Of a stretch of 37,142 nucleotides of DNA, positions 1 through 37,142 are shown one piece after another (within the stretch, counting starts at the first letter, position 1; the number at the start of each line of letters is the position of its first letter). The position numbers were made by a program, and so were the translations under genes. Source of the DNA: a virus; IMG/VR virus record IMGVR_UViG_3300038428_000132, positions 1 through 37,142 of that record. One strand, 5' to 3'. A model generated the notes under the pieces. It did no database searches. It was given only the letters and a program-made list of their open reading frames with translations, and was not told the origin of the DNA.

Positions 1-341
1 TCCCCGCTTTGGTTCGGTAAGGTTCCAATATCAACCGTTCCTCCAGTCGTTACGAGGAACACCCAAATGAAAGGAGCTTTGAATACAGGCACGCCATTCT
101 TGTCGTACACGTTCACCACATAATAAGTTGGCACAGACAACTCGGCGTTAGACCAAATTTGCGTAAGTGGAAGGTTGCCGGTCAGGTCAAGCGTATATGA
201 GACCCTCTCAGCGGACACAACAATACCGCCCGGTGTAGTTACGGATTCTGATGAGTCCCACGAAAGCTGCAACGTTAATGTTCCGTTGGCAACCACCGCT
301 CCGTTGAAGAACTGAAAGTTGCCTCCATAAATCCCTATCAT
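1..341 (-). CDS. Virion-associated beta-rich domain protein; runs off the left window edge
   Basis: Read manually. ATG at 341-339 after GGGGAGGG; open to the edge (MIGIYGGNFQFFNGAVVANGTLTLQLS...YTLDLTGNLPLTQIWSNAEL...YYVVNVYDKNG). Its domain resembles the C-terminus of 365-1408. Confidence 0.7.
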   Translation of the reverse strand, partial: MIGIYGGNFQFFNGAVVANGTLTLQLSWDSSESVTTPGGIVVSAERVSYTLDLTGNLPLTQIWSNAELSVPTYYVVNVYDKNGVPVFKAPFIWVFLVTTGGTVDIGTLPNQSG

Positions 342-364
342 TCGTCATCCCTCCCCACAACCCT

Positions 365-1408
365 TTAAACGCTACTTACCTGGTTTACCATCCCACTCAA
401 GTCCTGTATGTCTCCAGTAAGGTTCGTAAAAATCCAAACCACTGGGAATCCAGACACCGGAAGACCGTTTGCATCAAACACCTTGACAGTGTAATACGTT
501 CCCCGCTGCGTTACTTTATCAAACGGACCTTGCACTAACTCAGCATTCGACCAAATTTTCGACCCCGACGGAACATTGCCGCTGCTGTCCAACGTAAACT
601 TGATCGGAACATTCGCGCAGACCCACCCTCCAGCTAGAGGAATAGTCGAGTTGAAAAACGTGATGGTGACGGTTTCCCCGGTACGCAGTACGATTGTAGA
701 GGGATCTTGGCTGACGGTAGTTTCCCATCCGGTGATAGGTGCTTCCACTACCGAATAGGTTCCCGGCTCAAGCGTCCCACTGTCATTCGATTCGCCGTCA
801 GTTAATGCAAAGGGGGTGCCCCAACTGGGTGTGAATGTAAAACTTTGTGGTGAACCTGATGGACTCGTAACTTTACGTACAATAATACGCTGACTAACGG
901 GAGGAAGTGGTGCCAAACACTCTCCGCAACAATCAAGATAATCCCCGCACATACTCCATTCCCAAAGGGGACCATATGGTCCTGGAGGCGTCGTGTTAGC
1001 ACTCTCAATATTGGAAGAAAAGGGTGGTAATAAATTAGAAGAGGGCAAATCTGGCAGGTATCCTGCGGGTGTAGAAAGTATAATCGAACAGTCACTAGCT
1101 TGATAGAGCGTCGGATGCGAAACTAAAAGTGTCCCTGCCCCACCCTCATCGCTAGCTGACAACAGAATCTCGTTCACTACTCCTGGGGTGCTGCCACCAA
1201 GTATTCCCGCACCTACCGCGTACCAGCCCGTCCCGTGAAACGGCTCATCAATGGGCCAAGTCTTTTCCAGGTTATCGCACTGAGCACTTACGGTTAATTC
1301 AGAACCGGGTGTGTAGTTGTCAAAGTTCATGTAGACCGAGAAACAATAGGGCAGGTCGGGGTCTACCACCACCGGTATATGATTAAAAACGAATCCTATG
1401 TACGCCAT
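365..1408 (-). CDS. Modular putative tail/receptor-binding or decoration protein
   Basis: 347 aa. N-domain resembles 1417-2040 (TLYQASDCS vs TLYQAADCS). Then a Pro-rich linker, an Ig/prealbumin-like segment (IIVRKVT...PGTYSVVE) and a C-domain with KIWSNAEL shared with 1-341. Confidence 0.6.
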   Translation of the reverse strand: MAYIGFVFNHIPVVVDPDLPYCFSVYMNFDNYTPGSELTVSAQCDNLEKTWPIDEPFHGTGWYAVGAGILGGSTPGVVNEILLSASDEGGAGTLLVSHPTLYQASDCSIILSTPAGYLPDLPSSNLLPPFSSNIESANTTPPGPYGPLWEWSMCGDYLDCCGECLAPLPPVSQRIIVRKVTSPSGSPQSFTFTPSWGTPFALTDGESNDSGTLEPGTYSVVEAPITGWETTVSQDPSTIVLRTGETVTITFFNSTIPLAGGWVCANVPIKFTLDSSGNVPSGSKIWSNAELVQGPFDKVTQRGTYYTVKVFDANGLPVSGFPVVWIFTNLTGDIQDLSGMVNQVSSV

Positions 1409-1416
1409 ATTAACCC

Positions 1417-2040
1417 TTAGCCAAAACAGGAAGTATTAAGCTCAAGTGCAATCGCGTTGCAATTCAGTGAACATCCAGTAGTGCCCGAACAATCTGCCGC
1501 CTGATAAAGAGTGACATTCGAGATTAGTAAGTATCCGGTGTCTGGATTGGATGTTTCATAACCAGGCGTATCGTACATGTCGCCGCCTACACCGCAAGGG
1601 CTCTGCTGGGGGTAGATGGGAACACTATACCAACCAACCGTACCCGTCTTGGGTCCGCATACATTTCCCTTATAGAAAGGTTGGTCCGCCACTAGTAAAC
1701 CAGGACCACTATAAAAGATGATTACACCGTTGTCGGGTTCGACAAGTGTAAACGGAACACCCGTTGTCAAACCACCAGAATAAAGTGTGAAACCAAGGAA
1801 ATTGTCTTCTGTGCTGAAAACGTAATGACTTGTATCGATGTACAACAAAAGACAAAAGGGCTTCGTGATGTCGAGGGTTAACTGATTTTTCAGATTAAAT
1901 TGCGCGTCAACAAAGGGACCCTCCGTCCAAGCATCGAATCTAAAAGCGTTCGAGCCGTCGGGAGCGCCACCAACAACTATAGTTAGGTTGATATAGTCCC
2001 AGTTGGCATCGTCAATCGCAGGTAAAAGGTTAGTCGGCAT
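1417..2040 (-). CDS. Putative virion beta-sandwich protein
   Basis: 207 aa, start overlaps upstream stop; paralogous to the N-terminal part of 365-1408. Confidence 0.55.
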   Translation of the reverse strand: MPTNLLPAIDDANWDYINLTIVVGGAPDGSNAFRFDAWTEGPFVDAQFNLKNQLTLDITKPFCLLLYIDTSHYVFSTEDNFLGFTLYSGGLTTGVPFTLVEPDNGVIIFYSGPGLLVADQPFYKGNVCGPKTGTVGWYSVPIYPQQSPCGVGGDMYDTPGYETSNPDTGYLLISNVTLYQAADCSGTTGCSLNCNAIALELNTSCFG

Positions 2041-2416
2041 TCCACTTCACCCATTCTCCACGCACTAACATACCTTTCCAACCACAAGAAAAAGTTAAAA
2101 CTCCGGGAATAGTTATGGTAGTCGTTTTCATTACTGGTCTTTGTAGAACTTCCAACTTCACGCCGCAAACCGGACAACCGAGGACAATCGGCTGTGGTGT
2201 CGGGATAAATACACATCCCGCTAGCACGTCTGCTACCTGGGTAACAATCTTTGCCGGAATCAGTGGAACTGCTGTTTTAACCATATTCGGACTCCTGTAC
2301 GGAAATACTCGGTTCAGCCACTTTTGCCGCTTCGTACATCCTGGACAAGGCGGAATACCTAAGACCGTCGTAACCTTCGCAACCGTATCGCCCAGCCCTT
2401 TTGACTCCGCCATCAT
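2030..2416 (-). CDS. Hypothetical Cys-motif phage protein
   Basis: GGAGG RBS; SKGLGDTVAKVT..LGIPPCPGCTKRQKWLN and CPVC motifs; ATGA overlap with the upstream ORF. Confidence 0.65.
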   Translation of the reverse strand: MMAESKGLGDTVAKVTTVLGIPPCPGCTKRQKWLNRVFPYRSPNMVKTAVPLIPAKIVTQVADVLAGCVFIPTPQPIVLGCPVCGVKLEVLQRPVMKTTTITIPGVLTFSCGWKGMLVRGEWVKWNAD

Positions 2417-2571
2417 TCCTCCGCCGATGGCTTGCTTACTGGTGGTAGAAACACGACGCGCCCCGGCGTCACAAGCTCTTGGTCGTCTTCTGACAATTCA
2501 AACAACACTGTCCCGCCAGCAATCGGGGAGCCGTCCGGGTATTGAAATCGTCCGTTTGTTATCGTGATCAT
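2413..2571 (-). CDS. 52-aa ORF / gene fragment matching the N-terminal half of the 1-341 domain
   Basis: Below track cutoff; MITITNGRFQYPDGSPIAGGTVLFELSEDDQELVTPGRVV...; ATGA-coupled at both ends. Confidence 0.55.
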   Translation of the reverse strand: MITITNGRFQYPDGSPIAGGTVLFELSEDDQELVTPGRVVFLPPVSKPSAEE

Positions 2572-2780
2572 CTTGATGGTATCCTAACTATGAATATCCC
2601 ATGTGTGACGAGCCATTCGATGAGATTGTACTGAATGCTGATTAGCCTTCCCTGCATCTCAACCTGCCACAACAGATAAAACGTAGTGATGATTAGGGTG
2701 TAAAAAATCAAGTTGGACGGAGGAGGGTGCAACAGATGTGCCCAAAGTTTTACTAGCATTGCTTTGAGTTTTGTAAGCAT
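2568..2780 (-). CDS. Small membrane protein
   Basis: 70 aa, hydrophobic stretch LIFYTLIITTFYLLW; operon-coupled. Confidence 0.5.
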   Translation of the reverse strand: MLTKLKAMLVKLWAHLLHPPPSNLIFYTLIITTFYLLWQVEMQGRLISIQYNLIEWLVTHGIFIVRIPSR

Positions 2781-2784
2781 GAGT

Positions 2785-3057
2785 TTATTTATTCTTTCCT
2801 GACCATTTTGCTATCACTTTTGGGCGCACAGGCACAAGAGTAAAATCATAAATATCAGGACCAGCCCCATGCTCAGTAAGCACCAGCCAATATCGTCCTA
2901 TCTTAGCAACCCAGCCAGCCGTTTTAATGATTCGTCCCTGCGGCGCACCTCTGCGCAAAACGCTAAACTTGGGCAGTTCGGAACGCATGACACCGAATGC
3001 GTCTTCCCAATGCAATTCTCCTAAACGAAATCTGACGCCGTTCACGGTCATAGTCAT
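2785..3057 (-). CDS. Small hypothetical phage protein
   Basis: 90 aa with W-x-DA...TAGW pattern; fits operon spacing. Confidence 0.55.
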   Translation of the reverse strand: MTMTVNGVRFRLGELHWEDAFGVMRSELPKFSVLRRGAPQGRIIKTAGWVAKIGRYWLVLTEHGAGPDIYDFTLVPVRPKVIAKWSGKNK

Positions 3058-3060
3058 GTC

Positions 3061-3204
3061 TTACTGACCCATCTGCGCTATCGCCATTGCATACAGCTTG
3101 TAAACTGCTACTGCAATTAACAACACAGTGATTGAAAAGACAATCAGGGTAGGCCACGTCAAGCCATAAATTTTTCGCATTTCTTGCACAACTTTGTCTA
3201 GCAT
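3061..3204 (-). CDS. 47-aa single-pass membrane protein
   Basis: Read manually: AAGGA RBS, MLDKVVQEMRKIYGLTWPTLIVFSITVLLIAVAVYKLYAMAIAQMGQ. Confidence 0.6.
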   Translation of the reverse strand: MLDKVVQEMRKIYGLTWPTLIVFSITVLLIAVAVYKLYAMAIAQMGQ

Positions 3205-3237
3205 ACTATCCTTCCTGTTCATTTCTGCGAGGGCATA

Positions 3238-4287
3238 TCAGTAACTTGGGCCGTAGGGCATTGCCGGGTTTGGAAAATAAACATCTCCTGAAGCCATGAC
3301 TGAAGTTGCTGGAAACATTATCGCACTGTCACGGGTCCGATCTTGGGACTTCTTTGAATCAAGCAAAGACTTCTCCCACAATGCAACTGCGTCGATATGC
3401 TTCTGGCGAATTTTCGGGTCCGGCGACATGCCATAGAAATGGGCAACCATTCCTTCCATGAAAGACAGCGCATAGTCATCCGGGATAGGTTCAATCGTCT
3501 GAGATAGAGCCGTAAACATCGGAGGCCGCATCTGCCAAATTGGAAAGATTTGATAAGGCACGCCGGTCTGCGGAGGCAGCGGAGAAAGTCTGAATCCAAA
3601 ATTGTTAGGGTTGATGGCAGTCCACTTGCATGAGCCGTCTATAGCCACAGTAGGCGTAACACTGGGCTTGTCGAAGGAAGGAAAGACAACTGTGGAAGGC
3701 CATGAAGGATCAGCCGGACCAAGTACACCGGTTGTTCCAAAAGTAGTCAACATCCACAAATTGCCGTTGTTGTCCCGAATTTGAAGCCAAGGATTAGCAG
3801 GGGTGATTAGCACACCGACAGGGGAGGCAATAACCTGTAGAGGCTGCGGGTTCATAGTATTACCCGTGCCTTCTCCGCTAGCACCCCATGTCGCGTACTG
3901 AAGGTCCCTATTCAGCATGACGCCGAGTTGACCGGGCCGACCGTACTGGTGGGTTGTCTCAGAGATATTCTGCGCCACTTCCAAGGGCCAGATCGGGCGA
4001 GGATTCGCTGTGTTGTTGATCTCTAGCAGGTAGCCGTCTTGAAGGAAGGCCACATCAACTAGATTTGTGGCGTAGTCTTGTTGCCACGAGTTCGTAATGC
4101 CAATGGGAAAGATTTTTCGATTGAAGGACCACTTCAACGCTGAGGAAAGGAACTTCTTCATGACAGCGTTAGCGGTGAGTAGAACACGCTTGACTGAGTA
4201 GCCAGAAACCGGAATGACGCTGTTTAGGTCAGCAAGGCTCTGGCAGTAGTCCAAGCAATCTTGAAGTCGCGTAGTGCTATTGCCCAT
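3238..4287 (-). CDS. Probable head-tail adaptor/connector-like virion protein
   Basis: Start moved to MGNSTT (AGGAG RBS). Helical N- and C-terminal segments flank a beta-rich middle. Located two genes downstream of the capsid gene. Function is inferred from position and architecture. Confidence 0.45.
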   Translation of the reverse strand: MGNSTTRLQDCLDYCQSLADLNSVIPVSGYSVKRVLLTANAVMKKFLSSALKWSFNRKIFPIGITNSWQQDYATNLVDVAFLQDGYLLEINNTANPRPIWPLEVAQNISETTHQYGRPGQLGVMLNRDLQYATWGASGEGTGNTMNPQPLQVIASPVGVLITPANPWLQIRDNNGNLWMLTTFGTTGVLGPADPSWPSTVVFPSFDKPSVTPTVAIDGSCKWTAINPNNFGFRLSPLPPQTGVPYQIFPIWQMRPPMFTALSQTIEPIPDDYALSFMEGMVAHFYGMSPDPKIRQKHIDAVALWEKSLLDSKKSQDRTRDSAIMFPATSVMASGDVYFPNPAMPYGPSY

Positions 4288-4378
4288 GGTGCTCCTGCCT
4301 GCGAAGATCATAAGGGAGGCCACTCACGTAGCCCCCTCTAACCCCATGCTCTTCACATGGGGGGCTGTAGTAAGGCAA

Positions 4379-4909
4379 TCACGCAGCGACAGGAGTGAGT
4401 GTGCCCGAGGCTACCGCGACCGTGTTTCCACGAGCGTCGGTAAACTTGAACAGCACAGGAACAGGACCCCGTAGGCCCCTGTGAGGGAGCTTCTTAATGC
4501 GAGCGAACTCCACCGGGTCATCTGCCTGAGCAACCGTCTTTTCGCAACGGATGCATCGGTAGCTTTGCTTACCAAGGCTGTCAGTCTCTAATTGGAAAGT
4601 AGTCTGAACGCCTTCACCTTGATACAGCCCCTCAAGACCTTCTCCACCCTGTGAGTGATTGCACCACTCCTGTTTTCGCGCCTCGTTCTCACGCCGTCTG
4701 GCGTCAGATTCAAGGGCGTTTTGCAACTTGACGCGCAACGCCTCCCGGCGCTGCTTCGATTCTGCATTGCGTGCCTTCAAATCTTCCAGTTCAAGCATCT
4801 GCGCTTCCAACTTCGCTTTTGCCAATTCTTTCTCAAGTTGCGCAGATTCAATTGCCAACTGGTCGATCTGGTCTTGCGCGGTCACAGAAATATTTTTCTC
4901 TGTAGCCAT
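4379..4909 (-). CDS. Coiled-coil protein with putative Zn-binding C-terminal domain
   Basis: Start moved to MATEK (GAGGAG RBS). Long E/L/K/A heptads, then CNH...CIRC. Confidence 0.7.
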   Translation of the reverse strand: MATEKNISVTAQDQIDQLAIESAQLEKELAKAKLEAQMLELEDLKARNAESKQRREALRVKLQNALESDARRRENEARKQEWCNHSQGGEGLEGLYQGEGVQTTFQLETDSLGKQSYRCIRCEKTVAQADDPVEFARIKKLPHRGLRGPVPVLFKFTDARGNTVAVASGTLTPVAA

Positions 4910-4922
4910 AATACTCTCCTCT

Positions 4923-4938
4923 CCCGCCATTCTGCGGG
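4923..4938 (-). promoter_or_regulatory. Hairpin CCCGC-AGAATG-GCGGG just upstream of the RBS
   Basis: Same hexaloop and position as 7902-7915, with a different stem sequence. Confidence 0.5.
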
Positions 4939-4950
4939 TACTTTCAGATT

Positions 4951-5313
4951 TTAACTACGCTCCCGGAGGAGCATTAACTGCTTCTTCCATTGATGATTGA
5001 AACACATCGTCTGGTATCCGTCTGGATAGCCAGCACGACGCAATTTTCTATAAAAAATAACTCCACCGTTACAACCACCACTTTTACGATGCTGCGTCCC
5101 TCCACCGTTAATATGGTCAAGAGACAACATATCTACGTCGTCAACGGTGCATCCGGGCCAGACACAGTTAGGAGTATTATTTACCCCATAATGTGCAAGA
5201 ACTTCGACTTTCAACATTTCCTGTTGTTCTTTACGGCGCTTCTTACATTCTGGAAAATTGCGGTATGTTTTTTCCCATTCCGCCGTTCTTCTTCCATTTA
5301 CATATTTTTGCAT
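4951..5313 (-). CDS. Free-standing HNH-type endonuclease, family A copy 1
   Basis: CVWPGC...LSLDHINGGG...GYQTMCFNHQWKK; paralog of 10868-11305, 14018-14440 and 22228-22560. Confidence 0.75.
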   Translation of the reverse strand: MQKYVNGRRTAEWEKTYRNFPECKKRRKEQQEMLKVEVLAHYGVNNTPNCVWPGCTVDDVDMLSLDHINGGGTQHRKSGGCNGGVIFYRKLRRAGYPDGYQTMCFNHQWKKQLMLLRERS

Positions 5314-5321
5314 AGTATTCT

Positions 5322-5370
5322 CCCTAGAAGAATTGTGATGGGGCGAAGTCTAGGGCAACGCCCCATTCAC
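5322..5370 (-). promoter_or_regulatory. RBS-sequestering H-type pseudoknot
   Basis: Stem AUGGGGCG/CGCCCCAU; loop CCCUAG is complementary to CUAGGG overlapping the Shine-Dalgarno of the HNH gene. Confidence 0.55.
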
Positions 5371-5394
5371 TCTGCATCAATCAAGCCAAGACCT

Positions 5395-5442
5395 GCATGG
5401 CCATGCTAGCCTTGGTTTGGGAACTCACGAATGGCCATTCGT
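5395..5442. repeat. Twin perfect palindromes with ATGGCCAT core
   Basis: GCATGGCCATGC (5395-5406) and ACGAATGGCCATTCGT (5427-5442). Confidence 0.8.
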
Positions 5443-5469
5443 TTATTCCAAGATTTTGAGCTGGTGAGT

Positions 5470-6498
5470 TTAGCTCAATGAAGAAGTCGCGTCGATGAAT
5501 CGCAGACGACCCGTAGTGTCAGGAGGCAAAGTAAACACAACCTTGACGTTATAGGAAGTCCACCCACCGATCACGCGGGTCGGGTCCCCGACCGTAGGCT
5601 CTGTCGGCTTCATGATCCAAATCTTCATGTTGGACCAATCGCCTTCGCCGATCTGAGCGTTTTCCTTAACGCCCAAGCTGATCCCGACGATAGCTTGATG
5701 GCCGAAAAGGTACGTACGGTACGCGGTCAAAGCGCCAGAGGCGTAGTCCGCTGTTTGCTTGACGAGAGGCGACTCGTAGAATCGCATTCCGCCAAACTCA
5801 AGCACGGGCACAACATGGTCCTTGCCGTCTCCGCCGGGCAGTTCCAACAGGCGGTCCAGCCCTTCAGTGGTGTGCTTGTAGATGTCAACCAATCCTTGCG
5901 CTGAGGCGTCGTTCAAGGTATCCCCAATCGCTAGCGGAGTGATGACTCCCACGAAGCGGTTCGCTGCCTTATCAAAAGGCAACACGGAGCGTTGACGCAG
6001 TTCTTGCGTAATCGCTGTCAGGTCGGTACGCTGTAGAGGCGATCCCGAAGCCTTTGGCTGATACACAGTGCTGTCGATGGCGCTCGCGCCGTCCGCGACA
6101 TTGCGGACCAATGTGCTGATGGTACCGGCCAATCGGTAAGCCATCTCGCGTTCCAAGTTCTCAACGCAAGGGTCGATTGCGGTCTCAAGAGCGTAGTCTG
6201 ACACGTTGACGTAATCGGCGTACTGCCCGATCACGGCGCTGTCAGTTGACACAGCCGGAGCCTTGCCGGAAGTCACAGTACCTTCCGAGGCTGTAGAAGT
6301 CGTGAAAGCAACTCCCAATCCCGGAGCGTACATGTACAGCCGGTGGTTTTGACCAGACTGTGGAGGCAATTCCCGGCGCTCGACGCAACGGTAGAACGGG
6401 GTCAATTGCTTCAAGTTCTGAATAAAGTCCCGGTCAAAGTAAGTCGCTTGCGCTTGTGGCAAATTGCTTACCAGACCGGAAGTGGGTGAATAACCCAT
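5470..6498 (-). CDS. Major capsid protein (N4-gp56-like, HK97 fold)
   Basis: 342 aa; ELPPQSGQN..., IGQYADYVNVSDYALETAIDP pattern; directly follows the scaffold gene. Confidence 0.9.
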   Translation of the reverse strand: MGYSPTSGLVSNLPQAQATYFDRDFIQNLKQLTPFYRCVERRELPPQSGQNHRLYMYAPGLGVAFTTSTASEGTVTSGKAPAVSTDSAVIGQYADYVNVSDYALETAIDPCVENLEREMAYRLAGTISTLVRNVADGASAIDSTVYQPKASGSPLQRTDLTAITQELRQRSVLPFDKAANRFVGVITPLAIGDTLNDASAQGLVDIYKHTTEGLDRLLELPGGDGKDHVVPVLEFGGMRFYESPLVKQTADYASGALTAYRTYLFGHQAIVGISLGVKENAQIGEGDWSNMKIWIMKPTEPTVGDPTRVIGGWTSYNVKVVFTLPPDTTGRLRFIDATSSLS

Positions 6499-6512
6499 GG
6501 TGATGTTCTCTC

Positions 6513-6533
6513 AAACCACGTTTTTCGTGGTTT
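6513..6533 (-). promoter_or_regulatory. 8-bp hairpin between scaffold and capsid genes
   Basis: AAACCACG-AAAAA-CGTGGTTT; possibly a stabilising or processing hairpin. Confidence 0.35.
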
Positions 6534-7887
6534 ACGAAGTGCGTCTGAGGTTGATCTTGTTCAAACGATCCGCGAAGTAACGATCACTTCGGATTCGCCG
6601 TTTCATAACCTCAAGCGGCATCTCGTTTACTTCCTTTAGGAACGCATCGTCGTCACTCTGACCAACCGGCGGGGTTCCCGAACCATGTTGGGTAGAGAGA
6701 ACAGCGAATTTAGTTCCCCTCGGTCTGAGGTTCTCTTGCGACTCCGTTGTATTGGCAACGGGCGGGGCAGATGCAGGAGGCGCTGGTGGTGCCGGAGGCG
6801 CGACCACTGGCTCCTGAGAGGCCCGAGGCTCAGTGACTATTGGGGCACCGGGTGTCGGCTCTGAAATGCTTTTTGATTCTGTTGTGGTAACAACTTCGTT
6901 ACCGATTGAGCGCGGAACGATAACACCACGCTCGACAAGATCGTCGTAGATAATAGCGAGATTGTGTGCGGTCCAGCCGAACGACTTTCCTTCAGCCTGC
7001 TCCGCATCTTTCCTTTTCGTGATCTCGTCCATCATCAATTGCTTCGCTGAAGGACTGACTGGAAAGTCAGTATGTTCAGCCAAAAATTTGTTCGTCTCTT
7101 GCGTAGCACGCGCAGCCCAAATCGCATCCTGCTCGCGGGCGAGGCGTGATCGCGTCTGTTCGACGGTTTCGCCGAATTGCAACCTGTACAATTCAGCATA
7201 TCCTTCGACGATTGTTTCCGGGTCCGAGATCAAGCGAGCGATACGAACCTTGTCCTCGGTGGTCAACGCAGCAGGCTCGAAAGTAAGCTTCTGCGACTCT
7301 TGATCGTAACTGCGGTACTTGTCGCGGTATTCTTTGATCTTCCGCGCCGCAATGATGTTCAACTGCTTCAACCGTTCGGCAAGGTCCTTGTACGCTGCCG
7401 CCTCAGTAGGTCCTTTTCCAAACACCTTGCTTGGCGGTCCCACTGGCTTGCCAGCTTCGTCCGTCGCCTGCCACTCTTCAACAACCACGACTTCTTTCGG
7501 AGCCGGGGGTGGAGGCAAAGGTGCTGGCACAGGGGCCGGAGCCGGTACTGGCGCTGGTTCTACGGGCACAGGTGCGGGAGTCTCCGCCGGAGGTGCCGGT
7601 TCTTGGCCCTCCATTACAGCCATCGGATCAACACGCACAACTTCCCGCGTCGGCTTAATCGGCTCAAGCGTAGGAGCACTTGGGTCTGGAATAAAATCAT
7701 CACCTTTTTCATTGCCAATGAATGGTTGATGATCTATCATCGCTTGTCTTTTTCTCCGTCTATCTTCCAAATCTTGAGCAACCACACTTGATAGTGGTGC
7801 TGCTGGAACCTTGGAAGGCGCTGCCTGTTCAACGTTCCTTTCAGAAGTCATGCGGTCCATTGGACTGCCTTGACCGGGTTCTGCCAT
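6532..7887 (-). CDS. Capsid scaffolding protein
   Basis: 451 aa, P/A/E-rich disordered segments plus a helical core and a short basic C-terminal helix; lies between portal and capsid genes. Confidence 0.7.
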   Translation of the reverse strand: MAEPGQGSPMDRMTSERNVEQAAPSKVPAAPLSSVVAQDLEDRRRKRQAMIDHQPFIGNEKGDDFIPDPSAPTLEPIKPTREVVRVDPMAVMEGQEPAPPAETPAPVPVEPAPVPAPAPVPAPLPPPPAPKEVVVVEEWQATDEAGKPVGPPSKVFGKGPTEAAAYKDLAERLKQLNIIAARKIKEYRDKYRSYDQESQKLTFEPAALTTEDKVRIARLISDPETIVEGYAELYRLQFGETVEQTRSRLAREQDAIWAARATQETNKFLAEHTDFPVSPSAKQLMMDEITKRKDAEQAEGKSFGWTAHNLAIIYDDLVERGVIVPRSIGNEVVTTTESKSISEPTPGAPIVTEPRASQEPVVAPPAPPAPPASAPPVANTTESQENLRPRGTKFAVLSTQHGSGTPPVGQSDDDAFLKEVNEMPLEVMKRRIRSDRYFADRLNKINLRRTS

Positions 7888-7901
7888 AAGTCACTTCCTT
7901 C

Positions 7902-7915
7902 GGGCCATTCTGCCC
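7902..7915 (-). promoter_or_regulatory. Hairpin GGGC-AGAATG-GCCC just upstream of the scaffold RBS
   Basis: Followed by GAAGGAAG and an ATG 14 nt later; mirrors 4923-4938. Confidence 0.5.
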
Positions 7916-7961
7916 TAATGAATTTACGCCGACCTATTCGTCAGCGATATTACTAGCTCTC

Positions 7962-8189
7962 TTACGCCTCACAACCTCCGCCCGGTTTAGAGCATCGGTA
8001 GTTCAATTCGTAATTCTTTTTTCGGTCAATTGGCGGGGTTGCTTGCACCCCACTAACGTTCGCAGCCACATGCCGCACAGGTGCGCAGTCTCCGTCAAAC
8101 TCTAACGGCGCTTCCTTCGTCGCGTTTTCTTTCACTAATTCGTCAACTGGCTTTCCGTAATTCATGTTATTCTCCACTAAGCATTTCAT
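7962..8189 (-). CDS. Hypothetical protein
   Basis: 75 aa in the head operon; a later start (MNYGK) is possible. Confidence 0.5.
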   Translation of the reverse strand: MKCLVENNMNYGKPVDELVKENATKEAPLEFDGDCAPVRHVAANVSGVQATPPIDRKKNYELNYRCSKPGGGCEA

Positions 8190-8727
8190 CCATGGGAGTC
8201 GGTAAGATGCTCTTCGTCGCCCTCAGCCGTGTTTTTTCTGACGGAGGAGGGGCTTCTTCTTGATGAATTGGGTTAAGTACTTTGTTAAGAACTTTGATAT
8301 TCTGTAAAGGGTCTCCAACAGGCTGCGCCAATGCAGTTTTCATAACCCGCAATTCTTCGTTCTCAGCCTCGGCCATCTTCATGTAAACAGCGACTTGCTT
8401 TTCCACGCTCTTGTTAAATAAGTATGCAGCATGAACAAGCCGATGACGCTCACGCACCTTCTCCCAATCTTCGGGAGAGGTCTCGACGAGGTTTGTAATG
8501 AAACCTTCCAAAGCACATTCGTAAAGATCACGAAGAACTTCGTATCCCGGAAGATTGACAACTTCCTCTAAATCTTGACGCTGGCGGTCATTCAACATCT
8601 CCATCTTCCACGACCGCATAGGCTCAAGTTGCTCTGGCTCGTCTTCCGCAGGAATGCCAGCCGCCATCGTCATGCCCTTCACAGCGCCGTCTACTATTTC
8701 TTTAAATTTCTCCCACCTTTTTCCCAT
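8167..8727 (-). CDS. Hypothetical helical protein downstream of portal
   Basis: 186 aa, 11 nt after the portal stop. Confidence 0.75.
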   Translation of the reverse strand: MGKRWEKFKEIVDGAVKGMTMAAGIPAEDEPEQLEPMRSWKMEMLNDRQRQDLEEVVNLPGYEVLRDLYECALEGFITNLVETSPEDWEKVRERHRLVHAAYLFNKSVEKQVAVYMKMAEAENEELRVMKTALAQPVGDPLQNIKVLNKVLNPIHQEEAPPPSEKTRLRATKSILPTPMDEMLSGE

Positions 8728-8738
8728 GACACAACCTT

Positions 8739-10868
8739 TTACATCCCGGTGGCTTCTTCAGTGCCAAATCCTCCGCCTGCCGCTCCGGTGAGCATTTCAG
8801 GCTGCAACGCACTTTCCATTGCACGCCGTAGTACGATCTCTGTTGCCCTAGCGTCGTTCTTCTCGCTATTGATGTCAGACTGAATCTTACCACGATTCTG
8901 GTCAATAGCCATCTGACCATGGACCTTCGCCATCTGGCCCTTCTCAGCCTGAGCCATACCCATCTGGAATTGAATTTCTTGTGGTGTCATCTTACGCACC
9001 AAGTCTTTGCGGTTAGACCATTCGCTGATTTCCATGAACATCGAAACCAACTCAAGCGCGTCAATCGTCCAGCCAGTCTTATTAAGCTGAGCAAGCAATT
9101 GCTGATTTTCAAATATCTGACTAAGCAAAGGAAGCATCTGTGCCATCCCCTTCTTAGCAGCAATGTGTTGCGCAGCAAGAATTTCAAACTTTGTACGACC
9201 GTTGAGATACTTTGCGAGGTCCCACGTTTTCTTGTAGTCCGCTCCCATCTCATCGCCCAAGATTTCTTTCATCTGCCTCTCGGGCATCTCTTCGTTAATC
9301 AGTTCGTCAAGAAGATAGATGTATGGTTCAAGCACAGTCTTAACGAATCTGCTGATCGGACCTTGCAGTCGGTTTGACTGAGCAGAAGCAAGCTGAATAG
9401 CACCACTAGCAGTACGGCCCATGCTAGTACCAGCACCACCAGTGTTTCCTTGAGAAAGCCTCTGATCCGCTCCTGTTGCCTCTTCTGCCGATTGGTTAGC
9501 ATTCTGAAGTACCGGCCACAACTCCGCCGGAATCTTCGGCATCTCCATAATGCCGAACCCCTTGCGAACGTCGTCCCCTTCAACTGTAATGACCGCACCG
9601 CGCCGCAACCTGATATTCTGACCCGGCTGGTTCTGCGTCGATGCGCGAAGCATCGGCGGATTGACCGCCATCGAAAGCAGATTCAAAGCGGCATTTCGCG
9701 TGCCTTGGTCAACACGCTGTTCTTGCCCGGCTAAGTGGCCGATGCCCATTGACCAAAACGAGCGTGGAATTTTCCACCAGTGCGATGAAAGATAATTGAT
9801 GCGACCCCATGGGTTCTTGCTATTACGCACAACCATCTTATCTTGCACGACCATGGTGATGCGCTTTGAAGTCGTATGCTCGATAACCCGCAACACGTTT
9901 TCAAGTGGGTCGCCTTTTTGAACTACCTGTTCCTCGCGTGCATGAGTTAGTATTGCTCCCGCTCCCATATTCGCAAGTGGAGCGGTCGGGGCTTCTACAG
10001 GTTCTTTTGGTTCTTCAAACCATGAGCGAATTTCTGCTTCGCTTGGAATGAACCATCCTTCTTCCATGCCAGTAACTTCGCCCTTGGCGTTTTCAACTTG
10101 GTGTTCCTTGCACAGTTCGATCAACTCGTAGCCAGTCATGTATCGAATATGAGACACATGCTTCGCTTTTCGGATGTCCGGTTTTGTCAGAGTGCAATCA
10201 ACCAACACCTCTTCATTAGGAATATGCTCAAGATACGGGCACCAGTAATCTTGAACATTGTCTTTCACGCCAATCTCAGAATAATCCACAGTCTCAATGT
10301 TTTGATCGAATCCCAACCGTCCACCGATAGGAACTTTAGCTGTATCGCCCCGGCGTCGATATTGTGGACGTTCTTTTTGGTAAACCTTAGTTCCCCACTT
10401 ATAAACAGCAGTGCCAAACAGCACTGTGTAGAACCAACCGTCCCAACACGCTTCCTCAAACTCCATCTCGCGAAACATCGCGGAGAAGATCGTGGTTTTC
10501 TGACGAATCACTTCTTCCGTAGTACCAGCAGTTGTTTTCAAAAGAAAGAATGGCGATTGAAAGAATATACCATTCATTACGGCTGGAACTATGCTATTAG
10601 TATGTTTGGCAACCAAGAACGACTGTACATTGGCCTCTTGAGTCGAGGTGCCCTCCCACATCGAAATTGGTCTGGGACTTTGGTATAAAGCGTCAATCTC
10701 CCTCCAACGCAAACTCCACATCTTCTCCGAAACGTAGGCTTCATCATTCCGAATATCTTTAAGCACTATTGCAAGAGCTGTCTCGTTATCACATTCTCCG
10801 CTACTGCTAACTTTCTTTACTGAGACTTGGGCTGGTGCATTCGGAGCTTGATCTTTAATTATAGCCAT
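8739..10868 (-). CDS. Portal protein
   Basis: 709 aa between terminase and scaffold; helical; TGADQRLSQG...GRTASGAIQL segment typical of podovirus-type portals; Q/M-rich C-terminal barrel. Confidence 0.85.
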   Translation of the reverse strand: MAIIKDQAPNAPAQVSVKKVSSSGECDNETALAIVLKDIRNDEAYVSEKMWSLRWREIDALYQSPRPISMWEGTSTQEANVQSFLVAKHTNSIVPAVMNGIFFQSPFFLLKTTAGTTEEVIRQKTTIFSAMFREMEFEEACWDGWFYTVLFGTAVYKWGTKVYQKERPQYRRRGDTAKVPIGGRLGFDQNIETVDYSEIGVKDNVQDYWCPYLEHIPNEEVLVDCTLTKPDIRKAKHVSHIRYMTGYELIELCKEHQVENAKGEVTGMEEGWFIPSEAEIRSWFEEPKEPVEAPTAPLANMGAGAILTHAREEQVVQKGDPLENVLRVIEHTTSKRITMVVQDKMVVRNSKNPWGRINYLSSHWWKIPRSFWSMGIGHLAGQEQRVDQGTRNAALNLLSMAVNPPMLRASTQNQPGQNIRLRRGAVITVEGDDVRKGFGIMEMPKIPAELWPVLQNANQSAEEATGADQRLSQGNTGGAGTSMGRTASGAIQLASAQSNRLQGPISRFVKTVLEPYIYLLDELINEEMPERQMKEILGDEMGADYKKTWDLAKYLNGRTKFEILAAQHIAAKKGMAQMLPLLSQIFENQQLLAQLNKTGWTIDALELVSMFMEISEWSNRKDLVRKMTPQEIQFQMGMAQAEKGQMAKVHGQMAIDQNRGKIQSDINSEKNDARATEIVLRRAMESALQPEMLTGAAGGGFGTEEATGM

Positions 10869-11305
10869 TACAATCTCCCGGCCATTCTTCGCAAATGTTC
10901 AAGTCTTTTCTTCCATTGATGATTCCAACAAAGTGTCTGGTAACCTTCTGGATAACCGCCTACTCTTAATTCAAGATAAAGAGCCTTACCCGTTCGCTCC
11001 CCAAGACGCCGTTGTTCGGCACCATCGTCGTCTATATGGTCAAGAGTGAGTAAATCAACGTCAGTTATACCACACTCAGGCCAACAGCAACAAAGCTGTT
11101 GCTCTTTTCCGTACTTCGTCAAAACCTCTATCTTAATTCTTAATTTATAATCATAAAGATATTGGTTCGTTTCTTGTCTATGCAATTTACGAAACTTCTT
11201 CTTTCGTTCATTCGCACAAACCAAGCACTGATACTCTAGGCCGTCTCGCGTTCCTTTACGATGACAAAATTTCCCCGGCTTTCCACACTTCGTACAAAGT
11301 TTCAT
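10868..11305 (-). CDS. Free-standing HNH-type endonuclease, family A copy 2
   Basis: N-terminal CTKC/CLVC Zn motif; CCWPEC...LTLDHI...GYQTLCWNHQWKK; TAATG overlap with portal start. Confidence 0.75.
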   Translation of the reverse strand: MKLCTKCGKPGKFCHRKGTRDGLEYQCLVCANERKKKFRKLHRQETNQYLYDYKLRIKIEVLTKYGKEQQLCCCWPECGITDVDLLTLDHIDDDGAEQRRLGERTGKALYLELRVGGYPEGYQTLCWNHQWKKRLEHLRRMAGRL

Positions 11306-11312
11306 ATTCCCT

Positions 11313-11360
11313 CCCTAAAGAGAATATATGAGGCTAAATTGTTAGGGCAATCTAGCCCCA
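11313..11360 (-). promoter_or_regulatory. RBS-sequestering H-type pseudoknot
   Basis: 12-bp stem UGGGGCUAGAUU/AAUUUAGCCUCA (two G-U pairs, valid only on the minus strand); loop CCCUAA pairs with UUAGGG at the RBS. Confidence 0.6.
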
Positions 11361-11444
11361 CATTCGCCGCTATTAACCCAATCGGCTTCGGGATAAGCCC
11401 CTGCCACTAAAGGTAATCGGGGCAAAACACAAAAACATTCTTTA

Positions 11445-11624
11445 TTATTTCTTCTTCTCACACGGCTTACCACCGTCTGCCATGACAAAGCCCAATTCAG
11501 GAACGAATCTCACATCACATATTTCATCCCCTGCTTTCAGTTTTTTATAAGCTTTGACCTTCAATGTTATGGCATCAAGCAATACGAAGAATAAGAACAT
11601 AAATGCTACAAAAAGAGCAACCAT
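11445..11624 (-). CDS. 59-aa single-pass membrane protein
   Basis: Below track cutoff; GGGGAGG RBS; MVALFVAFMFLFFVLLDAITLKVKAYKK...PELGFVMADGGKPCEKKK. Confidence 0.65.
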   Translation of the reverse strand: MVALFVAFMFLFFVLLDAITLKVKAYKKLKAGDEICDVRFVPELGFVMADGGKPCEKKK

Positions 11625-11635
11625 ACAGCCTCCCC

Positions 11636-13420
11636 TCAGTATCTCTGACTGCCATAGAAATCTCCAATCGGAAGACCGGTCACTTCATCGTACTCAATCT
11701 CGTCTTCCGGCTCGGCCTCAACAACCGGTGCAGGCGGCTCAACGTAAGCATACGCACCTTGACCAAAGATCATGTCAAACTGCGTCCGCTCCCTAGCCTC
11801 ACGCCGACGATCAATCGCCTCTTTCTTATCCTCCGTCCGACTTCCTTGATGGGCATATTCTACGAAGCGCGAAATAGCGTCGGGGATGTCTCGCTTTCCG
11901 CGAGACGAAATGAACTCTCGAATGACCTCTTCCACCTCCGTCTGCATGTTGCTTGCAAAGAACAGACGGTGATTTTTGTACAACGGAACAAGTCCTTTAA
12001 TCCTGTTTTCTTTTGCGTTCTTCTCGCCTTGCCCGAGTGGAATCCAAACGATCTGCGGTAGTTTGATTCCTTGCCGCTCGGCTGAGGCGTAGATGTCGGT
12101 CTTCAACCATCGTGCCCCAACTGACTCCTCTATCCCCATGAGTTGAACTTCCGGGTAATCGCGGATGGCACTCACGATGCTCTCTGGCATTTCCTCTGGT
12201 CGAAACCTACCACGAATGATGTCTTTAATCCACAGAGCTTCGTTATGCCATGCTCCGATGGCAATGACTGTAAAGTCGCGCCCGCGTTTGTCGGAGTAGG
12301 CTAGGTCTGCAATCGCAAACGTCTTGGCATACACTGGCATCTGAGTCCAATCAATGAAGCATTTCAGAAGCCCTTCGCGGGTAAAATCCACTTCCCCGGC
12401 CAAGGTTGGGTTGTTTAAGTACTGACCAGAGTGGACCTTCGGGTCCATCAACATATCGTCGTGCAAAAACTTGAAGTCCCAAATCTCTGTGTCAAGATAC
12501 TCGCAATCTTCCTCCCGACTATCCAAAGTCGGAGCAAAGTACTTGCACTGCAATTCTCCAACACCGTCTGGCCCGGTCCCTTTCAACCACCATGCCGGTC
12601 GGCACAGGTAATGGAAGCCCTTCACTTCGTCCTTGAAGTTTCCGTAGACAACTTCCTGACCGATGCCCCAAACGAACATCAACTTGCCGTAGGTGTCATC
12701 GTTCTCGTACCGCGTTCCGATTGTGTCGCGGTAGCCCCACTTCGGCAGCAATTTGTGACTCATGTTGAACCGGCGGTGAATAACCACCACACGCTGCGAG
12801 CTACGAATGTTCTGGTCAGTGAGGATGTCATCATTCTTTAAGACATCGCATCTCCATCCAGAAGTAGCCGATTCAATCGAGATCGCATACACCGTAGGGT
12901 CTGGGATATGCCGACCAGTCTTGTTCCACTTCGGATTCTTTCGCGCCGGAGTGATGAAGTAATCTTCTGCGCCCTTATCGTTCTCACAGACGCAGTGCTC
13001 TGTGAACAGCCGTTGAAACATCGTTGGATGAGCCTTATCATTCCAAATAGGCTCTCCACGAGCATCACGCTCTCCATCCCAGCCCGACACAGTGAAATAA
13101 CTTTTAATCGTCCCTACAATGGCTTTTGCAAGATCAGAATCGCCAGTCTGAATCGCAACCCGTACAAGAGGGAAGTTAATGATCCAATTAACGGCGTCCA
13201 GCGCGTCAATCGTCGTCTTCCAGCCATGGCGCGGAAACAGCAACAGACGTTCTCGAATCGTGGACTGTTGCTCGATAGGCTTGTCCGGGTCCTTCTGAAT
13301 GAAGAACTCGCAAATCTCACGATGGATAGGCCGCAACGGTACGTCGCACAACTCCGTGGCCATCAGCCATAGATTGGTCTGATACCGCCTACGAAGTTCG
13401 TTGCGTTCCGATTCAGTCAT
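11636..13420 (-). CDS. terL: Terminase large subunit
   Basis: 594 aa; Walker-A-like LFPRHGWKTT, Walker B CDVLKNDD, RNase-H-like IADLAYS...DFTVI and KRDIPDAISR. Confidence 0.92.
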   Translation of the reverse strand: MTESERNELRRRYQTNLWLMATELCDVPLRPIHREICEFFIQKDPDKPIEQQSTIRERLLLFPRHGWKTTIDALDAVNWIINFPLVRVAIQTGDSDLAKAIVGTIKSYFTVSGWDGERDARGEPIWNDKAHPTMFQRLFTEHCVCENDKGAEDYFITPARKNPKWNKTGRHIPDPTVYAISIESATSGWRCDVLKNDDILTDQNIRSSQRVVVIHRRFNMSHKLLPKWGYRDTIGTRYENDDTYGKLMFVWGIGQEVVYGNFKDEVKGFHYLCRPAWWLKGTGPDGVGELQCKYFAPTLDSREEDCEYLDTEIWDFKFLHDDMLMDPKVHSGQYLNNPTLAGEVDFTREGLLKCFIDWTQMPVYAKTFAIADLAYSDKRGRDFTVIAIGAWHNEALWIKDIIRGRFRPEEMPESIVSAIRDYPEVQLMGIEESVGARWLKTDIYASAERQGIKLPQIVWIPLGQGEKNAKENRIKGLVPLYKNHRLFFASNMQTEVEEVIREFISSRGKRDIPDAISRFVEYAHQGSRTEDKKEAIDRRREARERTQFDMIFGQGAYAYVEPPAPVVEAEPEDEIEYDEVTGLPIGDFYGSQRY

Positions 13421-13445
13421 AACCTATCCCGTCCAAGCCCGGCGC

Positions 13446-13736
13446 TTACGCAATTGCCGCAAGAGTTGCCCGAGTAGTTGCCTCGCCAGCAACGTACTGC
13501 TTTGTAGTAGCGTTTCCATAACCGTCATTTACAGAAGTAAAGATTCGGACTGTGCTATCGCTATTAGCGTGCAACTCTCCAAGAACCTGTTCGACTTTCG
13601 CGTAACTGTCGATAGGAGTCGCCGCTCCATAAGAACTACCGCTATAGACTTCCAAGCCGGTATCCTTGACGCTTGTGAAAATGTAACCCTTGCTCTCACA
13701 CTTGTCGTTCGGAACTCCTGTGATTGTTGCTGCCAT
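13446..13736 (-). CDS. Hypothetical protein
   Basis: 96 aa, GAGGT RBS, operon context. Confidence 0.65.
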   Translation of the reverse strand: MAATITGVPNDKCESKGYIFTSVKDTGLEVYSGSSYGAATPIDSYAKVEQVLGELHANSDSTVRIFTSVNDGYGNATTKQYVAGEATTRATLAAIA

Positions 13737-13818
13737 GTGAATACCTCTTAAACCCTAACTACACTTTCAGCCTACATTCCTAGCTCAGACGAGTTAAGAA
13801 CGATGCTTCCTTACAAAC

Positions 13819-14043
13819 TTACTTCTTAGCCCCATGATGCCGATGCCAATGACTCATCGCTAATGCGAGCCTGCCCATGGCAGCTACATGTTTATTTTCA
13901 GAGTTTGCAGCCTCTTCCTTTTTTGATTCTGGAATAGCCTCGCCCTCGGGGATGCCGAGGTGTCTGTGTAAGGCTCCGTGGTGAATATGTCCTAATGCAC
14001 GTGCAAAAGAATGCCTTTCAGCAGGTGAATATTTCTCTGCCAT
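13819..14043 (-). CDS. Small His-rich phage protein
   Basis: AAGGAG RBS; GALHRHLGIPEGEAIP motif. Confidence 0.7.
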   Translation of the reverse strand: MAEKYSPAERHSFARALGHIHHGALHRHLGIPEGEAIPESKKEEAANSENKHVAAMGRLALAMSHWHRHHGAKK

Positions 14044-14440
14044 AATTGCTCCTTAAACTTTCAATCCTTTTTTTCATTTGATGATTAAAACAAAGCGTCT
14101 GAAGTCCACCGGGAAATCCCATACTTCTAATCCAAGAATAAAATCCATTTCCGCTTGGCTCTCCATTACGTCTTCGTTCAGCACCATCATTTGCAATATG
14201 ATCTATTGACAACATATCGGGGTCAATAACATTGCAATCTGGCCAACAACATTGCATAATGCCATCTTTTCCATAATGCGTAAGTACTATCAATTTACAC
14301 TTAAAATTACATTTCCTGTTAATTCTTTTAGTTCTTTCAGGATCAAGTCTGCGTCTTTTAGCCTCACGAAGTCTATGCAATTCTAAACCCCGTGGGCTTT
14401 GACGATACCTACGTATAACTTCTGGATTCTTACTTGGCAT
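14018..14440 (-). CDS. Free-standing HNH-type endonuclease, family A copy 3
   Basis: CCWPDC...LSIDHIANDG...GLQTLCFNHQMKK; TAGGAG RBS. Confidence 0.75.
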   Translation of the reverse strand: MPSKNPEVIRRYRQSPRGLELHRLREAKRRRLDPERTKRINRKCNFKCKLIVLTHYGKDGIMQCCWPDCNVIDPDMLSIDHIANDGAERRRNGEPSGNGFYSWIRSMGFPGGLQTLCFNHQMKKRIESLRSNYGREIFTC

Positions 14441-14492
14441 TATACTCCTAGACCCGTAGTGAGAATGAATTTTCTATCTCACAACAGTTCTT

Positions 14493-14834
14493 TTACGCAG
14501 CCGGTGCTGGAGGCACTGAGGGTGCGAGATTTGCCATAGCCGGAGGTGCTGCACCTTCAGCCGGGGCTTCTGGTACAACGCCGGGAGCCAATTCAGACTC
14601 ACCCGCGTTCGGTGCGCCAAGGTGATGCTCAAGATGCGCGTGCAGGTTGTCGAGGTCGCCCTCGCCCGCCGGTCCATGTGGCACCACGTGGGTTGCGTCC
14701 GGCTTCATACCTTCCTGATGCGGTTGGTGGAAGTGATGGACGTGATACCCACCTTTCTTGGCGTGAATGTGCATAGTATGCACTTTCGGTTTCGTTGCTT
14801 TGCCCTTTCCAAGGGCTTCTGCTACGTCTGCCAT
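14493..14834 (-). CDS. His/Pro/Ala-rich small protein
   Basis: 113 aa; AGAGGT RBS. Confidence 0.7.
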   Translation of the reverse strand: MADVAEALGKGKATKPKVHTMHIHAKKGGYHVHHFHQPHQEGMKPDATHVVPHGPAGEGDLDNLHAHLEHHLGAPNAGESELAPGVVPEAPAEGAAPPAMANLAPSVPPAPAA

Positions 14835-14840
14835 AATCGT

Positions 14841-15035
14841 TTACCTCTTTTTCATTGTCCCGAACTTACCTCTCGGACGCTCGCCTTTAGGGTATGGAAT
14901 TTTATGCCCTTCGGCACGCGCATACGAAATCTGAATAGCCCTTGCCTGCGCCTCACTCTTCACAATAGGCCCTTCATGAGACCCCGAATGCAACTTATGT
15001 TGCCGAAATAATTTCAATATCTCACTTGCAGGCAT
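14841..15035 (-). CDS. DUF6496-like small basic protein
   Basis: KLHSGS..GPIVKSEAQARAI.IS.AR resembles the remembered LHSG...QAIAIALS pattern; not verified. Confidence 0.5.
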   Translation of the reverse strand: MPASEILKLFRQHKLHSGSHEGPIVKSEAQARAIQISYARAEGHKIPYPKGERPRGKFGTMKKR

Positions 15036-15049
15036 GGTTTACTCCGAAC

Positions 15050-15433
15050 TTACTGGCCGATCTCTTCCTCAATGTTGACCCACGCAGTACCATCCCAATA
15101 ATAGATGATAGTTCCGCCTTCCCCGTCACTGGCTGTCTTCAAGATAAGGTTGTCCGGCGCACCTTCTTCTTCAGCAAGCTCGCTAAACGAACAAGCAAGG
15201 GCGAACAATTCGTTTGAGGTGGGCAGATAATCTCCTGAATCCACAGAAACAAATTCCTTACTTGCCGGAAGAAAAACTTCCAACCCAACATCCTTCACGC
15301 TTGTAAGAATGCAAGGAACCAAGGTAGAAACCGGCATGCTAAACTCCGTCGAACAGCGAAACCAAAACTCAGACCACCGGGTAACAAGATCGTCCGGCAT
15401 GTCGTCTGAGAACTTCAAGGAAGAGAAAGCCAA
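15050..15433 (-). CDS. Acidic hypothetical protein
   Basis: 127 aa, overlaps the glycosyltransferase end. Confidence 0.5.
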   Translation of the reverse strand: MAFSSLKFSDDMPDDLVTRWSEFWFRCSTEFSMPVSTLVPCILTSVKDVGLEVFLPASKEFVSVDSGDYLPTSNELFALACSFSELAEEEGAPDNLILKTASDGEGGTIIYYWDGTAWVNIEEEIGQ

Positions 15434-16431
15434 TAAAGGCGGTTTTCTCTAACCTGATTACGAAGACTTTTCCTACTCCACAGAATGTACACTTTCTGCC
15501 ATCTTCCAAGAGATTTCTTGATCTTGTTAACGATGTCAGAAACTTTCCCACAGCAAGCCATAATCGAAGGGCACGCCCATTCAATCTCTCTGGAAACTAC
15601 CATAGGCACCCCGCAGGCAGTTGCATCAGCCGCAACGATGTTGAATGTCTCACTCATTGAAACCTGCAAAGAAAGGTCCATCTGATTTACAACTTGAAGG
15701 AAGTCCTCACGAGGCATCCATGGATGTCCTATCAACTCTGCCCGCGCTTTAGACTTAGCAAACAACGCCCGCAGATTTTTAAGAACTTCTTCCCCACCCT
15801 GTTCAGCGCGCAGGTTGATATGAAACCTAAGAAACTTTCCTTTCTCACGCGCATAGTATATCGCAGCCAATGCTTGTGAAAGATGATTTTTCATCGGCCT
15901 AATTGATCCGAAGCAACCGATGTTCAATACATCGTCAAACGGCCTTTTCTTTATCCTTCGCCAATTTTCAATCGGATAGTCGTTCGGCAAATACAAAGCC
16001 TTGCCTTCTGGAAGAACACGCTTCATACCTAACATAGTACGTTCGGAGTTAAACGCTACCCAAACATTAGGTTTTTCAGCATACCTAACTAGCCAATCCA
16101 TTGCAATTCCCTCATGCGCCAAAAATGGCATATTAGAATGGCAACGAATAATCCATTTAACATTTGGGTGCAGCCAACGTAATACCTCAAACTTATTAGG
16201 AACTACCCACAATGCCTCAATGATAACGTGAGTTGGACGAAACTTCGTAACCTCTCGGTCGATGTCGTTGTTGTCCGTAACCGCTACTACTTTCGCTGAA
16301 ATGCCTGCAGACCTCAGCCAAGCAACCAAAAATCCTGCTGAAGATAAAAGGCCGGAAGAGCCATAAGTTGCATTCCCGCCTGACCCAAGACGCTTCTTAA
16401 CAATGAACAAAATCTTAACTTGTTGTTTCAT
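15415..16431 (-). CDS. Glycosyltransferase, GT-B fold (GT4-like)
   Basis: NIGCFGSIRPMKNH and DLSLQVSMSETFNIVAADA...GVPMVVS match the GT-B nucleotide-sugar-binding region. Confidence 0.8.
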   Translation of the reverse strand: MKQQVKILFIVKKRLGSGGNATYGSSGLLSSAGFLVAWLRSAGISAKVVAVTDNNDIDREVTKFRPTHVIIEALWVVPNKFEVLRWLHPNVKWIIRCHSNMPFLAHEGIAMDWLVRYAEKPNVWVAFNSERTMLGMKRVLPEGKALYLPNDYPIENWRRIKKRPFDDVLNIGCFGSIRPMKNHLSQALAAIYYAREKGKFLRFHINLRAEQGGEEVLKNLRALFAKSKARAELIGHPWMPREDFLQVVNQMDLSLQVSMSETFNIVAADATACGVPMVVSREIEWACPSIMACCGKVSDIVNKIKKSLGRWQKVYILWSRKSLRNQVRENRLYWLSLP

Positions 16432-17035
16432 CTTGCCGCCCCGAACCTTTTTCTATTGGACAATGTTTCATCGCTTCCAATTCCAACAAGCGGATATGCT
16501 TTTGCGTCTGCTCGTAGCGGTCCAACAGTTCCGACAATGTTCCATTGGTCGCTTTAGAAATCTCTTCGAGCTTCTTTGCTCTCTCAGCATCCACGGTGTC
16601 CAGCCGCGATTTGACCTCTTCCGCCGTCACTCGCTGACTTCGTTTGATGCTGTTACCGTGGAAAAACACCCCTATGAAGCCCGCTACCGTCGCGCCAATG
16701 ATGGCAATCAACAAGTCCCGGTTAAAAGCACGGTCTTCTGCAATCTGCTCCAGCTTCTCATTGATAGAAGTAATCGCCACAGCCGCGCCTGCGGTCATCG
16801 TCTCGCCGTTCGGGGTGTTCACGAAAACATGCGCGTTCTGCGCAGTTTCAATTCTGTCCAACCTACTCGTGTGGTCCGCCAACGTCTGACTGATAACAGC
16901 CAGCCGCACTTCAATGCTCGACAGCGCATCTTTTTGCTGAGGGGCCAATGCAATTGTTGGAAATAAAAAACAGACCAAAAGAGTAAGCAAGAAAATGACA
17001 TGCTTCATATCATCTGTCTCTCTTGCTTTTTTCAA
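16415..17035 (-). CDS. Membrane-anchored coiled-coil protein
   Basis: Hydrophobic N-terminal segment, an internal TM (LLIAIIGATVAGFIGVFF) and heptad repeats. Confidence 0.65.
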   Translation of the reverse strand: MKKARETDDMKHVIFLLTLLVCFLFPTIALAPQQKDALSSIEVRLAVISQTLADHTSRLDRIETAQNAHVFVNTPNGETMTAGAAVAITSINEKLEQIAEDRAFNRDLLIAIIGATVAGFIGVFFHGNSIKRSQRVTAEEVKSRLDTVDAERAKKLEEISKATNGTLSELLDRYEQTQKHIRLLELEAMKHCPIEKGSGRQDETTS

Positions 17036-17387
17036 GCAATTCCCTCAATTCAGGGTCAGCATCGTCTGCTTGCGCCGGTCCTTCCAACGGGCTTGGCACT
17101 GGGTTCATAGGTTGAGGAGGCTCTACCTTTAGTTCTATGGCATGAACTATCGAGGTCTTACCCGTCTCCAAAAGTTCAATCCATAGCAACAACTCCGCCG
17201 CACGATTCAAATCTCGCGGTGAAGAGTCCTTGTGGCGCATGACCCTGCGCAGTCCGGTTTTGATTGACCGTGTTCCCTTTTTAGACCCTAACTGAGCCAT
17301 GAACCATCCCCAAGCAAAGAGTCGTTTCAACTTTCGTTTTAACTGCCAGACTCGTTGCCTTTTCGCGTTCTCTGTCTTTGTATACAC
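17010..17387 (-). CDS. Basic hypothetical protein (terminase small subunit not demonstrable)
   Basis: 125 aa, basic N-half, Pro-rich linker, acidic tail; no diagnostic motif. Confidence 0.5.
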   Translation of the reverse strand: MYTKTENAKRQRVWQLKRKLKRLFAWGWFMAQLGSKKGTRSIKTGLRRVMRHKDSSPRDLNRAAELLLWIELLETGKTSIVHAIELKVEPPQPMNPVPSPLEGPAQADDADPELRELLEKSKRDR

Positions 17388-17396
17388 GCGATCTTC

Positions 17397-18209
17397 CTAC
17401 TTTTCTTTAGGAGGAGTTCCTTTGTCCGACTCAATAGTAATCTTTGCCGGAGCATCAGGGCTTGCAACATACCATTTATACTTACCAGCCGCCAAATCTT
17501 CTCTAAACTTAATCAAGCGGCTTACAGGCATTGCTATCATGGTAGTCTCAGCCACGCTCCCCACTACAAAAGCGCATATTGCATGTTGCTCAAGGCAAAT
17601 TACAGACGACCCGGAACTGCCGCCGCTTATACCAAACTCTTGTAACAACACAGCGTTTGTCCAGTTAATATCGCCATCAATAATCGGCCTGTCCACAGAA
17701 GGCTGGCTCACTGACCCAAGAAACACCTGCTTACCTAAACCAAGAGGCCCGCCCACATTGATAAACTCATTCAACATTTTTGGATCACGGCCAAGTGGAA
17801 TGATTGGAAATTTTATAGTCTTGTCTGTTGACAGCAGAAAAAAATCATCCCCACGATGGCGAAATCCACACCCAACAGGCTGCGCACGCAGGTAAATTTT
17901 GTTACCTGCAATGTCAGGCGCAACAAAGAAAAAAGTTTTTTCTGGAGTCACAATGTTCTTAGTTGTATCCTCTTGGCAACCGCAGTGTGACGCCGTTACA
18001 AATGTATATGATTTGTCAGATTCATCAATCGCAGTGGCCGTACACCGCATTTCCATGCCGCCTTCTGAATTTTGTGAATACAGCAATGCGGTAGCTGGGT
18101 ATAGTGTCTGATTAACATACACCTTGTCTTTTTCTGATATGCTTTGCCCCCAAAGTAAAGTCGAAAACAACAATCCAATTACAAGAGTCAGCAGTCTTAC
18201 GCCTTTCAT
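17397..18209 (-). CDS. Trypsin-like serine protease with signal peptide
   Basis: Triad motifs FVTASHC, GDDFFLL, GISGGSSGSSV; N-terminal K/R plus hydrophobic signal. Confidence 0.88.
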   Translation of the reverse strand: MKGVRLLTLVIGLLFSTLLWGQSISEKDKVYVNQTLYPATALLYSQNSEGGMEMRCTATAIDESDKSYTFVTASHCGCQEDTTKNIVTPEKTFFFVAPDIAGNKIYLRAQPVGCGFRHRGDDFFLLSTDKTIKFPIIPLGRDPKMLNEFINVGGPLGLGKQVFLGSVSQPSVDRPIIDGDINWTNAVLLQEFGISGGSSGSSVICLEQHAICAFVVGSVAETTMIAMPVSRLIKFREDLAAGKYKWYVASPDAPAKITIESDKGTPPKEK

Positions 18210-18232
18210 TTCGTCTCCTAGGTTAACTCTGT

Positions 18233-18508
18233 TTAAGACAGAGGAGTATGTGATGTCAATTTTTTGTAACCAAAACCATTAGGATTCTTCACTGGCTTAA
18301 GACCGCCATCGAACTCATTCACCTGAATCGCAACCAAGTCACTCTCAAATGCCAGAGCATCACATAGAGCAACCGCGCCGGGCGTCGGATGCGTCTTGAT
18401 TATTTCGCGCACCTGACCTAGCGGTATTTCAAGAATACGAAACCCCACAAATGCTTTCGGCGGAGCCTTCGTCTCTACAACCGTGGTGAACTCGGTTAAC
18501 TTCTTCAT
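18233..18508 (-). CDS. Hypothetical protein
   Basis: Start moved to MKKL; TAATG-coupled to the groES stop. Confidence 0.6.
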   Translation of the reverse strand: MKKLTEFTTVVETKAPPKAFVGFRILEIPLGQVREIIKTHPTPGAVALCDALAFESDLVAIQVNEFDGGLKPVKNPNGFGYKKLTSHTPLS

Positions 18509-18768
18509 TACACTGCCGCCCAAATCTCTGTGGCAAACAGAATCAGAAGATCACGGTCGTCGTCCGGTAGGCTAGTTGCGAAGCCTGACCATTTCGGAAA
18601 GATTATCTTATCTCCAATAGCCCAGTCAGAAACATCCACACCAACTGCAATTACTTCTCCAAAATCTGGTTTTTCCCGTGCGGCGTCCGGGACATCGAAA
18701 AGTCCTGATTTTGTCTTTGAAGAAGGTGCTTCCCTAACAACTAGAACTTTATCACGCCCAACCCTCAT
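18508..18768 (-). CDS. groES: Co-chaperonin GroES/Cpn10
   Basis: DKVLV...KTKSGLFDVPDAAREKP..GEVIAVG...GDKIIFPKWSG pattern. Confidence 0.9.
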   Translation of the reverse strand: MRVGRDKVLVVREAPSSKTKSGLFDVPDAAREKPDFGEVIAVGVDVSDWAIGDKIIFPKWSGFATSLPDDDRDLLILFATEIWAAV

Positions 18769-19160
18769 TTGCTACTCCAATGATTAAACAATCGAAGAGA
18801 CCATTCTCTAAACTCTGTCTCCGTCATGTCATTTTTTGCGGTGTTACATTTTGCACAGCAAGGACGAAGGTTGCCCTGCACATAACCAATATCAGAATTG
18901 ATACGATCAAGACCATACCCCGTCTCAGGAAGCTGTCCTCCACAATAATAACACGGTTGATTAACTAATATAATATATTCTTAGTAAACAATTGTAAGAA
19001 CAAGGTTATTACGCTTAGCGCTGCCTTTCAGCGTTTGATAACGGCCATAAGTTGTTCTACAACGTTTTCGATTTGTTAATCTAGCCGACTCACGATAGCG
19101 TTCTGGATATTTTTTACGCCATCTTTGACCAGAAGTTAATCCATCGTTAATTTTACGCAC
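18765..19160 (-). pseudogene. HNH-type endonuclease, family B, with in-frame TAA at codon 60
   Basis: Not in track. GTG start overlaps the groEL stop; PCYYCGG...GYGLDRINSDIGYVQGNLRPCCAKCNTAKN; TAA at 18983-18981; TGA overlaps the groES ATG. Confidence 0.85.
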
Positions 19161-20760
19161 CCTTTGCCTCCAAATTAACGATGCTTCCTGCCACAGTCAA
19201 AAATGTGCCAGCAAGGCTAGCTGCATTGATAAGTGCTTGTTTGACAACCTTTGAAGCATCCATTATGCCTTTGTCCCGCATGTCAACAACTTCGCCAGAC
19301 AAAGCATCAAAGCCAATTGAATCTGCCCGCCCTTTAAGGCACTTCATCGTATCCTTGACATTGTAACCGCCGTTTTCCAAAATCTGCTTTAATGGAGCCT
19401 CAAGAGCATGAAAAACAATGCCTATTCCAACAAGCTCTTCATTGTGTAGTTTTTCACCCGAGAAATTTACACTCTCTTGACAACGTAAAAGAGCAATTCC
19501 TCCTCCCGGAACTGTGCCGTCTTCCTGAGCACATTTCACACTCAACACGGCGTCTTCCGTTCTATCTCTTTTTTCCTTAGCCTCAGATTCCGTTGGAGCG
19601 CCTATTTTAATAACGGCCACACCTCCATCCAACTTCGCTAACCTCTCAGCCAGAATTTCCTTGTCGTAAGGATTCTCCGTCGAAGCAATGGCGCTGGAAA
19701 GCGATTCGATTCGCTGCGCCAACTCATTGCCCTTGCTCTTACCCTTGATGATCGTGGTATTAGTTCGCGTCACCACGACGCGCTCGGCCTGTCCAAGGAC
19801 ACTCAAGTCGCATTTAGACAGATCAAGACCAAGTTCTTCTACAATACTAATGCCACCTGTAAAGGCTGCTAAGTCAGAAAGAAAATCTCTCCGGCGCTCA
19901 CCATACCAAGGTGCTGTTACGACGCACGAGCGCAGCACAGCGCGATTCTGTAATAACAGCGCCATTACCGGCAATTCAAATTCCTCTGATAGAATGAGGA
20001 TCGAACGGCCTGCCTGAGCTACTGCGGCGAGCAAAGGCTCTATCTTTCCAATGCTCTGAATGCGGCGCTCGTGCAAGAGTATAAACGGATTTTCAAGAAC
20101 GCACTCATTTCGTGAAAAATCCGTAATGAAATCAGGATGCCGAAACCCGGAATCAAATCTCATCCCGGCAGAAAACTCGATGTGCGTCTTGTCTGTGCGC
20201 GAACTATCGACGCTAACGATGCCGTTCTTACCAGCCATTTGTAAGGCTTCAGTTACAATCTTAGCAACTTCTTCATCGCCATTCGCCGCGATGCGGGCTA
20301 CATCCAGACCCATGCCGTCATAGCGCGTTGACATCTGCGCGAGTTGTTGAACTATCTTCGCAGTAGCCTTGTCAATCCCTGACCGTAGGAAAACCGGACT
20401 GGCTCCTTTTTCCAGCGCCTTCATCCCCTCAGAAATAATTGCCTGAGAAAGTATGACGCTGGCAGTGGTGCCATCACCCGCCTCTTGCACTGTACGAAGG
20501 GCTGCTTCTCGAATAAGATCACAGCCTAAATTTTCTGTAGCATTTGGAAGTGAAATGGCTCTCGCAACAGACACCCCATCTTTTGTAGTCACTGGTGACA
20601 GCTTTACAACTTCTTTCGTAGCAGGATTAGTCACAACCCGCTCAACTACAATGCATCTACCTTTAGGACCAATAGTAGCCGAGACTAGCCTAGCTACTGC
20701 ATTGATGCCAATGAGCATCCTATTACGTGCATCTTTTCCAAACGTCAATTCCTTCGCCAC
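19153..20760 (-). CDS. groEL: Chaperonin GroEL/Cpn60
   Basis: AKELTFG, TKDGVSVA, AGDGTTA, RTEDA, PGGGIAL motifs; GTG start after GGAG; no GGM tail. Confidence 0.95.
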   Translation of the reverse strand: MAKELTFGKDARNRMLIGINAVARLVSATIGPKGRCIVVERVVTNPATKEVVKLSPVTTKDGVSVARAISLPNATENLGCDLIREAALRTVQEAGDGTTASVILSQAIISEGMKALEKGASPVFLRSGIDKATAKIVQQLAQMSTRYDGMGLDVARIAANGDEEVAKIVTEALQMAGKNGIVSVDSSRTDKTHIEFSAGMRFDSGFRHPDFITDFSRNECVLENPFILLHERRIQSIGKIEPLLAAVAQAGRSILILSEEFELPVMALLLQNRAVLRSCVVTAPWYGERRRDFLSDLAAFTGGISIVEELGLDLSKCDLSVLGQAERVVVTRTNTTIIKGKSKGNELAQRIESLSSAIASTENPYDKEILAERLAKLDGGVAVIKIGAPTESEAKEKRDRTEDAVLSVKCAQEDGTVPGGGIALLRCQESVNFSGEKLHNEELVGIGIVFHALEAPLKQILENGGYNVKDTMKCLKGRADSIGFDALSGEVVDMRDKGIMDASKVVKQALINAASLAGTFLTVAGSIVNLEAKGA

Positions 20761-20842
20761 GAACGCACACTCCAAGGAAAGTTGGGGAGCCTCTGCCCAT
20801 CTGAGAGAGGCTCACCGTTTGGTAACTGGTTAACAGGCGATC

Positions 20843-21271
20843 TTACTTCTTCGCCGATAGGCCGCTCAACACTGCCTCAACTTCGGCAATGATGAGATTG
20901 ACCGCCGCGCTGATCTTGCTGAAGTTGGCAGAGTTCTTCACGCCGGAGTCAGTCAGCAACTCAGACAGGTTCGTCTTGACGCTGTTCAAAGCAGTCGTTG
21001 CTGTGGTAGCCGCAGAACTGCCGGGCGCAGGAGTCGCTCCCTGCACAACCGTTGACACCAACGCAAGGTCCGCCTGTACCGTGGAGATGACCTTTGCGAC
21101 CGTGGGCGCAATCGCTGGGTCCGCCAAAACCACAACCGTATTGACCAGAGGGGCCACGAAAGTAATGGTGGCTTGCACCTTCTGCTCGACCGACGCTGAC
21201 CCTCCAAACAACTTCTCAATTTCGGCTCCGACTTTCTCGAACACCGACTTCGCTGAACTCAGGATACCCAT
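20843..21271 (-). CDS. Ala/Val/Thr-rich helical hypothetical protein
   Basis: 142 aa, AAGGAG RBS. Confidence 0.7.
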   Translation of the reverse strand: MGILSSAKSVFEKVGAEIEKLFGGSASVEQKVQATITFVAPLVNTVVVLADPAIAPTVAKVISTVQADLALVSTVVQGATPAPGSSAATTATTALNSVKTNLSELLTDSGVKNSANFSKISAAVNLIIAEVEAVLSGLSAKK

Positions 21272-21275
21272 TGTT

Positions 21276-21524
21276 TTACTGCTCCTTTTTTGGATTCTCT
21301 TCAGAACTCACTGTGCCGTTCCCGTTGCCGTTGCCATTTCCATTACCGTTCGTATAGTGATGGATGACCCGGCCTCCACCGAAGCCCAACATGCCTGCGG
21401 TGTACAAATCCCGTCCGATGTCCTTGTTGACGGGGTTAAACACGCAAATGGCTATCCCAATCAAGAGGATGAACAACATAATCAAGTCGGACCATTTGCT
21501 GTGCAAAAACTCAAGCGGCGTCAT
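21276..21524 (-). CDS. Small membrane protein (holin-like candidate)
   Basis: 82 aa, one clear and one weak TM, then a (NG)n tail. Confidence 0.4.
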   Translation of the reverse strand: MTPLEFLHSKWSDLIMLFILLIGIAICVFNPVNKDIGRDLYTAGMLGFGGGRVIHHYTNGNGNGNGNGNGTVSSEENPKKEQ

Positions 21525-22237
21525 TTCGATAATACCCCAAGTGCCGCACCACCGATTGTCTCAACCTGTTTCAGTGTGAAGTTGATGGCAACCATCGCTG
21601 ACGATGCTGGGCGGGTCAGATGATGAACATACCCGCGCACATCGTGCTGTTCTGCTTCCAAATCGGACATGATCGGAGGCAAATGCGTCATCGAAGTTTT
21701 CAAGTCTACCGACGCCTGCCGTAGGTTCCCAATCATTACAGGATCGCCCAAAAGATCATTGGCCGTCTTAACGCTCTTCGTTGTAGCCTCTACGAGAGTC
21801 TGTGTTTCTTCCAGTGACTTCGCAGTTGTGTCCGTCAACTTCGCTAGGTTCTTGTTCGTGTCGGCTAGCAATTGATTGCTAGTGTCGAGGACCTTCCCGG
21901 CCTTAGCATTCAGGCTCGGAATGACATCCGTGTTGAGGGTAGCCACAGTCTTATTCAGGCCGTGAAGAGTTTCCTTCGCATTCTTCAGAGCCTCAAGCGT
22001 CTGTGCTTGCATGTGACGCTGACTCTCAGCCGCCGTGTCTTCGATTTTAGCAATACCGGCGACCGTAGTACTAACTTGTGAAACAACTGTGTCAAGGTGT
22101 GACACTGCTTTATCGGTGTTGTCCAGAACGAAGTACAGCTTGACGCCGACGACACAGGCGACTAACAGCACAACAGCTAGGAGAATTTCATCGACCTTCT
22201 TCCAAAATGAACTTCCCACGACTTCTCCTACGCACAC
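21521..22237 (-). CDS. N-terminally anchored coiled-coil protein (spanin- or Mce-like; unresolved)
   Basis: Single TM (ILLAVVLLVACVVGVKLYFVL) followed by long heptad repeats. Confidence 0.5.
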   Translation of the reverse strand: MCVGEVVGSSFWKKVDEILLAVVLLVACVVGVKLYFVLDNTDKAVSHLDTVVSQVSTTVAGIAKIEDTAAESQRHMQAQTLEALKNAKETLHGLNKTVATLNTDVIPSLNAKAGKVLDTSNQLLADTNKNLAKLTDTTAKSLEETQTLVEATTKSVKTANDLLGDPVMIGNLRQASVDLKTSMTHLPPIMSDLEAEQHDVRGYVHHLTRPASSAMVAINFTLKQVETIGGAALGVLSK

Positions 22238-22560
22238 TGTGCAGTTGAATTTTTTTCAATCCAAAACTTTCTAAGTCTTTCACGCTCTTCTTTTCTGTTG
22301 TGATTTTCACATATCGTATGATAGCCAGAAGGGTATCCTTCCCTTCGTAAAGCCACACACAGTCTCCAACCTAAAGAATGACCAGTACGTTTTAATCTGT
22401 CTGCTTTTCCTTGACCGTTCCCATGGCCCACTACAAGCATATCGGTATCACAAATTTCACATCCCGGCCAAGAACATTTAGCTACACCGTTTGGACCGTA
22501 GTGAGACAAAGCCGCGTATCGCGCTTTTTCTTGATACCGTACATTTTGCTCGTGTGTCAA
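22228..22560 (-). CDS. HNH-type endonuclease, family A copy 4 (degenerate active site)
   Basis: TTG start after AAAGGTG, 24 nt downstream of tRNA-Ala; CSWPGC...VVGHG replaces LDHI; CENH. Confidence 0.65.
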   Translation of the reverse strand: MTHEQNVRYQEKARYAALSHYGPNGVAKCSWPGCEICDTDMLVVGHGNGQGKADRLKRTGHSLGWRLCVALRREGYPSGYHTICENHNRKEERERLRKFWIEKNSTAQCA

Positions 22561-22584
22561 AGCATACGCACCTTTACTCAAGAT

Positions 22585-22660
22585 TGGTGGACCCGACAGG
22601 CATCGAACCTGCAACCCCCTGCGTGCAAGGCAGGTGCTCTCCCGATTAAGCTACAAGCCC
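22585..22660 (-). tRNA. tRNA-Ala(TGC)
   Basis: 76 nt; anticodon arm CCTGC-CTTGCAC-GCAGG; GTTCGA T-loop; G3-U70; encoded CCA. Confidence 0.95.
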
Positions 22661-22924
22661 ATGAAAAACCGAAAGAGCCGCAAAGCATCACTGCCTGCGG
22701 CTCCCTTGCTCATCCCGGCACAGTAGGCTGGGGATCGTTCAACTGCAACTGAAATTGATTACCTTGGTTTCCCTGATTCTCTTGCTTCCCTTGTGTACAA
22801 CCACTTTCGTTTCTTCTCTCTATGTATTATTCCATAAATCGGGGTTCCTATCCTACTGTTTTCCGGGCATACCCATGAATCTAAAGCAAATATAGTTTTT
22901 CTTTGGCACACCTTCACTTTTTGC

Positions 22925-22953
22925 TTGACAACGGGCTAAAAAAGGAGTAAACT
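22925..22953 (+). promoter_or_regulatory. sigma70-type promoter
   Basis: TTGACA-17 nt-TAAACT; homologous to 29945-29973. Confidence 0.7.
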
Positions 22954-23218
22954 GGCCTTTAACGACGCAAAGCGAAATACCAGACTAGGTAATATATGAG
23001 TCAGTAGGTAGCTAACATACTGTCTTTACTTAGTCTTACGAAGCCAGACAACGCTAACTTCGTCAAAACCTGACTTGCAAAGCTCTTGCGTGTTCATGCA
23101 TCGTCCGGCGTTCACGCACCCATGAACGTTCATTATGTGTGAACATCCGAGAAAAATGAACAGGAAAGACTTGCATCCGCACAGCACAAAAGGCTTGCAG
23201 TCACACCACAGAAAAGGC

Positions 23219-23247
23219 TTGACATACGCCGAAGGGTATGGTAATCT
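23219..23247 (+). promoter_or_regulatory. sigma70-type promoter upstream of the tRNA-Pro/tRNA-Gly cluster
   Basis: TTGACA-17 nt-TAATCT; CATAC/GTATG inverted repeat overlaps the spacer. Confidence 0.6.
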
Positions 23248-23374
23248 GTAGGTTGATGGAAAGAGAGGCGGGAGGCCGACAGACGCGGGCTTGACCTCAG
23301 CGCCGGGTCGCCGGGTCGCCGCTTGAAAAGCTGACCTTGGCAGAGTTAGATAGACTACTGCGATAGGAGAACCC

Positions 23375-23473
23375 GTGGTAATTGCTTTAGCAGGAGCAAG
23401 TTTGGGAGCATTCTTCTGTGCATGTGCAGTCGTAGGAATTGTGTACTTTAGGATGCGCTCTCATCCAGTATAA
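23375..23473 (+). CDS. 32-aa membrane peptide
   Basis: AGGAG RBS, GTG start; MVIALAGASLGAFFCACAVVGIVYFRMRSHPV; ends 3 nt before tRNA-Pro. Confidence 0.55.
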   Translation: MVIALAGASLGAFFCACAVVGIVYFRMRSHPV

Positions 23474-23476
23474 TAA

Positions 23477-23551
23477 CAGGGCTTAGCCAAGCGGTATGGC
23501 GCGTGGCTTGGGACCACGAGGTCGGGGGTTCGACTCCCTCAGCCCTGACCA
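23477..23551 (+). tRNA. tRNA-Pro(TGG)
   Basis: Acceptor CAGGGCT/AGCCCTG, A73, CCA; anticodon arm CGTGG-CTTGGGA-CCACG. Confidence 0.95.
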
Positions 23552-23567
23552 ATTTTCGGAGGATCGT

Positions 23568-23717
23568 ATGTCAGATTTCGGATTCACGGAAGTAACGAAA
23601 GAGCAGACACAGGTTCTCGAAGCTCTCAGAGAACGCTTTGAAAACCTCGAACGTTTCCTCACCATAGTATGCCCCGACCGCGAGCGTCCGGCAGCACAGG
23701 CCAGCCCTTGCCGCTGA
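23568..23717 (+). CDS. 49-aa helical protein; possible truncated Acb2/Tad1-like hairpin protein
   Basis: GGAGG RBS; MSDFGFTEVTKEQTQVLEALRERFENLERFLTIVCPDRER...; family similarity is by eye only. Confidence 0.4.
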   Translation: MSDFGFTEVTKEQTQVLEALRERFENLERFLTIVCPDRERPAAQASPCR

Positions 23718-23895
23718 AGCCGACCATAACTTGTTGCAACGATCACGATGACGCCGGAAGACTAGGTGACTGATGGAAAGTATTCGTCTTTATCTCCGCT
23801 TGATCTGGCTAAAAGTGTGCATCGACTTCACCGACTTGCGTGTGATCCTCGTCATGCTCAAGTTGAAGTATCTTCGCTGGCAACTCCACAAGTAA

Positions 23896-23970
23896 GTGGG
23901 CGTGGTATAGAGGTTGTGCCTCAGTCTTCCAAACTGAAGAGGCCGGGTTCGAGTCCCGCCACACGCTCCA
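23896..23970 (+). tRNA. tRNA-Gly(TCC), structurally degenerate
   Basis: Anticodon arm TCAGT-CTTCCAA-ACTGA, TTCGAGT loop, U73-CCA; two acceptor-stem mismatches and a C-C pair in the T-stem. Confidence 0.8.
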
Positions 23971-24098
23971 ATTCACCTGCAAACCAAGTGGTCATTTAAC
24001 CGGACATTTTCACGGGAACATTTCGACTAAGCCTATCTGTTACACATGGATAGGTCTGACAAACAAGCGGTCAAATAACCGGCAAACTAACCGGCAAT

Positions 24099-24941
24099 TT
24101 ATAACCTTGATGCCTCCGGAAACGTCTTTTGGAATCCGCTATTGATGCGGCTGAGAAGCTCGAAGGCTACGCGGGCAGTCCGGCATTGGTGCGTGGCGTA
24201 GTCCGTGGCGGCGTTGAATGCGTCATAGACCGTGGCCTTCGTCGGCACGCGCTTGATGATAGCCTCTTTGTGTTTCTTCGGTACAGCGTCAAGAGAGAGG
24301 CTCAGTGTATCGCAGCCCGCCAGATCATCCCAAAAAAGCAAGGATTGATTGAACCAGCGCCGGTAAGTCTCGACGATCTGTTCAAACCCGCTCAGGTAAT
24401 TCTGCAACTGCTGGCCGACTTCCTTCACGTCGATCTTGCCAACGTGAATCGACATGAATCCGCCAGCGAACACTCCGCCTCCGCCTACAGCCAGATTCGT
24501 GCAAACGAAGCGGAATGCACCAATATGTACACTCACCCGCGAGGACCCGTCATAGGTGTTCTCGATCTTGATGCAGGGGCAGATGGCGTCAGACTGCGCC
24601 CGGCAGATGACCCGCGACAAATAGGGAAACTTGTACAAGGCCCGCATCCGCGCTCCGCCTCTGTCCACAAAGACGCCGGAAGGCACGCGATTCATGCCGA
24701 GATTGAAGATGGCCGATTGCACTGCGTCCAAGATGTCTTGATGCTCGACCACGGTATAACGGTCGGAGACGATTGAAAGGGCCATGTCATTGTCGTTGCG
24801 CACCACGGCGTAACGGTCCGGTATTCCGCACCACCCCAAGGTGTCGCCCTGATAAGCAATCGCCCTTAGACTGACCCGGAAGTCCGCAGGGTTTCCCCGG
24901 CGGATCGTCTCGTTCAAATTCTCGTTTAGATTGATGTTCAT
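24099..24941 (-). CDS. DUF932-domain protein
   Basis: VSDRYTVVEHQD, IENTYDGS, FRFVCTNL motifs; AAGGAG RBS. Confidence 0.8.
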   Translation of the reverse strand: MNINLNENLNETIRRGNPADFRVSLRAIAYQGDTLGWCGIPDRYAVVRNDNDMALSIVSDRYTVVEHQDILDAVQSAIFNLGMNRVPSGVFVDRGGARMRALYKFPYLSRVICRAQSDAICPCIKIENTYDGSSRVSVHIGAFRFVCTNLAVGGGGVFAGGFMSIHVGKIDVKEVGQQLQNYLSGFEQIVETYRRWFNQSLLFWDDLAGCDTLSLSLDAVPKKHKEAIIKRVPTKATVYDAFNAATDYATHQCRTARVAFELLSRINSGFQKTFPEASRL

Positions 24942-25069
24942 TGTGATCTCCTTTGAAGTTTTAGATATTCCTCACTGCATACTTTGCAAGCTACAACACC
25001 CAGCGGTCAGGATGCGGATATGCCAGTGCCCGAGGGCTACGGCGGTTATGGTCTCACAAAAAGAGAAAT

Positions 25070-25321
25070 TCATAATGCCCCTTGCAACGGGGAATCGAAC
25101 TCCTCCGGCGGAGGGTCGGGAAGAACATCACTGGAAACCGGGCTGCGTCCTTCTCCGCCCTTCATCCATTGCGGCCAACGGTCTACTTCACGGGCATTCC
25201 TTTCCCTCATCGTTAGGACGGTCTTACCTGTAGCCTTTGCTTTTTTGGCTTGAGCAGCTTGCGTGTTAGCCGCATCCCTATTCATACCTTCCAGTGTACT
25301 ATATACATCCCCGCGTGTCAA
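25070..25321 (-). CDS. Small hypothetical protein
   Basis: 83 aa; true start may be MNRDAA. Confidence 0.45.
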   Translation of the reverse strand: MTRGDVYSTLEGMNRDAANTQAAQAKKAKATGKTVLTMRERNAREVDRWPQWMKGGEGRSPVSSDVLPDPPPEEFDSPLQGAL

Positions 25322-25337
25322 GAAGAATCTTCACTGG

Positions 25338-25667
25338 TTAAGGTCCGGGCACGGTCGCAGAGGTTTCATTGGAGGGTACGCTTTCTTGGGAGGAAGAATC
25401 AACTGCGGTAAGATAATAGAAGTACGTTGTGTAGCTGTCTACATACGTATCCGTCCAGCCTGCTCCGACGCCTATCTTATAGTAGAGGGTTTCTTTTCCT
25501 GATTGTAAACCACGATAGACATTGTAACCTATGAGATTGGGGCTGTTGCTCTGAGTCCATGACAACTGCACATTGTGCACAACGACTAGCTGAAAAGACG
25601 CCGTTGTTGTTGCAGCCACAGACGGCCGAAAGCACAGCAGTAAAAAAAGCAGGAGTATCTTTTTCAT
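25338..25667 (-). CDS. Secreted fibronectin-type-III-like protein
   Basis: Start MKKILLLFLL (ATGA-coupled); VQLSW...GYNVYRG...YFYYLTAVD..QESVPSNE. Confidence 0.8.
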   Translation of the reverse strand: MKKILLLFLLLCFRPSVAATTTASFQLVVVHNVQLSWTQSNSPNLIGYNVYRGLQSGKETLYYKIGVGAGWTDTYVDSYTTYFYYLTAVDSSSQESVPSNETSATVPGP

Positions 25668-25948
25668 CGTACTGACACCGTTACAACGAATTTGCCTGAG
25701 ACTATTGGAGTGCCTTGAATAAGTCCCGAGTAGCTTGCAACAAGTCCATTTGGCAGTCCAGAGATTCTCCACACACACGGCCCACGGCAGCCAGTCGCAG
25801 TTAACTGAAATCTATAAGGTTTGCTTTCTACAGCGACAGGCAGCGATGAAGTAGTGATAGAGACACTAGGCAGAATCTTTGCGGACCCACCTAATGTCTC
25901 TATTAACAAAACCGACGCCAACAAGATTATTGTAAATAATCTCATCAC
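25664..25948 (-). CDS. Secreted putative-Ig (He_PIG-like) domain protein
   Basis: Signal peptide; ITTSSLP...LTATG...W...GLPNGL...GLIQGTP. Confidence 0.75.
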   Translation of the reverse strand: MMRLFTIILLASVLLIETLGGSAKILPSVSITTSSLPVAVESKPYRFQLTATGCRGPCVWRISGLPNGLVASYSGLIQGTPIVSGKFVVTVSVR

Positions 25949-26322
25949 TGGCCTACGATTTTAAACTGTGCTTTCTGATTGGAGCCGTCTGTGACAGTAA
26001 TTGAGAACGTATAGGTCCCGGCAGTAGTCGGCATCCCACTCAGAACTCCGCCCGAAGTAAGAGTTAATCCAGCAGGCAGTGTAGAGCCGGTAGTAACGGA
26101 CCAGACGTAAGGCGGAATCCCTCCGCTGGCAGTGAAGGTTACGGAGTAGGTTTGAGCCGCTACAGCCTCAGGCAACGGTGAAACATTGGAAATAACCAGC
26201 GGAGCCACGACGGTCAGCGTAAATTGCTTGGTGGCGGTGTATCCCCCGGCGGCGATGATGACGGCGGTAGTCTCGAACGCCAACAAAGCCCCCAACAAAA
26301 GTGATCTGAAAATCTTCTTCAT
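25945..26322 (-). CDS. Secreted putative-Ig (He_PIG-like) domain protein
   Basis: Start MKKIFRS after AAGGAGG; TFTASGGIPPYVWSV...LPAGLTL...GVLSGMPTTAGTYTFSITVTDG. Confidence 0.85.
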   Translation of the reverse strand: MKKIFRSLLLGALLAFETTAVIIAAGGYTATKQFTLTVVAPLVISNVSPLPEAVAAQTYSVTFTASGGIPPYVWSVTTGSTLPAGLTLTSGGVLSGMPTTAGTYTFSITVTDGSNQKAQFKIVGQ

Positions 26323-26335
26323 TTCAGCCTCCTTG

Positions 26336-26343
26336 AATTTTAT
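26336..26343 (+). repeat. Target-site duplication, left copy
   Basis: AATTTTAT abutting the TIR; identical to 27471-27478. Confidence 0.9.
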
Positions 26344-26404
26344 GGGACTTATATACATGACTCCCGTGCTTGAGACTAGCATCCATAAGGCCGATTTGCT
26401 CGCT

Positions 26405-27121
26405 TTACAACCGACACACGCGACACTTCATTTCATTGAGCGGGTCGCGCCTTGTGTCCTTTGGAATGTCGCCTGCCTCAAATCTCAGCCTCAGTCCCTC
26501 CACAGAAGCGGGCCAGGTATCTCTTCCTGGCGAGCGGAAGCTGTGACCAGTGAGCTTTTCGAGCCGCTCACCTTCAGCCCATCCAAGCGGATTGCGCTTC
26601 CAAAATTCCCACCACTCGATAAGCCTTTGGAAGAAGCAGAGGTCGCAATCCGTTCTCTTGGGGATAGTCACTCCGTGGCGTTGATTGATAGCCAAGACTT
26701 CCCTCAATCCACAACCCAAACGCTTCAAAGGGAAGTCCATAATCACGCCAGGAATGTCAAGGTAATCCCCGCCTTCCCTGTCAGGCTCGTCGGCGCGAAT
26801 CCCGACGTAAGATGTACATTCGCCTTGTTTGGAGAGCCAAGCTGCGTAAGGTTCGATCTTGAGAAGTCGAGTACACCACCTTTGCCACCAGTTCGGGAGA
26901 GCCATCTGTTTTTCAATGAGTCCAACAAGCGTTCCCCCAATTATGGGAAGGAGCGGCTTTCCGAGGATGCGACCAAGGTTAAGCCAGTGCTCAAACATTT
27001 CAGGAGGCTCGTTGCCTGTAGGAGTGCAGACGTATGTGTAATCTCTCGGCTCAACTTCGGCCAAAAGCAGGGCCATTGCTGTGCTGTCCTTCCCTCCACT
27101 AAGAGCTACGACGTGTCGCAT
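26405..27121 (-). CDS. PAPS-reductase-family (PP-loop) protein
   Basis: VVALSGGKDSTAM, RWCTRLLKIEP, VGIRADE, RTDCDLC and C-terminal CRVC. Confidence 0.85.
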   Translation of the reverse strand: MRHVVALSGGKDSTAMALLLAEVEPRDYTYVCTPTGNEPPEMFEHWLNLGRILGKPLLPIIGGTLVGLIEKQMALPNWWQRWCTRLLKIEPYAAWLSKQGECTSYVGIRADEPDREGGDYLDIPGVIMDFPLKRLGCGLREVLAINQRHGVTIPKRTDCDLCFFQRLIEWWEFWKRNPLGWAEGERLEKLTGHSFRSPGRDTWPASVEGLRLRFEAGDIPKDTRRDPLNEMKCRVCRL

Positions 27122-27221
27122 TTTTCCTCTTTTTCGGATTGTTCGTTTTTGCCTTTCGCTTCGGATGATAGGCTAGAACAACGTCTGTTATACGGTCCAA
27201 CACAGGCGGAACTTTTTTCAT
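27099..27221 (-). CDS. 40-aa basic peptide inside the cassette
   Basis: MKKVPPVLDRITDVVLAYHPKRKAKTNNPKKRKNATRRSS; overlaps the PAPS-reductase start. Confidence 0.45.
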   Translation of the reverse strand: MKKVPPVLDRITDVVLAYHPKRKAKTNNPKKRKNATRRSS

Positions 27222-27224
27222 CGC

Positions 27225-27392
27225 TTAACCCTTTGTCGCTTTCTTCGGCTTATTGGCTTTGGCCGACGTGGGACGTTCAACTTCATAGCGAACTTCAAGA
27301 ACAAGTTCGGAGCCATCGCAGTGAGCCAATAACGCTTCGCCACAATGGGGGCAGGAGATATGAAATATTGAGTCCTGAGATTTTTTGTTCAT
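27225..27392 (-). CDS. 55-aa Zn-ribbon-like protein inside the cassette
   Basis: AAGGAG RBS; CPHCG; ATG overlaps the transposase-relic TGA. Confidence 0.5.
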   Translation of the reverse strand: MNKKSQDSIFHISCPHCGEALLAHCDGSELVLEVRYEVERPTSAKANKPKKATKG

Positions 27393-27424
27393 GCGGTCAA
27401 CTCCTTGTAGGTGATTCGCTTGCC
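27389..27424 (-). pseudogene. C-terminal relic of an IS1595-family transposase
   Basis: Reads GKRITYKELTA* about 25 nt inside the TIR; matches the GKRLTYxEL terminus typical of these transposases. Confidence 0.7.
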
Positions 27425-27470
27425 AAATTTCCTTTGTTTTCAACGTGAGGGAGTCATGTATATAAGTCCC

Positions 27471-27478
27471 AATTTTAT
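27471..27478 (+). repeat. Target-site duplication, right copy
   Basis: AATTTTAT abutting the TIR; identical to 26336-26343. Confidence 0.9.
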
Positions 27479-27488
27479 ATACTCCCCC

Positions 27489-27517
27489 AGCTTATCATAC
27501 AACGGAAAAAGAGTCAA
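27489..27517 (-). promoter_or_regulatory. sigma70-type promoter reading into the cassette and Ig genes
   Basis: TTGACT-17 nt-TAAGCT with a TG extension. Confidence 0.65.
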
Positions 27518-27636
27518 TACTTAATTTCACCAAACGCTGAAAAGCTGAAACAAGCGCCCGCGCCGGGTCTGTTTGTTATACCCGCACACAATAAGCAGAT
27601 TCTCCCACCCTTCGGCTCCCCGGAGAAGGAACCCCC

Positions 27637-27945
27637 CTACCAGTGAGAAGGAATGCCCATCATAACAGTCATTTCGTGCAATTTCCTACGGCTGTCTGTT
27701 ATATCAGCTATAAGTTGACAATCTCCCCGTCTAAGGTTGACAAAGCAGTCATCCGGCGTTAGGACAGCGCCGTACTTCGTTTTTTCTGCGCATGGGACCC
27801 ATGGACGTAGGCTGCAACGTCCGGCGTCGCTCTGCGTGGCAGGGATCGCCGGGAAAGGGGCCCCTAAAGTGTTCCTGCTCGATAAACCTCTCAGGTTTAG
27901 TGTGCAGTTCTTGGCTCCGCAGGCGAAGTATACAGCGTTCGACAT
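27637..27945 (-). CDS. Cys-containing hypothetical protein
   Basis: 102 aa; GAGGGGG RBS lies within the hairpin CCCCC-GACTGA-GGGGG. Confidence 0.5.
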   Translation of the reverse strand: MSNAVYFACGAKNCTLNLRGLSSRNTLGAPFPAIPATQSDAGRCSLRPWVPCAEKTKYGAVLTPDDCFVNLRRGDCQLIADITDSRRKLHEMTVMMGIPSHW

Positions 27946-28148
27946 AACCCCCTCAGTCGGGGGATTTTGCGTTAGGGAATATCATGATGTAATTTTTGCT
28001 ATGGATGGGACCCATGTTGGACAACGTTTTTGCTACGTCTTGCGTAGTATGAGTATGGCAGTCCGCCGGGCGGCACTGACCAAAAATGTCATAGGGGTAG
28101 GAATCCCCGCCGGTGGTGCCCCAAAGTGTCACAAAGTAGGGCCCGCCC

Positions 28149-28610
28149 CGACGCCATACGTTGCCAGTGACACAAAGTGTCTAGCCAGCGTAAACGACGC
28201 ATTACGAGGTACTTACAACGTCATGCGTTGCCTTGCGCCGCCGGTGAGCGTAGACATAGAGCGTGTGTAGGCTAAGCGATGGCCACGTCGCCGGACGACG
28301 ACATACGACGCATGACGCCGTTCGACGACGGCGATGCGTGCATCGCTGACGCCAGACGTTGTAAACGCTGTAAAATGATGTAATTACGCTGCTGAATGGA
28401 GCGATGTAGCCCTGCTACGTCTGGCGTTAGGCTAGGAAGTATGACTATGACAAATAATGTCAAGCACGCCCGGCGACGACGCCATACGACGCATTACGTT
28501 GTTCTGACGTGGTTTATGTATGATACTGGCGCTATAGCTACGCCTGACTCCGCATGACGTTGTAAAGGCTGGCTAGCTTGCGTAGAATGGCCGGAGCAAT
28601 CGACGCATGA
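28149..28610. repeat. Cluster of ACGACGCAT(T/G)ACG-type short repeats
   Basis: Copies at 28194-28206, 28305-28317, 28486-28498 and 28601-28610; 15-bp inverted pair at 28213-28227 and 28551-28565. Confidence 0.75.
28416..28467 (-). promoter_or_regulatory. Degenerate third copy of the promoter/leader cassette
   Basis: GTGCTTGACATT identical to 29966-29977; downstream TAGCCT..ACGCCAGACGTA; poor -10. Confidence 0.4.
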
Positions 28611-28824
28611 CTCCGCTCCCCGGCTCTGTCTCTCACTGGAAGACTACGGCTTTTCCGGGGCGGCTGCTCATTGTGCAAACTGGCGGGGAAAGCGATTAGA
28701 AGGGGTCGCCGTGAGGCGTGGAGGGGCCTAGCGTGCGTTGTGCGTCGCCAGACGATGTAGGATAGCCAAAAACAACATGGCTTCCCATTTAGACAGCAGC
28801 GTGAGCCAGATAACTCCAGCAAAA

Positions 28825-29112
28825 CTATATACTTGGCTTCTCATTGGCTGCCTCGGAGGTAATGGTGGCTTGTCTCTCGGTAAAGCCGTCGCCTTCACAG
28901 GCCGGTGTGTCGAAAGGCTTTGCAGTCAATTGTAATTGAACTTTATCGTAAGCTGCCTCAGCCTGAGCCAACGTAGTTACAATGCCCTCCCTAGCCTGTG
29001 TCGCAACAATAGCCCGCACCATAATCTCGCGACGCATAGCCCGCATCATAATCTTGCGACGCAAGGCCGGACTGGACAATATCTCCTTTAGACTGACTAG
29101 TTTATTAGACAT
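28825..29112 (-). CDS. Hypothetical protein
   Basis: 95 aa; AAGGAG RBS. Confidence 0.65.
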   Translation of the reverse strand: MSNKLVSLKEILSSPALRRKIMMRAMRREIMVRAIVATQAREGIVTTLAQAEAAYDKVQLQLTAKPFDTPACEGDGFTERQATITSEAANEKPSI

Positions 29113-29279
29113 TATACTCCTTCAGGTGAGCGATTCCTCACACTGTGCAGAAGACCACACTGGGTGGTTTCACCCTTACTCAGGCAAGGGGCCGAAAATG
29201 GTGAAGGCCCCACCCCCTAGTTAGAATCCAAACGTGCCGCTTTCGGGATAGCTAAACCCCAGCGCGCGGCGGACCTTTG

Positions 29280-29600
29280 TTATCCCTTAGTCATATACTC
29301 TGGGGGCTTACGGGTGAAGTTGTGCCCGTAGCCCCAACCTCTAAAAGAGTCCGTCTTGACGCGCAGCCCATTACCGTGGCCCTTGACTTCTACAACCGTA
29401 GACCATCCATAGCAAGCAGAGACAGTGCAATAAACACGGTCGCCTACCTTCACGGATTGCGGGTCGTTTCGTAGGTCTATATACTCTAGAGAGCCTAATT
29501 CCCGGGGTGCAAGGGGCCGAAAATGGTAAAGGCCCGCTTGTTTGATTCTTTGAACTGTTTCTTTATATTCGATCTGTGTGTTTTTCATCTTTTTCATCAT
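29280..29600 (-). CDS. Hypothetical protein with small beta-barrel-like C-half
   Basis: 106 aa; VKVGDRVYC...STVVEV pattern. Confidence 0.6.
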   Translation of the reverse strand: MMKKMKNTQIEYKETVQRIKQAGLYHFRPLAPRELGSLEYIDLRNDPQSVKVGDRVYCTVSACYGWSTVVEVKGHGNGLRVKTDSFRGWGYGHNFTRKPPEYMTKG

Positions 29601-29944
29601 AGTACCATACTAACCTGCAATCCGACTGCCAAAGTTAGAAGTCTTTCGGTCCCTTAGTTCCGGCCGGCGCAGGAATGCCGGAGTTGACTGAGTTTGCAAT
29701 TGCATAGGCAGGTCAAGCGCCGAACTCAGCCAGATCCTGCTCGTATCCTGTACCGTATCAGTATAGGATAGTGGTAAGTGTATAAAACGACGCATGATGC
29801 TGTCTGACATAGTTAAACCTAGCAGGCACAGTCACTTACGTAGCAAGACAGAGTTAATTCGTTGCTAAACTCAGTCATTACTATGAGTTACAGTCAAAGA
29901 CTTAGTAATACTCTTTGGTCATTACGTTTGGCGTCGTAAAGGCT

Positions 29945-29973
29945 AGTTTACATCAGATTTAATCCAATGTCAA
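29945..29973 (-). promoter_or_regulatory. sigma70-type promoter
   Basis: TTGACA-17 nt-TAAACT with a TG extension; homologous to 22925-22953. Confidence 0.75.
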
Positions 29974-30727
29974 GCACTATTTTTTATCTTAAACAAAACA
30001 AAGCAAATATAGTTATTATACCTAACTCAATAAATAGCATTGGAAACAAAAGGTCACTATTAGAGGCTGTCCTAGCCTCCCATTTCCACAGGATAACCTA
30101 TTGAATTTAAACAGCCGAGAGGCTAGACTAAGTAGGGCAGTAACAGAAAGCGTCTGGCCTACATTGACAATCCCCGGCTCCCGAGCGGGAACATTCCCGG
30201 CTCGCCATGCAAATATATGGACAAATATACCCGAACGGTAACATTCCAGTGAGGGGAAACCCACACACAGGCCGGGGCCTTATGTGATTACGTTCCTGCT
30301 GGCCGACCGGCAAACAATATATTTCTTTCTATATCAACGACTTGCCCATATAATTGCACACATTGGCAGGCGGAATGCAGTAGTAAAGGGTGTTTGAGAA
30401 AGCCAGCGGAAGAAAGCGGAGGAAGAAGCCCTTCAAAGAAAAACGGGGAGCGGAAGCTAGCTAAGGAACGAAATACGAGAAAGCAGCGACCCCCGTGATA
30501 CCTGAACTGAGATAGGGCGAGCAACCAAGGCCAGAAAGAAAAACTCACAGGCAATTGAAAGAGAAAGACGGGAGTGAGAACCCAAAGAACTCGGAAAAAC
30601 AAATACCATGATGGTGCAATCTTCCGTTGGTTAGACTGAACCCCACGACTTGCTGAGTGTATTTCGGAGAGACAACCGAATAGAGTAGGCAAGAGTGGAA
30701 GGGAACAAACGAGGAAGGAACGCTACA

Positions 30728-30879
30728 GGCCATCCTGAGTTACCGCTAAGGAAAAACACCTTAGATGCGTGCATAAAAGAGTTTGGGTGGCCGATATTTC
30801 CAATGTCGGTCGCTCAGAGCATTGGAGCTAGTCAGTCCGGGTGGGACGATGACCACATAACTCCAATGCTGCGAGCGAC
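30728..30879 (+). other. Structured non-coding leader upstream of the ribozyme array
   Basis: GGCCATCC/GGGTGGCC, CTAAGG/CCTTAG, GTCGCTC/GAGCGAC and AGCATTGGAG/CTCCAATGCT stems. Confidence 0.45.
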
Positions 30880-30983
30880 TTACATGACGGTGTGATTATC
30901 TCTGCTTTAGTAGCCGGTACAATTGCAACGGCGGGCGGCTGCAATTCATGGCGTGCGAAACGCTAAGAAGTAACGGAGACTTT

Positions 30984-31178
30984 ATGAAAAACAAACCAGT
31001 TCTTAGTCCAGAAGAAAAGATGCAAATTCAACGACTTAACATGATGCTGCGCAGTAAATTTAGCGCAAAAAATACCATGCGCGAGATTGGAATAGTCAGT
31101 GCTTCCGTTAAGTTGTTGGAAAACGTACAGGCGCGTGAGATCACGCGAACATTGAGCGCAATTCGAACCAATAATTAG
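30984..31178 (+). CDS. Small basic hypothetical protein
   Basis: Start moved to MKNKP (GGAG RBS); 64 aa. Confidence 0.6.
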   Translation: MKNKPVLSPEEKMQIQRLNMMLRSKFSAKNTMREIGIVSASVKLLENVQAREITRTLSAIRTNN

Positions 31179-31208
31179 CTTAGAAATTCCAATCGCGCCT
31201 TTGAACAT

Positions 31209-31267
31209 CGCAGACGGCACCCGCATACTGTGCGGGTCTAATGCGGCTAGCCGGTCCGAAGCCCGGC
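31209..31267 (+). ncRNA. Twister ribozyme 1 (permuted, type-P5-like)
   Basis: CGCA-GA-CGG..P1 ACCCGCA/TGCGGGT..UAA-UGCG-GC-UA-GCCGG-UCCG-AA-GC-CCGG; T1 CGG/CCG; predicted cut 31239/31240. Confidence 0.9.
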
Positions 31268-31291
31268 AATTTAAAACCGCTGAGGTGGCCC

Positions 31292-31615
31292 GTGTATACT
31301 ACAATCAATTTCAAAACGAAAAAGCAACTCAAGGAAGCCGTGAAAAACTGGAACGATCATTTGAAAGCAATCGCCGATCCGGTGTTTGCTCTTACTGTTG
31401 GCCCCGAAGCTGCACTGGCGCGTCCTGTGCGCATCTATCAGCCCGGACCATTTGGTGGCAACGAACCAACTGAAGGCACGACTTGCTTGGAAGGTCCACA
31501 CTATTGGGCAGCCCGGCCGCAACCACCAACGTATAGCGGAACGTATCCTCCTGCGGCGCATACGTGGTATGCGCAGGCCGAATTGAAGAACGGCATCGTG
31601 GTGAAAGTGAGGTAG
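31292..31615 (+). CDS. Small phage protein
   Basis: GTG start after GAGGTG; MYTTINFKTKKQLKEAV...YQPGPFG...LEGPHY...HTWYA. Confidence 0.75.
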   Translation: MYTTINFKTKKQLKEAVKNWNDHLKAIADPVFALTVGPEAALARPVRIYQPGPFGGNEPTEGTTCLEGPHYWAARPQPPTYSGTYPPAAHTWYAQAELKNGIVVKVR

Positions 31616-31686
31616 CCTATGCCCGGCCACGATTGTATCGCGGTCGATTTGGACCCGATGGCACGCTGTTGGAGATTCGGAAATAG

Positions 31687-31767
31687 CGCAGAGTCAAGGC
31701 GGAGTCCGGCATACAAGATGTTGCGGTATGCCCCGCCTTAATGCGGCAGGCCGGTGACAAGCCCGGC
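31687..31767 (+). ncRNA. Twister ribozyme 2
   Basis: P1 AGGCGG/CCGCCT; T1 GUC(A)/(U)GAC; predicted cut 31739/31740. Confidence 0.92.
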
Positions 31768-31787
31768 CACGTATCATAGGGTGATTT

Positions 31788-31913
31788 ATGAAAACAGATA
31801 CAACAAAGGATACATGGAGAACGAAAGCATTTCCCTGCCAGTATCCACGTTTCGATGAAGCAACCCTGAGAGGCGAAATATTTGCAGAGACAGGGAAGAA
31901 ATATACTAAGTAA
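31788..31913 (+). CDS. 41-aa hypothetical protein
   Basis: AGGGTGA RBS; MKTDTTKDTWRTKAFPCQYPRFDEATLRGEIFAETGKKYTK; fills the gap between ribozymes 2 and 3. Confidence 0.55.
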   Translation: MKTDTTKDTWRTKAFPCQYPRFDEATLRGEIFAETGKKYTK

Positions 31914-31924
31914 GTCATAGAGTT

Positions 31925-32010
31925 CGCAGAGTGACGCACCTTAGCCTCTACTACTAGGCGTATAATTCATGGCGGGTGCGATAATGCGGCAAGCCGGTTA
32001 CAAGCCCGGC
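31925..32010 (+). ncRNA. Twister ribozyme 3
   Basis: P1 CGCACC/GGTGCG; T1 GUG(A)/(U)UAC; predicted cut 31982/31983. Confidence 0.9.
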
Positions 32011-32026
32011 TACGCGGAGGTGATAC

Positions 32027-32347
32027 ATGGTTACAAGGATACCAAATAAGTACAAAACTGTGGCAGATGAAGTAATTGCTGCATATACTGAAGAAACACG
32101 TAATCTTCATTTTCGTGCATTTCAAAGTGTGCCGTCCGACGTGGCAGTTAAGATCATGGCAAAGGCTGTCCCGGATGGCTATAACAACTTTACAGCGGAC
32201 TTGTTAGGACGCATCAAAGGCGACGTTTTGCTTGCCCGCGAATACAGTGTGTGTGTTTATGTCGAACCAAACTCTATTGAAGAACACGAGCTTGGGGAAG
32301 ATGAATACAACATAATTGGTGGAAAACTTCGTCTTTGGTGGGATTAG
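32027..32347 (+). CDS. Hypothetical protein
   Basis: 106 aa; GGAGGTGA RBS directly after ribozyme 3. Confidence 0.75.
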   Translation: MVTRIPNKYKTVADEVIAAYTEETRNLHFRAFQSVPSDVAVKIMAKAVPDGYNNFTADLLGRIKGDVLLAREYSVCVYVEPNSIEEHELGEDEYNIIGGKLRLWWD

Positions 32348-32351
32348 CATT

Positions 32352-32433
32352 CGCAGAACACAGTATCTATACACTGGCTAGCGTGTCCTAGTCTATGAGT
32401 GTTGTAATGCGGCAGGCCGGTTGTAAGCCCGGC
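32352..32433 (+). ncRNA. Twister ribozyme 4
   Basis: Long G-U-rich P1 with an inner hairpin; T1 ACA/UGU; predicted cut 32405/32406. Confidence 0.88.
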
Positions 32434-32446
32434 AATTAGGAGGAAC

Positions 32447-33079
32447 ATGACTAAGAAACAAGCTGAAAAGATTGTAGGAAAGATTTACGTTAACAATAAG
32501 TTGCCGTGCGGGTCATACACACTGCCCTGTGATTCCTGCCATGTGGGAAAAACTCTCCGCAGTAATCCTAACTCGCCTTGCGCTCATTGCTATGCAAGGA
32601 AGGGCTATGCAAAAGCTTTTGCAAAAAATGTTGATCCTTTTCGTGCTTTCAAATTGAAAGCACTTCAGCATCCACAATGGCAAGAGGCTATGGTTACAAT
32701 GTTAAAAGGCAAGTCGTACTTTAGATGGCATGATGCAGGCGATCTTCAGAGCGTAGCACATCTACGGCAGATAATTTCTCTTGTTAATGCAACCCCTTGG
32801 TGCCAGCATTGGATGCCCACCAAGGAGTTTAATGTAGTGAGAAAATTTCTTGCTGAGGGTGGAACAATCCCTACTAACCTGACAATCCGGTTGTCAGCTT
32901 ATATCATAGATCATGGTTGCAAGCCAAAGGGCCTTACTCAATTAACAACCTCTACTGTACAGCGTTATTCCGCTCCTATCGGCTTTGCATGTCCGGCTCC
33001 CAATCAAGGTGGACGTTGTGATACATGCCGTGCTTGCTGGTCAAACACAGTTAAGAATGTATCATATTATATCCATTAA
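32447..33079 (+). CDS. GP88-like Cys-rich protein
   Basis: LPCDSC...CAHCYA, FRWHDAGDLQS, HWMPTKE, NLTIRLSA, CPA...CDTCRACW. Confidence 0.75.
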   Translation: MTKKQAEKIVGKIYVNNKLPCGSYTLPCDSCHVGKTLRSNPNSPCAHCYARKGYAKAFAKNVDPFRAFKLKALQHPQWQEAMVTMLKGKSYFRWHDAGDLQSVAHLRQIISLVNATPWCQHWMPTKEFNVVRKFLAEGGTIPTNLTIRLSAYIIDHGCKPKGLTQLTTSTVQRYSAPIGFACPAPNQGGRCDTCRACWSNTVKNVSYYIH

Positions 33080-33138
33080 CGCAGACGGAACCCGCATACT
33101 GTGCGGGTTTAATGCGGCAGGCCGGTTGTAAGCCCGGC
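33080..33138 (+). ncRNA. Twister ribozyme 5 (chimeric, T1 mismatched)
   Basis: 5-prime 39 nt are 37/39 identical to copy 1; P4 part identical to copies 4 and 6; T1 CGG vs UGU cannot pair; begins right after the upstream stop codon. Confidence 0.8.
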
Positions 33139-33161
33139 CACGCTCTTCATGAGAGGGTACA

Positions 33162-33395
33162 ATGAATTATATCATAAACTTTTTGGACTGGCTTCACGAG
33201 ACTTTCCCAATCGAGAATACAATCATAACATTCTTAGACTGGGTACAAACATGGTTGTGGCGCTATCATCATCATTTGTTTACAACCAATGATTTTTTTA
33301 ATGACTGTATTACAGTTCAAGGATGGCTAACAGTATTAGTTGTAGGTTTATCATTCTATGAATTGTACATCGTCTTTTTAAAACCTCGCAAGTAA
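33162..33395 (+). CDS. Small membrane protein
   Basis: 77 aa; GAGAGGG RBS; hydrophobic C-terminal segment. Confidence 0.6.
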   Translation: MNYIINFLDWLHETFPIENTIITFLDWVQTWLWRYHHHLFTTNDFFNDCITVQGWLTVLVVGLSFYELYIVFLKPRK

Positions 33396-33476
33396 CGCAG
33401 AACACAGCATTCATACACCGGCTAGCGTGTCCTAGTCTATGAGTGTTGTAATGCGGCAGGCCGGTTGTAAGCCCGG
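33396..33476 (+). ncRNA. Twister ribozyme 6
   Basis: P1 CAGCATTCATA/TATGAGTGTTG; T1 ACA/UGU; 77/81 nt identical to copy 4; predicted cut 33449/33450. Confidence 0.9.
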
Positions 33477-33493
33477 TCCCGCGAGGAGGCATC

Positions 33494-33712
33494 ATGTTGA
33501 AACCTAATCTGACTGCAAAGGATTTTCGGAACGTGAGCTTGAGCGATGTGGAGCCTTTCGTTGAAAGGATTCCAGCCGGTCAAGATCGAACGGTGTTGTT
33601 TCCTTCCTACGAAATAGCGCAGAAAAACAAGGCATTCTATATGCCCCGCACTGTTCAAGAGGGACGTGCGTTTCAATTCAAACAATTGGCGGCTAGCGCC
33701 GGGAGAGCTTAA
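33494..33712 (+). CDS. Hypothetical protein
   Basis: 72 aa; GAGGAGG RBS after ribozyme 6. Confidence 0.7.
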   Translation: MLKPNLTAKDFRNVSLSDVEPFVERIPAGQDRTVLFPSYEIAQKNKAFYMPRTVQEGRAFQFKQLAASAGRA

Positions 33713-34215
33713 TGAGAAGTTTATATGCAGTTCCTTGTAAACTTGAATGCAATTGCAAGCATGGCCTGCACGATCACAATGAGTGCAAATGCAGCGCACG
33801 CTGCAAAGTGTGCAACACCGTTTTCTTTTACCGCGATGCCAAGCATGTGTTGCTGCATGGCGTCGTTGAGACTCAGGACTTTGATGATGCGTGGTACTTC
33901 GTTTGCCCGTACTGTGGCAGCGATGAAATGGCCCTGTGGGACAACTCCGGCATGGCCGCCGAGATGTTTCCGAATGGATGCACCTGCCAGAACAACGGCG
34001 ACTATTGCGATTATTGCAGCATCCTGATTCAGGAGCCTCGCATCTGCCAGCACTGCTACACCCGCATCGTGGCTGGTTATTTCTATGACGGCCTGTGGTA
34101 CGAGGATTTCAACACGTCGGAAGATGACGCATACTGCAATCCGTGCGCAGAACGTGTGATGGCTCGCGCTGAAGAGCATTACTACGATTTGCATGATTGC
34201 ATGTTGAACGAGTAA
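33712..34215 (+). CDS. Cys-rich multi-Zn-finger protein
   Basis: Several CxxC/CxC motifs (CKVC, CPYC, CDYC, CQHC, CNPC); TAATG-coupled. Confidence 0.7.
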   Translation: MRSLYAVPCKLECNCKHGLHDHNECKCSARCKVCNTVFFYRDAKHVLLHGVVETQDFDDAWYFVCPYCGSDEMALWDNSGMAAEMFPNGCTCQNNGDYCDYCSILIQEPRICQHCYTRIVAGYFYDGLWYEDFNTSEDDAYCNPCAERVMARAEEHYYDLHDCMLNE

Positions 34216-34353
34216 CCAAACTAGAAAGGGGGTGATTCCACCCGGCTAACAAACTTTACTCCAATTGAGACACAATTTTAACAGAAAAAAGAAAGGGGTG
34301 CGCCCATGAAGAATTAAAATTAACCTTTTTTCTCTTTCACATTTTAATAGGAA

Positions 34354-34417
34354 GTCGGGGGACAACTTAACTCCCCCGGCTTCGCAGAGCATTCGGCACA
34401 GTCGAGTGTTCTGCGAA
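34354..34417 (+). promoter_or_regulatory. Two abutting hairpins directly upstream of an RBS
   Basis: GTCGGGGGA/TCCCCCGGC (9 bp) and TTCGCAGAGCATTCGG/TCGAGTGTTCTGCGAA (16 bp incl. G-U). Confidence 0.6.
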
Positions 34418-34428
34418 GGGAGAAAACG

Positions 34429-34503
34429 ATGGAAAATCTACTTTGCGCCGTCATTGCATTATTGTTCCTGATTTACTTAGAACTGCGCAGAAAAAGAGGA
34501 TGA
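34429..34503 (+). CDS. 24-aa membrane peptide
   Basis: AAGGGAG RBS; MENLLCAVIALLFLIYLELRRKRG. Confidence 0.55.
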   Translation: MENLLCAVIALLFLIYLELRRKRG

Positions 34504-34504
34504 A

Positions 34505-34780
34505 ATGAGTATTGAATCGAAGTTTGATAGGCTCAAAAAGGAAATTGAGCAATTTGAAGAATGGGCACGTAACCCTTTTCTTGAAGATCAAAAAGAAAAG
34601 GAAGAATGGGTCAATCTACTTTCCAGAGGCGGGAAGAACATCGTTCTCAATGCCCTTGGCCATTTGAATGCTGAGTGCATCATACTTCATACACGAACTG
34701 TTGCGGAAACTTTGGCAGCGCAAGAGCCGCTTTGGTTCGCTTATAAGCTGTTGGTGAAAACGGAGCGGACTAGCAGTTAA
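34505..34780 (+). CDS. Hypothetical protein
   Basis: 91 aa; AGAGGA RBS. Confidence 0.65.
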   Translation: MSIESKFDRLKKEIEQFEEWARNPFLEDQKEKEEWVNLLSRGGKNIVLNALGHLNAECIILHTRTVAETLAAQEPLWFAYKLLVKTERTSS

Positions 34781-35065
34781 TTAACGAGGAACGGAAGCCC
34801 AATGTTTGTAAACTCTGACAATCCAATCTTGAAAAGCATTTTCTGAAAGGTTGTTTTTTGCGAAGTTACAAACTTTACAACAAGGTCGGATGTTGCCAAA
34901 TGTATAACCTTTGGCGGAATCTATTCGGTCAATTCCGTAGCCTACTTTTGGTAAAGGCCCGGGACGGCACTGAAAGCGCGTATCCGGTACGGGAGAAAGT
35001 TGTGGCTCTTGAAAAACCATGGCAGGCTTCACTATGTGGGCTACAGACCTTGACCACTTGGCCAT
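34781..35065 (-). pseudogene. 5-prime-truncated HNH-type endonuclease, family B
   Basis: LPKVGYGIDRIDSAKGYTFGNIRPCCKVCNFAKN aligns with 18765-19160, but the upstream CxxC is missing. Confidence 0.7.
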
Positions 35066-35101
35066 CCGTCGAGGTCTGTTACATGCAGAGTGAAATTCTG
35101 T

Positions 35102-35130
35102 TTGACAAGCGTATGCGTTTGCGCTATTCT
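35102..35130 (+). promoter_or_regulatory. sigma70-type promoter
   Basis: TTGACA-17 nt-TATTCT, 40 nt before the SWIM gene. Confidence 0.6.
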
Positions 35131-35170
35131 ATTAGAATGAAAAAGTCTAGGGCTGGGAGGCCCTACCACC

Positions 35171-35917
35171 ATGATTAGAAAATTAAATTCGAGCATTCGA
35201 TTGGGTTGGATGGAGCGGTACTCGGTTGACAGTTTCCGAAACACCGACCTTCCGCCTTACATCGTGGCTATGGACAGGCAAGGAAACTGGCATTGCTCTT
35301 GCCCGCATTGGGTCGCCCGGCTGCAAGGTTTGGGAATGGCCTGCAAACATATTGATGCGGTCATGAACTACCGCAGAGAATGGGAATTGCTGCCCGCGGC
35401 GGTCGATGGGAAAGGGCCGGCCTACAATCCGCGTGACGTGGCCCGTTGCGCCCTCGAAACTCTGATTCAGTACGGGAAAGAATCACAGCCCAAGTGTGCA
35501 TCACGCGGCGAAGCCCTCGGCTACGCCGTTTACGCCCTCGGCATCACTTCCAAGGATGCGCCGCTCGAGGATGAGGTCCGGGAAATCGTGGAAATGTGCA
35601 AGGAAGGTCTGGAACAATGGAACGGCCATTTGGAGCGGGCGACTCTGGACGCCATTCAAAAACGCGCTTATGTGCGCCGGGGTCGAAAGTTGACCATCAC
35701 TCTTCCCGAATGTTGGAGAGGGATGAAATCACGCGCCTATTTGCAGTGGAAGTCATGCCGAAGTAAGATGCGGTATTCGACGCGCCACGAAGCAGAGAGC
35801 GCCGCTGAGCGCCAAGGAAAGGAACACGGCATCATTTTCCGAGTGTATCCCTGCAACCTTTGCCATGGCTACCATATGACGCACGCGAAAGAGAGGAGCG
35901 GTTATGCTGCTGACTGA
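35171..35917 (+). CDS. SWIM Zn-finger protein with a second C-terminal Zn motif
   Basis: WHCSCPHW...CKH (SWIM); C-terminal C..K.RY...RVYPCNLCHGYH. Confidence 0.75.
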   Translation: MIRKLNSSIRLGWMERYSVDSFRNTDLPPYIVAMDRQGNWHCSCPHWVARLQGLGMACKHIDAVMNYRREWELLPAAVDGKGPAYNPRDVARCALETLIQYGKESQPKCASRGEALGYAVYALGITSKDAPLEDEVREIVEMCKEGLEQWNGHLERATLDAIQKRAYVRRGRKLTITLPECWRGMKSRAYLQWKSCRSKMRYSTRHEAESAAERQGKEHGIIFRVYPCNLCHGYHMTHAKERSGYAAD

Positions 35918-36059
35918 ATGGGTTCGCGCAGTGAAAGTTGTAGAGGATGAGTTTGCGGAAAAGCTGCTGCAAGTCATCCTAAAAGAGAATGACCCGGAAG
36001 TGCAAAAACAGATTGCCCGGCGCACCTTCTGGCTTCGTGACGGCCGCCGGACCGCATAG
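35904..36059 (+). CDS. 51-aa hypothetical protein
   Basis: GAGGAG RBS; MLLTEWVRAVKVVEDEFAEKLLQVILKENDPEVQKQIARRTFWLRDGRRTA. Confidence 0.6.
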   Translation: MLLTEWVRAVKVVEDEFAEKLLQVILKENDPEVQKQIARRTFWLRDGRRTA

Positions 36060-36068
36060 GGAGGAAGT

Positions 36069-37130
36069 ATGCAGGTGATGTTGGCAACACAGACAAGCAA
36101 TGTGAAAAAGTTACGCTACCCGGTCTATGCCTCTGTGAAGCTGGACGGGATTCGTGCGTTTATTCACAAGGAAGATAATACTGCCTCGGTTGTTATGAGT
36201 CGCAGTATGAATCTGATTCCGAACGAATTTGTGCAGGAAAAACTTCGCAGGGCAGAGCCGGGTCTGGACGGAGAGCTTATTTACGGCGACCCGAATGCAA
36301 AGGATTGCTACTGCCTCACGCTTTCCATCGTCATGAGTGAACATGATTCCCGTGGCGCAGACGTTGACTTTTACGTATTCGACAAGGTAGAGGACAAGCC
36401 TTTCGAGCAACGGTACGAAGATTATTGCTATGCTGTTACTGCTATGGGTCCGTTGTCTTTCAGTGTTAAAGCTGTCCGCCAGACCCTCGTATTCTGTGTG
36501 GCTGAGTTGCGGGCCTTCGAGAAAGACGTTCTAGCCCATGGCGGCGAGGGCGTGATGGTCCGGGACCCGCAAGGTCCGTACAAGCATGGCCGGTCAACAG
36601 AGCGGGAAGGCTGGCTGCTAAAGGTGAAGAGGTTTGTTGACGCAGACGCCGAGGTCTATGATTTTCTACCCCTCTATCACAACGCCAATGCTGCGTTCAA
36701 GAACGCCCTCGGCCATACGAAGAGGTCCCTGTCCAAAGCTGGTAAGGTGCCTCTGCCTTTGCTTGGCCGGTTTCTAGTACGTGATTGCAAGAGCAAAGTC
36801 GAGTTCGAGGTCGGCGTCGGATTCACGATGCGCCAGCGACGCAAGATGTGGAAAGAACTGCAAGCGAACCCACTGGCCTACAACGGTCGCATCATGAAGT
36901 ACAAACACTTTCCACATGGTGCCAAGGTTAAACCACGTCATGCAATCTTCCTTGGCTGGCGTAGCAAGTTGGACATGGACGCTCCTAGCCCTACCGGACG
37001 TTTGAACGTGCCCGGTCCGGCTATTCAGAACATTCCTATCGAGCGAGTGCCGCTTGAAAATTTGGCTCACGCTCCCGAGCGTCCGAAACGAAATGTGGCG
37101 TTCACTACGCGCAGGAAGCCAATCGGCTAG
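36069..37130 (+). CDS. ATP-dependent DNA ligase
   Basis: Motif I KLDGIR, LDGELI, FYVFD, EGVMVR, WLLKVKRF; OB domain with EVGVGF and PRHAIFLGWR. Confidence 0.92.
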   Translation: MQVMLATQTSNVKKLRYPVYASVKLDGIRAFIHKEDNTASVVMSRSMNLIPNEFVQEKLRRAEPGLDGELIYGDPNAKDCYCLTLSIVMSEHDSRGADVDFYVFDKVEDKPFEQRYEDYCYAVTAMGPLSFSVKAVRQTLVFCVAELRAFEKDVLAHGGEGVMVRDPQGPYKHGRSTEREGWLLKVKRFVDADAEVYDFLPLYHNANAAFKNALGHTKRSLSKAGKVPLPLLGRFLVRDCKSKVEFEVGVGFTMRQRRKMWKELQANPLAYNGRIMKYKHFPHGAKVKPRHAIFLGWRSKLDMDAPSPTGRLNVPGPAIQNIPIERVPLENLAHAPERPKRNVAFTTRRKPIG

Positions 37131-37142
37131 GCAACGGCCTGC

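Follow-up and report, generated by a model that had tools for sequence, protein, structure and literature searches.

The window, that is, the whole 37,142-nucleotide stretch of DNA analysed here, is a phage record that encodes a terminase, a portal protein, a major capsid protein and GroEL. An element of 1127 bp is located upstream of a phage gene for an Ig-like protein, with a single nucleotide between its insertion point and the Shine-Dalgarno sequence of that gene (Table 1). The element is bounded by terminal inverted repeats (TIRs) of 22 bp, GGGACTTATATACATGACTCCC, which are complementary at 22 of 22 positions, and the A+T-rich 8-bp target site duplication (TSD) AATTTTAT abuts both of its ends. 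Both the perfect repeats and the exact duplication had been described in an original prediction made from the DNA letters, and we observed them as described. No further copy of the TIR was found elsewhere in the window when up to three mismatches were allowed, and the number of chance matches expected was 0 (100 shuffles).

Table 1 Features of the element and of the adjoining phage DNA.
Feature	Position	Strand	Remarks
Ig-like He_PIG phage gene, downstream	25945..26334	-	ATG at 26322; AAGGAGG at 26334-26328
TSD, left copy, AATTTTAT	26336..26343	.	Identical to 27471-27478
IRR (transposase-distal TIR)	26344..26365	+	Inward-facing ATG at TIR positions 14-16
Antisense ORF, 363 codons	26357..27448	+	98% of element; starts at ATG inside IRR
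PAPS-reductase-like cargo gene, 238 aa	26405..27121	-	PF01507, E 3e-7; phrog_424, E 2e-27
Basic ORF, 40 aa (..VLDRITDVVLAYHPKRKAK..)	27099..27221	-	Overlaps start of PAPS-like gene
Cys/His ORF, 55 aa (CPHC..HC, basic tail)	27225..27392	-	Begins at conserved ATGA overlap with transposase stop
Transposase 3′-end relic, GKRITYKELTA and stop	27389..27424	-	11 codons; blastn matches to sibling transposase genes
IRL (transposase-proximal TIR)	27449..27470	-	Complement match to IRR
TSD, right copy, AATTTTAT	27471..27478	.	Identical to left copy
Promoter candidate, TTGACT, 17 nt, TAAGCT	27488..27516	-	In sequence; not called by consensus scan; unconfirmed

Only the 3′ end of a transposase gene remains in the element. 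The DNA of this relic matched the 3′ ends of transposase genes in related elements (blastn; L039, L016, L005, L034, L023, L026 and L046), and its 11 residues are the C-terminus of the transposases in L039 and L006. The relic of 11 codons reported earlier was thus confirmed at the DNA level, with 35 of 37 positions matching L039, and at the protein level. The transposase domain PF12762 had no match in the element or in the whole 37-kb record, which is estimated to be only 39% complete. The ribosome-binding site AAGGAG (27406-27401) of the next ORF sits within the relic.

The genes of the cassette are tightly packed or overlapping, and all have the orientation of the flanking phage genes (- strand). 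They are two small ORFs and a gene of the PAPS-reductase family (PF01507, phrog_424), in agreement with the original prediction. Within this lineage of IS1595 elements, the 40-aa ORF belongs to the conserved gene backbone. Its homologs (43-53% identity) directly follow the transposase stop codon in every element with a full-length transposase and are missing beside PAPS homologs outside IS elements. Compared with L248 and L039, the element has the 55-aa ORF as an insertion; the Pfam matches of this ORF were to zinc ribbons only, all sub-threshold. Neither small ORF had a match above threshold in Pfam, NCBIfam or ESM Atlas.

The cargo protein has 3743 homologs at E ≤ 1e-40. An alignment showed an SGGKDS motif and five invariant Cys residues in it. 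The PF01507 match is restricted to residues 3-114. The AlphaFold model had a pLDDT of 90, and its best Foldseek matches were CysH, LarE, TtuA and NcsA, with a TM of only about 0.48. The protein shares the SGGKDS PP-loop, a Rossmann-like ATP-pyrophosphatase fold and conserved cysteines with CysH, DndC, LarE and TtuA. The catalytic Cys of CysH is C-terminal and lies in an ECGLH-like motif. In contrast to CysH, the cargo protein lacks such a motif and ends in KCRVCRL. It is also shorter (238 aa) than typical phrog_424 members, whose N-termini extend for about 160 further residues. The model of DndC (TIGR03183), an enzyme of DNA phosphorothioation, gave 17.3 bits, far short of its cut-off of 290, and a PDB sequence search returned no solved relative. 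The models and structures compared assigned the enzyme to no characterised subfamily; it is probably a PP-loop enzyme, either Fe-S adenylating or sulfur-transferring, that acts on DNA or a nucleotide. Apart from that in the L095 cassette, the PAPS homologs at 83 other loci have neither the TIRs nor the small ORF; therefore, the cargo is an ordinary phage gene that was captured. The other best homologs are 93% identical (L248) and then at most 80% identical, the latter without TIRs.

The 22-bp TIR also bounds elements encoding transposases with PF12762 and PF12760 that match NCBIfam NF033547 (195-203 bits for the sibling transposases; cut-off, 75), and an 8-bp TSD is present in 57 other members of the family. 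The two ends of the element, 26344-26388 and 27427-27470, each match the end of the L007/L037 cassette at 98% identity. Similar ends, GGGGATTATGTATTTGAC, occur on annotated IS1595 elements of plasmids from Methylocystis and Roseomonas, with only about 44% identity between the transposase of this lineage and the nearest annotated plasmid copies. The end consensus of the ISNwi1 subgroup in ISfinder, which we take to be ggnnatTAT, suggests an ISNwi1 affiliation of the lineage; the family end consensus GGGAATTAT fits it, and the element in the window reads GGGACTTAT.

Because the TIR bounds full-length IS1595 elements whose transposases have the same 11 terminal residues, the element is, as judged from its sequence, a non-autonomous IS1595 derivative and a mobile insertion cassette. 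It has what defines a derivative of IS1595, namely TIRs common to transposase-bearing elements and an 8-bp TSD, and the anatomy of a mobile insertion cassette, namely IS ends, passengers, a target duplication and no transposase. It does not qualify as an autonomous IS1595 element, whose DDE transposase combines an ISXO2-like catalytic domain with a zinc ribbon at the N-terminus, nor as a MITE (under about 600 bp and non-coding), being 1127 bp long with three ORFs. The derivation from IS1595 was the central claim of the original prediction, which named as refuting it a TIR without matching IS ends, the lack of an empty-site allele and a relic that did not align with IS1595 transposases. It stands on the first and last of these points: the TIR matches IS ends, the relic aligns, and IS1595-type elements with PF12762, PF12760 and NF033547 share the TIR and the 8-bp TSD.

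The IS1595 family includes passenger-carrying elements termed transporter IS (Siguier, Gagnevin and Chandler 2009, as cited in PMC3129680). The element shares with this family the 8-bp duplication, short TIRs starting GGG..TTAT and passenger genes within the ends, and its full-length siblings encode a DDE transposase that is ISXO2-like and has a zinc ribbon at the N-terminus. Unlike the family, the element in the window has no transposase, and its lineage has a second conserved small basic gene and an open frame antisense to the transposase, occurs mainly in viral contigs and carries DNA-modification cargo. Mobile insertion cassettes are known, such as MIC231 of Bacillus cereus (De Palmenaer et al. 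2004, as cited in PMC3129680). IS ends around one or more passenger genes, the missing transposase, the target duplication and presumed mobilisation in trans are shared with them. The element differs from MIC231 in its family (IS1595, not IS4/IS231), its location in a phage genome, and its retention of a transposase relic and a backbone ORF. Viral MITEs (PMC11602168) are likewise non-autonomous, intergenic TIR elements in viruses, but they are small and non-coding, whereas the present element has three genes in 1127 bp. MITEs were reported in only 0.01% of viral sequences, and the main text of that report is silent on IS1595 and on cargo or passenger genes.

The same TIR was found in 36 viral contigs and 8 MAG contigs, and a degenerate form of it in at least 120 stretches of viral contigs. 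A census based on a TIR pair and an 8-bp TSD comprised 58 elements of 253-2500 bp, with a full transposase in 25, a truncated one in 4 and none in 29. The TSDs are 83% A+T family-wide, compared with 43% in the flanks. A TIR pair around a TnpB gene (L028) was excluded as a member, having 4 mismatches and no duplication. A putative insertion locus shared by L205 and L174 was rejected, as their flanks failed to align. Several members show stages of the cassette. In L023, the transposase, the small ORF and a PAPS-like gene follow each other in the parental arrangement. L248, a contig of 844 bp that is truncated on either side, has a PAPS gene 93% identical to that of the window after a transposase 3′ end and the small ORF. 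Partial deletions in L206, L180 and L142 left 125-166 aa of the transposase, and the first 28 transposase codons of L007 are fused to the small ORF. A cassette of 605 bp occurs at different targets in two phages (L013 and L234), with 74.5% identity over its full length.

Pfam families of DNA modification were found in 14 of 144 cargo ORFs and in 2 of 147 flank ORFs (odds ratio 7.8, P = 0.0016); the enriched cargo consists of DNA methyltransferase, Mom-like and PAPS-reductase-like genes. In 14 of 17 transposase-less cassettes, the cargo pointed in the same direction as the phage gene downstream. Both the orientation and the enrichment counts rest on naive ORF calls. Since the other cargo of the lineage consists of DNA methyltransferases and Mom-like enzymes, we infer by analogy that the cargo of the present cassette most likely carries out a modification of phage DNA or of a nucleotide precursor and protects against host restriction. 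Our literature searches retrieved no account of IS1595 cargo cassettes in phages, nor of the open antisense frame. The large lineage of such cassettes, which would transfer DNA-modification genes among soil phages, is apparently undescribed.

Exact-protein look-ups detected the identical 1143 bp in at least 20 near-clonal contigs, which are independent assemblies from many samples. The same phage occurs in many samples with the insertion present every time, and the insertion is fixed in this phage population. The original prediction had called the insertion recent, which was not supported: the searches revealed no empty site, and the insertion is fixed, with 100% identity across these contigs. 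The empty site that it had proposed to look for was reconstructed and had no exact match in viral contigs or metagenome contigs. Relatives with Ig genes of 65-73% identity lack the cassette but are not empty-site alleles, as their upstream DNA fails to align. A search of IMG/VR with a 280-aa DUF932 protein yielded no close phage relative, and the best match in a search with the Ig-like protein was only 43%.

We consider it highly probable that the element is a non-autonomous IS1595 cassette that lost its transposase by internal deletion and was inserted upstream of the Ig-like gene with a captured passenger. The ancestral order would have been IRL, transposase, small basic ORF, PAPS-reductase-like passenger and IRR. 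An internal deletion would have removed nearly all of the transposase gene but spared the two 22-bp ends, the final 11 codons of the transposase, the passenger and the backbone ORF, in front of which a Cys/His ORF has been inserted. A DDE transposase of the same lineage would then have recognised the ends; its inferred source may be a full-length relative in the host, a co-infecting phage or an earlier stage of the element itself. The transposition event, which is also inferred, would have duplicated the A+T-rich 8-bp target just upstream of the ribosome-binding site of the Ig-like gene.

The data do not separate mobilisation in trans from a loss of the transposase that followed insertion, and the evidence for the former is indirect only. 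It is possible, though we regard it as doubtful, that a complete passenger-carrying IS1595 element transposed itself to this site and lost its transposase there later, so that the present cassette never moved. Deletion intermediates do exist among the relatives (L206, L180, L142 and L007), a transposase 3′ end still precedes the gene most closely related to the cargo (L248), the cassette is known from a single site at which it is fixed, and phages are thought to purge IS DNA (PMC11602168, PMC3429520). No second copy of the exact cassette was found at another site, and transposition of this unit has not been demonstrated. Against decay in place, both TIRs of the element are still perfect, and the 29 transposase-less members among the 58 sit at unrelated sites with their TIRs and TSDs intact. 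Together with the 605-bp cassette at two targets, these members indicate that transposase-less units move or persist as units.

The consensus promoter scan of the - strand detected no promoter-like site upstream of or inside the element, and the terminator scan detected no - strand terminator-like site within it. The phage promoter proposed upstream of the element is present as a sequence, but its -10 is weak and the scan does not call it. Because the genes are co-oriented with the phage genes, tightly packed or overlapping, and not followed by a terminator-like site, we infer that they are most likely expressed by read-through of upstream phage transcription, which would continue into the Ig-like gene.

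The strand opposite to the cassette genes is also open. Across the family, stop codons are depleted 37-fold in the frame antisense to the transposase, and this depletion is frame-specific. The PAPS gene has no in-frame TTA, CTA or TCA codon, compared with 2.2% in the other genes of the window (P = 0.0045). Three plasmid IS1595 copies taken as an outgroup do not bear on this depletion, as their background rate is already as low as 0.5-0.9%. The 363 open codons from the TIR ATG and the strong avoidance of antisense stops in the family could be read as indicating that the element's true gene is the long antisense ORF, with the - strand genes as mere shadows of it. This is very unlikely: the - strand PAPS protein has thousands of homologs, Pfam and PHROG matches and a confident fold, and antisense translations are 41% alike between elements, against 38% for a non-open antisense frame and 67.5% for the transposase. 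As for the notion that the repeats arose by chance or assembly error around a resident PAPS gene, the frequency of such genes in phages (phrog_424; 83 loci without TIRs) lends it some plausibility, but it can practically be set aside given the absence of expected chance matches, the identical 1143 bp in at least 20 independent assemblies from different samples, the dozens of contigs with the same TIR around IS1595 transposase genes and 8-bp duplications, and the transposase relic.

With the element taken as an IS1595 cassette, we tentatively suggest, as no more than a possibility, that its lineage is adapted to phage genomes, shuttling anti-restriction genes and being non-polar in both orientations, and that the element in the window keeps this architecture. 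On one strand, the genes would be translationally coupled; on the other, the ATG in the TIR would open a frame without stops from one end of the element to the other. Phage transcripts running through it in either orientation would then remain covered by ribosomes and escape Rho-dependent termination. If the stop-free antisense frame prevents polarity, it would explain how a transposon is tolerated in tightly packed phage operons.

Phages reportedly contain few insertion sequences and purge them quickly (PMC11602168, PMC3429520). Here, one IS1595 lineage occurs in well over a hundred viral contigs, and about half of its validated elements are transposase-less cassettes. The shared repeat ties these phages to Acidobacteriota and other soil bacteria with the same element, which provides a lead to the host. 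The cassettes are small and naturally delimited, and their cargo could be screened for anti-restriction activity. These results suggest that phages trade counter-defence genes by transposition and not by recombination alone.

The 1127-bp element upstream of the He_PIG Ig-like gene was compared with related elements on other contigs (L-numbers). The terminal inverted repeat (TIR) pair, 8-bp duplication, 1127-bp length, transposase relic, two small ORFs and PAPS-reductase-family (PAPS-like) gene of the original prediction were all present in the sequence; the finding is real, and its interpretation was right in substance. On the minus strand, the order from the right end is TIR, 24-bp spacer, relic, 55-aa ORF, 40-aa ORF, PAPS_reduct gene, 39-bp spacer and TIR. 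No other TIR copy was detected in the window with up to three mismatches allowed (expected 0 from 100 shuffles). The AAGGAGG of the Ig-like gene (ATG at 26322) is located nine nt past the left TIR; thus, the insertion point is 1 nt upstream of this ribosome-binding site, which is intact.

The window, an IMG/VR virus record with an estimated completeness of 39%, encodes terminase, portal, capsid protein, GroEL and ligase. The trio of small secreted-looking proteins downstream of the cassette is also found 3' of a divergent intergenic region in distant cassette-free relatives. The ~1.3 kb on the upstream side of the insertion lacks a convincing gene and contains a few predicted terminator-like hairpins; it may carry regulatory or RNA elements. 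The Twister-P5 matches are scattered among small ORFs, and such clustering is unusual for phage.

Positions of features in the window and on related contigs
Feature	Position	Strand	Remark
8-bp duplication AATTTTAT	26336-26343 and 27471-27478		Abuts both TIRs
Left TIR GGGACTTATATACATGACTCCC	26344-26365		Sequence read
Right TIR, perfect reverse complement of GGGACTTATATACATGACTCCC	27449-27470		Sequence read
Transposase relic, 36 nt	27424-27389	-	GKRITYKELTA + stop
55-aa Cys/His ORF	27392-27225	-	ATG overlaps relic stop as ATGA
40-aa basic ORF	27221-27099	-	
238-aa PAPS_reduct protein	27121-26405	-	PF01507 and phrog_424; overlaps 40-aa ORF
Open antisense frame, 363 codons	26357-27448	+	98% of element; begins at left-TIR ATG
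Three consecutive small secreted-looking proteins	25338-26322	-	At least the first is He_PIG Ig-like
Region without convincing gene	27479-28824		Overlapping ORFs on both strands, no Pfam match
Five Twister-P5 ribozyme matches	31209-33476	+	Over Rfam gathering score, 38-55 bits, within ~2.3 kb
tRNA genes Ala-TGC, Pro-TGG, Gly-TCC	22585-23970	-, +, +	
Two transposase-less cassettes, 605 and 867 bp	L013:477-1956		Head to tail
Methyltransferase cassette	L205:1658-2462		
Mom-like cassette	L205:11961-12588		
IS1595 element, Roseomonas marmotae plasmid	L274:5977-8456		End GGGGATTATGTATTTGAC

Searches for the exact 22-mer TIR identified 36 viral contigs, together with 8 contigs from MAGs of soil or groundwater origin; these MAGs comprise three Acidobacteriota and members of Nitrospinota, Gemmatimonadota and Casimicrobiaceae, and their TIR copies are surrounded by ordinary chromosomal genes. 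When exact TIRs were paired, the resulting elements measured 305-2587 bp and mostly had 8-bp duplications. A ~306-aa transposase matching PF12762 and PF12760 is encoded by the longer elements, and sibling transposases scored 195-203 bits against NCBIfam NF033547 (cut-off 75). GKRITYKELTA or KRRITYKELTA forms the C-terminus of the L039 and L006 transposases, and the window relic matched the 3' end of the L039 gene at 35 of 37 nt and six others more weakly. Similar ends, such as GGGGATTATGTATTTGAC, precede IS1595 transposases annotated on Methylocystis and Roseomonas plasmids, which are only about 42% identical to this lineage. These TIR, relic and transposase matches, together with the plasmid ends, confirmed the predicted IS1595 assignment. 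Judged from sequence, the window element is a transposase-less IS1595 derivative, that is, a mobile insertion cassette, the ISfinder term for such derivatives according to PMC3129680 (citing Siguier et al. 2009 and De Palmenaer et al. 2004). In the R. marmotae element, the transposase is followed by a hypothetical gene and a PIN-domain gene; it is probably one more relative that carries passengers, from a cultured bacterium.

A degenerate TIR, GGGANTTATATANNTGACTCCC, matched at least 120 viral stretches. Elements were accepted when they had paired TIRs and an 8-bp duplication containing no more than one mismatch, and the 55 distinct elements among the matches listed, with the window, L095 and L007 added, gave a census of 58. 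Among these, the transposase was full in 25, truncated in 4 (L206, L180, L142 and L007) and absent in 29, and sizes ranged from 253 to 2500 bp. Their duplications are A+T-rich (83% vs 43% in the flanks), which accounts for the preference for intergenic sites by start codons. Similarity among the ends runs out at position 22, a limit partly biased by the manner of element discovery. DNA identity among transposase genes is only 66-86%, against 0-3 base differences among the TIRs, from which we conclude that this is an old lineage with constrained ends. The two L013 cassettes share one duplication, CTATATTG, at all three junctions, a pattern resembling either tandem insertion or the reuse of a single target. 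Two separate members also occur on single phage contigs (L205 and the contigs of L010/L019, L031/L166, L030/L189, L141/L177 and L188/L207).

A homolog of the window 40-aa ORF (LD.I.D.VL.Y.PKPK.K..KKR.RR) accompanies each full-length transposase, beginning at or close to the transposase stop, and no such ORF was found beside PAPS homologs outside IS elements. Searches of Pfam and NCBIfam gave no family, and ESM Atlas only unnamed hypothetical-protein clusters. This small basic ORF is the second backbone gene of the lineage, with no function assigned. Compared with L039 and L248, the 55-aa ORF has been inserted into the small ORF, separating its conserved start from its body.

PAPS-like genes occur in several contexts. 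In L023, the transposase is followed by the small ORF and then by a PAPS-like gene; in L248, an 844-bp contig from a different sample, a PAPS protein 93% identical to that of the window follows a transposase 3' end and small ORF. L007/L037 share 44-45-bp ends with the window (98% identical); their PAPS-like gene differs (26% identity), as does their deletion, which joins transposase codons 1-28 in frame with the small ORF. The 791-bp cassette L095 has only a PAPS homolog (56% identity), diverged TIRs and the duplication ATTTTTTG. No TIRs were found at 82 other PAPS homolog loci. Taken together, these contexts show PAPS-like genes to be ordinary phage genes, captured by this lineage several times. 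The window element itself is inferred to have derived from a passenger-carrying IS through internal deletion. The AAGGAG serving the post-transposase ORF falls inside the last transposase codons (K-E), which we infer to be the reason that this particular relic outlasted the deletion.

An alignment of 18 homologs of the cargo protein showed a PP-loop (SGGKDS) and invariant Cys83, Cys159, Cys162, Cys233 and Cys236. The AlphaFold model was confident (pLDDT 90), and its nearest structures (TM ~0.48) were PAPS reductase, LarE, TtuA and NcsA, which are adenylating enzymes, several of them Fe-S sulfur transferases. We infer an ATP-dependent modification enzyme acting on DNA or a nucleotide, probably with Fe-S. 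CysH and DndC were considered, and the protein fits neither. Identifiable cargo across the family comprised DNA methyltransferases (12 elements), PAPS-like enzymes (4), Mom-like enzymes (3) and a QueD-type PTPS (1). DNA-modification Pfam families were found in 14 of 144 cargo ORFs vs 2 of 147 random flank ORFs (odds ratio 7.8, P=0.0016; P=0.03 when allowing for three hidden control hits).

The scan detected no promoter-like or terminator-like sites on the minus strand inside or just upstream of the element, and the phage promoter proposed earlier (TTGACT-17-TAAGCT) failed its -10 criterion. The cassette genes have the same orientation as the flanking genes, and in 14 of 17 transposase-less relatives with identified cargo, the cargo was co-oriented with the downstream phage gene (naive ORF calls). 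Expression by read-through is plausible but not shown.

Exact-protein look-ups placed the window phage in many samples (JGI, ENA and Logan). Twenty contigs compared with the window were 99.8-100% identical to it, and each has the element plus its duplications as an identical 1143 bp at the same site. This shows the insertion to be fixed across a widespread, near-clonal phage population, and the recent insertion originally proposed cannot be claimed. Neither an empty site, suggested as a check on the insertion, nor a second site for the cassette was found in viral and metagenome contigs, and the 37 kb of the window contain no IS1595 transposase. Evidence for movement of transposase-less units is indirect: 29 of them occupy unrelated targets among the matches listed, and a 605-bp cassette is found in two phages at different targets.

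TTA, CTA and TCA are the codons with stop complements. They account for 2.2% of codons in eight confident window genes and for none of the 238 in the PAPS gene (chance 0.0045). In 23 transposase genes, only 3 of 7034 codons (0.043%) were of this type, vs 1.575% of 38100 codons in flanking ORFs, a 37-fold depletion; out of frame there was no depletion, and other rare A-ending codons were only 2-5-fold lower. Cargo genes overall showed no depletion; those of the window, L023, L163, L204 and L225 had zero. Positions 14-16 of the transposase-distal TIR are ATG in 24 and TTG in 4 of 31 elements, and the ORF from this start spans at least 92% of the element in nine. Identity between elements was 41% for antisense translations, 38% for the closed antisense frame and 67.5% for transposases. 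The openness of the antisense frame is conserved but its protein sequence is not. Full-length elements between co-directional genes occur in both orientations (3 same direction, 5 opposite). As a hypothesis only, translation over the element in either orientation would protect the phage genes beyond it from Rho-dependent polarity. Within the searchable literature, the lineage is an undescribed IS1595 variant; its hallmarks are a phage-borne habit, a two-gene backbone, DNA-modification cargo, many transposase-less cassettes and a stop-free antisense frame.

Follow-up and report, generated by a model that had tools for sequence, protein, structure and literature searches.

Results

The uncultivated phage record IMGVR_UViG_3300038428_000132, whose 37,142 nt make up the window analysed here, carries terminase, portal and major head genes. 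Between positions 31209 and 33476 it also holds six type-P5 twister ribozymes, all on the + strand and placed in six consecutive gene spacers. The genes around them lie on the + strand as well. The ORF list gives a gene of 76 aa upstream of ribozyme 1 (30948-31178), without a Pfam or PHROG match, and genes 3 (31788-31913, 41 aa), 4 (32027-32347, 106 aa), 6 (33162-33395, 77 aa) and 7 (33494-33712, 72 aa). Gene 2 (31292-31615, 107 aa) has a GTG start at 31292 after a GAGGTGG Shine-Dalgarno sequence, and gene 5 (32447-33079, 210 aa) encodes a Cys-rich protein that matches Pfam GP88 (PF17338, E 2.7e-23) and phrog_1392. The next gene (33712-34215) overlaps the stop codon of gene 7, with no ribozyme between the two.

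All six ribozymes are located on the coding strand, ahead of a start codon with a Shine-Dalgarno sequence. Copies 1-6 follow the preceding stop codon after 30, 71, 11, 4, 0 and 0 nt, and the next start codon follows them after 25, 21, 17, 14, 24 and 17 nt. The sequence-only reading of this locus had given the same 0-71 nt after the stop and 13-24 nt to the start, which differs from our 14-25 nt by a matter of counting only. No + strand terminators were found between the genes of the array, where the sole + strand terminator-like site is weak and lies inside gene 2. No promoter was identified; the 16 promoter-like matches are a modest excess over shuffled sequence (mean 9.7, sd 2.5).

A scan with Rfam cmscan, which the sequence-only reading had proposed as a check, placed five of the six copies above the curated gathering threshold of Twister-P5 (RF02684, 37.6 bits), at 38.5-55.2 bits. 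Ribozyme 1 (31209-31266, 52.2 bits) has a P1 of 21 nt, the T1 pair CGG/CCG and a predicted cut between U31239 and A31240. For ribozymes 2 (31687-31766, 43.0 bits, P1 of 43 nt, T1 GUC/GAC) and 3 (31925-32009, 52.3 bits, P1 of 48 nt, T1 GUG/UAC), cuts are predicted at 31739/31740 and 31982/31983. Ribozyme 4 (32352-32432, T1 ACA/UGU, predicted cut 32405/32406) stayed just under the threshold (32.1 bits, E 0.0046). Its core is intact, and the lower score is due to a weaker P1 of 44 nt, which contains wobbles and one C.A mismatch. Ribozyme 5 (33080-33137, 55.2 bits) is a chimera with CGG opposite UGU in T1 and a would-be cut at 33110/33111, and ribozyme 6 (33396-33476, 38.5 bits, P1 of 44 nt, T1 ACA/UGU, predicted cut 33449/33450) is nearly a copy of ribozyme 4, with 50/54 and 27/27 identical positions. 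At E<=1, the window gave no match to any other ribozyme family.

The presence of six twisters in six consecutive spacers, as first read from the letters, was thus borne out by five matches above the cut-off and one just below it, and by a shared 28-nt core pattern with six exact matches in the window, all on the + strand, and none in 100 shuffles. A strict descriptor (P2a-GA-T1a-P1-UAA-P2b-GC-NN-P4a-U-T1b-AA-GC-P4b) fits all six copies and nothing else in the window, and it finds the stems P2, P1 and P4 in the P5-permuted order in each of them. The same three stems form the minimum-free-energy (MFE) fold of each isolated element, so that descriptor and folding agree with the earlier placement of the opening between P4 and P2. 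Its assignment of P2, P4, T1, T2, the U/A cut site and the G that follows P2 was correct too. Invariant in all six copies are the UAA cleavage site, the G-A that follows P2a and, within the P4 loop, the AA and GC; P2, P4 and the T2 pseudoknot (GC/GC) are kept throughout, and the RF02684 model leaves pseudoknots unscored. The four unrelated P1 hairpins described before were recovered as four families (copies 1/5, copy 2, copy 3, copies 4/6), and each element folds with P1 at its MFE. Isolated P1 segments gave MFE values of -9.3 to -18.5 kcal/mol, with a fold of copy 4 that differs from the canonical P1 pairing.

T1 is fully paired in five of the six copies, in the four pair types CGG/CCG, GUC/GAC, GUG/UAC and ACA/UGU (twice). 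The covariation claimed for T1 therefore holds for these types and fails for copy 5, where one wobble pair remains out of three positions. The 5' half of copy 5 resembles copy 1 (29/31) and its 3' half is identical to copies 4 and 6 (27/27). Judged from its T1 mismatch, cleavage of copy 5 is probably weakened or impaired. The sequence-only reading left the cut site of this copy out of its list of expected cuts, without explanation.

Among 78 unique relatives T1 is fully paired in 69, compared to 38.6 on average and at most 45 in shuffles. They comprise 13 fully paired T1 types, and the list for arrays of four or more copies and for the 2-3-copy loci G007 and G020 holds 12 of these 13. Similarity between the ribozymes stops at the borders of the element, and the flanks are only ~30% identical. 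Since the P1 sequences are unrelated, the cores conserved and the similarity confined within the borders, selection is on the ribozyme and not on a repeat. We considered whether the diversity of T1 keeps neighbouring ribozymes orthogonal; this is no general rule, as other arrays mostly use a single T1 throughout.

An orphan 11-mer at 31621-31631 (+ strand) equals the 3'-terminal 6 nt (GCCCGG) of ribozymes 2 and 5 together with the next 5 nt (CCACG). The window contains five matches to it at <=1 mismatch, with 0.62 expected, and three of the other matches are located where ribozymes 2, 3 and 5 end. The 11-mer is probably the relic of a lost or recombined ribozyme copy.

Among 80 phage records of IMG/VR with this core, six others carry 4-8 twister-P5 copies in the same placement; these arrays are twister-only and lie between small genes, often 0-5 nt past a stop codon. 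The cargo genes have no relationship to those of the window. The related phages G005, G012 and G041 have different subsets of inter-ribozyme cassettes in common. No DNA match to the window was found among cultured phages, and a blastn search of a ribozyme against them returned chance-level matches only. The nearest terminase is that of Tunturiibacter phage Tunturi_3 (31.6% identity), and the Tunturi_3 genome contains no twister-P5. Homologues of GP88 were found at 29 loci (29-43% identity over the best segment), with no ribozymes in the 19 loci scanned, and no relatives of gene 4 were found in viral contigs. Since gene 4, GP88 and the comparison with cultured-phage DNA revealed no close relatives, no orthologous arrays were available for a site-by-site comparison.

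Discussion

Dicing of a polycistronic RNA into single-gene messages by the ribozymes is quite likely the best explanation for the array. From the sequence we infer co-transcription, cleavage in vivo and an effect on mRNA fate, and the early timing and protein-independent action that had been ascribed to it appear plausible. The common strand, the short spacers and the lack of + strand terminators between the genes speak indirectly for a shared transcript. According to this model, six cis-acting type-P5 twisters would occupy the spacers in a series of small genes that are transcribed together. Once RNA polymerase has completed the P4 loop, the T1 and T2 pseudoknots would close the active site and the RNA would self-cleave within the conserved UAA, between its U and its first A. 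After this cut, the upstream mRNA would end with P2a, the P1 hairpin and one U with a 2',3'-cyclic phosphate (3' UTR of 31-124 nt), and the downstream mRNA would begin with a 5'-OH and the P4 hairpin, followed by its own Shine-Dalgarno sequence and start codon (5' UTR of 41-52 nt). Gene-sized messages of ~500, 243, 423, 705 and 339 nt with a hairpin at both ends are predicted, which may uncouple stability and translation of each gene from its neighbours. Due to the mismatched T1 of copy 5, only five cuts are well supported; copy 5 probably cuts poorly, so that genes 5 and 6 may remain largely on one joint RNA of 1044 nt.

Where the host has RNase J1, decay can be set off by a 5'-OH end, as for the product of the glmS ribozyme, so that cleavage may either raise or lower mRNA stability. 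Folding gives no sign of a translational benefit, since the predicted accessibility of the Shine-Dalgarno sequences is nearly equal before and after cleavage; an unmasking of the ribosome-binding site by cleavage was rejected on this ground. Pairing of the freed P2b with a downstream mimic of P2a, which would create a stem at the new 5' end, was rejected as well: such mimics occur for some copies in the window, but they are not enriched in 89 relatives (18, compared to 4-19 in control windows).

It is conceivable, though rather improbable, that cleavage occurs but lowers or times expression and sets unequal protein levels along the operon, either because the cut ends trigger decay or because the cleavage rate is modulated by upstream translation or ionic conditions. 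Stop codons directly abut copies 5 and 6 (0 nt) and lie 4 nt before copy 4, so a terminating ribosome would sit on P2a and T1a and, provided that cleavage lags, could prevent folding. Graded efficiencies are also expected from the variation in P1 strength and T1 quality among the copies, and a 2019 review considered it possible that stabilities or translation efficiencies differ (PMC6765202). However, both new ends would carry hairpins that look protective, expression went up in the engineered analogue (PMC9872166), no ligand-binding or switch element is visible, and folding gives no cleavage-dependent alternative structure.

The chimeric copy 5 can be read as a crossover of copy 1 and copies 4/6 inside the ribozyme. 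Together with the orphan ribozyme tail at 31621-31631, the similarity that ends exactly at the ribozyme borders, the different cassette subsets between ribozymes in G005, G012 and G041, and the GP88 homologues of other phages that lack ribozymes in the 19 loci scanned, it fits a role of the elements mainly as DNA, namely as short conserved joints for cassette exchange by homologous recombination with cleavage being secondary or neutral. We regard such a role as unlikely. It needs neither conserved catalytic nucleotides nor T1 covariation nor P1 pairing that is kept despite sequence change, and these three features argue for selection on the RNA. Recombination at the ribozymes is more convincing as a by-product than as a competing explanation.

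Slightly less probable still is that the excised gene units become circularised into translatable circular phage mRNAs. RNAs with a 5'-OH and a 2',3'-cyclic phosphate are substrates of RtcB-type ligases, and each unit would carry this pair of ends. Each of the two ends would be one half of a ribozyme of this family; as the P2 and T2 strands are identical, the halves could re-pair and juxtapose the ends in a manner likened to the engineered Tornado system. By hand comparison, the T1 halves match fully (ACA/UGU) in a single unit, which extends from cut 5 to cut 6, or from cut 4 to cut 6 should copy 5 be inactive. They pair at 0-2 of 3 positions in the other junction combinations. That the elements are inactive relics or selfish repeats, twister-like in sequence and without a role for the phage, is very improbable: copy 5 is evidence that a defective copy may be retained and copy 4 is under the cut-off, but complete cores and compensated pseudoknots are present in five of the six copies, the array is uniform in strand and position, and the same layout exists in independent lineages.

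Ribozyme dicing, the reading we prefer, has precedents, and neither a new element class nor a new mechanism is established here; the arrangement has been known in phages since 2011. Multiple hammerheads flank single genes in prophages, processing into single-gene mRNAs was proposed for them, and the clustered phage hammerheads cut polycistronic constructs of ~2 kb in vitro (Perreault et al. 2011; PMC3088659). The assumption that a gene-by-gene ribozyme array was undescribed has to be given up in view of these clusters, and the same twister layout exists in six other records. Reviews carry the idea of single-gene mRNA processing over to twisters, the role of bacterial and phage twisters still being called speculative (PMC5408937; PMC6765202).

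Like the hammerhead clusters, the window has several ribozymes on the same strand that bracket single phage genes or short blocks. The differences are that it contains ribozymes of the twister class, with one class in all six consecutive spacers, and that cleavage, shown in vitro for native polycistronic fragments in the hammerhead case, is predicted from sequence. The type-P5 twister (RF02684, clan CL00120) belongs to the class of Roth et al. (2014), reviewed in PMC5408937. The copies share with it the order P2a, P1, UAA, P2b, T2, P4 and T1, the ends between P4 and P2, and the conserved nucleotides; they deviate in the one mismatched T1 and in the P1 inserts of 43-48 nt in four copies, compared to a median of 18 nt in 89 relatives. 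A P5 closing stem was not seen when the ribozyme flanks were inspected by eye. The occurrence of such arrays in several unrelated uncultivated phages suggests a general expression strategy and not the curiosity of one genome. With its five well-formed copies and a chimera whose T1 is naturally mismatched, the six-spacer operon is a compact test bed, for which one template of 2.9 kb predicts a simple fragment ladder.

The closest engineered counterpart is pRAP, where twisters between the cistrons give rise to monocistronic mRNAs in E. coli and expression depended on a stem-loop placed directly 5' of the cut (PMC9872166). Both systems have a twister between each cistron, ahead of the ribosome-binding site. 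In the synthetic pRAP, however, the twister cuts at its own 5' end and an added upstream stem-loop protects the 3' ends, whereas the natural P5 permutation is predicted to leave its own P1 hairpin on the upstream product. This comparison suggests that the P5 permutation may be well suited for dicing of mRNA, because a hairpin is left on both cleavage products.

Results

The Rfam covariance model Twister-P5 (RF02684; curated cut-off 37.6 bits) places five elements above its cut-off on the plus strand of the window, at 31209-31266, 31687-31766, 31925-32009, 33080-33137 (the top bit score of the six) and 33396-33476, hereafter copies 1, 2, 3, 5 and 6; copy 4 (32352-32432, plus strand) falls below it with 32.1 bits and an E value of 0.0046. 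All six fit a strict descriptor consisting of CGCA (P2a), GA, a 3-nt T1a, the P1 hairpin, UAA, UGCG (P2b), GC (T2a), NN, GCCGG (P4a), U, a 3-nt T1b, AA, GC (T2b) and CCGG (P4b), in which P denotes stems, T pseudoknots, and a and b their 5' and 3' strands. No other site in the window fits, and the six twisters proposed in the sequence-only reading are borne out. The 28-nt 3' core common to the copies occurs exactly six times, always on the plus strand, and never in 100 shuffles, and no other ribozyme family of Rfam matched within the window at E≤1. Minimum free energy (MFE) folding of every isolated element yields P2, P1 and P4. Mapped onto twister, the scissile site is the U-A step of UAA, while the G earlier called catalytic is that of the GA step. 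The first base past each ribozyme (31267, 31767, 32010, 32433, 33138 and 33477), directly after the final CCGG, is a C in five of the six copies and in 67 of 89 relatives; pairing with the G before P4a, it adds a fifth P4 pair one base past the end of the Rfam model.

Since the Rfam model leaves T1 unscored, this pseudoknot provides independent evidence. The T1 covariation claimed earlier holds for copies 1, 2, 3, 4 and 6 (CGG/CCG, GUC/GAC, GUG/UAC, ACA/UGU and ACA/UGU), but not for copy 5, which is mismatched. At other loci T1 is fully paired in 69 of 78 unique relatives, with 13 fully paired types; when the partners are shuffled, the number paired averages 38.6 and never exceeds 45. The P1 sequences form four mutually unrelated families (copies 1/5, 2, 3 and 4/6) that all pair, as had been proposed, and in four copies the P1 region is long (43-48 nt, against a median of 18 nt in the 89 relatives). 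MFEs of isolated P1 range from -9.3 to -18.5 kcal/mol, and for copy 4 the MFE fold of this isolated region differs from the canonical P1 pairing. Four P1 differences from copy 6 turn Watson-Crick pairs of copy 4 into wobbles or a C.A mismatch, which explains its lower score; P1 imperfections were tolerated in assays of natural twister variants (PMC11662667).

The gaps from stop codon to ribozyme are 30, 71, 11, 4, 0 and 0 nt for copies 1-6, in agreement with the 0-71 nt noted before, and those from ribozyme to the next start codon 25, 21, 17, 14, 24 and 17 nt, close to the 13-24 nt noted. A Shine-Dalgarno-like sequence precedes each of the six downstream start codons. No plus-strand terminators were found between the array genes; one weak terminator-like site on this strand lies inside gene 2 (31292-31615), and such sites are overall no commoner than in shuffles. 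Similarity between duplicated copies ends exactly at the ribozyme borders, with flanks only ∼30% identical, so that the ribozyme constitutes a discrete module.

Copy 5 (33080-33137) is 29/31 identical to copy 1 in its 5' half and 27/27 to copies 4 and 6 in its 3' half, and is therefore a recombinant between copies. Judged from these halves, it shows that recombination among ribozyme copies occurs within the array. Its T1 sets CGG opposite UGU, with one of three positions paired, as a wobble. A high-throughput study of natural twisters, in which this pseudoknot is named PK2 and said to stack between P1 and P2, found a mean fraction cleaved of 0.55 with two imperfections in it and of 0.28 with three, down from 0.76 (PMC11662667). 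By analogy, we expect weakened activity of copy 5, though not necessarily a complete loss. The five cut sites listed in the sequence-only reading omit this copy without comment. Gene 2 ends in a TAG stop codon at 31613-31615, and 5 nt past it an orphan GCCCGGCCACG (31621-31631) exactly repeats the 6 nt that close ribozymes 2 and 5 (GCCCGG) together with the next 5 nt; from this match it appears to be the remnant of a copy since lost or recombined.

With its 37,142 nt, the window covers part of the genome of an uncultivated phage, at an estimated completeness of ∼39%. Terminase, portal, major head protein, a PAPS-reductase-like gene and a full-length GroEL-type chaperonin (19153-20775; phrog_5725, E 8e-123) lie on the minus strand, and three tRNAs at 22588-22660 (minus), 23477-23548 and 23896-23967 (both plus). 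A plus-strand run of small genes extends from ∼30.9 kb to an ATP-dependent DNA ligase gene (36069-37130). The largest gene within the array (32447-33079) encodes a Cys-rich 210-aa protein of the GP88 family (PF17338), which in Pfam has no assigned function and is common across uncultivated phages.

At least 100 IMG/VR stretches carry the same core. For 80 loci examined, Rfam scans of the whole records revealed arrays in six other records (G005, six copies; G012, seven; G041, five; G061, eight; G063, five; G065, four); eight more records hold two or three copies each. Within these arrays twister-P5 is the only ribozyme class, and the ribozymes sit between small same-strand ORFs, often 0-5 nt past a stop codon and 15-35 nt ahead of the next start. 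Their cargo is unrelated to that of the window and includes a UvrD-type helicase; one array ends ahead of a C5 DNA methylase. No ribozymes were found beside homologues of the GP88-family gene in other phages, in the 19 loci scanned. Together with the unrelated cargo, this indicates that the ribozymes track operon design, not particular genes. G005, G012 and G041 (L011, L107 and L108) are related phages with different subsets of cassettes in common. Past the ribozyme they carry a repeated leader ending in CGGGAGTAGAACG or GGAGAGTAGTTCCA ahead of ATG, which suggests that ribozyme and ribosome-binding site move as one unit.

The core is also present in 71 bacterial contigs (L148-L218), many from Acidobacteriota, Clostridia and Dehalococcoidia. 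Among the carriers are the cultured strains Desulfosporosinus sp. I2 (two copies), Caproicibacter fermentans EA1 and Proteiniclasticum sediminis BAD-10, which could serve as experimental systems. A distant match of the terminase to an Acidobacteriota phage protein and the abundance of the core in Acidobacteriota genomes hint at a soil Acidobacteriota host for the window phage.

Discussion

The best reading of the array is co-transcriptional self-cleavage at every UAA; we infer both co-transcription and cleavage from sequence, as well as the timing of the putative cleavage and its effect on expression. In the P5 permutation P1 lies 5' and P4 3' of the cut, so that a stable hairpin, followed by a single U bearing a cyclic phosphate, would form the 3' end of the upstream message. 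The downstream message would start with a 5'-OH and the P4 hairpin and carry its own ribosome-binding site. Cleavage could also unmask this site, but its predicted accessibility changes little upon cleavage, and on these folding grounds we favour insulation and end protection. The RNases of the host would decide whether the message gains or loses stability through its 5'-OH end.

The sequence-only reading knew of no described gene-by-gene array, and our literature searches found no account of natural arrays that consist of twisters alone and occupy each gene boundary. The principle, however, is established. In prophages multiple hammerheads flank single genes or short gene blocks, for which processing to operon-length or single-gene mRNAs was proposed, and native polycistronic constructs of ∼2 kb were cleaved completely in vitro (Perreault et al. 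2011, PMC3088659). In reviews, twisters and hammerheads are described as clustering in a span of a few kilobases close to the same genes (PMC5408937), and processing of polycistronic transcripts was suggested for both alike (PMC6765202). In the engineered pRAP system, twisters between cistrons generate monocistronic mRNAs in E. coli, and upstream cistrons were expressed only once a stem-loop was added just ahead of the cut site (PMC9872166). While this stem-loop was added by design, it is built into the natural P5 layout. Phage operons punctuated by ribozymes are already known, and the window array is a further case.
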